Part shown: piece by piece, positions 1-64,000 of the stretch
How positions within the stretch are numbered: position 1 is the first letter of the stretch
How the letters are laid out: each line of letters begins with the position of its first letter
NCBI GenBank assembly: GCA_017613275.1
Contig: JAGAED010000017.1
Location: forward strand, 69,300-133,299
DNA from: Clostridia bacterium
GTDB lineage: Bacteria; Bacillota; Clostridia; TANB77; CAG-508
Length of the DNA stretch: 64,000 bases
Direction: 5' to 3'
Notes under the pieces: model-generated
The model's input: only the letters and a program-made list of their open reading frames with translations
What the model was told of the DNA's origin: nothing
The model's database searches: none
Made by a program: the position numbers and the translations under genes

Positions 1-129
1 AGATTTGACTTAACCCCTAGAGGTATTATACAATATTTAGGGTTGCAAAATCCGATTTATAGAAAAACTACAAATTATGGTCATTTTGGAAAAGACTTTC
101 TTTCTTGGGAAAATATAATTACGTTTTAA
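1..129 (+). CDS. metK: S-adenosylmethionine synthetase, 3' end only (gene starts upstream of window)
   Basis: Frame 1 is open from the window edge: [42 protein letters not shown]. This matches the conserved MetK C-terminus (PIY..TA.YGHFG). Confidence 0.8.
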
Positions 130-144
130 AAAATAATTAAGAGA

Positions 145-262
145 AATATGTAAAAATGGGAGTGAGTACGCGTAGGCGTAGCGCAGTGGAACGGTGAAGC
201 AACCTGTCCTAATTAAAATAAGGAAGGTTGCGACAACAAGGACAAGCGGGTTTTTACATATT
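145..262 (+). repeat. Structured intergenic repeat, A/B family, copy A1
   Basis: Terminal inverted repeat aatatgtaaaa / ttttacatatt. Internal boxes agtgagtRcg, gaagcaacc and ggttgcgacaacaagg are shared with 33763-33877 (same orientation) and, inverted, with 35784-35978 and 44390-44582. Confidence 0.75.
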
Positions 263-304
263 TCGGGTTATAAATAAATTTTAATAAAAAGGGGTATAGG
301 TTAA

Positions 305-1675
305 ATGATGGTTCCAGTAGAAAAAAATAAAGAATATATTGTAGAAATAATAGACAATGGTTTCGAAGGCGAAGGAATAGCCAAAATAGAAAACTTTACA
401 ATATTCATACCAAATGCAATAAAAGGAGAAAAAGTGAAAGCACTAATAGTAAAAGTGCTTTCATCACATGCATTTGGAAAAATAATAGAAATACTAGAAC
501 CTTCAAAAGAAAGAGTTGAACCAGATTGCGCTACATATAAAAGATGTGGAGGTTGCAGTTTAAGACACATAAAATACAAAGAAACATTAAAAATGAAGCA
601 AAATGCTGTAACATCTTTAGTTAATAAAACATTAAAAAAACCTGTAAAAGTTTTAGAAGTAATAGGCATGGAAAAGCCAGAATATTACAGAAACAAAGCA
701 CAATTCCCAATTGGATTAGACAAAGACAACATTCCACAAATAGGTGTATTTGCAAATAGAACACATGAAATAATTCCAATCGAAAAATGCTTTATTCAAA
801 ATGAAGAAGCTCAAAAAGTTGCAAAAACAGTTTTAAACTTTATAAAGAAAAACAATTCAACAATTTACAACGAAAAGACTGGAAAAGGTTTATTTAGGCA
901 TATTGTAATAAAAGTAGGTTTAAAAACTAAAGAAATAATGTGTATTTTAGTCATAAACGGCAAAAGCTTCAATAAAGAAAATGAACTAGTAGAAGAACTT
1001 ACTGGAAAATATCCCAACATTAAAACAATTGTAAAAAATATAAATATGAAAAACACAAATGTAATACTTGGTTTAGAAAATGTCAATATATATGGAGATG
1101 GCTATATTAAAGACATTTTAGGAGATTACACATTTAAAATTTCTCCACTTTCATTCTACCAAGTGAATCCGGTTCAGGCAGAAAAACTATACAATATTGG
1201 CGTTGAAAATGCCCAAATTTCCAAAGACGATATTGTATTTGACTTGTATTGCGGTATTGGAACAATTTCGCTATTTATGTCAAAATATGCGAAAAAGGTT
1301 TACGGAGTTGAAATTGTAGAACAAGCAATAGAAGATGCGAAAGAAAATGCGAAAATTAATAATATAGAAAATGTGGAATTTATCGCAGGAGATACAGAAA
1401 TTATTTTAGATGACTTAATCAATAAAAAGAATATAATTCCTAATGTAATTATGGTTGATCCACCTAGAAAAGGTCTTGATAATACAAGCATTGAGAATAT
1501 TCTAAAAATCAAACCTAAAAGGGTAGTGTACATAAGTTGCAATCCAGCAACACTTGTAAGAGATTTAGCAAAATTCGAAGAAACATATGACATAAGCGAC
1601 ATTCAGCCAGTTGACATGTTTCCATTTACAAGCCACGTGGAGTGCGTGGCGGTGATGGGGCGTAGAGATGGTTAG
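305..1675 (+). CDS. rlmD: 23S rRNA (uracil-C5)-methyltransferase, RumA/RlmD family
   Basis: 456-aa ORF with a TRAM-like N-terminus, Cys cluster CATYKRCGGCSLRH, SAM motif DLYCGIGT and catalytic ISCNPATL. Confidence 0.85.
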   Translation: MMVPVEKNKEYIVEIIDNGFEGEGIAKIENFTIFIPNAIKGEKVKALIVKVLSSHAFGKIIEILEPSKERVEPDCATYKRCGGCSLRHIKYKETLKMKQNAVTSLVNKTLKKPVKVLEVIGMEKPEYYRNKAQFPIGLDKDNIPQIGVFANRTHEIIPIEKCFIQNEEAQKVAKTVLNFIKKNNSTIYNEKTGKGLFRHIVIKVGLKTKEIMCILVINGKSFNKENELVEELTGKYPNIKTIVKNINMKNTNVILGLENVNIYGDGYIKDILGDYTFKISPLSFYQVNPVQAEKLYNIGVENAQISKDDIVFDLYCGIGTISLFMSKYAKKVYGVEIVEQAIEDAKENAKINNIENVEFIAGDTEIILDDLINKKNIIPNVIMVDPPRKGLDNTSIENILKIKPKRVVYISCNPATLVRDLAKFEETYDISDIQPVDMFPFTSHVECVAVMGRRDG

Positions 1676-1689
1676 AAAAACGTTATAAC

Positions 1690-1718
1690 TTGCGTTTTGC
1701 ATAAAATCGTGATATAAT
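1690..1718 (+). promoter_or_regulatory. Sigma-A type promoter with extended -10
   Basis: TTGCGT (1690-1695), 17-nt spacer, TGaTATAAT (TATAAT at 1713-1718). It would drive a ~170-nt leader ahead of ORF 1895. Confidence 0.5.
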
Positions 1719-1894
1719 ATTATTGTTATTTTTAACACCTAGCCACGAGCTAGTGGTAGTGCAGAAACACTTATAGATGAACGAGTTAGAATAAATCTAT
1801 ATAGGTAAGTTAGACAGATTTATTACTAACAAAGCCAAGCAAGATGTGATGGTCAGCACAGATTGCGCAACCTAATAATTTGGGAGGACTTTGA

Positions 1895-2239
1895 ATGACT
1901 TTTTATGAAAAAATTAGACTTCTTAGGGATGAATATGCACATGATATAGATTACGAAGTAAAATTATCAATTCTTAGTCAAATTCTTAGTGCTGCATTTT
2001 CCAATCATGATTTACTTCCCAAAATTACAACAGTATCATTTGATACAAAAATAATTTTGAAAATGAATCGCAAATGGTTGGATGATGATGGTTTTACTTC
2101 ATATCCTGAAAGTGTATTAAGCCAAGTATTAAACGATTTAGGATTAGAATATAATTTTAACTGTTATTATCAAAATTGTTCTGCATTTACCTATACATTT
2201 GAAATAAACTTTATAGAAAAATCTATAACAGTAATTTAG
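1895..2239 (+). CDS. Hypothetical protein (114 aa), no recognisable motif
   Basis: ORF preceded by GGGAGG 8 nt upstream of the ATG, followed by a hairpin plus T-tract near 2283-2315. Confidence 0.5.
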   Translation: MTFYEKIRLLRDEYAHDIDYEVKLSILSQILSAAFSNHDLLPKITTVSFDTKIILKMNRKWLDDDGFTSYPESVLSQVLNDLGLEYNFNCYYQNCSAFTYTFEINFIEKSITVI

Positions 2240-2480
2240 AATATTTAAAAAGCAAGAACAAACTTAACAATCTGACCAACAAAATGGCTGTTACTTCGGT
2301 AATGGCTATTTTTATTGCAATTTATATAGTGTATTTAATTGACTTTTTTGAACTTATGAGATATATTCTATTTATATATGGCTTCTAATGAAACGGAAAT
2401 AATATAAAATCTGTACCACTTTATGCGGTATTTTGTATATAAAAAGCTATTATAAATTACAAAATATAATAGGAGGACTT

Positions 2481-3530
2481 ATGAAAAATAAAGAAAAGAT
2501 AGAAAATATGAAAAAAATAATGCTTCATTTACATTTAGATGGTTCACTAAGACCAGAAACAGTTCTACAATGGTTAATTGATGAAGCGGATTACAAGACA
2601 TTGGGATTTGAAAACAAAGAAGAATTTTTGAAAACAGATAGAAATGAACTATTACAAAAAGTAAAAAAAGCCCTGATGGTTAGTGTAGATTGCAGAGATT
2701 TAAATGAATATTTGGAAAAATTTGACTTACCTTGCAAACAATTACAAACTGAAAATCATATCACACAGGCAACATACGAATTGTTTGAAGATTTATCAAA
2801 ACAAAATGTTATATATGCTGAAGTGAGGTTTGCTCCAAGTAAACACAGGGAAAAAGGACTTGACTATGATAAAATAGTTGAGGCAGCTATAAAAGGAATG
2901 AACATGGCAAAAGAAAAATATCATATTGGCGGAAGTCTAATATTGTGTGCAATGAGAGGAGATAATGAAGCAGATAATTTAGAAACAATAAAAGTTGCCA
3001 AAAGATATTTGGAAAAAGGCGTATCTGCAGTCGACCTTGCGGGAGCTGAAGCATTGTTCCTAACTTCAGATTACGAGAATATTTTTAGAGAAGCAAGGAA
3101 TTTGAACATACCATTTACAATTCATGCTGGAGAAGCGGCAGGGGCAGAAAGTATAAAAAAAGCATTAGATTTTGGCGCAACAAGAATTGGACATGGTGTT
3201 AGATGTCTAGAAGATCCGCAATTAGTAGATTACCTAGTAAAGAATAATGTTGTGCTTGAAGTCTGCCCAATCAGTAATTTACAAACAAAGGCAACTGGGG
3301 AAAATCATCCTATTGAAGAAATGTATAGAAAACAGCTGAAAGTTACTGTAAATACTGATAATGATACGGTTTCTAATACTAATATAATAAACGAATATGA
3401 ATGGGTATTAGAACATACCAAATTAGACTTGAATGACTTAAAACAAATGAATATAAATGCAGTAAGAGGATTGTTTATTGTATCAGAGGAAGAAAAGGAA
3501 CAATTGATAGAAGAAATAGAAAAATCGTAA
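2481..3530 (+). CDS. add: Adenosine deaminase
   Basis: HLHLDGSL metal motif, HAGE and TVNTDND motifs. I prefer the ATG at 2481 (AGGAGG 5 nt upstream) over the track start 2433. Confidence 0.85.
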   Translation: MKNKEKIENMKKIMLHLHLDGSLRPETVLQWLIDEADYKTLGFENKEEFLKTDRNELLQKVKKALMVSVDCRDLNEYLEKFDLPCKQLQTENHITQATYELFEDLSKQNVIYAEVRFAPSKHREKGLDYDKIVEAAIKGMNMAKEKYHIGGSLILCAMRGDNEADNLETIKVAKRYLEKGVSAVDLAGAEALFLTSDYENIFREARNLNIPFTIHAGEAAGAESIKKALDFGATRIGHGVRCLEDPQLVDYLVKNNVVLEVCPISNLQTKATGENHPIEEMYRKQLKVTVNTDNDTVSNTNIINEYEWVLEHTKLDLNDLKQMNINAVRGLFIVSEEEKEQLIEEIEKS

Positions 3531-3605
3531 GACAAGAACAATAAACTGAATAAAACATAAAATATAGAGAGTAGGATTATACTACTCTCTATACTTTTAT
3601 AAGGA

Positions 3606-4580
3606 ATGATGCAAATGAAAGGAAAAATAGTGGTTTTAAAATTTGGCGGAAGTTCTGTGGCTGATAACGAAAAACTAAAAATAGTAGCAAATAAAGTAAT
3701 TGGATACAAAAAGGAATACAAAAATGTTGTAGTAATTTTATCAGCACAAGGTAAAACAACAGATAGGTTGATTGGAGAAGCTATGGAGCTTTCAAAAAAT
3801 CCAGACAAAAGAGAAACAGCAATGTTAATATCAACAGGCGAACAAGTTTCAATTGCAAAACTAGCAATTCTTTTAGATGAAATGAATGTGCCTGCAATCT
3901 CACTTACAGGTTGGCAAGCTGGAATCCGCAGCAGTATAGCAAATAAATGTGCAATAATAGAAAATATAGATGTATCAAGAATAGAACAAGAACTAAAAGA
4001 TGACAAAATTGTTATAGTTGCTGGATTTCAAGGAGTAAATGCTAAAAATGATATTTCAACACTTGGTCGAGGCGGCTCAGACACAACAGCTGTGGCCGTT
4101 GCAGCGGCGTTAGATGCAGATAAGTGCTACATTTTTTCAGATGTAGATGGAGTTTATACAGCAGACCCAAACAAAATAAAAGAAGCCAAAAAATTACAAA
4201 ACATATCATATAAAGAAATGATAGAAATATCAAACGAAGGAGCAAAAGTTTTACATGATAGAAGTATCAAAATTGGAGAAAAATTTGATGTACCAATAGT
4301 TACAAAGTCCACATTTTCAGAAAAAGAAGGAACATGTTTATCAAAAAATATCGAAGAAAACACAGTAAAAAGTGTAGTTAAAAAGGATGTTACAAAAATT
4401 TCAATAATAGGCGAAGGAATAATGAGAAACACAAAATTAATAGAAAAAATAATAAACATAATAGAAAGTGAAGAAGTAGAAGTACTAAGAATAGAAATTC
4501 TAGACAGTAAAATATCAGTAATATTCAAAGAAATAGTAACAGATTCAATATGGCAAAAATTCCATGAAGTAAGCATTTAA
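3606..4580 (+). CDS. Aspartate kinase (short form with C-terminal ACT region)
   Basis: VLKFGGSSV and GRGGSDTTAVAVAAAL aspartokinase motifs. Confidence 0.8.
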   Translation: MMQMKGKIVVLKFGGSSVADNEKLKIVANKVIGYKKEYKNVVVILSAQGKTTDRLIGEAMELSKNPDKRETAMLISTGEQVSIAKLAILLDEMNVPAISLTGWQAGIRSSIANKCAIIENIDVSRIEQELKDDKIVIVAGFQGVNAKNDISTLGRGGSDTTAVAVAAALDADKCYIFSDVDGVYTADPNKIKEAKKLQNISYKEMIEISNEGAKVLHDRSIKIGEKFDVPIVTKSTFSEKEGTCLSKNIEENTVKSVVKKDVTKISIIGEGIMRNTKLIEKIINIIESEEVEVLRIEILDSKISVIFKEIVTDSIWQKFHEVSI

Positions 4581-4590
4581 TTGATAAGTT

Positions 4591-4630
4591 TCAACCTTGC
4601 TTTTTGGGACACCCCAAAAAACAAGGTTGA
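4591..4630 (+). terminator. Intrinsic terminator built from the GGGACAC-apex palindromic element
   Basis: tcaaccttgcttttt-gggacacccc-aaaaaacaaggttga. Confidence 0.7.
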
Positions 4631-4704
4631 AATTGCCCCAAATGTAATTGAAATTTTTTAGCTTTTAGTATATAATTTTGTTAAATGTTAGGAGATATTT
4701 TTTA

Positions 4705-5355
4705 ATGAAAAATGTTTATTTTTTGGATATAAATGAATTTAAAAAAACTTTTTCATATGAAGAGATTTATAATAAAGTTTCTTCATATAGAAAAAGTAAA
4801 GTGGACAAGCTAAAGTTTGAGGATGACAAATGGCTTTCTTTAGGTGCTGAATTTCTTTTGATTCAGGGATTAGAGGAGCTAGATATTGATTATTCTAAAA
4901 TTGAAATTGGTTTTATAGAGAATAATAAACCGGTTCTAATGAATTGTCCGCAAAATCTTTATTTCAATTTGTCACATTCTGGGAAGATGGCAATGTGTGT
5001 CATTTCGGATTGTGAAGTTGGTTGCGATATTCAAATGATGTCAGATAAGGAAAATTATTTGGAAATTGCAGAAAGATTTTTCCATCCAGAGGAAATTCAA
5101 TTTTTGCAAAATTCAAAAGAAGAAGAAAAAAGAAAACTATTTTATAGAATATGGACATTAAAGGAAAGCTTTATAAAAGCTACAGGCAAAGGCTTTAGAA
5201 CACCGTTAAAAGATTTCAAAATCATTTTAGAAAATGATAAACCAAAAGTATATGTAAACGGAAAAATAGAAGAAAAGTATCAATTAGAAGAAAAACAATT
5301 AGAAAATTCAAATTACAAAAGCGCAGTATGTTGGTGTCAAGAAAATTCAATCTAA
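4705..5355 (+). CDS. 4'-phosphopantetheinyl transferase, Sfp type
   Basis: FNLSHSG and WTLKESFIKATGKG motifs. The ATG at 4705 is preferred over the track start 4678. Confidence 0.75.
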   Translation: MKNVYFLDINEFKKTFSYEEIYNKVSSYRKSKVDKLKFEDDKWLSLGAEFLLIQGLEELDIDYSKIEIGFIENNKPVLMNCPQNLYFNLSHSGKMAMCVISDCEVGCDIQMMSDKENYLEIAERFFHPEEIQFLQNSKEEEKRKLFYRIWTLKESFIKATGKGFRTPLKDFKIILENDKPKVYVNGKIEEKYQLEEKQLENSNYKSAVCWCQENSI

Positions 5356-5398
5356 ATTCAATAAAACTATATATAATAATATTTAAGGAGAAAAAACT

Positions 5399-6085
5399 AT
5401 GAATATTTTAATAATAGAAGACGAATATAGTTTGGCAGATGCGGTTGCGGAGACTTTGAAAAACGAAAATTTTAATGTAACAATAAAAACTAACGGAGAA
5501 GATGGAGAGGATGAGGCATTAACAGAAAACTATGATTTAATTTTGTTAGATGTTATGCTTCCAAAGAAAAACGGGTTTGAAATATTGAATTATTTAAGAC
5601 AAGAAAAGATAAAAACTCCAGTAATAATGCTGACTGCAAAGTCTGAGATTGAGGACAAGCTAAATGGTCTAGAAAATGGAGCTGACGATTATATCACAAA
5701 GCCATTTTCTATGAGAGAACTTATGGCCAGAGTAAAAGCTGTGCTAAAGAGAACGAATAATATTGAAGATACAAATTGCTTGGAATTCGGAGATTTGGCG
5801 TTAGATGTAAGAAATGCAAAATTAAAATGCAATGATAACGAGATTCAAATAAGCGGAAAAGAATTGGAACTTTTAGAACAATTTCTTTTAAATAAAAATC
5901 AAGTGCTATCAAGAGAAAACTTGGTAGAGAGAATTTGGGGATATGAAAGTGATGCGGAGTACAACAATGTTGAAGTTTATATCACTTTTATTAGAAGAAA
6001 ACTAAAAGTTATAGAGTCCAAAGTCTGCATTAAGGCTGTAAGGGGAGTTGGCTATAAACTTGTAGTAGAGGTGAATGAAAAATGA
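5399..6085 (+). CDS. OmpR-family response regulator
   Basis: Receiver domain (LLDVMLP, LTAK) plus a winged-helix C-terminus (RGVGYKL). Confidence 0.9.
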   Translation: MNILIIEDEYSLADAVAETLKNENFNVTIKTNGEDGEDEALTENYDLILLDVMLPKKNGFEILNYLRQEKIKTPVIMLTAKSEIEDKLNGLENGADDYITKPFSMRELMARVKAVLKRTNNIEDTNCLEFGDLALDVRNAKLKCNDNEIQISGKELELLEQFLLNKNQVLSRENLVERIWGYESDAEYNNVEVYITFIRRKLKVIESKVCIKAVRGVGYKLVVEVNEK

Positions 6086-7287
6086 TAAATAAATTAAGAA
6101 AAAAGATTTTTTGGATAATTCAAATATCACTTTCAATAATCATTCTAGGAATTATTGTGTTATATTCAACTTCAAGTTATAAAAACACAATTACATCATC
6201 TACAATGTTTATGGAAAGAATTGAAGTTAAAAATGAAATAAAAGAAAATATAAAAGTTGATAAGCCAACTGATTTTAAAGAGTCAAATACGATATTTAAT
6301 CCGTTTTTAGCAGATATTGAGGGGGTTTACAGGCTAGAAATTAAAGACAATGAAGTCATTAGAGAGTCAAATGACACAACTGAAGAAGTGAGAAAGTATG
6401 CAATAGAAATAAGTAATAAAAACTCAGAAGAAGGCTATATTGGCAACTATATATACAAGGTTAGAAAATTTGGCAATAATGGTAAAGAAATAACTTTGAT
6501 GGAAAATGAAGATGCTATAAAAAGACTAAAAACAACAGTCATTTCTGCAGTTATAATTGGATTTGTTGGAATAATTATTATCAGTTTAATAGCCAAAAAA
6601 ATAGCTGAAATAATTGTAAAACCGGTCGAAGAAAGCTTCGAAAAGCAAAAGCAATTTGTGTCAGATGCTTCACATGAACTAAAAACACCACTTGCAGTAA
6701 TAGAGGCAAATGCAGATGTTTTGCAAGACAAAATTGGCGAAGACAAATGGCTAACTTATATTCAAAAAGAAGTGCAAAGTATGAACAAATTGGTAAATGA
6801 CTTGTTGTCGCTTGCGAGAATGGAAAACACAAAAGAAACCAACTATCCAAAGTTCAACTTGTCAAAAGAAGTTCAGATGGCAGTTGCAGTCTTTGAAAGC
6901 ATGATATATGAAAAAGAAATAAAACTAGAAACAAATATCAGCGAAGGCATCAATTTTGAAGGAGATAGAGAAGACATAAAACACCTTATCTCAATAATAC
7001 TAGACAATGCAATAAAACATACAGAAAAAGATAATAAAATAATTGTTGAATTTGAAAAAGAAAAAAATGATATCAAAATTGAAATAAAGAACCAAGGAGA
7101 GCCTATTCCAGTCGAAGAACAAGAAAAAATCTTTGAGAGATTCTATAGAGTTGACAAAGCAAGAAATAGAAACGAAAAAAGATATGGATTAGGACTTTCA
7201 ATAGCAAAAGAAATAGTAAATAAATATAACGGAACAATAAAAGCAAGTTCAAAAGACGGATTTACTACTTTTGTGGTTAAATTATAA
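6082..7287 (+). CDS. Sensor histidine kinase
   Basis: Two TM segments, H-box SDASHELKTPL, and N and G boxes (NAIKHT, GLGLSIAKE). It overlaps the RR stop by 4 nt. Confidence 0.9.
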   Translation: MINKLRKKIFWIIQISLSIIILGIIVLYSTSSYKNTITSSTMFMERIEVKNEIKENIKVDKPTDFKESNTIFNPFLADIEGVYRLEIKDNEVIRESNDTTEEVRKYAIEISNKNSEEGYIGNYIYKVRKFGNNGKEITLMENEDAIKRLKTTVISAVIIGFVGIIIISLIAKKIAEIIVKPVEESFEKQKQFVSDASHELKTPLAVIEANADVLQDKIGEDKWLTYIQKEVQSMNKLVNDLLSLARMENTKETNYPKFNLSKEVQMAVAVFESMIYEKEIKLETNISEGINFEGDREDIKHLISIILDNAIKHTEKDNKIIVEFEKEKNDIKIEIKNQGEPIPVEEQEKIFERFYRVDKARNRNEKRYGLGLSIAKEIVNKYNGTIKASSKDGFTTFVVKL

Positions 7288-7300
7288 AATAAAGTATTAT

Positions 7301-7420
7301 AAAGAAAATTATATATTTTGTAGCGAAATTGTGGGGACAGTTCAAATTTTCTCGAAAGTTCAAAGAACTTTCGTAAGAAAATTTAGAATGGGGATAGCGT
7401 AAAAATATATAATTTTCTTT
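7301..7420. repeat. Long imperfect palindrome with a 19-bp perfect AT-rich outer stem
   Basis: aaagaaaattatatatttt ... aaaatatataattttcttt. Inner stem caaattttctcgaaagttc/gaactttcgtaagaaaattt. A same-strand GGGGA box sits in each arm (gtggggacag, aatggggatag). Confidence 0.7.
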
Positions 7421-7493
7421 TTTTAATTCATTCAATCTTTTTTCAATGTTTCTAATTTATAATTTTTTTAGTTTAAAAAATGGAGGTTTGAAA

Positions 7494-8498
7494 ATGAAGA
7501 AAAAAGTATTACTTATTATTTTTGTATTATTGTTGGTTGGAGGTTCTTTTATTATAGGAAGGCAAGTTGGTCTAAACACTGAAGACAGTAAAACAAGCAC
7601 TATTGTAAAGGAGGAAACAGTTGGAACTCAAGATATTAAAAAGACATTAACAAGTTCAGGAGAGGTTTCAGCTAAAACAACAGAAAAGCTTGATTTAACA
7701 ACTTCATATTATTTTAAAACAATGTGCGTTGAAGATGATGACACAGTAAAAGAGGGAGAAAATCTTTTGCAATACACAAATGGAACTTATTTAACAGCAC
7801 CATATGACTTAGTTGTTATAAGCCATAGCGTGCCAGAAGCCGACAGTAAATGTACATCTTCAAATTATATAGAAGTATCAAATTTAAAAACATTAACTAC
7901 AACATTATCTATAAATGAGAACGAAATAAATTCTGTTCAAGTTGGTCAAGAAGTTGCAATAACACTTACAGCAGATGAAAGCAAAACATATACTGGAAAA
8001 GTTACAAAAGTTGATTCTGTAGGAACTTATGCAGCATCTGGAACAACATTTTCTGCAACTGTTGAATTTGAAAATGACGGAAATGTAAAACTTGGAATGA
8101 GCTTATCTTGCACAATTACTCTAAAAGAAGAAAAAGAAGTAGTATGTGTTCCAATAGATGCCGTTTATCAAAATAAAGAAGGAAAAGACTATGTTGTAAA
8201 AGTAAATTCAGACGGAACTACAACTGACACAATTGTTGAACTTGGTATAGCAAATGACAATTATGTTCAAGTTAAATCAGGACTTAGCTTAAATGACAAA
8301 GTTCAAATTACAACAGAAGTAACAGAAAGCACACAAAAATCTAACAGCAACAGCAGTGGATTTGGCGGATTTGGTGGAGGTAGTATGCCAGGCGGAGATT
8401 TTTCTGGTGGTAATATGCCAAACTTTGACAGCTCTAATTTTAAAGGTTTTAGCGGTTCAGATGGAGGCAAGCCAAGTAGATCAAATTCAAGTAAGTAA
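7494..8498 (+). CDS. Efflux periplasmic adaptor (HlyD/MacA-like) with a Gly/Ser-rich C-terminal tail
   Basis: N-terminal TM segment and barrel-sandwich hybrid motifs. ATG 7494 has GGAGG upstream. It sits next to a MacB-type ATPase and permease. Confidence 0.75.
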
Positions 8499-8512
8499 AA
8501 GGAGGCATTAAA

Positions 8513-9187
8513 ATGATAAAATTAAAAAACATAAATAAATCCTTTGTACTAGGTGGAGAAACAATAAAGGCATTAGATAATGTCAGCTTTAATGTAGAAA
8601 AAGGCGAATTTGTATCAATAATCGGCCCATCAGGTTCAGGAAAGTCAACATTAATGAACATTTTAGGCTTGTTAGATGTAGCAGATTCGGGAGAATACAT
8701 TTTAGATGACATCAAGATTAAAGATGCAAGTGACAACAAGTTATCAGAAATAAGAAATAAAAAAATAGGATTTGTATTTCAAAATTTTAACTTGTTAACT
8801 AAAATGAATGCAGTAGAAAATGTCCAAGTTCCTCTAATGTATAGAGGCGAAAAACATGATAAATCAATCAAAACAGCGTATGAATATTTAGCTAAAGTAG
8901 GCTTAAAAGGAAGAGAAAAACACTTGCCATCACAGCTTTCAGGAGGTCAGCAACAAAGAGTTGCAATAGCTAGAGCTTTAGCAGGAAATCCAGAAATAAT
9001 TCTTGCAGATGAGCCAACAGGTGCTTTGGATTCTAAAACAAGTAGAGAAGTAATGGAATTATTACAAGAATTGAATGAAGAAGGGCAAACAATTATCTTA
9101 ATTACACATGATATAAATGTGGCAAAACAGGCTAAGAGAATTGTAAAGATCGCGGATGGTAAACTATATGAAGGAGAGGTGATTTAA
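8513..9187 (+). CDS. ABC transporter ATP-binding protein (MacB/LolD type)
   Basis: Walker [10 protein letters not shown], signature LSGGQQQR, Walker B ILADEPT. Confidence 0.9.
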
Positions 9188-9193
9188 GGTTCT

Positions 9194-10375
9194 ATGGAAA
9201 AGACAAAAAGCATAATAAAAGTTTCTATAAAAAATATTATAAGTAATAAATTAAGATCAAGTCTGACTATGCTAGGGTTAATTATAGGAATAATATCTGT
9301 TATATTACTTGTAGGGATAGGAAGCGGAGCAACAACCAATGTTACATCAGAAGTTAAATCACTAGGAACTGGAACTTTAACAGTTACAATAAATTCAAAT
9401 GCAGATGCTACTTTGGAATATAGTCAAATGGACGAAATACTAGAAATAAATAATGTTGAATCAGTTGCACCTTATAAAAATGTGAGTGGTACAGTAAGCA
9501 GAGGAACAACAACATCAAAAAGAGCAAGCATTCTAGCAACTACACCACAATATATGAGTATAATGAATTTGACAATAAGTGATGGAAGATTGCTTTCAAA
9601 TATTGACTTAAATAATTATAGCAAAATTTGCTTGATTGGTTCAGACCTTGCAGAAAGCCTATTTGAGGGAACAAAAACAAAAGACATTGTTGGTCAATCT
9701 TTAAAAATTGAAGGAGACAATTACACGATAGTAGGAATTTTAACATCTGCAGGAAGTTCAATGGGAAATAATATTGATACAACTTTAATTATTCCATTCA
9801 CAACTGCTAAATACCTAAAAGGAGACACAAGCATAAGCAACTTATATGTTAAAGTTGCGGATGAAAAATATATTGATAGAACAACTACTTTAATAGAAAA
9901 TTATATTTCAAGCACATTGTCAATTTCAACAGACTATTTCACAGTATCTTCACAAGATAGCATGTTAGATACAATGTCTAATATTTCTAATACCCTTTCA
10001 CTTTTATTAGGTGGAATTGCAGGAATTTCCTTAATAGTTGGTGGAATCGGAGTTATGAATGTTATGCTAGTTTCTGTAACAGAGAGAACTAAAGAAATAG
10101 GTATTAGAAAGGCTTTGGGTGCTAAAAGAATGGATATTTTAGTGCAATTCTTAGTTGAATCGTTAATGCTATGCGTTTTAGGTGGAACTATTGGTGTTGG
10201 TTTAGGCTTAGGAATAGGAAAGATTTTACAAACTTTCGGATTTAACTTTAGCGCAACATCTGGAATTGTTATTATATCTTTTGCATCTAGTGCTTTGATT
10301 GGAGTAGTTTTTGGGATTTTTCCAGCGTATAAGGCTTCTAAGCTTAATCCGATTGATGCACTAAGAACTGATTAG
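9194..10375 (+). CDS. ABC transporter permease (MacB/FtsX type)
   Basis: N-terminal TM segment, large extracytoplasmic domain and a C-terminal FtsX-like 3-TM bundle (ERTKEIGIRKALGA). Confidence 0.85.
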   Translation: MEKTKSIIKVSIKNIISNKLRSSLTMLGLIIGIISVILLVGIGSGATTNVTSEVKSLGTGTLTVTINSNADATLEYSQMDEILEINNVESVAPYKNVSGTVSRGTTTSKRASILATTPQYMSIMNLTISDGRLLSNIDLNNYSKICLIGSDLAESLFEGTKTKDIVGQSLKIEGDNYTIVGILTSAGSSMGNNIDTTLIIPFTTAKYLKGDTSISNLYVKVADEKYIDRTTTLIENYISSTLSISTDYFTVSSQDSMLDTMSNISNTLSLLLGGIAGISLIVGGIGVMNVMLVSVTERTKEIGIRKALGAKRMDILVQFLVESLMLCVLGGTIGVGLGLGIGKILQTFGFNFSATSGIVIISFASSALIGVVFGIFPAYKASKLNPIDALRTD

Positions 10376-10390
10376 TTTGGAAAGAAAGGA

Positions 10391-11425
10391 ATGAAAAAAA
10401 TGATTAAAAAAAGAGTAATTGTATTTATTCTATTATTTGCGTTGATAGGAATACAGGCATCAAACGTAATTGCAGCAACCGATACAAGCTTTTTTGACAC
10501 AAATAAACAAGAAATAAATCCAGGTGAAACATTGGAAATGACACTTGATATTTCAAAAGTTCAATATGATAAATTTGAGTTTAAGCTTTCTTCAAACCTA
10601 GATACAAATAATATCGTAATAAATGAAAACATTGAAACAGAAAAATACAATAATGATATTAGCATAAAGATAGATAAAGAAAAAATAAATCTAGAAAAAA
10701 TAACATTTCATTACCAGGTGCCAGAAAATGCGCAAGTTGGTACAACAATTGAATTGGTTGCACAAATAATTGTAGCTGAAAGTGAGCAGAACACAGATAC
10801 AGAAAATACAATCATAACAGAAGTTCAAAACAATATTGTAGATAGTAAAACAATAATTGTAAATATAGTTGAGACTAAACAAGCGGATAAACCAGAAAAT
10901 CCAAATGAACAAAACAACAACGAAAAGCCTAATATTAATATGCCAAATGAACAGGAAAATCCTGGTATGTCAGTAAATACTGAAAAGCAAGACTTTAATT
11001 TATCTAATAACGAATCTAAAAAAACATCAGGCAACGTGAGTATGAACTTGTCTACTAATCTTGTAATGTCAAGCATTAAAGCTCAAACAACAACAATTAC
11101 AACAAGTGCTATAAATTTCAGTGGTACTTCAGCAACACCGGCAGAAACAGCTGTATATAATGGTTCAAATAACAATTATCTTACAAATCTTGAAATTGAA
11201 GGAGAAACACTAAATACAACATTCAATAAAGAAAAAACAACATATTTTGTTGAAACTACTGGTAAAACTGAGCTAACCGTGAATTATGAAAAAGAAGATG
11301 ATGCTTCAAAAGTTTATATTACAGGAAATGAAAATTTAAAAACAGGAGATAACAAAATTTTAATTTCAGTTACAGCTGAAAATGGAAATGTGAGATTTTA
11401 CAGAATATTTGTAACAAATAAGTAG
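10391..11425 (+). CDS. Secreted protein with a C-terminal cadherin-like beta-sandwich domain
   Basis: Signal peptide ..ASNVIAA. The C-terminus YLTNLEIEGETLNTTFNKEKTTYFVET...VRFYRIFV is typical of the cadherin-like beta-sandwich domain. Confidence 0.6.
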   Translation: MKKMIKKRVIVFILLFALIGIQASNVIAATDTSFFDTNKQEINPGETLEMTLDISKVQYDKFEFKLSSNLDTNNIVINENIETEKYNNDISIKIDKEKINLEKITFHYQVPENAQVGTTIELVAQIIVAESEQNTDTENTIITEVQNNIVDSKTIIVNIVETKQADKPENPNEQNNNEKPNINMPNEQENPGMSVNTEKQDFNLSNNESKKTSGNVSMNLSTNLVMSSIKAQTTTITTSAINFSGTSATPAETAVYNGSNNNYLTNLEIEGETLNTTFNKEKTTYFVETTGKTELTVNYEKEDDASKVYITGNENLKTGDNKILISVTAENGNVRFYRIFVTNK

Positions 11426-11431
11426 GAGGAT

Positions 11432-12070
11432 ATGATGAAAAAAATAATTATAATACTTTTACTAGTTCTTATTTTAGCTGGACTTATAGTTGCATATGTG
11501 GCGAAAAATTCAGATTCTACAAGTTCAGAAAATATAGGAGGAAGTAAGTCAATAAGTACTTCAAATAATAATGACAAAAAAACTGAAAATAAAACTACTT
11601 TAAAATCAAATAGTGAAATAAAATCGGCTTTAACTGAACAAATAGAGCCACATGCGTCATATTATTTGGAAGAAATATGTGTAGAAACAAATCAATATGT
11701 AGAAAAGGGGGCGAATATTTTAAAATATACTAATGGAACATATTTAACAGCGCCTTACGATTGCGTGGTTACAGAACTAAATTTGCCAGACATTGAAGGA
11801 AAGCTTTTAAATAGCCATTATGTGGAAATATCAAGCAACAATGCTTTAGCTGTTACACTAAATGTTGATGAAGCAAAAATAAATCAAGTTAAAGTTGGCC
11901 AAGAGGCTACCATAAAAATAACAACATTGGAAAAAGAATATACTGGCTATGTTACTAAAGTGGCTAGTACAGCTAGCAATGGAAGATTTAAAGTTACAAT
12001 AGAGTTTGAAAATGATGGTAGTGTTAAGCTTGGTATGACAGCAAGTGTTGAGCTGGAAATTTTAAAATAA
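11432..12070 (+). CDS. Short HlyD-like adaptor paralog
   Basis: Shares [12 protein letters not shown] and (V/I)EFENDG(N/S)VKLGM blocks with ORF 7494-8498 but lacks its C-terminal half. Confidence 0.6.
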   Translation: MMKKIIIILLLVLILAGLIVAYVAKNSDSTSSENIGGSKSISTSNNNDKKTENKTTLKSNSEIKSALTEQIEPHASYYLEEICVETNQYVEKGANILKYTNGTYLTAPYDCVVTELNLPDIEGKLLNSHYVEISSNNALAVTLNVDEAKINQVKVGQEATIKITTLEKEYTGYVTKVASTASNGRFKVTIEFENDGSVKLGMTASVELEILK

Positions 12071-12096
12071 TATAATTATAGAAAGGAAGAAAAATT

Positions 12097-12360
12097 ATGA
12101 AAAATAAAGTATTTATATTTATAATAGGATTATTAGTAGGAGCTATAATAGCTTCAGCAGGATTTTTAATATTCGGAGGAAATAAAGGAAAAAGAGATGG
12201 TAAAGACTTTGACCCAAGCAAATTCCAAGATGGTAATTTTACACCACCTTCAGGATTCTCAAGAGATAAAAAAGACATAGACTTTAATAATATTGACCCT
12301 AATAATCTACCAGAAAGACCAACAAAAGAACAAACAGATAAAACAGAAAAAACAGAATAA
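12097..12360 (+). CDS. Small membrane-anchored protein (87 aa)
   Basis: Its N-terminal TM segment (GLLVGAIIASAGFLIF) is paralogous to the N-terminus of ORF 12476. Confidence 0.5.
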   Translation: MKNKVFIFIIGLLVGAIIASAGFLIFGGNKGKRDGKDFDPSKFQDGNFTPPSGFSRDKKDIDFNNIDPNNLPERPTKEQTDKTEKTE

Positions 12361-12375
12361 AAACTTTTGATTTTT

Positions 12376-12408
12376 CCATGTTTTTTGGGGTACCCCCAAA
12401 AAACATGG
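12376..12408 (+). terminator. Palindromic terminator, variant of the GGGACAC element
   Basis: ccatgtttttt-ggggtaccccc-aaaaaacatgg. Confidence 0.65.
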
Positions 12409-12475
12409 TTTTCAATTATTTTTCAATGTTAATGTTTTATAATTACCTTAACAAAACCAAAAGGAGGTAATTAAA

Positions 12476-13558
12476 ATGAAAAAGAAAGTATTAGTTTTTG
12501 TAGGAGGAGTATTAGCAGGAGCAATAATAGCTTCTTCAGGATTTTTAATTTATAGTAATTTAAATAATGACAAAATGCCAAATGGAGATAGACCACAATT
12601 TATGGAAAGACCAGATGGAGAGGAACCACCGGATGGAATGCCAGGTGGAGGACCAATGCAAGAAAATAAAGAAAAAGACACAAAGGCAGAAGATGTAGAT
12701 GCAGGTGAAACTGTCAATTCAAAACAAATAAATTTGAGTGAATATAATAGTAACTTAACAATAAGTGAGGCAGGAACATACACATTATCTGGAAGCTTTA
12801 AAAATTCAGTTGTAGTAAATGCTGATGGAGATGTAACATTAATTTTAAATGGAGTTAATATTGAAAGTACTGTAACAGCAGCAATAGCAAATGGTACAAC
12901 AAATGCATTAACAATAAAATTAGAAGATAACACAGAAAATAACCTATCAGACGGTGGGTCAAGTGAATATGATGGTTGTATATTCTCATATGGTAAATTA
13001 ACAATTGAAGGAAATGGAACTTTAAATGTAAATGGAAAGCAAGAAGATGGAGAAGGAATTGCAACAAAATCATGTGATATAGTAATAAACTCTGGAACTA
13101 TAAATATTGAATCACAAGATGATGGCCTAAATGCAGGTGGCTCAGGAGGGTCAATTACAATAAATGGTGGAGCAATTTATATTAAAGCAAATGGAGATGG
13201 AATTGACTCAAATGGAGCGCTAACAATAAATGGAGGAAATGTATACACAATAGGTTCAGCTCAAGGCGGAGACGCTGGAATAGACACAGATGAAGGATTT
13301 GTATTTAATGGTGGAGAAGTAATTGCAATAGGTTCTGACATGTTAGAAAAACCAGAAAATACATCAAAACAAAAATCAGTATGTTTCCAATTAACTACAA
13401 AAGTAAGTAGCGGAAGCAAGGTAGAAGTAAAAAATGCAAGTGGAGAAACAATTGCATCATTCGAAGCAAAAGAAGACTTCAAAACACTAATTGTAAGCAA
13501 TAGCAAAGTAACAGATGGCACACATTATATATATGTAAACGGCGAAAAAGTTCAATAA
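12476..13558 (+). CDS. Membrane-anchored protein with a carbohydrate-binding / beta-helix-like domain (DUF4353-like)
   Basis: TM anchor, Pro/Gly linker, then repeated G(D/N)G..I.S.G.L.ING turns. Confidence 0.55.
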   Translation: MKKKVLVFVGGVLAGAIIASSGFLIYSNLNNDKMPNGDRPQFMERPDGEEPPDGMPGGGPMQENKEKDTKAEDVDAGETVNSKQINLSEYNSNLTISEAGTYTLSGSFKNSVVVNADGDVTLILNGVNIESTVTAAIANGTTNALTIKLEDNTENNLSDGGSSEYDGCIFSYGKLTIEGNGTLNVNGKQEDGEGIATKSCDIVINSGTINIESQDDGLNAGGSGGSITINGGAIYIKANGDGIDSNGALTINGGNVYTIGSAQGGDAGIDTDEGFVFNGGEVIAIGSDMLEKPENTSKQKSVCFQLTTKVSSGSKVEVKNASGETIASFEAKEDFKTLIVSNSKVTDGTHYIYVNGEKVQ

Positions 13559-13566
13559 ATCATATT

Positions 13567-13604
13567 AAACCTGGTTTTCTGGGACACTCCAAAAAACCAG
13601 GTTT
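13567..13604 (+). terminator. GGGACAC-apex palindromic terminator
   Basis: aaacctggttttct-gggacactcc-aaaaaaccaggttt. An inverted copy of the core (ggagtgtcccc) lies at 13627-13637. Confidence 0.7.
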
Positions 13605-13727
13605 TTGTTTTGAAGCAAACTTTCTTGGAGTGTCCCCTAAAATCTCCTTATAGATGTAAAAAAGAACATAAATTTGTGAAAAATATTGAAATTATTATGC
13701 CAATATGATATAAATAAAAATAAATAG

Positions 13728-13862
13728 CAGGTTAAAAGAAATATTGAACACTATAATTTAGATATGATAATTGCATTAGGTTATAGAGTTCGATCACTAG
13801 TTGCAACAAGATTTAGAATATGGGCAACACAAAACTTCAATTTTAATGAATTTAATATATAA
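13728..13862 (+). pseudogene. RhuM-family protein remnant (~45 codons)
   Basis: The open frame reads QVKRNIEHYNLDMIIALGYRVRSLVATRFRIWATQNF.., the conserved RhuM core (YNLD.II.VGYRV.S..AT.FRIWAT). It has no start and no remainder. Confidence 0.65.
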
Positions 13863-13897
13863 ATTGCCTATTATTTTGTAAAGAGGAGATAGTAAAA

Positions 13898-14779
13898 ATG
13901 GTTGACTTGCATATACATTCAACGTATTCAGATGGTAGTAAAACAGTGAGAGAGATTTTAGTAGAAGCGCAAGATTTAGGATTGAATACTATTTCTTTTA
14001 CTGATCATGAAACATGTAATGCATATAATGAACTCGAAAAAATAAATATCAAAGATTATTATTCAGGGAATATAATAAATGGTATTGAATTAAAAAGTAA
14101 ATATAAAGAAATCGTTATGGATATTTTAGGATATGGAATAAATTATAAAAAGATTAAGAAATACTTAGAAGAATGTTATAAAAATATTACTAGAGAAAAA
14201 ATACAAGAATCACAATTATTAGAATTTTACGAACTAGGATTAAAGAATAAATTAACATTGAGACCAATTCATGAATTAAATTGGGACAGAACAAAAGATT
14301 GGGCTAGTATAGTCTTTTATAATGAGGTAAAATCACATTTAGAAAACAAATCAAAAGTACCACCAGATTTATGGGAAGATTTTAAAAATTTTAAAAATAA
14401 TCATTATCATATAAAAGGAGATCCTTTTTACATAAATATGACAAAAGATTATCCTAAAATTGAGAAAATAATTGATATTATACACAAATCAGGTGGAAAA
14501 GCATTTATAGCTCATATATATCAGTATAAAGAAATTGATGATAAAATTTTAGAACTAAAAGAAATTATAAGTAAATACAGCATAGATGGTATTGAATGTT
14601 ATCACTCTAGTTTTTCTAATACAGAAAGTGAAAAACTACTAAAATTTGCTAAATCACATAACTTATTGATAAGTGGAGGAAGCGACTATCACGGACTTAA
14701 TAAACCAGATATATCATTAGGGTGTGGTAAAGGAAATTTAGAAATTCCTGATGAAATTCTAATAGATTGGAATTTATAG
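13898..14779 (+). CDS. PHP-domain metal-dependent phosphoesterase
   Basis: MVDLHIHSTYSDG .. FTDHE .. IAHI .. GGSDYHG PHP motifs. Confidence 0.8.
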   Translation: MVDLHIHSTYSDGSKTVREILVEAQDLGLNTISFTDHETCNAYNELEKINIKDYYSGNIINGIELKSKYKEIVMDILGYGINYKKIKKYLEECYKNITREKIQESQLLEFYELGLKNKLTLRPIHELNWDRTKDWASIVFYNEVKSHLENKSKVPPDLWEDFKNFKNNHYHIKGDPFYINMTKDYPKIEKIIDIIHKSGGKAFIAHIYQYKEIDDKILELKEIISKYSIDGIECYHSSFSNTESEKLLKFAKSHNLLISGGSDYHGLNKPDISLGCGKGNLEIPDEILIDWNL

Positions 14780-14932
14780 AATGGTTTAAACTCTACATCA
14801 AATATGATATAAAAAAACAATAACAGATTACATCAACTAATCGTTGACACGAAAAAATACCCCACTCAACGATTAGTATGTAGACTTTTTTACAAAAAAT
14901 TCTTATACTGAAATTGAAGGAGGAAAAAAGAT

Positions 14933-15541
14933 ATGGATCAGATTAAAATTGGTAAGTTTATAGCCGAATGTAGAAAGAAAAATAATTTAACACAAATGCA
15001 ACTAGCGGAAAAATTAAACATTACAGATAGGGCTATATCAAAATGGGAAAACGGAAAAGGAATGCCTGATTCATCGATAATGCTAGATTTATGTGCAGAA
15101 TTAAAAATAAGTGTAAATGAATTATTAAGTGGGGAGATGATTGATATGAGAGAATATGATAAAAAAACAGAAGAATTATTAGTTGAATTAGCAAAACAAG
15201 ATGAGCTAAAAAACAAAAAATTAATGACATCAATGTGGACAATACTAATTACAAGTTTTATATTTTATATTGGAATTTTACTTTTAGCAGTAAATGTTCT
15301 AGAAGAAGGATTTTTACTTGGATCAATTATATGTGCTTCAACAGTGCTATTTGTAATATCTGGATTTATTGCTTTAAAATTTGAAGTAGATGCAGGATAT
15401 TATGAATGTAAAAACTGCCATCATAAATTTACTCCAACATATAAAGAAGCAGTGTTCTCAATGCATATGTCAACAACAAGATATCTAAAATGCCCAGAAT
15501 GCCATAAAAGAAGTTGGGCAAAAAAAGTTATGACTAAATAA
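14933..15541 (+). CDS. Membrane-tethered XRE-family transcriptional regulator with a C-terminal zinc ribbon
   Basis: HTH NLTQMQLAEKLNITDRAISKWENGK, two TM helices, and CKNC..(n)..CPEC. Confidence 0.8.
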   Translation: MDQIKIGKFIAECRKKNNLTQMQLAEKLNITDRAISKWENGKGMPDSSIMLDLCAELKISVNELLSGEMIDMREYDKKTEELLVELAKQDELKNKKLMTSMWTILITSFIFYIGILLLAVNVLEEGFLLGSIICASTVLFVISGFIALKFEVDAGYYECKNCHHKFTPTYKEAVFSMHMSTTRYLKCPECHKRSWAKKVMTK

Positions 15542-15546
15542 ATTTA

Positions 15547-15572
15547 GGACCAATATTTACAAATATTGGTCC
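15547..15572. terminator. Bidirectional hairpin terminator
   Basis: ggaccaatattt-ac-aaatattggtcc, a perfect 12-bp stem between convergent genes. Confidence 0.7.
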
Positions 15573-15588
15573 GTTGTTATATAATTCA

Positions 15589-15618
15589 AAAAAAGGTGGA
15601 GATAAAAAATGGAAGAAA
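15589..15618 (+). repeat. 30-bp direct repeat, left copy (bracket of the HD gene)
   Basis: aaaaaaggtggagataaaaaatggaagaaa matches 17070-17099 (aaaaaaggtggggataaaaaatggaacaaa) at 28/30 positions. Confidence 0.75.
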
Positions 15619-15647
15619 CAAAAGATGTAGTTGAAAAGCGCACTTTA

Positions 15648-16931
15648 TTATTTCAAAAACTCTTTAGGATTATTTTTTAGAAGATTTATTTCACTTCTAA
15701 ATTGCTTCAATTCTTCTTCAGTAAAGTATTTAAGAAAGTAAGTTAAGTCTTTTTCTATTAAATGCTCTTTTATATAAATATAGTATTCTCTTAGAAGTTC
15801 CAAGTAAAATTCTTTATTATGCACATTTTCCATTTCATTAATTCTTAAAAACCTTTTAAACCTATCCTGATATATTGAGTTTATTGATTTTATATATGTA
15901 TTATTGTTTAAATAACCCACTTCAACCCAGAGTTTCATAATACCTAACATTTTATCGATTAGCTCAGATAAATAACCTTCTATACCATTTTTATAATTTG
16001 AAATTATAAGATATAGATTGTTTCCAATTTGATTTTCCAAATCCTTTTGGTCATTTTCTTCAATTTCCTCAAACATTCTCTTAGATAGTTCATTATAATT
16101 CTTAAAATGAGTTATTATTTCAGTCCCCTTATATTCGCCAAAATCATGAAATAGTGATTTTACAATTATAGCATATAAATCAAAGTTATCATTCAAGTTT
16201 TTATTACAATACTCGGCCATCATGATACTTATAACTGTTAAAGTATATTGATGTAATAGTACATTTTCCGGTAATTGTGACGGCAAGTTGGAATATCTAT
16301 ATACATCTTTTAGATTTAATACCACTAAAGTAAGCTTTCCATACTGACTTTTATAAAACTGATTGTTTTCAATTAAGCTAATGATTTCCTTTTTTTCTTT
16401 ATAAAAATAATCATTAGTAGTCAAGATAGAAGATTGAATACTAATTTTGTTTTTAATTTTGCTTAATAGTTCTACAGCTTCTTGGTTTCCTCTTAAAACT
16501 AATTTCTGAAATATTGAAAACTCTGCAATATCTTCTAGAAAAGTTAGTAGATTACTATATTTATTAGGCATAATTTCTGTATAATTGTATTTAAGTTTTT
16601 TCATTATTCTATTTTTATATTCAAATTTTTCTAACACTAATTTATCTAAAATTTCATTATAAAGGGCAATTTTAGATTCATCAGTTATTTCCAATACTAT
16701 ATTTCCAGTTTCACTATAAATAACTTGTCTTAATATATAATTTTTCAAAACATCTATGGCTTCTTCATTTTTTTCATCTTTATCTTCTAATATTTTGATA
16801 TAAAGATAAATTGCAAGCATTGATTTATCTATTATTGTATATTTATCATTTATAGTTTGATGAATTTTTGAATTATAACTATCTGTACAAGATATGTATA
16901 TTTTAAATAAGTCTTCTATAATATCATTCAT
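15648..16931 (-). CDS. HD-domain phosphohydrolase (YfbR-like HD core) with an uncharacterised ~220-aa N-terminal region
   Basis: 427-aa ORF with H..(n)..LFHDFGEYKGTEI ..(n).. D motifs in the C-terminal half. It is one of the few minus-strand genes. Confidence 0.6.
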   Translation of the reverse strand: MNDIIEDLFKIYISCTDSYNSKIHQTINDKYTIIDKSMLAIYLYIKILEDKDEKNEEAIDVLKNYILRQVIYSETGNIVLEITDESKIALYNEILDKLVLEKFEYKNRIMKKLKYNYTEIMPNKYSNLLTFLEDIAEFSIFQKLVLRGNQEAVELLSKIKNKISIQSSILTTNDYFYKEKKEIISLIENNQFYKSQYGKLTLVVLNLKDVYRYSNLPSQLPENVLLHQYTLTVISIMMAEYCNKNLNDNFDLYAIIVKSLFHDFGEYKGTEIITHFKNYNELSKRMFEEIEENDQKDLENQIGNNLYLIISNYKNGIEGYLSELIDKMLGIMKLWVEVGYLNNNTYIKSINSIYQDRFKRFLRINEMENVHNKEFYLELLREYYIYIKEHLIEKDLTYFLKYFTEEELKQFRSEINLLKNNPKEFLK

Positions 16932-17069
16932 AAATTATTATCTCCTTTTTGGATACCATTGTTATAATATCACATTTTTTAGAAAATGAAAATATTTTTT
17001 ATTGATTTGCTTTTATTTTCAAAATATATAATGTATAATACAGCATAAGGAGAAAAGTAGATATTATAT

Positions 17070-17099
17070 AAAAAAGGTGGGGATAAAAAATGGAACAAA
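17070..17099 (+). repeat. 30-bp direct repeat, right copy (covers the RBS and start of the hydrolase gene)
   Basis: See 15589-15618. Confidence 0.75.
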
Positions 17100-17956
17100 T
17101 TAATTTTCAAGCTACAGATGGAGTATTATTAAATGGATTTTTACATAAATCTGACATTCAAACTAAAAAAGTTATTGTAGCTGTACATGGAATGGGAAGT
17201 AACTGCTTTAAAAACAGAGATTTAGCCATTGCTCAAAAGTCTATACAAAACGGAATAGATTATTTTGGCTTCAATAATAGAGGAAGCGAATTGGCAAGAT
17301 ATTTAAAGAAAACAATCAATGGTAAAACTGAAAAAATCCTTGCTGGTACAGGATACGAAGATGCCTTAGATGGATATTATGATGTATTAGGGGCAATTAA
17401 AAAAGTTAAAGAACTCGGATATACAGAAATTTATATACAAGGTCACAGTTTGGGTAGCACAAAAACTTTATATACTTACAAAAAACTAAAGGAAGAAAAT
17501 AATGAAATTCTAAAAGATATAAAAGGTTTAATATTATTATCATTAGTAGATATAAATACAGTTATGAAAGAATATTTAGGACCAAAGTTTCCACATTATT
17601 TAGAATTTGCAGAAAATAAAGAAAAAGAAGGACATTTAAAATATTTGATGCCTGCAGACAGCTTTATACACCCTATAAGTGTAAGAACATATTTAAGATA
17701 CTTAAGAGATTACAAGGAAATTGATATTGACGATTATAATGCCGTTTCAATAATTGATATACCAGTATTTATGAGATGGGGAACAGTTAAAGAAATGACA
17801 ATATACAAACCAGATGAGTTAGTTGATAAGGTTTCTAAAAAAATCGAACACAATAATAAAGATATCAATTGTATTTGGGGCGCTAATCATAGTTTTGATA
17901 ATTACGAAGAAAAACTAGCAGAAGAAATAGTTGATTTTGTTAATAAGCAAAAATAA
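17090..17956 (+). CDS. Alpha/beta-fold hydrolase
   Basis: HGMGSN oxyanion region and nucleophile elbow GHSLGS. Confidence 0.75.
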   Translation: MEQINFQATDGVLLNGFLHKSDIQTKKVIVAVHGMGSNCFKNRDLAIAQKSIQNGIDYFGFNNRGSELARYLKKTINGKTEKILAGTGYEDALDGYYDVLGAIKKVKELGYTEIYIQGHSLGSTKTLYTYKKLKEENNEILKDIKGLILLSLVDINTVMKEYLGPKFPHYLEFAENKEKEGHLKYLMPADSFIHPISVRTYLRYLRDYKEIDIDDYNAVSIIDIPVFMRWGTVKEMTIYKPDELVDKVSKKIEHNNKDINCIWGANHSFDNYEEKLAEEIVDFVNKQK

Positions 17957-18063
17957 CAATGATGAAAATGTAATAAATGTGTAAAGAAAAAATAATAAAA
18001 ATGTAATAAACCTAAAAAACCTTGAAATAGCAATATGTTGCATATATTACACGACACTATGCG

Positions 18064-18092
18064 TTGACAAAAAATAATAATATTTATAAAAT
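18064..18092 (+). promoter_or_regulatory. Promoter of pilin-like paralog a
   Basis: TTGACA (18064-18069), 17 nt, TAAAAT (18087-18092). An identical arrangement lies at 20267-20295. Confidence 0.55.
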
Positions 18093-18262
18093 ATAAATAG
18101 ATAAGAACATGTGAAAAATATAGAGCCAAGAAGAATTTGCGTGGTTAAATTTTTACGGTTAAATCTGATGAAAAAATAAAGAGGAGGAACAAAAGAAAAT
18201 GGAGAAAAACGAAACACAAAACAAGCGGAATAACGCTTATTGTTTTAGTAATCACAATTATA

Positions 18263-27602: not shown

Positions 27603-28268
27603 ATGGAGATTTTAAAAGTTGAAAACTTAACTAAGGAATATGGAAAGGACGAATCTCAAGTTGTGGCTTTAGATAATGTATCATTTTCAGTAGGAAAAGG
27701 CGAATTTATTGCAATAGTAGGAGCCTCTGGAAGTGGTAAATCAACATTACTTCACATAATTGGTGGAGTTGATAGACCAACAAGTGGGAAAGTTTTTATA
27801 GATGGAAAAGATATTTTTTCTTTAAATGATGATGAACTTGCAAGATTTAGAAGAAGACAAGTGGGATTAATTTACCAGTTCTATAATTTAATTCCTATTT
27901 TAAATGTAGCAGAAAATATATCATTACCGCTTTCATTAGATAATAGAAAAGTTGATGAAAATGAGTTAAATAAAATGTTGGAATTATTAGGCTTAGAAAA
28001 CAGAAAAGAACATTTACCAAATGAATTGTCAGGTGGACAACAACAAAGAACAAGTATTGGAAGAGCATTAATCACAAATCCAGCAATAATCCTTGCTGAT
28101 GAACCAACTGGAAACTTAGATACAAAAGCAAGTGAAGAAATAGTTTCATTACTAAAAAAATCAAACAAAGAATTAAATCAAACAATAATAATGATAACAC
28201 ACAATATGGAAATAGCTAAATCAGCTGATAGAATAATAAAAATAGCAGATGGAAAAATTGTTGAATAG
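27603..28268 (+). CDS. ABC transporter ATP-binding protein
   Basis: [24 protein letters not shown]. Confidence 0.9.
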   Translation: MEILKVENLTKEYGKDESQVVALDNVSFSVGKGEFIAIVGASGSGKSTLLHIIGGVDRPTSGKVFIDGKDIFSLNDDELARFRRRQVGLIYQFYNLIPILNVAENISLPLSLDNRKVDENELNKMLELLGLENRKEHLPNELSGGQQQRTSIGRALITNPAIILADEPTGNLDTKASEEIVSLLKKSNKELNQTIIMITHNMEIAKSADRIIKIADGKIVE

Positions 28269-28278
28269 GAGGTTCGAA

Positions 28279-30831
28279 ATGGGAATACTTAAAAATTTTA
28301 CGATAAAAAATTTGAAACTTAACAAAAAAAGAACAATAGTAACAATAATAGGTATAATGCTATCAGTTGCACTTATAACATCTGTTGCATCAATTTATAT
28401 TAGTGGAATAGCATCATTAATAAACTTTGAAAAACATGAAAAAGGTAACTTTCATGTGTCATTTTATGATGTTGAATGTAATGATTTAGCATCATTTAAA
28501 AATAATAAGAATATTGAAAACATTTTTGTAAAACAAAACATAGGATATGCAAAATTAGAAAATTCGAAAAATGAGCATAAACCTTATGCACATATTGAAA
28601 GCTTCACAAAAGAGGCATTGGAAAACTTGTCTGTTAAACTTGTTGAAGGAAGAATGCCAGAAAATGAAAATGAAATACTAATACCAACACATTTAAACAC
28701 AAATGGTAGAATTAGCCATTCTGTTGGGGAGTCGCTTACATTAAATGTTGGAGAGAGAGTAAGAGATGGAAAGGAATTAACACAATTTGATTCTTTTAGC
28801 CCAGAAGATTCAGAGCAGATAATAAATACAACAACAAATACATATAAAATAGTTGGTATTATTGAAAGACCAGCAACTAATATTGAAGGATATTCTGCTC
28901 CAGGTTACACATTTATAACATATTTGGATAAGGCAGATGCCTCAAAAACATGCGATGTTTATGTTAGATATACACGACAAGCCTTAAATGAAAAATCATT
29001 TATGAGTATTGAAGATTTTAAATATGAAATGGATGCAAATGAATATTTAATTGGACTTGAGTTAGATCCTCTAAAAGTAAGCGGATTAGGACAAATAGGA
29101 ATTGTTGCAGCAATAGTTTGTGGAATAATAATTGTTACATCTGTATTTTGTATAAAAAATAGTTTTGATATATCAATTACAGAAAAAACTAGACAATACG
29201 GTATGTTAAGAAGCATCGGAGCAACAAGAAAACAAATAAGAAAAAATGTATTTTATGAAGCATTTATCTTAGGCGGAATAGGAATTCCTTTAGGAATATT
29301 ATTAGGATTGTTAGCATCATTCATTTTAATGATTATAAGCAATGTGTTATTAAAAGATATGCTTACACAAGGACTAAAACTAGAACTAGAGATTTCTTGG
29401 ATAGCTATTCTAATTTCAATTGTATTAGGAATAGTTACAATTTATTTATCAGCAAGAAAGAGTGCGAGAAAAGCTTCTAAAATAGCGCCAATTGATGCTA
29501 TAAGAAGTAATGATAGTATTAAAATTAAATCTAATAAAGTAAAATGTCCAAAAATAATTAATAAAATATTTGGAATTGGCGGAGAAATATCATACAAGAA
29601 CTTAAAAAGAAATAAGAAAAAATACCGTACAACAGTCATATCTATTGTAGTATCTGTTTTTACATTTATTGCCTTATATTCATTTGTAAATTCGACATAT
29701 TCTACAACTAGAAAAACATTTGACTTTACTGAATACAATTTAGATATTTCAGCAGATATACAAAATAACCCAGAATTATACGACAAAATGCTTGAAACAA
29801 CCAAAATGGAAGACGTAGAAAAATATGTTACATTAAGAACAGATGGAATAGTAGTTTATAATCCTAAATATTCAGAAAAATACAAACAACTGACGACTGG
29901 TACTTCAAATAATGAAATTGATTATGATGGAGAAAATCAAGAAGAACCAAAATACATCAAAATAACAAGCATTGGAGATAAGGCTTATAGAGAGTATTTG
30001 AATAGACTAGGTTTGAATTATGAAGAATACAAAAATAAAGGAATTATGGTAGATATTAAAAAAATAGAATTATTTGATGCGAAAAATCAAACCATAGAAA
30101 ATGTTCAAGTTCACGAATTTGATTATAAAGTTGGAGAAAAATTATCAGGGATAGGCGGTGATGGTTCTTCTGACATAACTGTGGAAATAGGACATATTGC
30201 AGATGAAAAACCATTTACAGTGTCAAGATATGAACAAAGCCAAATAATTGTTAGTGATGAGTGGTTTGACAATAATATAAAAAATAAAAACGATTATTTG
30301 ACAGTATATATAAAGACAAAAAATCCAAACCAATTACAAGAAAAAATAGAGAACCATCTAAAAGGTTTTGATTATAGTTTAAACAATTCAGATGAAAACG
30401 TTACAATGATGGAAAACTTATTCACATTAATTTCTATTTTCTTATATGGATTTATAATAGTAATATCATTAATAGGAATAACAAATATCTTTAATACAAT
30501 AACAACAAATATGGAACTAAGAAAAAGAGAATTTGCGAGCTTGAAATCCATAGGAATGACAACGAAAGAGTTCAAAAGAATGATAAGACTAGAAAGCGTA
30601 TTTATGGGAGTAAAAGCCCTACTATTTGGTATTCCAATAGGAATAATATTATCATATTTAATTAATAACAGCATGACAATTAATGTAATAGGCAGATATG
30701 AGTTACCAATACCAGCAATAATAATTTCAATAATTGCAGTATTTGCGCTAATAATGTGCATTATGAAATATTCAATTAATAAGATAAATAAACAAAATAT
30801 TATTGAAACAATCAGAAATGAAAATATTTAA
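28279..30831 (+). CDS. ABC transporter permease, double FtsX-domain type
   Basis: About 850 aa with two FtsX-like TM bundles (QYGMLRSIGATRKQI; EFASLKSIGMTTKEF). ATG 28279 has AGGAGG upstream. Confidence 0.85.
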   Translation: MGILKNFTIKNLKLNKKRTIVTIIGIMLSVALITSVASIYISGIASLINFEKHEKGNFHVSFYDVECNDLASFKNNKNIENIFVKQNIGYAKLENSKNEHKPYAHIESFTKEALENLSVKLVEGRMPENENEILIPTHLNTNGRISHSVGESLTLNVGERVRDGKELTQFDSFSPEDSEQIINTTTNTYKIVGIIERPATNIEGYSAPGYTFITYLDKADASKTCDVYVRYTRQALNEKSFMSIEDFKYEMDANEYLIGLELDPLKVSGLGQIGIVAAIVCGIIIVTSVFCIKNSFDISITEKTRQYGMLRSIGATRKQIRKNVFYEAFILGGIGIPLGILLGLLASFILMIISNVLLKDMLTQGLKLELEISWIAILISIVLGIVTIYLSARKSARKASKIAPIDAIRSNDSIKIKSNKVKCPKIINKIFGIGGEISYKNLKRNKKKYRTTVISIVVSVFTFIALYSFVNSTYSTTRKTFDFTEYNLDISADIQNNPELYDKMLETTKMEDVEKYVTLRTDGIVVYNPKYSEKYKQLTTGTSNNEIDYDGENQEEPKYIKITSIGDKAYREYLNRLGLNYEEYKNKGIMVDIKKIELFDAKNQTIENVQVHEFDYKVGEKLSGIGGDGSSDITVEIGHIADEKPFTVSRYEQSQIIVSDEWFDNNIKNKNDYLTVYIKTKNPNQLQEKIENHLKGFDYSLNNSDENVTMMENLFTLISIFLYGFIIVISLIGITNIFNTITTNMELRKREFASLKSIGMTTKEFKRMIRLESVFMGVKALLFGIPIGIILSYLINNSMTINVIGRYELPIPAIIISIIAVFALIMCIMKYSINKINKQNIIETIRNENI

Positions 30832-30835
30832 AAAA

Positions 30836-30873
30836 AGACTTTTGGGGTTCAGTACACACTGCCCCAAAAGTCT
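30836..30873. terminator. Bidirectional hairpin terminator (relative of the GGGACAC element)
   Basis: agacttttgggg-ttcagtacacactg-ccccaaaagtct, between convergent genes. Confidence 0.65.
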
Positions 30874-30874
30874 T

Positions 30875-31474
30875 TTAATTATTAATCAATTTTTTAATTT
30901 CTTTATATAAGTAAGGTTTAAATTCATTTATTGGAAGAGGTTCTTTATATAAAATAGAATTAAAACATGTTGAACTTACAAGCTCAATTATCATATATAA
31001 AGTAACTTCCGGATTTTCTAATTCAATATTTTGTTCTTTAATACCATTTAGAAACAATTCCAAAATAGTATTGTTTTCTGTTTCTTGCTTCTGATAAAGT
31101 TCATTTATTGTTTTAGTATAAATTCCCCAAGATAAGTTTTTAGAGATGAACTGAAGCAATAATTTATTTTTTTCTAAATAATCAATTATAAAATCTACTA
31201 TAAAAATTACTTGTTCATCTAATTTATTTATATCTGTTTTTTTCAATTTTTTATAAGCATCATTAAATAACTTATTGGATTTTTTGGCAATAAGTTTATT
31301 TCTAATATCATATTTATCTTTAAAATAAGTGTAGAAAGTGCCTTTTGCAACTCCGGCATCATCAACAATCTCTTGGATTGAAGTGTCTTGGAAACCTTTA
31401 TGCATAAATAGTTTGAAGCCACTATCTAATAATTTTGATTCTTTTTCTGGTTCTTTTCTAATATCTTTTTTCAT
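30875..31474 (-). CDS. TetR/AcrR-family transcriptional regulator
   Basis: HTH TSIQEIVDDAGVAKGTFYTYFKDK. The start is moved to MKKDIRK (GAGGGG upstream). Confidence 0.85.
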   Translation of the reverse strand: MKKDIRKEPEKESKLLDSGFKLFMHKGFQDTSIQEIVDDAGVAKGTFYTYFKDKYDIRNKLIAKKSNKLFNDAYKKLKKTDINKLDEQVIFIVDFIIDYLEKNKLLLQFISKNLSWGIYTKTINELYQKQETENNTILELFLNGIKEQNIELENPEVTLYMIIELVSSTCFNSILYKEPLPINEFKPYLYKEIKKLINN

Positions 31475-31509
31475 TTTATTTCCCCTCAATTTAAATAGTA
31501 GCATAAAAC

Positions 31510-31597
31510 TGACTAAAAGTCAACAAATTTTATAAAAAGTATTGACTTTTGGTCAATATGGTAATATAATATGGAACGATAATTGACCAATGGTCAA
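31510..31597. promoter_or_regulatory. Divergent control region: three TGAC-N5-GTCA palindromes and the MMPL promoter
   Basis: tgactaaaagtca (31510-31522), ttgacttttggtcaa (31542-31556), ttgaccaatggtcaa (31583-31597). TTGACT (31542), 17 nt, TATAAT (31565-31570). Confidence 0.6.
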
Positions 31598-31663
31598 CAA
31601 GAAAAGACACAAAAGCCTGAAATACTACAGAATGGCTTTTGAAACGAAAGGAGAAAAAACAAA

Positions 31664-33736
31664 ATGCAAAAATTTGGAGAATTCGTGGTAAAACATAGAA
31701 TAATAATTTTAATTATAGCATTAGTTTTACTAGTTCCATCATTTCTTGGAATGAAAGCAACAAAAATAAATTATGATATTCTAACTTATTTACCAGGAGA
31801 AATTAAAACAATTCAAGGCGAAAACATTTTAACAGATGACTTTAATATGGGGGCATATTCCATAGTAGTTCTAAAAAATATGCCAGCAAAAGATATTTTA
31901 AGATTAGAGGAAGATATCAAAAACAAAATCGAAAATGTCGAGTTATGTGCAAGTGTAGCAGATATAACAGGTGAGACATTTCCAATAGAAATGTTACCAG
32001 ATGATGTAACAGAAAGAATTTATAAAAATAACGAAACACTTTTATTAGTAACATTTAAAGATGCAATATCATCAGACGAAACAATGGAGTCAATTCAAAA
32101 ATTAAGAGAAATAACAAACGAAAATGTAATGATTTCTGGAATGTCTGCAACATTGTTAGATACAAAAGAATTACTAGAATCTGAAATGACAATATATGTA
32201 ATTATAGCAGCAATTTTATGCTTCATAATATTATTAATTGCATTAGATTCATTTGCTGCACCATTCTTACTATTAGCAAACATAGGAATTGCAGTATTAT
32301 TCAATATGGGAAGTAATATAATGTTTGGACAAATATCTTATATTACAAAAGCAATAAGTGCTGCACTTCAATTAGGAGTAACAATGGACTTTGCGATTTT
32401 CTTATATCATACTTATGTAGCAGAAAAGAAAGTTGAAAAGGATATAAAAAAGGCAATGGCATCAGCAATAGCCAAAACTCTAGTGTCAGTTTTAGGAAGC
32501 TCTTTAACAACAATAGCAGGATTTTTAGCACTATGTGGAATGAGCTTAACACTTGGTTCAGATATAGGTTTAGTAATGGCAAAAGGTGTAGTATTTGGTT
32601 TAGTATGTGTTGTAACAGTATTGCCAGCATTACTACTATCATTTGATAATTTAGTAGAAAAAACAAAGCATAAAGAGTTAATGCCAAAATTTACAAAACT
32701 ATCAAGCTTTATAATAAAACACAATATAGCATTTATAGCCATATTTGTAATTTTATTACCAATAGCATTTTATGGATATAAAAATACACAAGTTTATTAC
32801 AAACTTGACTCTTCATTGCCAGACTCTTTACAAAGTGTGTCTGCCAATAAAGAGGTAATAAACGAATTCAAAATAGTATCACCAGAGTTACTAATGGTAG
32901 ACAGCGAGCTAAGTAATGAAAAGGTAAATCAAATGCTTAGCGAAATTGACAAATTAGATGGAATTGACTGGGCTTTAAGCCTAACAAAACTTGAAAAGGA
33001 AGGAATACCAGAGGAAATTCTTCCAGAAGAATTGGTTTCTAAAGTAAAAAATGACAAATATCAAATAATAGTAATAAATTCATTATACGAAATGGCAACA
33101 CCAGAAATTGATAATCAAATTAAACAAGTAAATGAAATAATAGCAAAATACGATGAAAATGCAATTTTAGCAGGTGAAGGACCTTTGATGAATGACTTAG
33201 TAACAGTTGCAGACCATGACTTTAATAGTGTTAATGTAATATCAATAGTGGTTATATTTGTATTGATGTTCTTTGTATTAAAATCAATTGCATTACCTAT
33301 AATTTTAATTGGAGTTATAGAACTTGCTATATTTATAAATATGGGACTTCCTTATTACACAGGAACTATAATACCATTTATTTCTTCAATTGTAATAGGA
33401 ACAATTCAATTAGGGGCTACAATAGATTATGCTATTTTGATTACAACTAAATATATAGGAAAGAGAAAAGAAGGTTTAAACAAAAAAGAAGCGGTTAATT
33501 TTGCATTATCTACTTCAATTGGTTCAATAGTTGTAAGTGGACTATGTTTCTTTGCAGCAACTTTTGGTATAGGTTTGGTTTCAAAACTTTCAATGATTGC
33601 TTCTCTTTGCTCACTAATGGCAAGGGGCGCAATTGTAAGTATGTTTATAGTTGTATTTATGCTACCATCATTCTTAACAGTGTTTGACAAATTAATTTGC
33701 AAAAGCACATTTGGAATGAGAAAGATTAAAAATTAA
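31664..33736 (+). CDS. MMPL-family (RND superfamily) transporter
   Basis: 690 aa with two 6-TM bundles separated by extracytoplasmic domains, and an N-terminus typical of MMPL proteins. Confidence 0.8.
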   Translation: MQKFGEFVVKHRIIILIIALVLLVPSFLGMKATKINYDILTYLPGEIKTIQGENILTDDFNMGAYSIVVLKNMPAKDILRLEEDIKNKIENVELCASVADITGETFPIEMLPDDVTERIYKNNETLLLVTFKDAISSDETMESIQKLREITNENVMISGMSATLLDTKELLESEMTIYVIIAAILCFIILLIALDSFAAPFLLLANIGIAVLFNMGSNIMFGQISYITKAISAALQLGVTMDFAIFLYHTYVAEKKVEKDIKKAMASAIAKTLVSVLGSSLTTIAGFLALCGMSLTLGSDIGLVMAKGVVFGLVCVVTVLPALLLSFDNLVEKTKHKELMPKFTKLSSFIIKHNIAFIAIFVILLPIAFYGYKNTQVYYKLDSSLPDSLQSVSANKEVINEFKIVSPELLMVDSELSNEKVNQMLSEIDKLDGIDWALSLTKLEKEGIPEEILPEELVSKVKNDKYQIIVINSLYEMATPEIDNQIKQVNEIIAKYDENAILAGEGPLMNDLVTVADHDFNSVNVISIVVIFVLMFFVLKSIALPIILIGVIELAIFINMGLPYYTGTIIPFISSIVIGTIQLGATIDYAILITTKYIGKRKEGLNKKEAVNFALSTSIGSIVVSGLCFFAATFGIGLVSKLSMIASLCSLMARGAIVSMFIVVFMLPSFLTVFDKLICKSTFGMRKIKN

Positions 33737-33762
33737 TTTTATGTGCAATCATAAATAAAAGC

Positions 33763-33877
33763 AATATGTAAAATGTGAGTGAGTCCGCGTAGGCGTAGCG
33801 AAGCGGAGCGGTGAAGCAACCTGTCCTAATAAAAAAAGGGAGGTTGCGACAACAAGGATGAACGGGTTTTACATATT
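33763..33877 (+). repeat. Structured intergenic repeat, A/B family, copy A2
   Basis: Near-identical to 145-262, including the terminal inverted repeat aatatgtaaaa/ttttacatatt. Confidence 0.75.
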
Positions 33878-33907
33878 GCGATATTAAAATAATTGGAGGA
33901 AATAAAA

Positions 33908-35764
33908 ATGAATAATAAATTTTGTAAAAAAATAATTGCAAGTGCAATGGTAATAATGCTAGGAGCATACACATTGCCAATATATGCTTTTGCAAATGAA
34001 GAAGCAGTTTATACAAAACTAGATGCAGAAGGAAAAAGCTACAAAACAATAGTAACAACAAAACAAAATGAAGAAATAAAACAAGAAGAATCAAATAAAG
34101 AACTACCACTAGAAACAAAAATAACATACACATTAGATGGAAAAGAAATATCAGCAAAAGACATAGCAGGAAAAAGTGGGAAAGTATCAATAAAAATCGA
34201 ATATAAAAACAAATCTGCTAAACAAGAATATATAAATGGAAAATACGAAACAATGTATACGCCATTTGTTGTAGCAGTTGGTTCAATAATAGACAACAAA
34301 AATAACAAAAACATAAAAGTTACAAACGGAAAAGTTATAGAAAATGGCGAAAAATCAATAGTTGTAGGAATTGTAATGCCAGGCATGGAAGAAAGCCTAA
34401 ATCTAACAGGAGAATTAGCGGATATCGAAATTCCAAGCAGTATAGAAATTACAATGGATTCTACAAATTTTGAAATGAAAAATATAATGTCTTATGCATC
34501 TCCAAGAGTGTTTGAAAAAGATATTGATTGGAGTAAGCTAAATGACTTATTTGACAAAGCAAATCTTTTAAAAACATCAATTGACCAAATTGAAGAAGGC
34601 GCAAATGCTTTAAGAGATGGAATTTCAACGTTAAACGATGGAGCAACACAATTAAATAATGGTGCTAGTAAATTAGATAACGGAGCTGCCCAATTAAATA
34701 ATGGTGCAACAGCTTTAAATAACGGGATTTATGAATTACAAGCTGGAGTTACAAATGCAGGTGCAGGAATATCAAGCTTAAAGAAAGGTACTTCTGGAGT
34801 TGCAACAGGTGCAGAACTGGTAAATGCAGGTGCAAAAAATCTAAAAGATGGTCTTAATACATTAGATGGAAAAACACAATCACTTCAAACAGGTATGACA
34901 AAGTTATCTCAATCTGTAAGTCAATTAAATGCTGGAGCTAAAAACTTAAAAGCTGGAGTAGATGGATTATATTCACAATTATCAGCATATTCTTCAAAAG
35001 CAGAAGAATTGGAACAATTGATAAATGCAAATAAAGCTGTTTTGGCAACAGTAGAGTCTGGAAGTCAATTAGCAACAATTTTACAAAACAACATAAATGC
35101 TTTAGAATCAGAAAAAGCATTATTACAAAAAACTTCAAAAATAGGAGAATTAGTTACAGCAACAACACAAATTTCAAATGGCCTAAACGCATTAGATCAA
35201 AGTACTAAAACATTACCAGATACTGCAAAAGCGCTAGCTGATGGTGTAACACAATTATCAAATGGCGCAACAAAATTAGCAAATGGAACAAGTGATTTAA
35301 GTGATGGCGCAAAACAATTAGATGGCGGAGCTACACAACTTGTAAATGGCGCAACTGCTTTGAAAAATGGAGTAAATAGCTTAAAACAGGGAGCTGGTCA
35401 ATTACAAAATGGAACAGGAGATTTATCTCAAGGTGCAAAACAATTATCAGAAGGAACAACAAGTCTAGTTGATGGAACAAATAAATTAAAAGAAGGAAGT
35501 GTTCAATTAGCAGAAGGAATCCATAAATACAATGTTGAAGGAATTACAAAAATTACAAACTTTATAAATGGAGATTTATATAATTTAAAAATTAGAGCAC
35601 AAAGATTAGAACAACTTTCAAAAGATTATAATAAATTCAATTCAGATGAAGCAAGAGATGAAATTAAATTCATTTCTATAATTGATTCTGTAAAAACAAG
35701 TCAAAAAGATGAAGAAAAACAAGAAATTGTAACAGACTTTGGTGAAAAAGATAAAGAAGAATAA
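33908..35764 (+). CDS. YhgE/Pip-like secreted protein with XXXLXXG heptad repeats, no C-terminal TM bundle
   Basis: Signal or anchor peptide, then repeated L(N/D)(N/D)GA.QL.NGA units. ATG 33908 has GGAGG upstream. Confidence 0.7.
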   Translation: MNNKFCKKIIASAMVIMLGAYTLPIYAFANEEAVYTKLDAEGKSYKTIVTTKQNEEIKQEESNKELPLETKITYTLDGKEISAKDIAGKSGKVSIKIEYKNKSAKQEYINGKYETMYTPFVVAVGSIIDNKNNKNIKVTNGKVIENGEKSIVVGIVMPGMEESLNLTGELADIEIPSSIEITMDSTNFEMKNIMSYASPRVFEKDIDWSKLNDLFDKANLLKTSIDQIEEGANALRDGISTLNDGATQLNNGASKLDNGAAQLNNGATALNNGIYELQAGVTNAGAGISSLKKGTSGVATGAELVNAGAKNLKDGLNTLDGKTQSLQTGMTKLSQSVSQLNAGAKNLKAGVDGLYSQLSAYSSKAEELEQLINANKAVLATVESGSQLATILQNNINALESEKALLQKTSKIGELVTATTQISNGLNALDQSTKTLPDTAKALADGVTQLSNGATKLANGTSDLSDGAKQLDGGATQLVNGATALKNGVNSLKQGAGQLQNGTGDLSQGAKQLSEGTTSLVDGTNKLKEGSVQLAEGIHKYNVEGITKITNFINGDLYNLKIRAQRLEQLSKDYNKFNSDEARDEIKFISIIDSVKTSQKDEEKQEIVTDFGEKDKEE

Positions 35765-35783
35765 AAACAAAAAATTGCTAATT

Positions 35784-35978
35784 GGTAAAATATATTATTT
35801 TTAACCCTTGTCGTCGCAACCTTCAATCTTAAAATTACCACAAACTGCCAATTTCTAATAGCTCGTCGCTCGCTATAAGAAATTGTATGTTTGTGCTAAT
35901 TCTGCTGAGGGTTGCTCCAGTTCGCACTCACTTCGTTCGTTTGACGCTTTCGCGGGTTTTAAAATAATATATTTTACC
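35784..35978 (-). repeat. Structured intergenic repeat, A/B family, copy B1 (inverted relative to A copies, with a ~85-nt extra central hairpin)
   Basis: cccttgtcgtcgcaacc ... gggttgctccagttcgcactcac. Outer IR ggtaaaatatattattttt/aaaataatatattttacc. About 95% identical to 44390-44582. Confidence 0.75.
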
Positions 35979-35996
35979 ATAGCATATGAAAGATAA

Positions 35997-36024
35997 AAGG
36001 ATATCATTTTGAAATGATATCCTT
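35997..36024. terminator. Bidirectional hairpin terminator
   Basis: aaggatatcattt-tg-aaatgatatcctt, a perfect 13-bp stem. Confidence 0.7.
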
Positions 36025-36032
36025 AAAATTTT

Positions 36033-37079
36033 TTAATCCGCTGGTAAATTATCTTTTGAAATAACTATAACTGGGCGAATTTTGCTGCATAAAGTTTCAT
36101 CGTTGTACCATGAATACAAAATGTTGCTAGACTGATATATATAATATACTTCGTCGTCAAAGAAATCATCTACATCAGCAGGTCCAAGATAATAGCCATA
36201 GGAAACACTTTCACTTACACCAAAAATACTGTTATAATCTGAAGTAACTTCTCCCATATCAATTGTTCCTCCCAAATTGTAAATGTCACTAAGTAACAAT
36301 AATCTTCCTGTTGCTCCTGTTACATTTAATGTGCTTACATATGCATTTATAATATCTTCAACATCACTTTCATTATATATATTTACGATATCAGAACTTA
36401 ATTCCATCCCAGTACTTTCATCTTCACTTTGTACTAAATCAGTATATGAATCGTCAGATTTTGTATAGCTTAAGCAATATTTAGCAAATAACTTTAATGT
36501 TGGATTATTCGCATCACTATCTGCTATTACATAAAAATCCTGATTTGATATTCTTACTGTGTCTCCTACGCTATATGCTGTATACGTTGTTCCTCCACCT
36601 GGAGGTGTGCCAGTATTTTCAGTTAATGCTTCCCAAGTTAATGTTCCACTTGTTATTGCAATAGTTCCTTCTTGTTTGTAATCTCTAGTAGTTATTGTTA
36701 CTTTTGCGTCTTGACCTGTTGCTGATTGTGATATAACCATTGTTGCATCTCCAATTTGTTTTGCTGTTTCGTATTGTGCTAATGCTGCTGTTATTACTCT
36801 TTGTCCGACTTCTGTTGCTGAATCTGTTAATTTTACAGTCTTGTTACCTTTTACATAAATGTCATCATAAGCTTCTGTTTGAGCATTCTGTACTAATACT
36901 GCAAGTTGATCTTTTGCTGAACCTATGTCATTTTTTTGTTTTGCCTCATTGGCTTTTGCTGGTGCACTATCACTTCCGGTTAATGCACTTATTGTGATTC
37001 CTGCCAAAATCAATAACACGATAATTGTTATTACTAAGGCGATAAGCGTAATTCCGCTTGTTTTGTTTAATTTGTTCAT
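36033..37079 (-). CDS. Prepilin-like surface protein, paralog c (intact reading frame)
   Basis: MNKLNKTSG|[49 protein letters not shown].. A unique C-terminal half ends in IRPVIVISK. Confidence 0.75.
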   Translation of the reverse strand: MNKLNKTSGITLIALVITIIVLLILAGITISALTGSDSAPAKANEAKQKNDIGSAKDQLAVLVQNAQTEAYDDIYVKGNKTVKLTDSATEVGQRVITAALAQYETAKQIGDATMVISQSATGQDAKVTITTRDYKQEGTIAITSGTLTWEALTENTGTPPGGGTTYTAYSVGDTVRISNQDFYVIADSDANNPTLKLFAKYCLSYTKSDDSYTDLVQSEDESTGMELSSDIVNIYNESDVEDIINAYVSTLNVTGATGRLLLLSDIYNLGGTIDMGEVTSDYNSIFGVSESVSYGYYLGPADVDDFFDDEVYYIYQSSNILYSWYNDETLCSKIRPVIVISKDNLPAD

Positions 37080-37462
37080 TTTTTTTACTTTCTCCTTTTT
37101 TTATAAAAATATCTAGATTTTTAGGTAATCTATGACCTTTGTCAAAAAAATAAAAATCTAATTTTCTAATCAACTCCTTCCATTTAAGAAATAATTTATT
37201 ATTTTTTAGGGATTTTTTTATTTTTCACAAATTTGAAAATTTATTAAATCTTTAAACTTAATTAGAAGTAAGGCAAAATAAAAATATAATTATAATGAGA
37301 AAGCTTTTCTGTTGTATTATTTTTCTTTTGATTTGTTATAAATTATTCCTTATCTTTTGTTTTTACAGCTTTTCGACTAACACGACTAAATAATATATCA
37401 TTTTTATAATAAAATCAATATAAATTTTAAAATTTATAAAAATTATGGAGTAATTAAAGACA

Positions 37463-37723
37463 ATGATAAGTAGAAAATTTAATGAGAAAGCTAATGTTAT
37501 TGGTAATATTATAAGTGATTTACGAAAATCAAAGAAAATGTCAAGAGCTACTTTGTCAAATAAACTTATGATGCTTGGAATTGATATCAATGGAGATGGA
37601 ATATATAAAATTGAAAAAGGTTCAAGAATTATAAAAGATTTTGAATTAGCTGCCTTTTCTATTGTATTAGAGGTTCCAGAATCAGATTTGTTGAAAAATT
37701 TTAGAAATGAATTACTAAAATAA
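37463..37723 (+). CDS. Small XRE-family HTH protein
   Basis: 86 aa, helix-turn-helix MSRATLSNKLMMLGIDINGDGIYKIEKG. Confidence 0.65.
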   Translation: MISRKFNEKANVIGNIISDLRKSKKMSRATLSNKLMMLGIDINGDGIYKIEKGSRIIKDFELAAFSIVLEVPESDLLKNFRNELLK

Positions 37724-37786
37724 ATTGAAAGTCTACATACACAAACTTTCGATTTATTTTTTTTTGTTTAACTTTGGGATACCTTC

Positions 37787-37865
37787 ATGAGAAATTTTTA
37801 TATAGAATATAAAGATAATGAATTTCTGCAATCATTGGTTGCAGAAATTAGTTGGACTAAAATAA
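37787..37865 (+). pseudogene. Remnant of a DUF1016/YhcG-type PDDEXK nuclease gene
   Basis: FYIEYKDNEFLQSLVAEISWTK matches the conserved YhcG N-terminal block. The homology stops where a GGGACAC palindrome begins. Confidence 0.5.
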
Positions 37866-37890
37866 ACTTTTTGGGACACTTTCAAAAAGT
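37866..37890 (+). repeat. GGGACAC-apex palindromic element inside a gene remnant
   Basis: acttttt-gggacactttc-aaaaagt. Confidence 0.6.
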
Positions 37891-38112
37891 AACGATAAAA
37901 TTAAAATGGAAAATTATGTTAAACATATTTACAGCTGGCACAAAATGTGATATAAGTAGAGTAATCTATTTAGTACATTTCGTGTTGATTTTTTATAGTA
38001 TTTAGTCAAATATTTAATTCAAAATTAATCCCAATTAATAAAAAATATAAGAAGGAGGTTTTTAAAATATTTACTGCGGTTTTCAAACATAGTAAAATAT
38101 ATAAGAAAAGAT

Positions 38113-38874
38113 ATGCAAAAAGAAGATATAATAAAAAACAAAAATGAAGCGATTAAAATGCTTAATAACTATTTAGATACGTGTGTTTCAAAAGATGGAA
38201 AATATCTAAAAAAAGCAAATTTGATTTCATATTGGTTAAAAGATTATGTTAGATATATAGAAAAAGAAGAAACTTTTAATAGTTCTAAACTAAAAAAATA
38301 TAGTAGAGGGGATATTATAAAAGTAAATTTAGGATTTAATGTTGGTAATGAAGAAGGGGGATTGCATTATTGTGTTGTTTTAGACATGATAAATGCTAGA
38401 AAATATTCAACATTAACTGTTATTCCATTGACTTCACAAAAAGAAAATAAAAGTATTCCAAAATCTGCAATATTAATTGGAACAGAGATTTATGATAAAT
38501 TATCATTAAAAAATAAAGCATTAAAAGAAAAGGCAAAGGAAAAATCAAAGAAACTAAGAAAAGAATTACAGGAAACTTTGAAGTTGCCAGAGAATAATGA
38601 AGATGAAAAATTACTAAAAAATGTGAAGCAAAATAATATAAATGATAAAATAAAATTATTAAATAATGATATTGACTTGATAAATAAAATTCAAGAAGAA
38701 ATATCACAAATGAAAAATGGAAGTGTTGCATTAGTGAATCAGATTACTACTATAAGTAAACAAAGAATATATAATCCTAAATTAGATATAGATGTTTTAT
38801 CTGGTATTAAGTTATCAAATGATAGTTTAAATTTAATAGATAAAAAATTAAAAGAACTATTTACTAAAAATTAA
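38113..38874 (+). CDS. MazF/PemK-fold protein with an N-terminal extension and a ~90-aa coiled-coil insertion
   Basis: RGDIIKVNLGFNVGNEEGGLHYCVVLD..TVIPLTS, then a Lys/Glu-rich insert, then GSVALVNQITTISKQRI. Confidence 0.55.
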   Translation: MQKEDIIKNKNEAIKMLNNYLDTCVSKDGKYLKKANLISYWLKDYVRYIEKEETFNSSKLKKYSRGDIIKVNLGFNVGNEEGGLHYCVVLDMINARKYSTLTVIPLTSQKENKSIPKSAILIGTEIYDKLSLKNKALKEKAKEKSKKLRKELQETLKLPENNEDEKLLKNVKQNNINDKIKLLNNDIDLINKIQEEISQMKNGSVALVNQITTISKQRIYNPKLDIDVLSGIKLSNDSLNLIDKKLKELFTKN

Positions 38875-38900
38875 TATTTAATGAAATTTGTATATTTAGG

Positions 38901-38929
38901 TTGACTAAGAACATATTATATAGTATAAT
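38901..38929 (+). promoter_or_regulatory. Near-consensus sigma-A promoter of an orphan short transcript
   Basis: TTGACT, 17 nt, TATAAT. Confidence 0.55.
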
Positions 38930-38935
38930 GTATTT

Positions 38936-39026
38936 AGAATACGTTAGCTGAACGATACATTTTGTATTAGCGTCAGCAATATTTAGAATACGTTTATCCC
39001 TCATTTTAAAAGTGAGGGATTTTTTA
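38936..39026 (+). ncRNA. Candidate ~90-nt small RNA (promoter to intrinsic terminator, no ORF)
   Basis: Two copies of tatttagaatacgtt (38931-38945, 38980-38994) flank a hairpin. Terminator atccctca-ttttaaaag-tgagggat plus a T-tract. Confidence 0.35.
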
Positions 39027-39092
39027 TTTCTAAAAATAACCATTGACAAAATTCGCTTAAAACTATAATATAAATATGTGAAAAAACAATTA

Positions 39093-39110
39093 TTGTCAAA
39101 TTTTTGACAA
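39093..39110. promoter_or_regulatory. Rex-type operator upstream of the hydrogenase operon
   Basis: TTGTCAA-ATTT-TTGACAA fits TTGTnAA-N4-TTnACAA. It lies between a candidate promoter (TTGACA 39043, TATAAT 39064) and the hydC start. Confidence 0.45.
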
Positions 39111-39123
39111 GAGGGAGAAAAGT

Positions 39124-39648
39124 ATGGAAAACGAAGGAAAATTAGAGTACACAAAAATCGTGGAAAATGAAGAAAATAAAGTATGTAAATGTAAAGATAA
39201 GTTTTTAGAAAATTTATTTAAAATATATCAACCAATTAAAGATAATTTAATTCAAATGTTAAACGAAATTCAAGACCATTATGGCTATGTACCAATGGAT
39301 GTACAAAAGGAACTTTCAGAGTTTTTAAAAGTGCCAATGGCAGAAATATATGGAGTTGTAACTTTTTATTCAAGATTTACCCTAAAACCAAAAGGAAAAT
39401 ATAGTATTTCAGTATGTTTGGGAACAGCATGCTATGTTAAAGGCGCTCAAAAAATTATGGATAGATTACAAGAACGCTTAAAAATTGGCGAAGGGGAAAC
39501 AACAGAAGATGGCAAATTTTCTATCGAAGCTCAAAGATGTGTTGGAGCGTGTGGCTTAGCGCCAGTTTTCACTGTAAATGGTAAAGTTTACGGCAAAGCT
39601 ACTGTTAAGTTACTTGACTCAGTCCTTGATGAATTGGAGGGAAAATAG
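39124..39648 (+). CDS. hydC: NADH-dependent [FeFe] hydrogenase, NuoE-like 2Fe-2S subunit
   Basis: NuoE/thioredoxin-like 2Fe-2S pattern (C..C...C.GAC) and operon context. Confidence 0.8.
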   Translation: MENEGKLEYTKIVENEENKVCKCKDKFLENLFKIYQPIKDNLIQMLNEIQDHYGYVPMDVQKELSEFLKVPMAEIYGVVTFYSRFTLKPKGKYSISVCLGTACYVKGAQKIMDRLQERLKIGEGETTEDGKFSIEAQRCVGACGLAPVFTVNGKVYGKATVKLLDSVLDELEGK

Positions 39649-41505
39649 ATGAAAACCTTAGAAGAGATAAATAAAATTAGAGAAGAAAAAAGAAAAGAAT
39701 TAGATTTGCGTGTAAACACAAAACTAGACACACGTGAAAAACATATATTAGTATGCCATGGAACAGGCTGTACATCTTCTTGTTCACCAGAAATTTTAGA
39801 AACATTCAGAAAGATTTTAAAAGAAAAAAATATAGAAAATGTGCGTGTTATAAAAACAGGCTGCTTTGGGCTATGTGCTAAAGGTCCAATAGTAATAATC
39901 AGACCAGAAGACACATTCTATGCAATGGTTAAGCCATCAGATTGCGAAGAAATAATCCAAAAACATATAATAGAAGGCGAAGTTGTTCAAAGACTTTTAT
40001 GCAAAGACATTGATGGCAAAAAGGTTCAAAGCCTTGATGAACTTACATTCTACAAAAAACAAAAAAGAATTGCACTTAAAAATTGTGGTGTAATAAATCC
40101 AGAAGAAATTGACGAATACATAGCATTTGACGGTTACAAAGCATTAGAAAAAGTTCTAAAAGAAATGACACCAGACGAAGTAATTGCAGAGGTTTCTAAA
40201 TCTGGCTTGAGAGGCCGTGGCGGTGCAGGTTTCCCAACAGGCAAAAAATGGGAACTAACAAAAGTTAACGAAGCAGATCAAAAATATGTTGTTTGTAATG
40301 CAGACGAAGGCGACCCAGGAGCTTTCATGGATAGAAGTATCTTGGAAGGTGACCCACATAGCGTTTTAGAAGCAATGATGATAGCAGGGTATGCAATTGG
40401 AGCGACGAAGGGATTTATCTATGTTAGAGCCGAATATCCAATAGCTGTAAAAAGATTCCAAATTGCAATTGATCAAGCAAGAGAATATGGGATTTTAGGC
40501 AAGAATATATTTGGAACAGATTTTGAATTTGATGTAGAAATTCGTTTAGGAGCTGGAGCTTTCGTTTGTGGAGAAGAAACAGCGCTATTAGAATCAATTG
40601 AAGGGAAACGTGGTCAACCTAGAGTAAAACCACCATATCCAGCAGTTGCAGGTTTATGGGGAAAACCAACTTTAATAAATAATGTTGAAACTTATGCTAA
40701 TATTACTAGAATAATTCTAAATGGAGCAGATTGGTATTCTTCAATCGGTACAGAAAATTCAAAAGGTACAAAAGTATTCGCACTAGGTGGAAATGTAAAT
40801 AATATAGGCCTGGTAGAAGTACCAATGGGAACAACTTTAAGAGAAATCGTATATGACATTGGTGGTGGAATACCAAATAATAGAGATTTTAAAGCAGCAC
40901 AAACAGGTGGGCCATCTGGCGGATGCATTCCAGCACAATACTTAGATACACCAATTGACTATGAATCTTTAAAAGAGATCGGTTCAATGATGGGTTCTGG
41001 TGGAATGATTATAATGGATGACACAAAATGTATGGTTAACTTATCAAAATTCTATTTAGAATTCACAGTAAGTGAAAGCTGCGGAAAATGTACACCTTGT
41101 AGAATTGGTACAAAGAGGATGCTTGAAATTCTTGAAAAACTTTGTAACGGTAAAGGTGAATTAGAAGATATAGACAAGCTAGAAAAACTAGCTCATAACA
41201 TTATAAAATCAAGCGTTTGCGGATTAGGACAAACAGCACCAAATCCAGTTTTAAGTTCTCTAAAATATTTTAGAGATGAGTTTATAGAGCATGCAGTTGA
41301 TAAAAATTGTAGAACTAAAGAATGTAAGGCGATTTCTAAAATTATGATTAATCAAGATATCTGTAAGTCTTGTGGTTTATGCCAAAAGGTTTGTCCTGTT
41401 GGTGCTATTAAAGGCGAACTTAGAGATAAAAGAGAAATTGACCAAACTAAATGTATTAAATGTGGAACTTGTCTAGCTAGTTGCCCATTTAAAGCTATAA
41501 ATTAA
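39649..41505 (+). CDS. hydB: NADH-dependent [FeFe] hydrogenase, NuoF-like flavoprotein subunit
   Basis: [20 protein letters not shown] motif, SCGKCTPCR, and two C-terminal CxxCxxCxxxCP ferredoxin motifs. Confidence 0.85.
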
Positions 41506-41522
41506 AAGGATAGGAGAAAAAA

Positions 41523-42350
41523 ATGCATCCCATAGCTAATAAAAATTATGATTTTCTTTTTGTTGAACCAGAAGCAGAACCAAGGAAAATGGTAAAAGAG
41601 ATTAATATTATGATGGGAGAATATCAGGATGTTAAGGAATTAAAGAAAAAACTTGTAGAAAAATATGGTGATGAGATATTTGATTTTTCATATATGAATG
41701 AACTAATTGACAGACTAAATTCAATTGAAAACATTTTTGATACTAGCGAAATTGTAGAAGAAATTTCGTATATACAGAATGTCAAAAGTTTGTTAAATCA
41801 CCAAACGGGTGAGTTTGAAATTGTTGCAGAACAAGGATTAGTTCATTTTTCTGATATAAACTCGTTTATTAAAACCCTTGGTAATGGCGAAAAATCCGAA
41901 AAAGTAACACAATATTTAAAAAGGGTATCTAGTTTAAATGAAAGAATACACCATTGCCATGCAGAATCTATAAATCTTGCAATTATTCTAGAAAAAGAAT
42001 ATAAAATTCCTTGTAAAGTGGTTACAGGTTATACAAGTTACTTTGTTTCAAAAAATAGGTATCTACACACATGGAATGAATTAAACATTGATGGAAATGA
42101 ATATGTAATTGACTCAACAATGAATACTTTTATAAATAAAGAGGGGTATTACCTATTAAGAAACATAAATGAAAAAGAAAATATCTCAACAATAAATTCT
42201 GACATTATTGTTGAAGATATTGAAAAAAATAGAGATCTTTTAGATGAAATAGATTTAAAGTCATATCTTACATGTAGAGATGAAATTATAAATGAATATA
42301 AGGCTAAAAGTCAGGTATTAAAAAAATCTAATGAAGGAGACGAAAGATAA
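41523..42350 (+). CDS. Transglutaminase-like cysteine peptidase-fold protein
   Basis: CHAESINLAIILEKEYKIPCKVVTGY ... LHTWNEL..NEYVIDST gives the Cys-His-Asp order of the transglutaminase core. Confidence 0.6.
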   Translation: MHPIANKNYDFLFVEPEAEPRKMVKEINIMMGEYQDVKELKKKLVEKYGDEIFDFSYMNELIDRLNSIENIFDTSEIVEEISYIQNVKSLLNHQTGEFEIVAEQGLVHFSDINSFIKTLGNGEKSEKVTQYLKRVSSLNERIHHCHAESINLAIILEKEYKIPCKVVTGYTSYFVSKNRYLHTWNELNIDGNEYVIDSTMNTFINKEGYYLLRNINEKENISTINSDIIVEDIEKNRDLLDEIDLKSYLTCRDEIINEYKAKSQVLKKSNEGDER

Positions 42351-44104
42351 TGGAAAAAAATCTTGTTAATTTAATAATAGATGGAAAATCTATTCAAGTA
42401 GAACAAGGAAAAACAATATTAGAGGCAGCAAGAGAAAATGGAATAGACATCCCAACACTTTGCTTTTTAAAAGATATAAACGAAGTTGGAGATTGTAGAG
42501 TTTGCCTTGTACAAATTGAAGGTAGACGCGGTTTTGCAACTTCTTGTATTCAAAAGGTTGAAGAAGGAATGGTTGTACATACTAACACAGAAGAGGTTTT
42601 GGAAGCAAGAAAAGTTGTGCTAGATTTAATTATTTCAAACCACAAAGTTGATTGTTTAACTTGTGTTAGAAATGGAAATTGTGAACTTCAGAATTTGGCA
42701 AAACAATTTAATATGACAGATATTGAATTTGCAGGTGTAAGAAATGAACACGAAATAGATGATAAATCTCCATCAATTGTTAGAGATTTTAGTAAATGTA
42801 TTTTATGTCGTAGATGTGTTGCAACTTGTAAAAAAGTACAAGGCGTTGGTGCCATAGATACAATAAATAGAGGATTTGAATCTTGTGTTTCCACAGTTGA
42901 AAATAAGAGCTTAAATGATGTTAATTGTACATTTTGCGGTCAATGTATCCAAAATTGTCCAACAGGAGCCTTACGTGAAAAAGACTCTACAGGTGAAGTA
43001 TGGAGAAAATTAAGAGATCCAGAAACTTATGTAATAGCTCAAACTGCACCAGCTGTAAGAGCTGCTTTAGGCGAAGAATTTGGAATGGAAGTTGGCACAA
43101 ATGTAACAGGAAAAATGGTTACAGCCCTTAACAAACTTGGATTTGACAAAGTATTTGATACAAATACAGGTGCTGACATCACAATAATGGAAGAGGCAAA
43201 TGAATTTATAGAAAGAATTCAAGAGAATGATGTATTACCAATGATTACATCTTGCAGCCCAGGTTGGGTAAGATATATAGAAATGAATTATCCAGAACTA
43301 TTACCACATGTTTCAAGTTGTAAATCTCCACATGAAATGTTTGGGGCATTATTAAAAACATACTATGCAAAAAAAGAAGGAATAGATCCACAAAAAATAT
43401 TTGTAGTTTCAGTAATGCCTTGTATTGCTAAGAAATTTGAACGCCAAAGAACAGAAATGCAAAATGATGGATTATATGATGTTGATAGTGTTATTACAAC
43501 AAGAGAATTAGCAAGAATGATAAAACAAGCAAATATTGACTTTGTAGGACTAGAAGACTCTGAATTTGATAGTCCAATGGGTGAAGCAACAGGAGCAGCT
43601 GCAATATTTGGAACAACAGGTGGAGTAATGGAAGCAGCTCTAAGAACTGCACAGGACACATTAACAGGAGAAGATTTAAAAGAAATTAATTTTGAGGCAG
43701 TTCGTGGTGGAGAAGGAATAAAAAGAGCAACAGTTGAAATTGCTGGAAAGGAAATAAAGGTTGTTGCAGCAAGTGGATTAGCAAATGCACAAAAAATATT
43801 AGAAGAAATAAAATCAGGAAAAGCAGACTATCAATTTGTAGAAATAATGGCTTGCCCAGGTGGATGCATAATGGGGGGAGGTCAACCTATAAAAACATCA
43901 AAAGAGCGCATGGAAAAAGACATTAGAAAATTAAGAGCTGATTGCTTATATTCAATAGATGAAAAAAGCACAATTAGAAAATCACACGAAAACCCAGCAG
44001 TAAAGAAGATATACGAAGAATTCCTGGAAAAACCAGGAAGTTACAGAGCACATAAATTGCTACATACAAAATACTTTAAAAGAAATAAATATAACTTTGA
44101 ATAA
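42350..44104 (+). CDS. hydA: [FeFe] hydrogenase catalytic subunit (group A, multimeric type)
   Basis: N-terminal 2Fe-2S and 4Fe-4S domains plus H-cluster motifs TSCSPGW, MPCIAKKFE and EIMACPGGCIMGGGQP. Confidence 0.9.
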   Translation: MEKNLVNLIIDGKSIQVEQGKTILEAARENGIDIPTLCFLKDINEVGDCRVCLVQIEGRRGFATSCIQKVEEGMVVHTNTEEVLEARKVVLDLIISNHKVDCLTCVRNGNCELQNLAKQFNMTDIEFAGVRNEHEIDDKSPSIVRDFSKCILCRRCVATCKKVQGVGAIDTINRGFESCVSTVENKSLNDVNCTFCGQCIQNCPTGALREKDSTGEVWRKLRDPETYVIAQTAPAVRAALGEEFGMEVGTNVTGKMVTALNKLGFDKVFDTNTGADITIMEEANEFIERIQENDVLPMITSCSPGWVRYIEMNYPELLPHVSSCKSPHEMFGALLKTYYAKKEGIDPQKIFVVSVMPCIAKKFERQRTEMQNDGLYDVDSVITTRELARMIKQANIDFVGLEDSEFDSPMGEATGAAAIFGTTGGVMEAALRTAQDTLTGEDLKEINFEAVRGGEGIKRATVEIAGKEIKVVAASGLANAQKILEEIKSGKADYQFVEIMACPGGCIMGGGQPIKTSKERMEKDIRKLRADCLYSIDEKSTIRKSHENPAVKKIYEEFLEKPGSYRAHKLLHTKYFKRNKYNFE

Positions 44105-44245
44105 TAAAAATTTAAAAAATAGATAAAAGCCAAAACGCTTTTATCTTTTTTTTAGGGACGTGTACAAAAAATTTAAAAAAATTTTGAAAAAGGTCTATAC
44201 AATTTTTTTTTATTATGTTATAATTAGAAAAGTTTGAAATCAGAT

Positions 44246-44320
44246 AGGGGTATAGTGTCAATGGTAGCACATCGGTCTCCAAAACCGCCTGTGAGGGTTC
44301 GAGTCCTTCTACCCCTGCCA
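44246..44320 (+). tRNA. trnW: tRNA-Trp (anticodon CCA at 44279-44281), CCA end encoded
   Basis: Acceptor aggggta/tacccct, anticodon loop ctCCAaa, T-arm gggttcgagtcc. Very close to Bacillus tRNA-Trp. Confidence 0.9.
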
Positions 44321-44389
44321 TTTTTTTATTTTAAAAATCAAATTAAAATTAAATCTTTAAAAAATTCCTATAAAAAATATATATAATCA

Positions 44390-44582
44390 TCATAATATTA
44401 ATATTTTTTGCCCTTGTCGTCGCAACCTTCAATCTTAAAATTACCACAAACTGACAATTTCTAATAGCTCGTCGCTCACTATAAGAAATTGTATGTTTGT
44501 ACTAATTCTGCTGAGGGTTGCTCCAGTTCGCACTCACTACGTTCGTTTGGCGCTTTCGCGGGCTTCAAAATATTATATTATG
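44390..44582 (-). repeat. Structured intergenic repeat, A/B family, copy B2
   Basis: Near-identical to 35784-35978, lying ~70 nt downstream of tRNA-Trp. Confidence 0.75.
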
Positions 44583-44656
44583 ATTTAATATATAATTTAT
44601 TTGAAATATAAAAAGGAGCTGATATTATAAAACAATTTAGAATATTAATAATAACT

Positions 44657-45214
44657 TTGCTTTTAATGGTATTTTTAATACCTATCTTTTTTGTACCTAC
44701 AGTTTTAGGTGTCCAATCAAATTCACAAAATACAAATATTGAAGAAGGAGAAATAATACAAAAAAATCCCAATGGCTTTGTATGGCCTTTGCCAGGGTAC
44801 ACAAGAATAAGCTCACCTTTTGGCAAAAGAGTGTCTCCAACAACGGGAGCTTCAAGTTCACATTCTGGAATAGATATCCCAGCACCACCGGGAACTAAAT
44901 TTATAGCCGTAAATGATGGAGTAATCACGTTTAGGCAATTTTTAGGAGCTGGGGGATACACTATTACTCTTTCTTTTGATAATTTTAAAGTTTCTTATTG
45001 CCATTGTGATCCGAATTTTATTGTAGAAGTTGGTCAGGAAGTTAAACAGGGACAAGTCATTGGAATGGTTGGACCTAAAAATGTTTATGGTGTTCCTGGA
45101 AATATTTATTTTGATTCAGATGGAAATCCTACAAACGGCGCTACAACTGGACCACATCTTCATCTAGGAATACGCATTGATGGAGCATATCAAAATCCAT
45201 TAAATTTTTTCTAA
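44657..45214 (+). CDS. Secreted M23 (LytM-type) peptidase
   Basis: HSGIDI and GPHLHLGI motifs plus a signal peptide. The true start may lie slightly upstream at a non-ATG codon. Confidence 0.8.
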   Translation: MLLMVFLIPIFFVPTVLGVQSNSQNTNIEEGEIIQKNPNGFVWPLPGYTRISSPFGKRVSPTTGASSSHSGIDIPAPPGTKFIAVNDGVITFRQFLGAGGYTITLSFDNFKVSYCHCDPNFIVEVGQEVKQGQVIGMVGPKNVYGVPGNIYFDSDGNPTNGATTGPHLHLGIRIDGAYQNPLNFF

Positions 45215-45221
45215 AGTACAT

Positions 45222-45350
45222 GTACAATATTATTATTTTCCGCAACTCCCAACTGCATAAGAAACCCTAAATCAAAATTTTAAAAATTTTGATAAGGCTT
45301 TCTAATTTGTCGGTCCCCACGACTGTTGCCTGAAAATAATAATATTGTAC
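45222..45350. repeat. Long imperfect palindrome with a 19-bp perfect AT-rich outer stem
   Basis: gtacaatattattattttc ... gaaaataataatattgtac. Inner stem atcaaaatttt/aaaattttgat. Same-strand C-rich boxes (actcccaac, gtccccacg). Confidence 0.7.
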
Positions 45351-45411
45351 TTTTAATTTTTATAAAAGTATAAAATTCTAAAGTTAGAATATATTTTAAA
45401 AGGTGATTTTT

Positions 45412-46266
45412 ATGTATTATATAGAAGAAACTGACAAGCCATACGGTGGCTTCACAAAGATATTTCCAAAGGTTAATTTAAAAGAAAATATTATTTCTAT
45501 TGATGGACTAAGTGAAGAAGTGAAAGAAAAGAAAACAATTAAAATGGCACAAAAAACAGACAAGATTTTAAAAAAATCAAAAAGCAACAAAATTGTTCTA
45601 AGCAAAAATGGTCAAAAAAATGAAGTCTTTAAAAATATGCTGTTTACCTATGGTTATGATATTGTGGAAGGAAAATGGCTTTTTGAAGGGTTAAGTTCGC
45701 ATGTAATTGATTATATAGTAAAAAAGAAAAACATTAAAAAGGAAGAATCTTACATTTCAGTATTGGTAAATGAATTGTCAGACTATACATTGCAAAATAT
45801 TAAAAAGTTTGCAAATGAATTTAAATCTTTGAATATAGTAACAAATCATATTGATAAATTTAAGAAAATCGAAAAGCAAATTCTTGACGAAAGTGGGCTT
45901 ATAGTAACTATTACCAACAATAAAAAGAAAAGTCTATTAAAATCTAAAATAATTCTAAATATCGATTTTCCAAATGAAACGATAAACAAATATAATATAA
46001 AAGAAGATGCAATTATAATAAGTATTTTAAAGAATATCAAAATAAATAAGAAAAGATTTAATGGACTTGTTGTGAATAATTATGAAATAAAAGTAAATGA
46101 TGATGTCCTTGATGCTAATATTATTAAAAGTATTGATAAATACTACACTGCACAGGCTTACGAGGCAAGTTTCTATAAAAAAATGACTTTTGCAGACTTT
46201 TCTAAGAAAATAAAAAAAGATGGTTGTGAGATAAATCGACTATATAGTATAAATGGAGTATTATAA
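45412..46266 (+). CDS. Hypothetical protein (284 aa, Lys-rich)
   Basis: ORF with AGGTGA 6 nt upstream of ATG 45412. No motif recognised. Confidence 0.5.
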   Translation: MYYIEETDKPYGGFTKIFPKVNLKENIISIDGLSEEVKEKKTIKMAQKTDKILKKSKSNKIVLSKNGQKNEVFKNMLFTYGYDIVEGKWLFEGLSSHVIDYIVKKKNIKKEESYISVLVNELSDYTLQNIKKFANEFKSLNIVTNHIDKFKKIEKQILDESGLIVTITNNKKKSLLKSKIILNIDFPNETINKYNIKEDAIIISILKNIKINKKRFNGLVVNNYEIKVNDDVLDANIIKSIDKYYTAQAYEASFYKKMTFADFSKKIKKDGCEINRLYSINGVL

Positions 46267-46429
46267 GACTTTTAAAAGAAAATTGCATTTTTATTAACAA
46301 AAGCTTTATTTTTTAAAACTTTTGTTATATAATGTAGATGTTGAAATTCGATTTATTTGAAATATCGAAATGACGCAGTATAAATAGAATTATCTATTAA
46401 AAAATGACTTGGAAAGGAAGGATAATAAA

Positions 46430-49159
46430 ATGCCAAGCAATAGTGGAAATAGAAGAAGACAAACAAAAAGTGGAACACATAGCAAAACACATTCTACAAG
46501 AAGAACATCAAAGGAAAGGACAGACTTAGATAAGACACAAAGATTTAGAGCAGAAAAAAATTCAGCTACTAGAAAAAATGTTAAAGAAGATGGAAAAACA
46601 AGGGTAATGAAGTCAATTGATGACATACCAAATAAAAACAAAAAGAAAAAACATAAGAAACATCCTAAACTTATGTTAGCTTTAAAAATCTTTATTATTC
46701 TAGTTTTACTAATCTGTATTGCAGGAGCTGGAATTATAGCAGCATTATTCTTTGGGGTTTTTGGAAATGATTTTGAAATAACAAAAGAGGATTTAGTTAT
46801 TTCGGCATCAAACTCAAAGATTGTAGATGTTAACGGAAACGTAATTGCCGACTTAAGTGGAGATGAAAAGAGAAAAATTGTATCATTGGATCAAATGGCA
46901 CCATATCTTCCAAAAGCTTATATAGCAATTGAAGATGAAAGATTCTATGAACATGATGGAGTCGATTTAAAAAGAACATTTGGAGCGATTGTAGGAAAAT
47001 TATTTGGAAAAGGTTCTTATGGTGGAAGTACAATTACGCAACAATTAGTAAAAAATATTACTAAAGATGATGAAACTTCAGGCATGGAAGGAATCATGAG
47101 AAAAATTAGAGAATGGGCCAAAGCATACCAAGTTGAAAGAATGATTTCTAAAGACCAAATCTTAGAATTATACTTAAATATTCTATATATTGGTGGTGAA
47201 GGAAACTTACATGGAGTTGAACTTGGCGCAGAATATTACTTTAATAAAACTGCAAAAGACTTAGATTTAGCAGAATGTTCATTCTTAGCTGGAATAAATA
47301 GTCAACCAAACTATTACAATCCATATAAATTATATAATGAAAATGATACAGAGGAAAAACGTGCAGAAAGAATTAAATCTAAATGTTTAACAGTTCTTGG
47401 AAAAATGAAAGAGCTAAACATGATAGAAAACGAAGATGATTATAATGCAGCTGTTGAAAAAGTAAAAAATGGATTACCATTCCAAAAGGCAGCATCAAAT
47501 TCAGGAGGAGTATATTCATATCATACAGATGCATTAATAGAACAAGTTATAAATCAAGTAATGGAAGAGAAGAATTGCACTAGAGAAATTGCTGAAAACT
47601 ACATATATGGTAGTGGTTTAACAATTTACTCAACAGTAGATACATCAATTCAATCAACAATGGAAGAAACTTTTGGAAATGCTGCAAAATATCAAAGAAC
47701 ATCAAATAGCGGACAAAAATCACAATCTGGTATGGTTGTTCTAGATTATAAAACAGGATATGTTTTAGGTGTAGTAGGTGGAATAGGAACCAAAACAGAA
47801 GCAAGAGGATTGAACAGAGCAACACAAAGTTACAGGCAAACAGGTTCTTCAATGAAACCATTAGCAACAGTAGCGCCAGGTCTACAAGAAAAAGTAATTC
47901 AAGCATCTACAGTTTATGATGATGCATCAACATTATTTGATAATACATATAAACCAGTAAACTACAATTATTTTAGAGGCCTAATAAATATAAGAGAGTT
48001 TATAAAAACTTCTCAAAATATACCAGCAGTAAAAATAATGAAAGAATTAACACCAGCAAAATCAATAGACTATATGAGAAAAATGGGAATGAACAATTTA
48101 TATAAAAATGGAGAAAGTGATAAATATAGTGACGAGAACTTACCGCTTTCAATAGGTGGACTAAACCATGGTGTTACAGTACTAGATATGGCGACAGGTT
48201 ATGGATGTTTAGCTAATGGTGGAGAAAGCATTACACCTACATTCTATTCAAAAATAGAAGATTCACATGGTAATGTTGTAATGACACCAAACCAAACAAG
48301 ACAAAGAGCAATATCTACCCAAAATGCTTATATTACAACAAGTATATTACAAGAACCAGTAAAAGGAGGAACAGCTTCTTATTGTGCAATTTCTGGTATA
48401 GATGTTGCAGCAAAAACTGGTACATCAGAAAATGAAAAAGATAGATGGTTATGCGGTTATACACCATACTATTCAGCTGCATGTTGGTACGGATATGATA
48501 ACCCAGAATATGTATCATACAGAGGGGCAAGCACAAACCCAGCAGGAGACTTATGGGATGCAGTTATGACAAAAATACATCAAGGTAAAGAAAGCGCAAG
48601 ATTTACAAAACCAGAAGGAATTGTTACTGCAAATGTATGTAGAGCAACAGGATGCTTAGCAGCAGAAGGTTGTACAGATACTTACCAAGAAATATTCACA
48701 AGTGACAACATGCCACCAAGATGTGAAGGTCATGGATCACAAGAAATATGTAAAGAATCAGGAAAATTAGCAAATGAATATTGCACAGATAAAGAAATTC
48801 AAGCTTATGGTCTAGTTGTTCCAAAAGAAAAACTAAACTTATGGAAGCCTTTAGGGCAAACAGCAAAGAATGCTCAAAAAATTGAAGAAGTTTGTGATAT
48901 TCATAAAAAACCAGAAGAACCAAAAGAAGAGCCTAAAAAGGAAGAACCTAAAAAAGAAGAGAAAAAGGAAGACGAAAATTCAACAAATACTAATTCAGGA
49001 AACACAAATACAAACTCAGGAAATACAAACACCAATACAGGAAATACAAACACAGGAAACAATTCAGGAAATAATTCTGGAGGCAATTCTGGTGGTGGAG
49101 AATCAGGTGGAAACGCAGGAGGCAATACAGGCGGTGGAGAAAAACCAAAAACACCATAA
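46430..49159 (+). CDS. Class A penicillin-binding protein (PBP1A type) with a low-complexity Asn/Gly/Thr tail
   Basis: Transglycosylase motifs EDERFYEHDGVD and GGSTITQQL. Transpeptidase motifs SSMKP and KTGT. Confidence 0.9.
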   Translation: MPSNSGNRRRQTKSGTHSKTHSTRRTSKERTDLDKTQRFRAEKNSATRKNVKEDGKTRVMKSIDDIPNKNKKKKHKKHPKLMLALKIFIILVLLICIAGAGIIAALFFGVFGNDFEITKEDLVISASNSKIVDVNGNVIADLSGDEKRKIVSLDQMAPYLPKAYIAIEDERFYEHDGVDLKRTFGAIVGKLFGKGSYGGSTITQQLVKNITKDDETSGMEGIMRKIREWAKAYQVERMISKDQILELYLNILYIGGEGNLHGVELGAEYYFNKTAKDLDLAECSFLAGINSQPNYYNPYKLYNENDTEEKRAERIKSKCLTVLGKMKELNMIENEDDYNAAVEKVKNGLPFQKAASNSGGVYSYHTDALIEQVINQVMEEKNCTREIAENYIYGSGLTIYSTVDTSIQSTMEETFGNAAKYQRTSNSGQKSQSGMVVLDYKTGYVLGVVGGIGTKTEARGLNRATQSYRQTGSSMKPLATVAPGLQEKVIQASTVYDDASTLFDNTYKPVNYNYFRGLINIREFIKTSQNIPAVKIMKELTPAKSIDYMRKMGMNNLYKNGESDKYSDENLPLSIGGLNHGVTVLDMATGYGCLANGGESITPTFYSKIEDSHGNVVMTPNQTRQRAISTQNAYITTSILQEPVKGGTASYCAISGIDVAAKTGTSENEKDRWLCGYTPYYSAACWYGYDNPEYVSYRGASTNPAGDLWDAVMTKIHQGKESARFTKPEGIVTANVCRATGCLAAEGCTDTYQEIFTSDNMPPRCEGHGSQEICKESGKLANEYCTDKEIQAYGLVVPKEKLNLWKPLGQTAKNAQKIEEVCDIHKKPEEPKEEPKKEEPKKEEKKEDENSTNTNSGNTNTNSGNTNTNTGNTNTGNNSGNNSGGNSGGGESGGNAGGNTGGGEKPKTP

Positions 49160-49202
49160 CAAAAACAAAAAGAGAATTTGCAAAAGCAAATTCTCTTTTT
49201 TT

Positions 49203-49241
49203 AAACCTTGTTTTTTGGGACACTCCGCAAAAACAAGGTTT
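49203..49241 (+). terminator. GGGACAC-apex palindromic terminator
   Basis: aaaccttgtttttt-gggacactccg-caaaaacaaggttt, almost the same element as 4591-4630. Confidence 0.7.
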
Positions 49242-49297
49242 TATAAATTATAGTATATTTTTAAAAAAATTGTGAAAAATATATTTAGGTGATATTT

Positions 49298-49444
49298 ATG
49301 AAATATGATAAAACTAAAAAAGAATATGGGGAAGACGCTACAAAATACGGTGAATTTGTTTCAAGTTATTTTGGCTGGGTATCGTTAGAAGAACAAAAGA
49401 AACAAGTAGAAAAGTTAGAAAATATTACGAAAAAGAAAGATTAA
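49298..49444 (+). CDS. Possible small protein (48 aa)
   Basis: MKYDKTKKEYGEDATKYGEFVSSYFGWVSLEEQKKQVEKLENITKKKD*, with AGGTGA upstream. Below the ORF-track length cutoff. Confidence 0.3.
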   Translation: MKYDKTKKEYGEDATKYGEFVSSYFGWVSLEEQKKQVEKLENITKKKD

Positions 49445-49484
49445 ACGAGAAATTAAATGCTTTTTGAATAAAATTAGAAAGGAA

Positions 49485-49568
49485 AGGTCAGAAAAGGTCA
49501 AAAAGTGGCATTGAATTATTTTCTGGCCGTAGTATAATTATTATAGGTCAAAGAAAGTCAAAGTCAAA
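49485..49568 (+). promoter_or_regulatory. ctsR promoter flanked by two CtsR operators
   Basis: aGGTCAGAaaaGGTCAAA (49485-49502). TTGAAT (49511), 16 nt, TATAAT (49533-49538). aGGTCAAAgaaAGTCAAAGTCAAA (49545-49568). These match the CtsR heptad direct-repeat consensus. Confidence 0.7.
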
Positions 49569-49583
49569 AATGGAGGTAAAAAT

Positions 49584-50027
49584 ATGCGAGTATCAGATTT
49601 AATAGAAGAATTCATAAAGGAAATGTTCAACGATGAACAGTACATAGAAATCCAAAGGAATGATTTGGCACAGCATTTTAATTGTGTGCCGTCACAAATA
49701 AACTATGTAATTTCGACAAGATTTAAACCATCACAGGGGTATTATGTAGAAAGCAAACGCGGTGGTGGAGGGTGCATTAGAATTCAAAGAGTAAATTTAG
49801 AAAAAGAGGAATATTTAATGCATATTATTAATAATATACAAAATGAAATAACGCAAAATGAAGTTGATATTTTAATTAGCGACTTTTTGTCTTATAATTT
49901 GATCTTGCCAAAAGAAGCCAAACTATTAAAGGTCGCAACAAGTGACAATGTGCTTACACTTGGCGCAGATGTTAAAGATAAAATTCGTGCTAAGATTTTT
50001 AAAAATATGTTACTTAATTTAATTTAA
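49584..50027 (+). CDS. ctsR: Class III stress-gene repressor CtsR
   Basis: 147 aa, MRVSDLIEEFIKEM.., ESKRGGGGCIRI glycine loop, with CtsR boxes upstream and clpC downstream. Confidence 0.9.
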   Translation: MRVSDLIEEFIKEMFNDEQYIEIQRNDLAQHFNCVPSQINYVISTRFKPSQGYYVESKRGGGGCIRIQRVNLEKEEYLMHIINNIQNEITQNEVDILISDFLSYNLILPKEAKLLKVATSDNVLTLGADVKDKIRAKIFKNMLLNLI

Positions 50028-50031
50028 TAAC

Positions 50032-50170
50032 AATATGTAAAAAGATTAGAGAATTCATCAAAAGCGAGTATTACAAGGCAAAATTTTATGAAAAAAGCGG
50101 AGTGTACAAAGGTACATGAGCATTTTTGAATAAAATTTTAACACAGTAAGACGAAGCTTTTCATGGATTC
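50032..50170. repeat. ~140-nt long imperfect hairpin between ctsR and clpC
   Basis: gaattcatcaaaagc .. gcttttcatggattc outer arms, aaaattttat core arms, apex gtgtacaaaggtacat. It begins with caatatgtaaaa, like the A repeats. Confidence 0.55.
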
Positions 50171-50187
50171 GAAAGGAGGAAGTAGAA

Positions 50188-52908
50188 ATGAAATGTGATT
50201 ACTGTGGCAAAAATAATGCCAACATAAGATATTATAAAAATATAAATGGTATAGAAAAACAAATGAATTTATGCGAAGAATGTAGCAGAAAATTAGGAAT
50301 AGCAAATGAAATGAACTTCGACATGTCTATGGATTTACCAAACTTATTTAATAACATTTTCGAGGATTTTGAAACACCAAGTTTGTTAAATTTAGTATCT
50401 GAAAGAAGTGATTTGAGTCGCAATAGAAGTAGCAATTCTTATGAAGAGTTTAATAAGGAGAGGAAAAATATGACTTATAATTATACAGAAAGAGCTAAAA
50501 AAGCTATTGAAATTGCTAATGATATTGCAGAGGAATTGGGCCATAGCTATATTGGAACAGAACATATATTATATGGTTTGTGTAAAGAAGGAAATGGAGT
50601 TGCATCTAGAGTTCTAGAAAATCAAAATATAAATTCAGAAGACATTTTAAATAAAATAGAAGAATTAATTGGTCGAGAAACCAAAATCGATGAAACATTG
50701 GGATTTACGCCTCGTACTAAAAGAGTAATTGAAAATGCATTTTTAGAGGCAAGAAAATTAAACTTTAATTATATAGGAACAGAACATCTTTTAATTGGTA
50801 TTCTAAGGGAAGGAGACAGTATTGCTTCAAGAATTCTATTAGATTTAAATGTAAACATACCTAAACTATATAATGAAATAATAAAAGTTATTAGCGAGGG
50901 AGAAGAAGAATTAAATAATGTAGATACTAAAAATGGACAAGGAAAAAACGGAAGCTTTAATTCAACTCCAACTTTAAATCAATTTGGAGAGGATTTAACA
51001 AAAAAGGCGGAAGCCGGAAAGTTGGATCCTGTAATTGGTAGAAAATCAGAGATTGAAAGGGTAATTCAAATTTTGTCTAGAAGAACAAAAAACAATCCAT
51101 GTTTAATTGGTGAACCAGGTGTTGGTAAAACAGCTGTTGTAGAAGGTTTGGCACAAAAGATAGTTTCAGGCGATGTGCCAGAAATCCTAAAAGGAAAAAG
51201 AGTTGTAACTGTTGATTTATCAAGCATGGTAGCAGGTTCAAAATATAGAGGGGATTTTGAAGAAAGAATCAAAAAAGCTCTAAATGAAGTAAAAAAATCA
51301 GGAGATATAATTTTATTTATAGATGAAATTCACACAATAGTTGGAGCTGGTGCAGCAGATGGTGCAATTGATGCAGCAAATATTATGAAACCACTCTTAG
51401 CAAGAGGAGAGATTCAATTAGTTGGTGCAACAACTTTAAATGAATATAGAAAATATATAGAAAAAGATTCAGCTTTGGAGAGAAGGTTTAGCCCTGTAAA
51501 TATAAATGAACCAACAGAAAAAGACACAATTCAAATTTTGAAAGGTTTAAGGGATAAATATGAAGCACACCATAATGTGAAAATTTCGGATGAAGCGATA
51601 GACGCAGCAGTTAAGCTTTCTACAAGATATATAAATGACAGATTCTTGCCAGATAAAGCAATAGATTTAATTGACGAGGCTGCTTCAAGAGCAAGAATTA
51701 AAACATATACAGAACCAGACGATTTAAAAGAATTACAAGCCAAATTAGAAGAAGTTGGCAAAAATAAAGAAGAAGCAATTTTGAATCAAAAATTTGAGAA
51801 AGCAGCAGAATTAAGAGATGAAGAAAGAAAAATAAAAGAACAATTTGAAAAAGAAGAAAGCAAATGGAAAAATAAAAATACAAAATCTGTTGTAAATATT
51901 ACAGAAGAAAACATTGCAGAAGTAATAGCTTCTTGGACAGGAATTCCTGCTAAAAAGCTTACAGAAGACGATAACAAAAAGTTAAAAGATCTAGAAGCAA
52001 ATCTTCATAAGAGGGTAATTGGTCAAAATGAAGCAGTAGAAGCAGTTGCAAAAGCTATAAAAAGAGGAAGAGTAGGGCTAAAAGACCCCAAACGTCCAAT
52101 AGGTTCATTCTTATTTTTAGGACCAACAGGTGTAGGAAAAACAGAACTTTCAAAAGCACTTGCTGAATGCTTATTTGGTGACGAAAATGCAATGATAAGA
52201 GTGGATATGTCAGAATATATGGAACCACATTCTGTATCCAAATTGATAGGTTCTCCCCCAGGTTATGTGGGATTTGAAGAAGGTGGCCAATTAACTGAAA
52301 AAATTAGAAGAAAACCATATTCAGTAATATTATTTGACGAAATTGAAAAAGCACATCCAGATGTAATGAATATGTTGCTTCAAATCTTAGAAGATGGTCG
52401 TCTAACAGATAGCCAAGGTAGAACAGTTAATTTTAAAAATACAGTAATAATAATGACATCAAATATAGGCGCAAGGCTAATTACAGATAAAAAATCATTA
52501 GGATTTGCTGAGGCCAAAGAGGATGCTCAAAAAGATTATGAAGAAACTAAAAAGGAAGTTATTCAAGTTCTAAAAAAAGAGCTTAGACCAGAATTTATAA
52601 ATCGTATTGATGAAATTATCGTGTTCCATAAACTAAATGACGAAGAAATTGGACAAATAATTGATATAATGTTAAAAGATGTTGTTAACAGACTAAAAGA
52701 CCAAAAAATTGATGTTAAAATTGAAAATGAAGTTAAAGATATTATTGCAAAACAAGGAATTGATAAGAATTTCGGAGCTAGACCATTAAGAAGAACAATT
52801 CAAAATATGTTAGAAGATATGCTTGCTGAGCAAATCTTGGATGGAAAGCTTAAGAAAAACGAACTTGCAGTTGTTGGAGTTGAAAATGAAAAAATTGTAA
52901 TAAAATAA
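50188..52908 (+). CDS. clpC: ClpC ATPase with an in-frame N-terminal McsA-like zinc-finger extension (canonical ClpC start at 50470)
   Basis: CDYCGK..(n)..CEEC in the first 35 aa. From MTYNYTERAKKAIE: Clp_N repeats, GEPGVGKT, GPTGVGKT. An internal SD AAGGAGAGG lies before ATG 50470. Confidence 0.9.
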   Translation: MKCDYCGKNNANIRYYKNINGIEKQMNLCEECSRKLGIANEMNFDMSMDLPNLFNNIFEDFETPSLLNLVSERSDLSRNRSSNSYEEFNKERKNMTYNYTERAKKAIEIANDIAEELGHSYIGTEHILYGLCKEGNGVASRVLENQNINSEDILNKIEELIGRETKIDETLGFTPRTKRVIENAFLEARKLNFNYIGTEHLLIGILREGDSIASRILLDLNVNIPKLYNEIIKVISEGEEELNNVDTKNGQGKNGSFNSTPTLNQFGEDLTKKAEAGKLDPVIGRKSEIERVIQILSRRTKNNPCLIGEPGVGKTAVVEGLAQKIVSGDVPEILKGKRVVTVDLSSMVAGSKYRGDFEERIKKALNEVKKSGDIILFIDEIHTIVGAGAADGAIDAANIMKPLLARGEIQLVGATTLNEYRKYIEKDSALERRFSPVNINEPTEKDTIQILKGLRDKYEAHHNVKISDEAIDAAVKLSTRYINDRFLPDKAIDLIDEAASRARIKTYTEPDDLKELQAKLEEVGKNKEEAILNQKFEKAAELRDEERKIKEQFEKEESKWKNKNTKSVVNITEENIAEVIASWTGIPAKKLTEDDNKKLKDLEANLHKRVIGQNEAVEAVAKAIKRGRVGLKDPKRPIGSFLFLGPTGVGKTELSKALAECLFGDENAMIRVDMSEYMEPHSVSKLIGSPPGYVGFEEGGQLTEKIRRKPYSVILFDEIEKAHPDVMNMLLQILEDGRLTDSQGRTVNFKNTVIIMTSNIGARLITDKKSLGFAEAKEDAQKDYEETKKEVIQVLKKELRPEFINRIDEIIVFHKLNDEEIGQIIDIMLKDVVNRLKDQKIDVKIENEVKDIIAKQGIDKNFGARPLRRTIQNMLEDMLAEQILDGKLKKNELAVVGVENEKIVIK

Positions 52909-52990
52909 TTTTTTGTGAGAAAAAATGTTGACTTAATTATTTTTTATGTGTATAATTCAATCATAAAAATATAAATAGGGGGAAAGAAAA

Positions 52991-53539
52991 ATGGAAGAAA
53001 ATTCTACAAACACAACAACTGAGACAAAAACAAGTTGGTTTAAATCTCATATGACAGTATGCATAATCTCTGCTGTAGTTGTTATAGCAGTTGTGGTTGC
53101 ATTAGTATTTATACTTGGAAACAATGGAGGTAAAAGTCCAGAAGAAGTTGTTAAAACTTATGTAGCAGCAATGCAAGAAGGAAACTCAGACAAAATAATG
53201 AGCATAACAGATGTTAAAGGTGTATGCGCTTGGGAAAAATGCGGAAGAGATGCTTCTAAATTCGAAGAAACATACAAAAGCATTTCAGATGACGAAGCTA
53301 AAAAATATGAGTCAACAGCTAAATCAGGATTAGATACAGCTATGGGATTATTAAAATCTTTTGGTGGTGTTGAAATGTCAATCAACAACATAGAAAAACC
53401 AGAAGAATTAGCTACAAACTTATTTAAAGTTAATGCTAACGTAAAAATGAAAGTTTCTGTATTTGGTATAGAACAAGAACAAGACCAAAATATGTCATTA
53501 GTAGTTTACAATGGTAGATTCATTGGCGAAGCAAAATAG
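52991..53539 (+). CDS. Membrane-anchored hypothetical protein (182 aa)
   Basis: Single TM segment (VCIISAVVVIAVVVALVFIL) followed by a soluble domain. Confidence 0.55.
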   Translation: MEENSTNTTTETKTSWFKSHMTVCIISAVVVIAVVVALVFILGNNGGKSPEEVVKTYVAAMQEGNSDKIMSITDVKGVCAWEKCGRDASKFEETYKSISDDEAKKYESTAKSGLDTAMGLLKSFGGVEMSINNIEKPEELATNLFKVNANVKMKVSVFGIEQEQDQNMSLVVYNGRFIGEAK

Positions 53540-53563
53540 TTTATACAAATAAAAGAGAGCAGT

Positions 53564-54196
53564 TTAACTGCTCTCTTTATGATTCTGGGACTGTTTTAAT
53601 CTTTCTTTATGTTCCGCTAGGGCCACATAGTCTTCAATCCTTGACTGCACATATTCTTCGTAAGGGATACGGTATACATCGTTTTCATCATACCTATTGT
53701 GCGATGAATTTGCGTCTATAATTGTTTTGTAGAGAAATATGTTGTCAGATAGTACCAGATTTGGGATAATATAATGCCCATATTCTCCAGTTGGGATAAG
53801 GTCAAACCTTATTTTTCCAACATATAAAGAATTTCTACTACCAAAATAGTCTATTACTACCTTTGCAGCAAGTCTACCAAAATGTTTTAAAGAGGCTCTG
53901 ATTTCATAATCCAGGTTCCCTCCGGCTATACAGGAGTTATGAAAGTTACGCCAGAAGCCTACTTCAATTGTATTTTGGCGGCTCTTTTTGGATGTGAAAG
54001 TAACGTACGCCCAGATATTGAGTATCTCTGGTGTTGTTGCCAAGATTATACTGTCATCAATCCGCTCATTTGGTTCCCAGAACCGTATCCGAGACTTTTC
54101 ATCTAAATGAACCTTGATAAGTTCAATGATTTCGTCTTGGATTTTTGTTTCCATCTCTTCGAAAGATGGAATACTGTTGTTTGCAGCGCTACTCAT
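53564..54196 (-). CDS. Hypothetical protein (210 aa) with atypical composition
   Basis: Minus-strand ORF with GGAGG upstream. Hand counts give ~37-42% G+C in most 60-nt blocks, against ~30% for neighbours. Confidence 0.55.
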   Translation of the reverse strand: MSSAANNSIPSFEEMETKIQDEIIELIKVHLDEKSRIRFWEPNERIDDSIILATTPEILNIWAYVTFTSKKSRQNTIEVGFWRNFHNSCIAGGNLDYEIRASLKHFGRLAAKVVIDYFGSRNSLYVGKIRFDLIPTGEYGHYIIPNLVLSDNIFLYKTIIDANSSHNRYDENDVYRIPYEEYVQSRIEDYVALAEHKERLKQSQNHKESS

Positions 54197-54393
54197 GAAA
54201 TAACCTCCTTTGTAGCTGACTCAAGTTGTTTACGTATGACAATATTATAATACAAATTGAAGAAAAAAGCAAGAATTATGTAAAATCTTCTAAATTGGTG
54301 ATGCGAAAAAAACATAAAAAAATAATTTTTTTAATATTTACTGTAACTTTTTTTATGATATAATTGTATAAGAAATAGAAGGAGGATAAAAAA

Positions 54394-54943
54394 GTGGAAC
54401 AAAAAACTGACAAAGAGTTGTACCATGAGTTTTTAGAACGGTAACAAAGCAAGTTTTGAAGAAATAGTTATAAGGCACAAAGATAAGCTTATATATTTCA
54501 TTTATCGTTATGTAAAAAGCGTAGATATAGCAGAAGACATAGCACAAGATGTTTTTGTTTATCTATTAATACATAAAGAAAATTATGATTTTAACTATTC
54601 TTTAAAAACATACTTATTTACAATTGCCAAGACAAAGGCTCTAAATTTTTTAAAAAGAGAAAAAAGGATTGTTCAAATAAATGAAAATGATGTTTATGAT
54701 GTTCAAACGCTCGAAGAAAGAGTATTTTTAAATGAACGCAAAAATAATCTTAAAAAAGCAATAGCAACTTTAAAACCAGATTATCAAAGAGCAATATATT
54801 TGGCAGATATAGAAGAATTAAGTTATAAGGAAATAGGTCAAATATTACAAAAATCAGAATCTGGAATAAAAGTTTTAATACACCGCGCAAGACAGCAATT
54901 GGAGAGTATTGTAAGAAAGGAGGCTGGGAAATATGAAGGATAA
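54394..54943 (+). pseudogene. ECF-type sigma-70 family factor, frameshifted after codon ~15
   Basis: SD+GTG 54394 gives VEQKTDKELYHEFLER* (stop 54442). The +1 frame from 54437 continues NGNKASFEEIVIRHKDKL...DYQRAIYLADIEELSYKEIGQIL..HRARQQL, with no in-frame start codon. Confidence 0.6.

Positions 54944-64000: not shown

Follow-up and report, generated by a model that had tools for sequence, protein, structure and literature searches.

In a stretch of 64,000 nt from a Clostridia bacterium (contig JAGAED010000017.1), referred to as the window throughout, four copies of a GC-rich intergenic repeat lie close to metK (SAM synthetase), to the genes for an MMPL transporter and an xxxLxxG heptad-repeat protein, and to the gene for tRNA-Trp(CCA). 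An initial annotation, based on the sequence alone, had placed four copies there, and reading all four sites confirmed their positions. Among the neighbors it had named, metK, the MMPL gene and the tRNA gene stood, and only “yhgE” had to be renamed, i.e. it is the gene of the heptad-repeat protein. The copies, their parts, and one fused remnant are the following.

143-264, + strand: copy A1, a member of the A subfamily that lies between metK and the gene of a TRAM/U5-methyltransferase; model R2 scores it at 118.5 bits
145-157 and 250-262, + strand: arms of A1
199-231, + strand: helix gcaacc..ggttgc of A1
232-241, + strand: conserved box gacaacaagg of A1
33761-33879, + strand: copy A2, likewise of the A subfamily, in the spacer that separates the MMPL gene from the xxxLxxG-repeat (“yhgE”-like) gene; E 2e-6 with the B/D model, 145 bits with model R2
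35783-35979, - strand (core read on the minus strand): copy B1 (long-B subfamily); 95 bits
35783-35808 and 35954-35979: arms of B1
35816-35821 and 35910-35915: strands of the shared helix in B1
35826-35907, - strand: extra hairpin of B1 (~85 nt), found only in long-B copies and placed within the apical loop of the GCAACC/GGTTGC helix that A also has
35945-35954 (on the + strand): GNRA-type hairpin cgcgaaagcg of B1
44389-44584, - strand: copy B2 (long-B subfamily), ~70 nt downstream of the tRNA-Trp(CCA) gene and upstream of an M23 peptidase gene; 84 bits
50033-50165, + strand: remnant of an A-type left arm (caatatgtaaaaag), joined to a “C” family copy, between ctsR-like and mcsA-like genes

The sequence relationships described at the outset were largely reproduced. 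For A1 and A2, an identity of ~85-90% had been estimated, and the alignment of 145 nt gave 84.8% and that of the central 72 nt 89%; for B1 and B2, the estimate of ~95% compares with 94% for 181 aligned nt and 89.8% once the arms are included (205 nt). The inverted ends aatatgtaaaa/ttttacatatt of the A copies and their hairpin gcaacctgtcct..aggaaggttgc (199-231) are present, as are, in the B copies, the stem-loop cgcgaaagcg and the extra hairpin, the latter being an insertion within a helix common to A. The boxes said to be shared by A and B in opposite orientation were recovered in a repeat search, which paired positions 205-245 of A1 inversely with 44408-44448 of B2 and also with B1. A conserved open reading frame had been denied, and the longest frames indeed comprise 11-48 codons and differ in frame and strand between copies. 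A covariance model built from short-B and D copies alone matched the A copies with E values of 2e-6 to 3e-4, and a model of the A copies matched B/D copies at ~1e-6. Because the model of each type finds the other, and always on the predicted strand, A and B are homologous.

All types share an overall plan, in which AT-rich inverted arms of 15-27 bp with a complementarity of 96-99% enclose an asymmetric GC-rich core. The core consists of several modules, i.e. a GNRA-type hairpin GCG[A/T]AAGC in the B/D types, a GCGAAGC-type mini-hairpin with a covarying stem, and a helix GCAAC..GTTGC that is closed by an invariant GA/GA internal loop and followed by the box GACRMCAAGG (GAC[A/G][A/C]CAAGG). The apical loop of this helix tolerates insertions of 15 to 85 nt, with 15-45 nt in the short-B and D copies, and the tetraloop changes from GAAA to GUAA between subfamilies. 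The core can fold into a junction of small helices on either strand, and folding as DNA is more stable than that of shuffled sequence for both strands (z -3.0 to -5.3). The GC content is 37-45% for the elements and 44-52% for the cores, compared with 29.9% for the window and ~25.6% for intergenic DNA.

The family is considerably larger than the four copies that had been noticed. The genome (1.155 Mb in 17 contigs, 29-30% GC, 95% complete) was searched with blastn and nhmmer, and at least 23 full copies were found, i.e. 10 A, 4 long-B, 3 short-B (which lack the 85-nt inner hairpin), and 6 of an additional subfamily D (GCGTAAGCG..GCGAAGCGCAGGGCGACTGGAGCAA). About six further copies are truncated or internally deleted. 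The copies have lengths of 115-200 bp and are dispersed over 10 contigs; together with their occurrence in many genomes, this speaks against the concern that they might be only local duplications. Identities among the copies of this genome range from 76 to 95%, and we regard them as mostly old and mostly fossil.

We then estimated the distribution of the family in other genomes. With the B/D model, 10 of the 25 genomes examined for this genus gave matches (0-17 per genome), and the 16 genomes taken from other genera of the order gave none. A scan with the core pattern, using one genome per species, retrieved at least 119 stretches, nearly all of them in metagenome-assembled genomes (MAGs) of uncultured gut Clostridia, Clostridium sp. 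CAG:440 among them, whose sources are the rabbit, the goat rumen, and the mouse and human gut. High-scoring A copies are confined to the genome of the window, and thus the A subfamily represents a lineage-specific expansion. A blastn search of phage and plasmid collections gave no match; one IMG/VR contig fits the core pattern, but the stretch lies within an open frame at the edge of the locus. The family is restricted to uncultured low-GC gut Clostridia of one genus-level lineage and appears to be undescribed.

Orthologous spacers were found in filled, empty, and altered states. The spacer between groES and groEL comprises 21-36 nt in six relatives, compared with 172 nt in the genome of the window, where it contains a short-B copy. 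In other sister species, the same spacer harbors unrelated palindromic repeats (L016, L019, L029). Metagenome relatives of the locus with B1 and A2 were fetched via the xxxLxxG-repeat protein, and neither of the two close ones has an insertion at the B1 site. The A2 spacer is occupied by a B/D hybrid of reversed orientation in a relative with 83% identity and a 5′-truncated remnant in a relative with 72% identity, and it is empty in a relative with 56% identity. As a separate observation, the groES-groEL spacer is a recurrent landing site for palindromic repeats, and that of the related genome G022 carries three tandem copies of GGTCAATTGGAACTCGTTCCTGAATGACC.

The copies typically fill short spacers between housekeeping genes, with a median distance of ~10 nt from the stop codon, and they end near the next ribosome-binding site. 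Occupied spacers include groES-groEL, queA-tgt, that of two ackA paralogues, and an acpP/fabI-like pair. Copies that are located within operons, e.g. between groES and groEL, would be co-transcribed, and a long hairpin would be present in the mRNA irrespective of their orientation; such an effect on the host would be secondary. In the genome of the window, about 12 copies have the same orientation as their co-directional neighbors and 11 the opposite one (all 29 listed copies were considered, fragments included). The 119 public loci show a bias: where the flanking genes are co-directional, the B/D-type core runs against them at 44 loci and with them at 18 (p = 0.0013); another 31 loci are in convergent or divergent spacers. 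A purely neutral element that flips freely would not show such a bias. The complete MAG chromosome G041, for which tRNA strands served as a compass for the replichores, has just two copies. No protein-coding gene recurs beside the element, the largest cluster of neighbors comprising 5 of the 119 public loci. A consensus scan found no terminator inside the elements, and promoter-like matches in them are at the chance level of shuffled sequence; one such outward match (TTGACG-N16/18-AATAAT/TAATAT) is located in B1.

To characterize the pairing of arms and core, 51 distinct copies of the genus were aligned. In 97.1% of the cells the predicted partners are paired, compared with 70.5% for shuffled copies and 31-51% when the partners were slid along the sequence, and 28 of 36 pairs have changes on both sides. 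For 106 further copies, the values were 96.1% and 71.0% (shuffled), respectively. The alignments had been fitted to the model and hence lean its way, but the effect is far larger than this bias, and when the outer 11 positions were compared without gaps, 1111 of 1166 matched. All four Watson-Crick pair types occur at positions of the arms. In the 106 copies, G-T is no more common than A-C, with 7 versus 12 cases in the outer arm and 10 versus 9 in the inner arm. An excess of G-T on the top strand (11 versus 0) had been seen in a first alignment of 52 copies, and was dropped because the larger set failed to reproduce it.

Correction of quasipalindromes by template switching is an established process (PMC7202029), and compensatory changes have also been described for the hairpins of REPINs (PMC3116915). 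Strict Watson-Crick symmetry of both strands without wobble, as read from these alignments, is what maintenance of a palindrome at the level of DNA would predict. Across the gut genomes from rabbit, goat, mouse, and human, conservation is far stronger in the core than in the arms, which suggests that the core itself is constrained; a MITE model gives no account of this conservation.

Target duplications were searched for at the canonical ends of 153 copies. Direct repeats with 8/8 matches were found for five copies (expected 0.25), 7/8 matches for eight (expected 3.1), and 6/8 matches for 29 (expected 18.6). Examples are TTTAAACT, TTTAAAAT, and TTCATTAT; copy A3, outside of the window, has the 9-bp sequence TTAAATTAG on both flanks. 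In the genome of the window, A3 is the only 1 of 23 copies that has a target duplication and the other 22 lack a clear one, a loss that is in agreement with identities of only 76-95% between the copies. The staggered cut of 8 bp suggested by these duplications would point to a transposase of the DDE type that acts in trans.

Several candidates for the mobilizing enzyme were considered. The profile Y1_Tnp (PF01797) has no match in the genome of the window. Over the 25 genomes of the genus, the presence of Y1 does not follow that of the element, and G008 has elements without Y1. Single-copy Y1_Tnp-like frames of 255-290 aa with weak similarity to PF01797 (E 1e-10 to 1e-17) were seen in most of the genomes G001-G024 (e.g. 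L035, L036); these genes could be RAYT-like and serve other repeat families. IS66 was considered because many arms start with GTAA and the duplications have a length of 8 bp, and was rejected, as it is absent from the genome of the window and a fragment in the related genome G042 has unrelated ends. Comparison of the genome of the window with itself, aimed at multi-copy insertion sequences, yielded only paralogous genes for surface proteins. An autonomous parent with matching ends was not found among the neighbors of the copies, the end matches in G042, or the Y1 and IS66 families; in G042, end matches without a partner lie beside ordinary genes. The tips vary between sublineages and are conserved within some of them, e.g. 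TTGATAATATATTGTTTT in G016, G008, and G042. They are thus not conserved family-wide, which would be unusual if a transposase reads them.

Two relatives proved to be informative about the relation of core, arms, and surrounding DNA. In G024, the cores are nearly identical, and the outer 8-19 nt of the arms are wholly different between copies, yet complementary. The palindrome extends at least 45 nt further, into a 34-nt repeat family (TTGACACATTTTGTG..). G042 (1.3 Mb, reached via locus L179) contains ~58 copies of the element with conserved ends TT[G/A]ATAATATATTGTTTT. Here the element resides in the middle of an outer composite MITE of ~215 bp with the ends GTTACAATTCACAG (L230-L249), for which perfect 8-bp duplications were found in 4 of 15 copies and 7/8 matches in another three of the 15; one inner copy has its own TTTAAAAT duplication. 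Judged against the outer flanks, which are asymmetric, 7 of 20 copies have the inner module inverted; the core therefore flips between its arms. Insertion into the loops of terminators had been considered as a general rule because some copies have GC-rich palindromic extensions. It was discarded, as the copies of the window's genome have no such extension and those in G024 and G042 belong to other repeat families.

Further repeats were observed along with the element. For the 34-nt unit of G024 (TGTGTCAYTGGTTCCGGGTTTGRTTGACACATTT), the motif search gave 75 hits, which form tandem arrays and inverted pairs (L087-L095; C2:36700-36782); the unit flanks every B/D-type element of that genome and is absent from the genome of the window. 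In two places, truncated A or D copies adjoin a second fold-back family, “C”. It has the core ACAAGGC[A/G]AACGAGCGAG..GTACnnnGGTAC..TTTAACACAG, inverted arms of its own, and ~10 copies in the genome. A junction of an A remnant with “C” of the same type as that in the window is present at C1:72046-72251, and another “C” site is C11:65731-65935. Hairpins of ~42 nt with a conserved loop TGGGACAC(C/T)CC and covarying stems (AAACCTTGTTTTTT/AAAAAACAAGGTTT) are located at gene ends in the window (4590-4631, 12371-12412, 13565-13606, and 49201-49242), and a similar one follows the orthologous xxxLxxG-repeat gene of the metagenome relative L215. Next to B1, between the convergent xxxLxxG-repeat and pilin-like genes, positions 35997-36024 form a perfect, bidirectional terminator-like hairpin with a stem of 12 bp (AAGGATATCATTT..AAATGATATCCTT). 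A gene for a pilin-like surface protein contains nine tandem copies of a 69-nt unit (20910-21761), which are 67-78% identical to a reference copy.

The initial annotation had left it open whether the repeats are MITE-like or a structured RNA. The former part held up, as the repeats are multi-copy, patchy within the genus, present in spacers that are filled in some genomes and empty in others, partly truncated and nested, and flanked in a minority of cases by 8-bp target duplications. The latter part did not, given the lack of an Rfam match, the occurrence in both orientations, the copies inside operons, the lack of a consistent promoter or terminator, and the restriction of covariation to Watson-Crick pairs. 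We therefore regard it as probable that the repeats are non-autonomous, non-coding fold-back transposable elements of the MITE type rather than stand-alone RNA genes. They would insert into AT-rich intergenic DNA via a staggered cut of ~8 bp made by a transposase in trans, as suggested by the target duplications, and the enzyme is apparently not encoded in the genome of the window. After insertion, the target duplications would decay. The arms would diverge between copies and retain their complementarity, for which template switching during replication of quasipalindromes is the simplest explanation. The core can invert between the arms, as seen in G042, and copies become truncated, internally deleted, nested with other palindromic repeats, or replaced by other members of the family.

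Three other explanations were weighed against a MITE-type element. Structured non-coding RNA genes or cis-regulatory RNAs, in which selection at the RNA level preserves the helices, the GNRA loop, and the junction nucleotides, would agree with the strong covariation in all helices, the swap of GAAA and GUAA tetraloops between subfamilies, and the invariant GA/GA loop and unpaired junction sequences that are conserved across hosts. However, at gathering thresholds Rfam (release 15) matched only tRNA-Trp in the window, and permissive searches with the elements (E up to 10) yielded only unrelated miRNA and sRNA models at chance level (best E 0.23-10). RNA genes would also be difficult to reconcile with placement in both orientations relative to the neighbors and inside operons, a patchy presence in the genus with some orthologous sites empty, truncated and internally deleted copies, the inverted core in 7 of 20 copies of one genome, arms without an excess of G-U over A-C, and elements that have no terminator and have promoter-like matches only at the level of shuffled sequence. 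We consider this explanation to be most unlikely. Host roles have been reported for Correia, REP, and ERIC elements, and the hairpins, in DNA or mRNA, could likewise have been exapted by the host, e.g. as processing or stability sites (RNase III), as attenuators, as outward promoters, or for protein binding, which would be compatible with a mobile origin. The tight fit between stop codons and the next ribosome-binding sites, including groES-groEL, queA-tgt, and acpP-fabI-like spacers, the 44:18 bias in orientation, and the outward promoter-like match in B1 are in line with such a role. Nevertheless, the same spacers are empty or occupied by unrelated palindromes in sister species, and the promoter matches are at chance level. 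Exaptation seems very unlikely as the explanation.

Mini-hairpins of the GNA and GNRA type (GCGAAGC, GCGAAAGC) and tandem G-A pairs are classic motifs of stable single-stranded DNA. The core of the element contains both, and the repeats could thus be REPIN-like, i.e. be moved as folded single-stranded DNA by an HUH tyrosine enzyme (Y1, RAYT/IS200-type) that recognizes and cleaves the core. The compensatory evolution of the arms resembles that of REPINs (PMC3116915), the 44:18 bias resembles that expected for lagging-strand-specific elements, and many genomes of the genus carry a single-copy Y1-like gene (255-290 aa). On the other hand, a Y1_Tnp match is missing from the genome of the window, which holds the most copies, the presence of Y1 is not tied to that of the element in the 25 genomes, and no REP-like array was seen flanking a RAYT gene. 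Furthermore, transposition by Y1 enzymes does not generate target duplications, yet 8-bp duplications are significantly enriched, and we judge a REPIN-like mechanism to be unlikely. It is doubtful, although worth considering, that the conserved core is a true cis-acting module that is read by some enzyme as folded single-stranded DNA (or RNA). If this were true, the family would represent a class of structure-guided mobile DNA, in which the arms vary and are re-templated and the core flips, and interchangeable cores would ride on generic AT-rich fold-back carriers. In a weaker variant, the cores would be chromosomal single-strand signals, e.g. sites of priming or processing; some copies contain the motif TAGCGA, which we take to be that of the plasmid ssoA origin.

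The MITE-type reading places the family next to several known systems. Examples of bacterial MITEs are Correia/NEMIS in Neisseria, RUP in Streptococcus pneumoniae, and bcr1 in the Bacillus cereus group. Bacterial MITEs (reviewed in PMC10969869 and PMC3184786) share with the present family a length of 100-200 bp, the lack of coding capacity, multiple copies, inverted ends, intergenic and operon-internal locations, target duplications, the probable need for a transposase in trans, and a patchy distribution between related genomes. In contrast to Correia/NEMIS, which have conserved inverted ends of 26 bp and a TA duplication, the duplication here is ~8 bp and the ends are unrelated and variable. 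The family differs from bacterial MITEs also in that the tips vary, an asymmetric GC-rich core is conserved and flips, and the elements are nested in other palindromic repeats. REP units comprise 20-40 nt, have a conserved 5′ tetranucleotide, form inverted doublets, and do not generate target duplications. Like the REP/REPIN-RAYT systems (PMC3116915, PMC2817692), the family consists of palindromic intergenic repeats with frequent compensatory changes and small GC-rich hairpin modules; unlike them, it is present without RAYT/Y1 in the genome of the window, has target duplications, is larger, has a single asymmetric core instead of a REP doublet, and reaches tens rather than hundreds of copies. 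Template switching at quasipalindromes, studied by the Lovett laboratory (PMC7202029), copies a change in one arm of an imperfect inverted repeat to the other, which would yield “compensatory” changes without selection. It is a mutational process and not a family of elements, and its action here is suggested by the pattern of changes.

The family occupies ~3% of the intergenic DNA of a very compact genome, and ~58 sites in one relative. It interrupts classic operons (e.g. groES-groEL), whose transcripts would thereby gain long hairpins. Because all of its helices “covary”, covariation screens will probably misidentify the family as novel structured RNAs. Covariation without G-U, when combined with folding on both strands, flipping, and target duplications, points to maintenance of palindromes at the DNA level and not to a function as RNA.

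Follow-up and report, generated by a model that had tools for sequence, protein, structure and literature searches.

GGGACAC hairpin repeats of a Clostridia genome: probable REP-type mobile elements whose candidate transposase gene is found in relatives

Introduction

Why does the same asymmetric word, GGGACAC, stand at the apex of hairpins behind many unrelated genes of one Clostridia genome? The question was raised by a 64,000-nt stretch of DNA (hereafter, the window), for which an earlier note had listed seven copies of a palindromic element with this core. Two origins had been suggested for it: a REP- or MITE-like mini-element co-opted as a terminator, or a hairpin recognized by a specific protein or by DNA-uptake machinery. 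The window covers C16:69300-133299 of the source genome (G000), which comprises 1.155 Mb in 17 contigs at about 30% GC. The explanation that we consider very probable is that the copies are non-autonomous hairpin repeats of the REP/REPIN type, moved by a Y1 HUH transposase of the RAYT/TIRYT type, orphaned in this genome, and landing at terminators.

Abundance and Anatomy of the Repeat

In the window, the seven exact cores (4606, 13581, 13630 on the minus strand, 25692, 26229, 37873, and 49217) were all found where they had been reported. Their number is to be compared with 1.55 expected, and none of 100 dinucleotide shuffles reached seven. The enrichment extends to the whole genome, which contains 126 GGGACAC words vs. 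48 expected from a fifth-order Markov estimate, and 82 matches to the longer pattern TTTKGGGACACYYY, for which the reversed control gave none. A repeat context of about 36 nt, conserved between positions -12 and +23 relative to the core, is common to 104 of the 126 cores; the remaining 22 resemble background, and 12 of them are intragenic. In addition, a profile built from the 104 copies identified about 20 further copies with mutated cores, such as GGGACAT, GGGGCAC, GGGATAC, or TGGACAC. This family is the most abundant repeat of the source genome, and the top non-trivial 16-mers, with at most 39 occurrences, all come from it. The 104 repeat-context copies comprise 94 distinct 34-mers and thus show no sign of present-day activity: they form an old, diversified population, not a fresh burst. 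An Rfam scan of the window returned tRNA as the sole match.

Each unit measures about 33-40 nt and consists of variable outer arms, a T-run, (G)GGGACAC, YYC, and an A-run; the consensus of the 104 copies is ACTTTTTGGGACACTCCCAAAAAG plus the outer arms. The inner hairpin is TTTTTGGGA-CAC-TYYCAAAAA, with the asymmetric GGGACAC tag at its apex. The outer arms covary, since ACCTTG is paired with CAAGGT 12 times and ACCTGG with CCAGGT seven times, while the mixed combination occurs once. The architecture had been described as always the same, a statement that was too strong: three main arm types were found, together with hybrids and doublets. The arm types are as follows:

Type A: AAACC(T/G)TG-T-run-GGGACAC-TCCCC-A-run-CA(A/C)GGTTT
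Type B: (CA)GTTAAC-T-run-GGGACAC-TTTC-A-run-GTTAAC
Type C left arm: AGAC-T-run, paired with its own complement or with an A-type or B-type right arm

Combinations of left and right arms are BB in 34 copies, AA in 23, CA in 13, and CB in eight. Units also occur as inverted doublets, of which 11 are convergent (10 of B type) and one is divergent; these form near-perfect hairpins of 70-80 nt, with folding energies of -25 to -56 kcal/mol. Cores are spaced 27-48 nt apart in the 12 doublets and 35-48 nt apart in the convergent ones. Such pairs of opposed units have the REPIN architecture.

The family members of the window, and the hairpins that have to be told apart from them, are:

4591..4630, plus strand: A-type unit (TCAACCTTGCTTTTTGGGACACCCCAAAAAACAAGGTTGA), 11 nt past the stop codon of an amino-acid kinase gene, without T-run
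12376..12408, plus strand: family member with CATG-type arms, whose mutated core (GGGGTACCCCC) is fully palindromic; terminator-like, with T-run
13567..13604, plus strand: A-type unit with the CCTGG/CCAGG arm variant, followed by TTTTTGTTTT; terminator-like
13620..13645, minus strand: degenerate partial unit, inverted (GGGGACACTCCAAGAAAG on the minus strand), which failed the repeat-context filter
25676..25720, plus strand: classical A-run/stem/T-run terminator with apex CTGGGGACACTTCCCAG; family likeness limited to the core
26219..26249, plus strand: C-type unit (TAGACTTTTTGGGACACTCCCTAAAAGTCTA), which begins with the stop codon of a CBS-domain gene; without T-run
26267..26304, plus strand: separate classical terminator, outside the repeat, directly downstream of the 26219 unit
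30836..30873, no strand: hairpin with C-type arms (AGACTTTTGGGG / CCCCAAAAGTCT) and a different apex, in a spacer between convergent genes; possible diverged relative
37864..37892, plus strand: C/B-type unit (AAACTTTTTGGGACACTTTCAAAAAGTAA), about 150 nt past the upstream stop codon, without T-run; identical in strain contigs
49167..49202, plus strand: classical terminator of a PBP gene, outside the repeat, immediately 5' of the 49203 unit
49203..49241, plus strand: A-type unit, inserted straight after the T-run of the PBP terminator

The near-identity noted for the copies at 4591, 13567, and 49203 reflects membership of one subfamily, AAACC(T/G)G-T-run-GGGACAC-YCC-A-run-C(A/C)AGGTTT. Likewise, 12376 had rightly been called a close variant, as its core is mutated and CATG arms matching its own are found at C14:33820 and C15:13668. 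Other assignments need revision. An inverted core is indeed present at 13627-13637, but it belongs to a merely degenerate partial unit. What had been taken for a copy at 25687-25707 forms the apex of a longer terminator hairpin and is no full unit; strains differ in its core, which may be GGGAAAC (L017, L022) or AGGGACAC. As for the hairpin at 30836, its arms are of C type, but its membership is uncertain because the apex differs and it went unflagged by the nhmmer family profile. Strain contigs retrieved by exact protein look-up are near-identical to the window, and they revealed no presence/absence polymorphism for 26221, 37866, or 49203; wherever a strain contig spans the spacer 3' of the CBS gene, the unit at 26219 is present.

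A core had also been seen in the palindrome at 7301-7420, which turned out to be a repeat of about 110 nt from another family. This separate dispersed family has some seven to eight copies genome-wide at 82-89% identity (C16:10938, C16:28675, C14:53377, C1:106178, C11:63477, C10:7731, and a partial one on C13), and the window copy holds GGGGACAG and GGGGATAG in direct orientation. A further small hairpin, (A/G)ATAAGCG(T)TA(A/T)TTCCGCTTGTT followed by TTGT, occurs at 18220-18241, 20422-20443, and 37041-37062 of the window; two hairpins of this (A/G)ATAAGCG type lie just upstream of pilin-like genes at 18263 and 20465.

Patchy Distribution Among Relatives

The pattern TTTKGGGACACYYY, with its 82 matches in the source genome, is nearly confined to it among close relatives: 23 of 24 congeneric species have 0-3 matches and one, G022, has 10. 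The closest sampled congener, G024 (CtsR 84% identical), has no match, nor do the other genera of the first sample. Among 301 genomes of the family, 259 lack the pattern, G295, from another genus, has 44 matches, and all others have at most seven. When a strict 21-nt pattern was searched with one genome per species, the matches came mainly from metagenome-assembled genomes of ruminant-gut Clostridia (CAMPBS01, JAFRNM01, JAFRFO01, JAFYBZ01). About 10 single matches fell in other phyla, near the chance estimate of about four or more in 596 Gb, so they were not counted as cross-phylum spread. Only three viral contigs carried the strict pattern.

This distribution bears on the proposal that the core serves in DNA uptake or binds a host protein, and that selection, not transposition, maintains it. 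The core is strongly conserved and oriented, as such a signal would be, and in Neisseria, pairs of uptake sequences form hairpins that occur in terminators. A signal of this kind, however, fits poorly with a motif that is missing from 259 of the 301 family genomes and near-absent (0-3 copies) in congeners. It fits no better with a density of about one per 10 kb, with a population of copies of which some 85% are intergenic, or with a conserved part that is no short word but a 36-nt sequence with covarying arms. Maintenance by selection as an uptake or binding signal is therefore highly improbable, and the uptake part of the earlier suggestion is not supported.

Gain and Loss at Orthologous Sites

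Two relatives, G041 (CAMPBS01) and G042 (JAFRNM01), have loci that align to the source genome at about 80-89% nucleotide identity. In the 738 kb of G041 examined, 36 repeat-context copies were found. Copies with mappable flanks were compared in both directions:

42 copies of the source genome vs. G041: 22 sites empty, 11 with a copy in the same orientation, five in the opposite orientation, four with a variant core
22 copies of G041 vs. the source genome: eight sites empty, nine with a copy in the same orientation, four in the opposite orientation, one with a variant core

Presence and absence at orthologous sites, which had been proposed as a check, is thus common in both directions. Four sites display clean insertions without target duplication:

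Source genome C16:12940: 34-nt C/A unit, between GCAACAC and TTGTA
G041 C5:40916: 39 nt
G041 C1:34733: 46 nt
G042 L069:3264: 38 nt, with a stop codon on one side and a terminator on the other

The first of these indicates that the C/A "hybrid" moves as a unit, because it was inserted as one 34-nt block. Other changes add to existing units, in tandem at G041 C9:33024 or adjoining a unit at C14:33820 of the source genome. In several spacers, the two genomes carry different subfamilies or opposite orientations (C16:58714, C16:137704, C2:77322, C10:3440, and C5:47560). Within the window, the spacer that holds the 4591 unit has a classical terminator only in G041 and a classical terminator in G024, and a palindromic cluster of four cores in G042. 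The 49203 unit is absent from the orthologous site in G041 (L063, where the upstream terminator is kept), in G024, and in G021. Together with the patchy distribution, these alignments mark the GGGACAC copies as mobile DNA and not as convergent terminators.

The absence of target-site duplication also discriminates between kinds of mobile element. The term MITE had been used for these repeats, and their short, palindromic, and dispersed units would suit a miniature inverted-repeat transposable element mobilized by a DDE-type insertion sequence. However, a MITE in the DDE sense is unsupported because the four clean filled/empty site pairs lack target-site duplications. Moreover, no DDE insertion sequence was seen beside the units at the loci examined (an incidental observation, not a dedicated search), and the gene that units frame in relatives (see below) encodes a Y1 HUH enzyme. 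Mobilization by a DDE enzyme is accordingly very unlikely. The other half of the label, REP-like, is supported: the units are dispersed, are present in one genome and absent in another at orthologous sites, insert with no target duplication, and are linked to a RAYT-like gene in relatives.

Placement Relative to Genes and Replication

On a crude ORF-based gene map, in which 87-89% of the sequence is coding, 88 of the 104 copies (about 85%) are clearly intergenic: 64 lie in tandem spacers, 17 in convergent ones, and seven in divergent ones. Relative to the spacers available, copies occupy 17 of 102 convergent vs. seven of 100 divergent spacers. Most copies lie 7-40 nt past a stop codon. For the A type, a stop codon of the same sense is found 11-58 nt upstream of the core in 19 of the 20 intergenic copies, which bears out the association with stop codons expected from the window.

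The strand that carries GGGACAC, the G-rich one, is the leading-strand sequence, and also the lagging-strand template, in 76 copies vs. 28. Transcription-linked and replication-linked orientation biases are inseparable here because 83-90% of the genes are co-oriented with replication, and the informative single copies (n = 7) are split 5:2.

Two units of the source genome, outside the window, lie inside a gene. At C5:47560 and C5:49295, they are in frame within an ORF of 2803 aa (C5:42783-51194, L192), which has GH94 and glucoamylase-like domains and resembles a cyclic beta-1,2-glucan synthase; the peptides that they encode are QTLFLGSVPKNKD and ETWFSGTLPKNQV. The G041 orthologue, 86.5% identical, has different in-frame units at both places, one of them in the opposite orientation. 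In annotation, such hairpins should not automatically be counted as terminators, given that two are translated in this giant glucan-synthase-like gene.

Relation to Transcription Terminators

The copies had been described as acting as terminators after many unrelated genes. Because flanking A-runs pair with T-runs, U-tract scoring from minimum-free-energy folds was unreliable, and a simple terminator rule was used instead to scan the first 40 kb of the window (the 49203 unit lies beyond the scanned stretches). The rule accepted 12376, 13567, and 25687; it rejected 4591, 26221, and 37866, which have no T-run. The units at 26221 and 49203 adjoin separate classical terminators (26267-26304 and 49167-49202, respectively). 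Together, these adjoining terminators and the copies without T-run indicate that the units are not, as a rule, the sole terminators of their genes.

Nevertheless, units and terminators share places. At C1:103778, C11:87258, C16:22609, C11:83309, C2:142026/142069, C5:42750, and the 4591 site of the window, a relative has an ordinary A-run/stem/T-run hairpin where the source genome has the element, and at some of these replacement sites the outer stem is common to both genomes. Elsewhere, the unit stands directly past the T-run of a terminator, as at C2:13773, C2:15862, C16:12940, G041 C2:96177, and 49203 in the window. It may be that terminator hairpins and their immediate surroundings are preferred, or best tolerated, as landing places. 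Some units would then have taken over termination, although the direction of change is read at each site without an outgroup. Co-option as terminators is thus favored by at least six sites where a relative has a classical terminator. It is opposed by the lack of a T-run in 4591, 26221, and 37866, by the separate terminators beside 26221 and 49203, and by the two copies translated in frame. As only some copies have a T-run, any terminator function is predicted to be partial.

Could the hairpins simply be ordinary intrinsic terminators that never moved and that reached a favored stem and loop sequence by convergence? Their position just past stop codons, with T-runs in some cases, is what such convergence would produce. 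Against this stand the closest sampled congeners, which have terminators at the same places and no copies, and the many copies that lack a T-run or lie beside a true terminator. Some copies, in addition, precede genes or are in frame inside one, and whole units of 34-46 nt are present or absent as blocks. Block insertions and a patchy distribution already refute the convergence of ordinary terminators, which of all the explanations weighed here has the least to recommend it.

A Y1 Transposase Gene Framed by the Units in Relatives

If the repeats are of REP type, a tyrosine transposase should be sought, as had been recommended. In the source genome, whose assembly is 95% complete, PF01797 (Y1_Tnp) had no match, and tblastn with 20 RAYT-like proteins from relatives gave no match better than E 0.06 and no remnant. 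The contig ends contained no repeat and no transposase fragment. The link to an enzyme therefore rests on relatives, in which the search was successful: there, the gene is framed by GGGAC(A/G)(C/G) units.

Y1 genes were found in 26 of 41 relatives and are of two kinds, one IS200-like of about 160 aa and the other of 250-300 aa. The long kind is represented by about 21 loci. Most of these have GGGAC(A/G)(C/G) close to the gene, and about two-thirds have it on both sides, inward-facing and within longer inverted repeats. The flanking repeats vary between loci, and in close relatives they are of the source genome's own types. HUH and Y---NP motifs can be read from the translations of the long proteins, for example NNHAHF and YIHENP in L110. 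Among NCBIfam models, they match the REP-associated tyrosine transposase (NF047646) best, with 60-77 bits, below the equivalog cut-off of 80; the IS200 model scores only 18-23 bits on the same proteins. They possess a C-terminal extension of about 110 aa, in which Pfam recognized a weak HTH_23 (E 0.022) in one clade and had no match in the clade linked to the units of the source genome. A phmmer search of the RAYT-like protein against PDB sequences found no match.

Individual loci tie the gene to specific subfamilies. In G041, it is framed by the B units AACTTTTGGGGACACTTTCAAAAAGTAA and TTAACTTTTTGGGACACTTTCAAAAGG, of the same type as those of the source genome, and it is frameshifted. In G042, an intact gene of 253 aa and an AbrB/PIN-like pair lie between ACTTTTTGGGACACTCTTAAAA units, at a locus that differs from that of G041; the source genome has a solo C/A unit beside the site syntenic to this cassette. 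A-like hairpins frame the gene in G046/G295 (44 copies) and in G048. In G069 and G335, which have few pattern matches, one match lies about 200 nt upstream of the gene.

The frameshifted gene of G041 (L112:1450-2222) has a single frameshift near 1695, which divides it into frames of 82 and 168 aa; no CGG codon is involved, and the gene is either a pseudogene or the product of an assembly error. In the G042 cassette (L110:380-2300), the AbrB/SpoVT-like and PIN-like genes have, by eye from their translation, a toxin-antitoxin-like look.

The region of the source genome that is syntenic to the G041 cassette, C11:113182-115700, contains no transposase gene. It has units at 115620 (plus strand), 115655 (minus strand), and 115686 (minus strand), the last of which is orthologous to the right-hand unit of the G041 cassette. 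At the place of that cassette, a duplicated terminator region (gttaag-aaaaaaatctcaaataaccattgagattttttttt-atttagtgtagaatat, at C11:113260-113330 and 115690-115760) brackets a 2.4-kb segment that consists of gene fragments for leucine-rich-repeat surface proteins. The last 60 nt or so of C11 are GC-rich and signal-peptide-like (ctggccctggcgctctgcctcggctgcgctgcc), atypical for a genome of 30% GC, and may be chimeric.

A different route of spread deserves consideration, namely that the repeats are mobile but were multiplied by recombination or gene conversion between hairpins, by replication slippage at palindromes, or by an unrecognized enzyme, and that the units beside Y1 genes are extra insertions at a favored site. 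Such a route would account for the source genome, which has the most copies yet no Y1 gene, and for G044, which has about 10 copies and no Y1 match. Repeated hits in the same spacers, which suggest hot spots, and terminator apexes that seem replaced and not merely interrupted are also in its favor. On the other hand, inward-facing pairs frame the gene in about two-thirds of the 21 or so loci, many of them in genomes that otherwise have 0-4 copies; the gene-flanking units co-vary with the dispersed units of each genome; and whole units were cleanly inserted at sites previously free of the element. On balance, spread by one of these other routes is improbable.

It is therefore the transposase-based explanation that we retain. 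A tyrosine transposase of the RAYT/TIRYT type (Y1 HUH) would move, or would have moved, the units in trans as single-stranded DNA, after recognizing the hairpin together with its GGGACAC tag. The gene missing from the source genome would have been lost or left unassembled, and with it missing, the approximately 120 copies are probably orphans. New copies land without target duplication a short way past stop codons, where they lie within an intrinsic terminator hairpin, beside one, or in its place, and with the GGGACAC strand mostly on the sense strand, which is also the lagging-strand template. A copy that replaced a terminator and kept its T-run would most likely terminate transcription, and elsewhere the unit would be a passenger. 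Catalysis by the RAYT-like enzyme, the single-stranded intermediate, and the terminator activity are the parts of this scheme that we infer from sequence.

Comparison with Known Systems

Two groups of elements described in the literature come close. TIRYT genes are framed by inverted repeats that share GGGGWSAS, and some of these repeats constitute moderately abundant families (Di Nocera et al., 2013, PMC3733652). The likeness is considerable: the long Y1 gene of the relatives (250-300 aa, with HUH and Y---NP motifs) is also framed by inverted repeats, GGGGAC(A/G)(C/G) and GGGGACAC both fit GGGGWSAS, and the GGGACAC repeats are dispersed too, as singles, dimers, and clusters. They differ from TIRtrons in their high copy number for the size of the genome (about 120 in 1.15 Mb), in the location of the tag in the loop of a self-complementary unit, and in their host, a low-GC gut Clostridia lineage that has the repeats without the gene.

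In the classification of Quentin et al. (2018, PMC6006769), the probable counterpart of TIRtrons is TnpA-Y1 subclass 2.1, the second-largest Y1 subclass; these authors equate it with TIRYT and reported no REP-like sequences near its genes. In contrast, the long Y1 genes of the relatives studied here are framed by units. For Clostridia, Bertels et al. (2017, PMC5581495) report Group 1 RAYTs whose flanking 16-mers recur only about 12 times. A more specific and tentative proposal, which we regard as possible though rather doubtful, is that hairpins with a GGGGACAC apex are the dispersed REP-type partners of TIRYT/TnpA-Y1 subclass 2.1, with a tag in the loop, homing to intrinsic-terminator hairpins and replacing them, and now a fossil population that partly serves as terminators. 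If this were true, the recognition tag would lie in the loop of the hairpin instead of at its foot, and the units would outlast their enzyme as fossils, part of them serving as gene terminators. REP-type repeats with domesticated tyrosine transposases are known mainly from Proteobacteria, and long TIRYT-like enzymes are common in other phyla without an established dispersed partner. The lineage studied here offers a compact genome dominated by such repeats, close relatives that keep the gene framed by the same units, and many filled/empty site pairs that reveal where units land, and thereby opens to direct testing both the recognition of a tag at the apex and the suspected bias toward terminator hairpins.

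The second group is that of the REP/REPIN-RAYT systems found in Enterobacteria and Pseudomonas (Bertels and Rainey, 2011, PMC3116915; Bertels et al., 2017, PMC5581495). Like them, the GGGACAC units are short extragenic palindromes downstream of genes, form inverted doublets that fold into long hairpins, insert without target duplication, and have a patchy taxonomic distribution. The Y1 gene is usually low-copy and flanked by its own repeats, as it is in the relatives G041, G042, G046/G295, and G048. The differences are that no GTAG/CGTC foot tag is conserved in the flanks, the GGGACAC tag being at the apex; that the cognate gene is absent from the source genome; and that the protein of the relatives scores a little short of the 80 bits that NCBIfam sets as its RAYT cut-off.

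Insertion inside genes is a feature of Rickettsia palindromic elements and of intragenic REPs. The two GGGACAC copies tolerated in frame in a large gene recall both of these, from which the family differs in that only two in-gene cases are confirmed and the great majority of its copies are intergenic. Both kinds of element are mentioned by Di Nocera et al. (2013, PMC3733652).

Three traits of the GGGACAC repeats are unusual: the tag stands at the apex, their density is high, and the genome with the most copies lacks the gene. In other respects, they are an undescribed family of an ordinary kind of element, REP-like in behavior and TIRtron-like in their tag.
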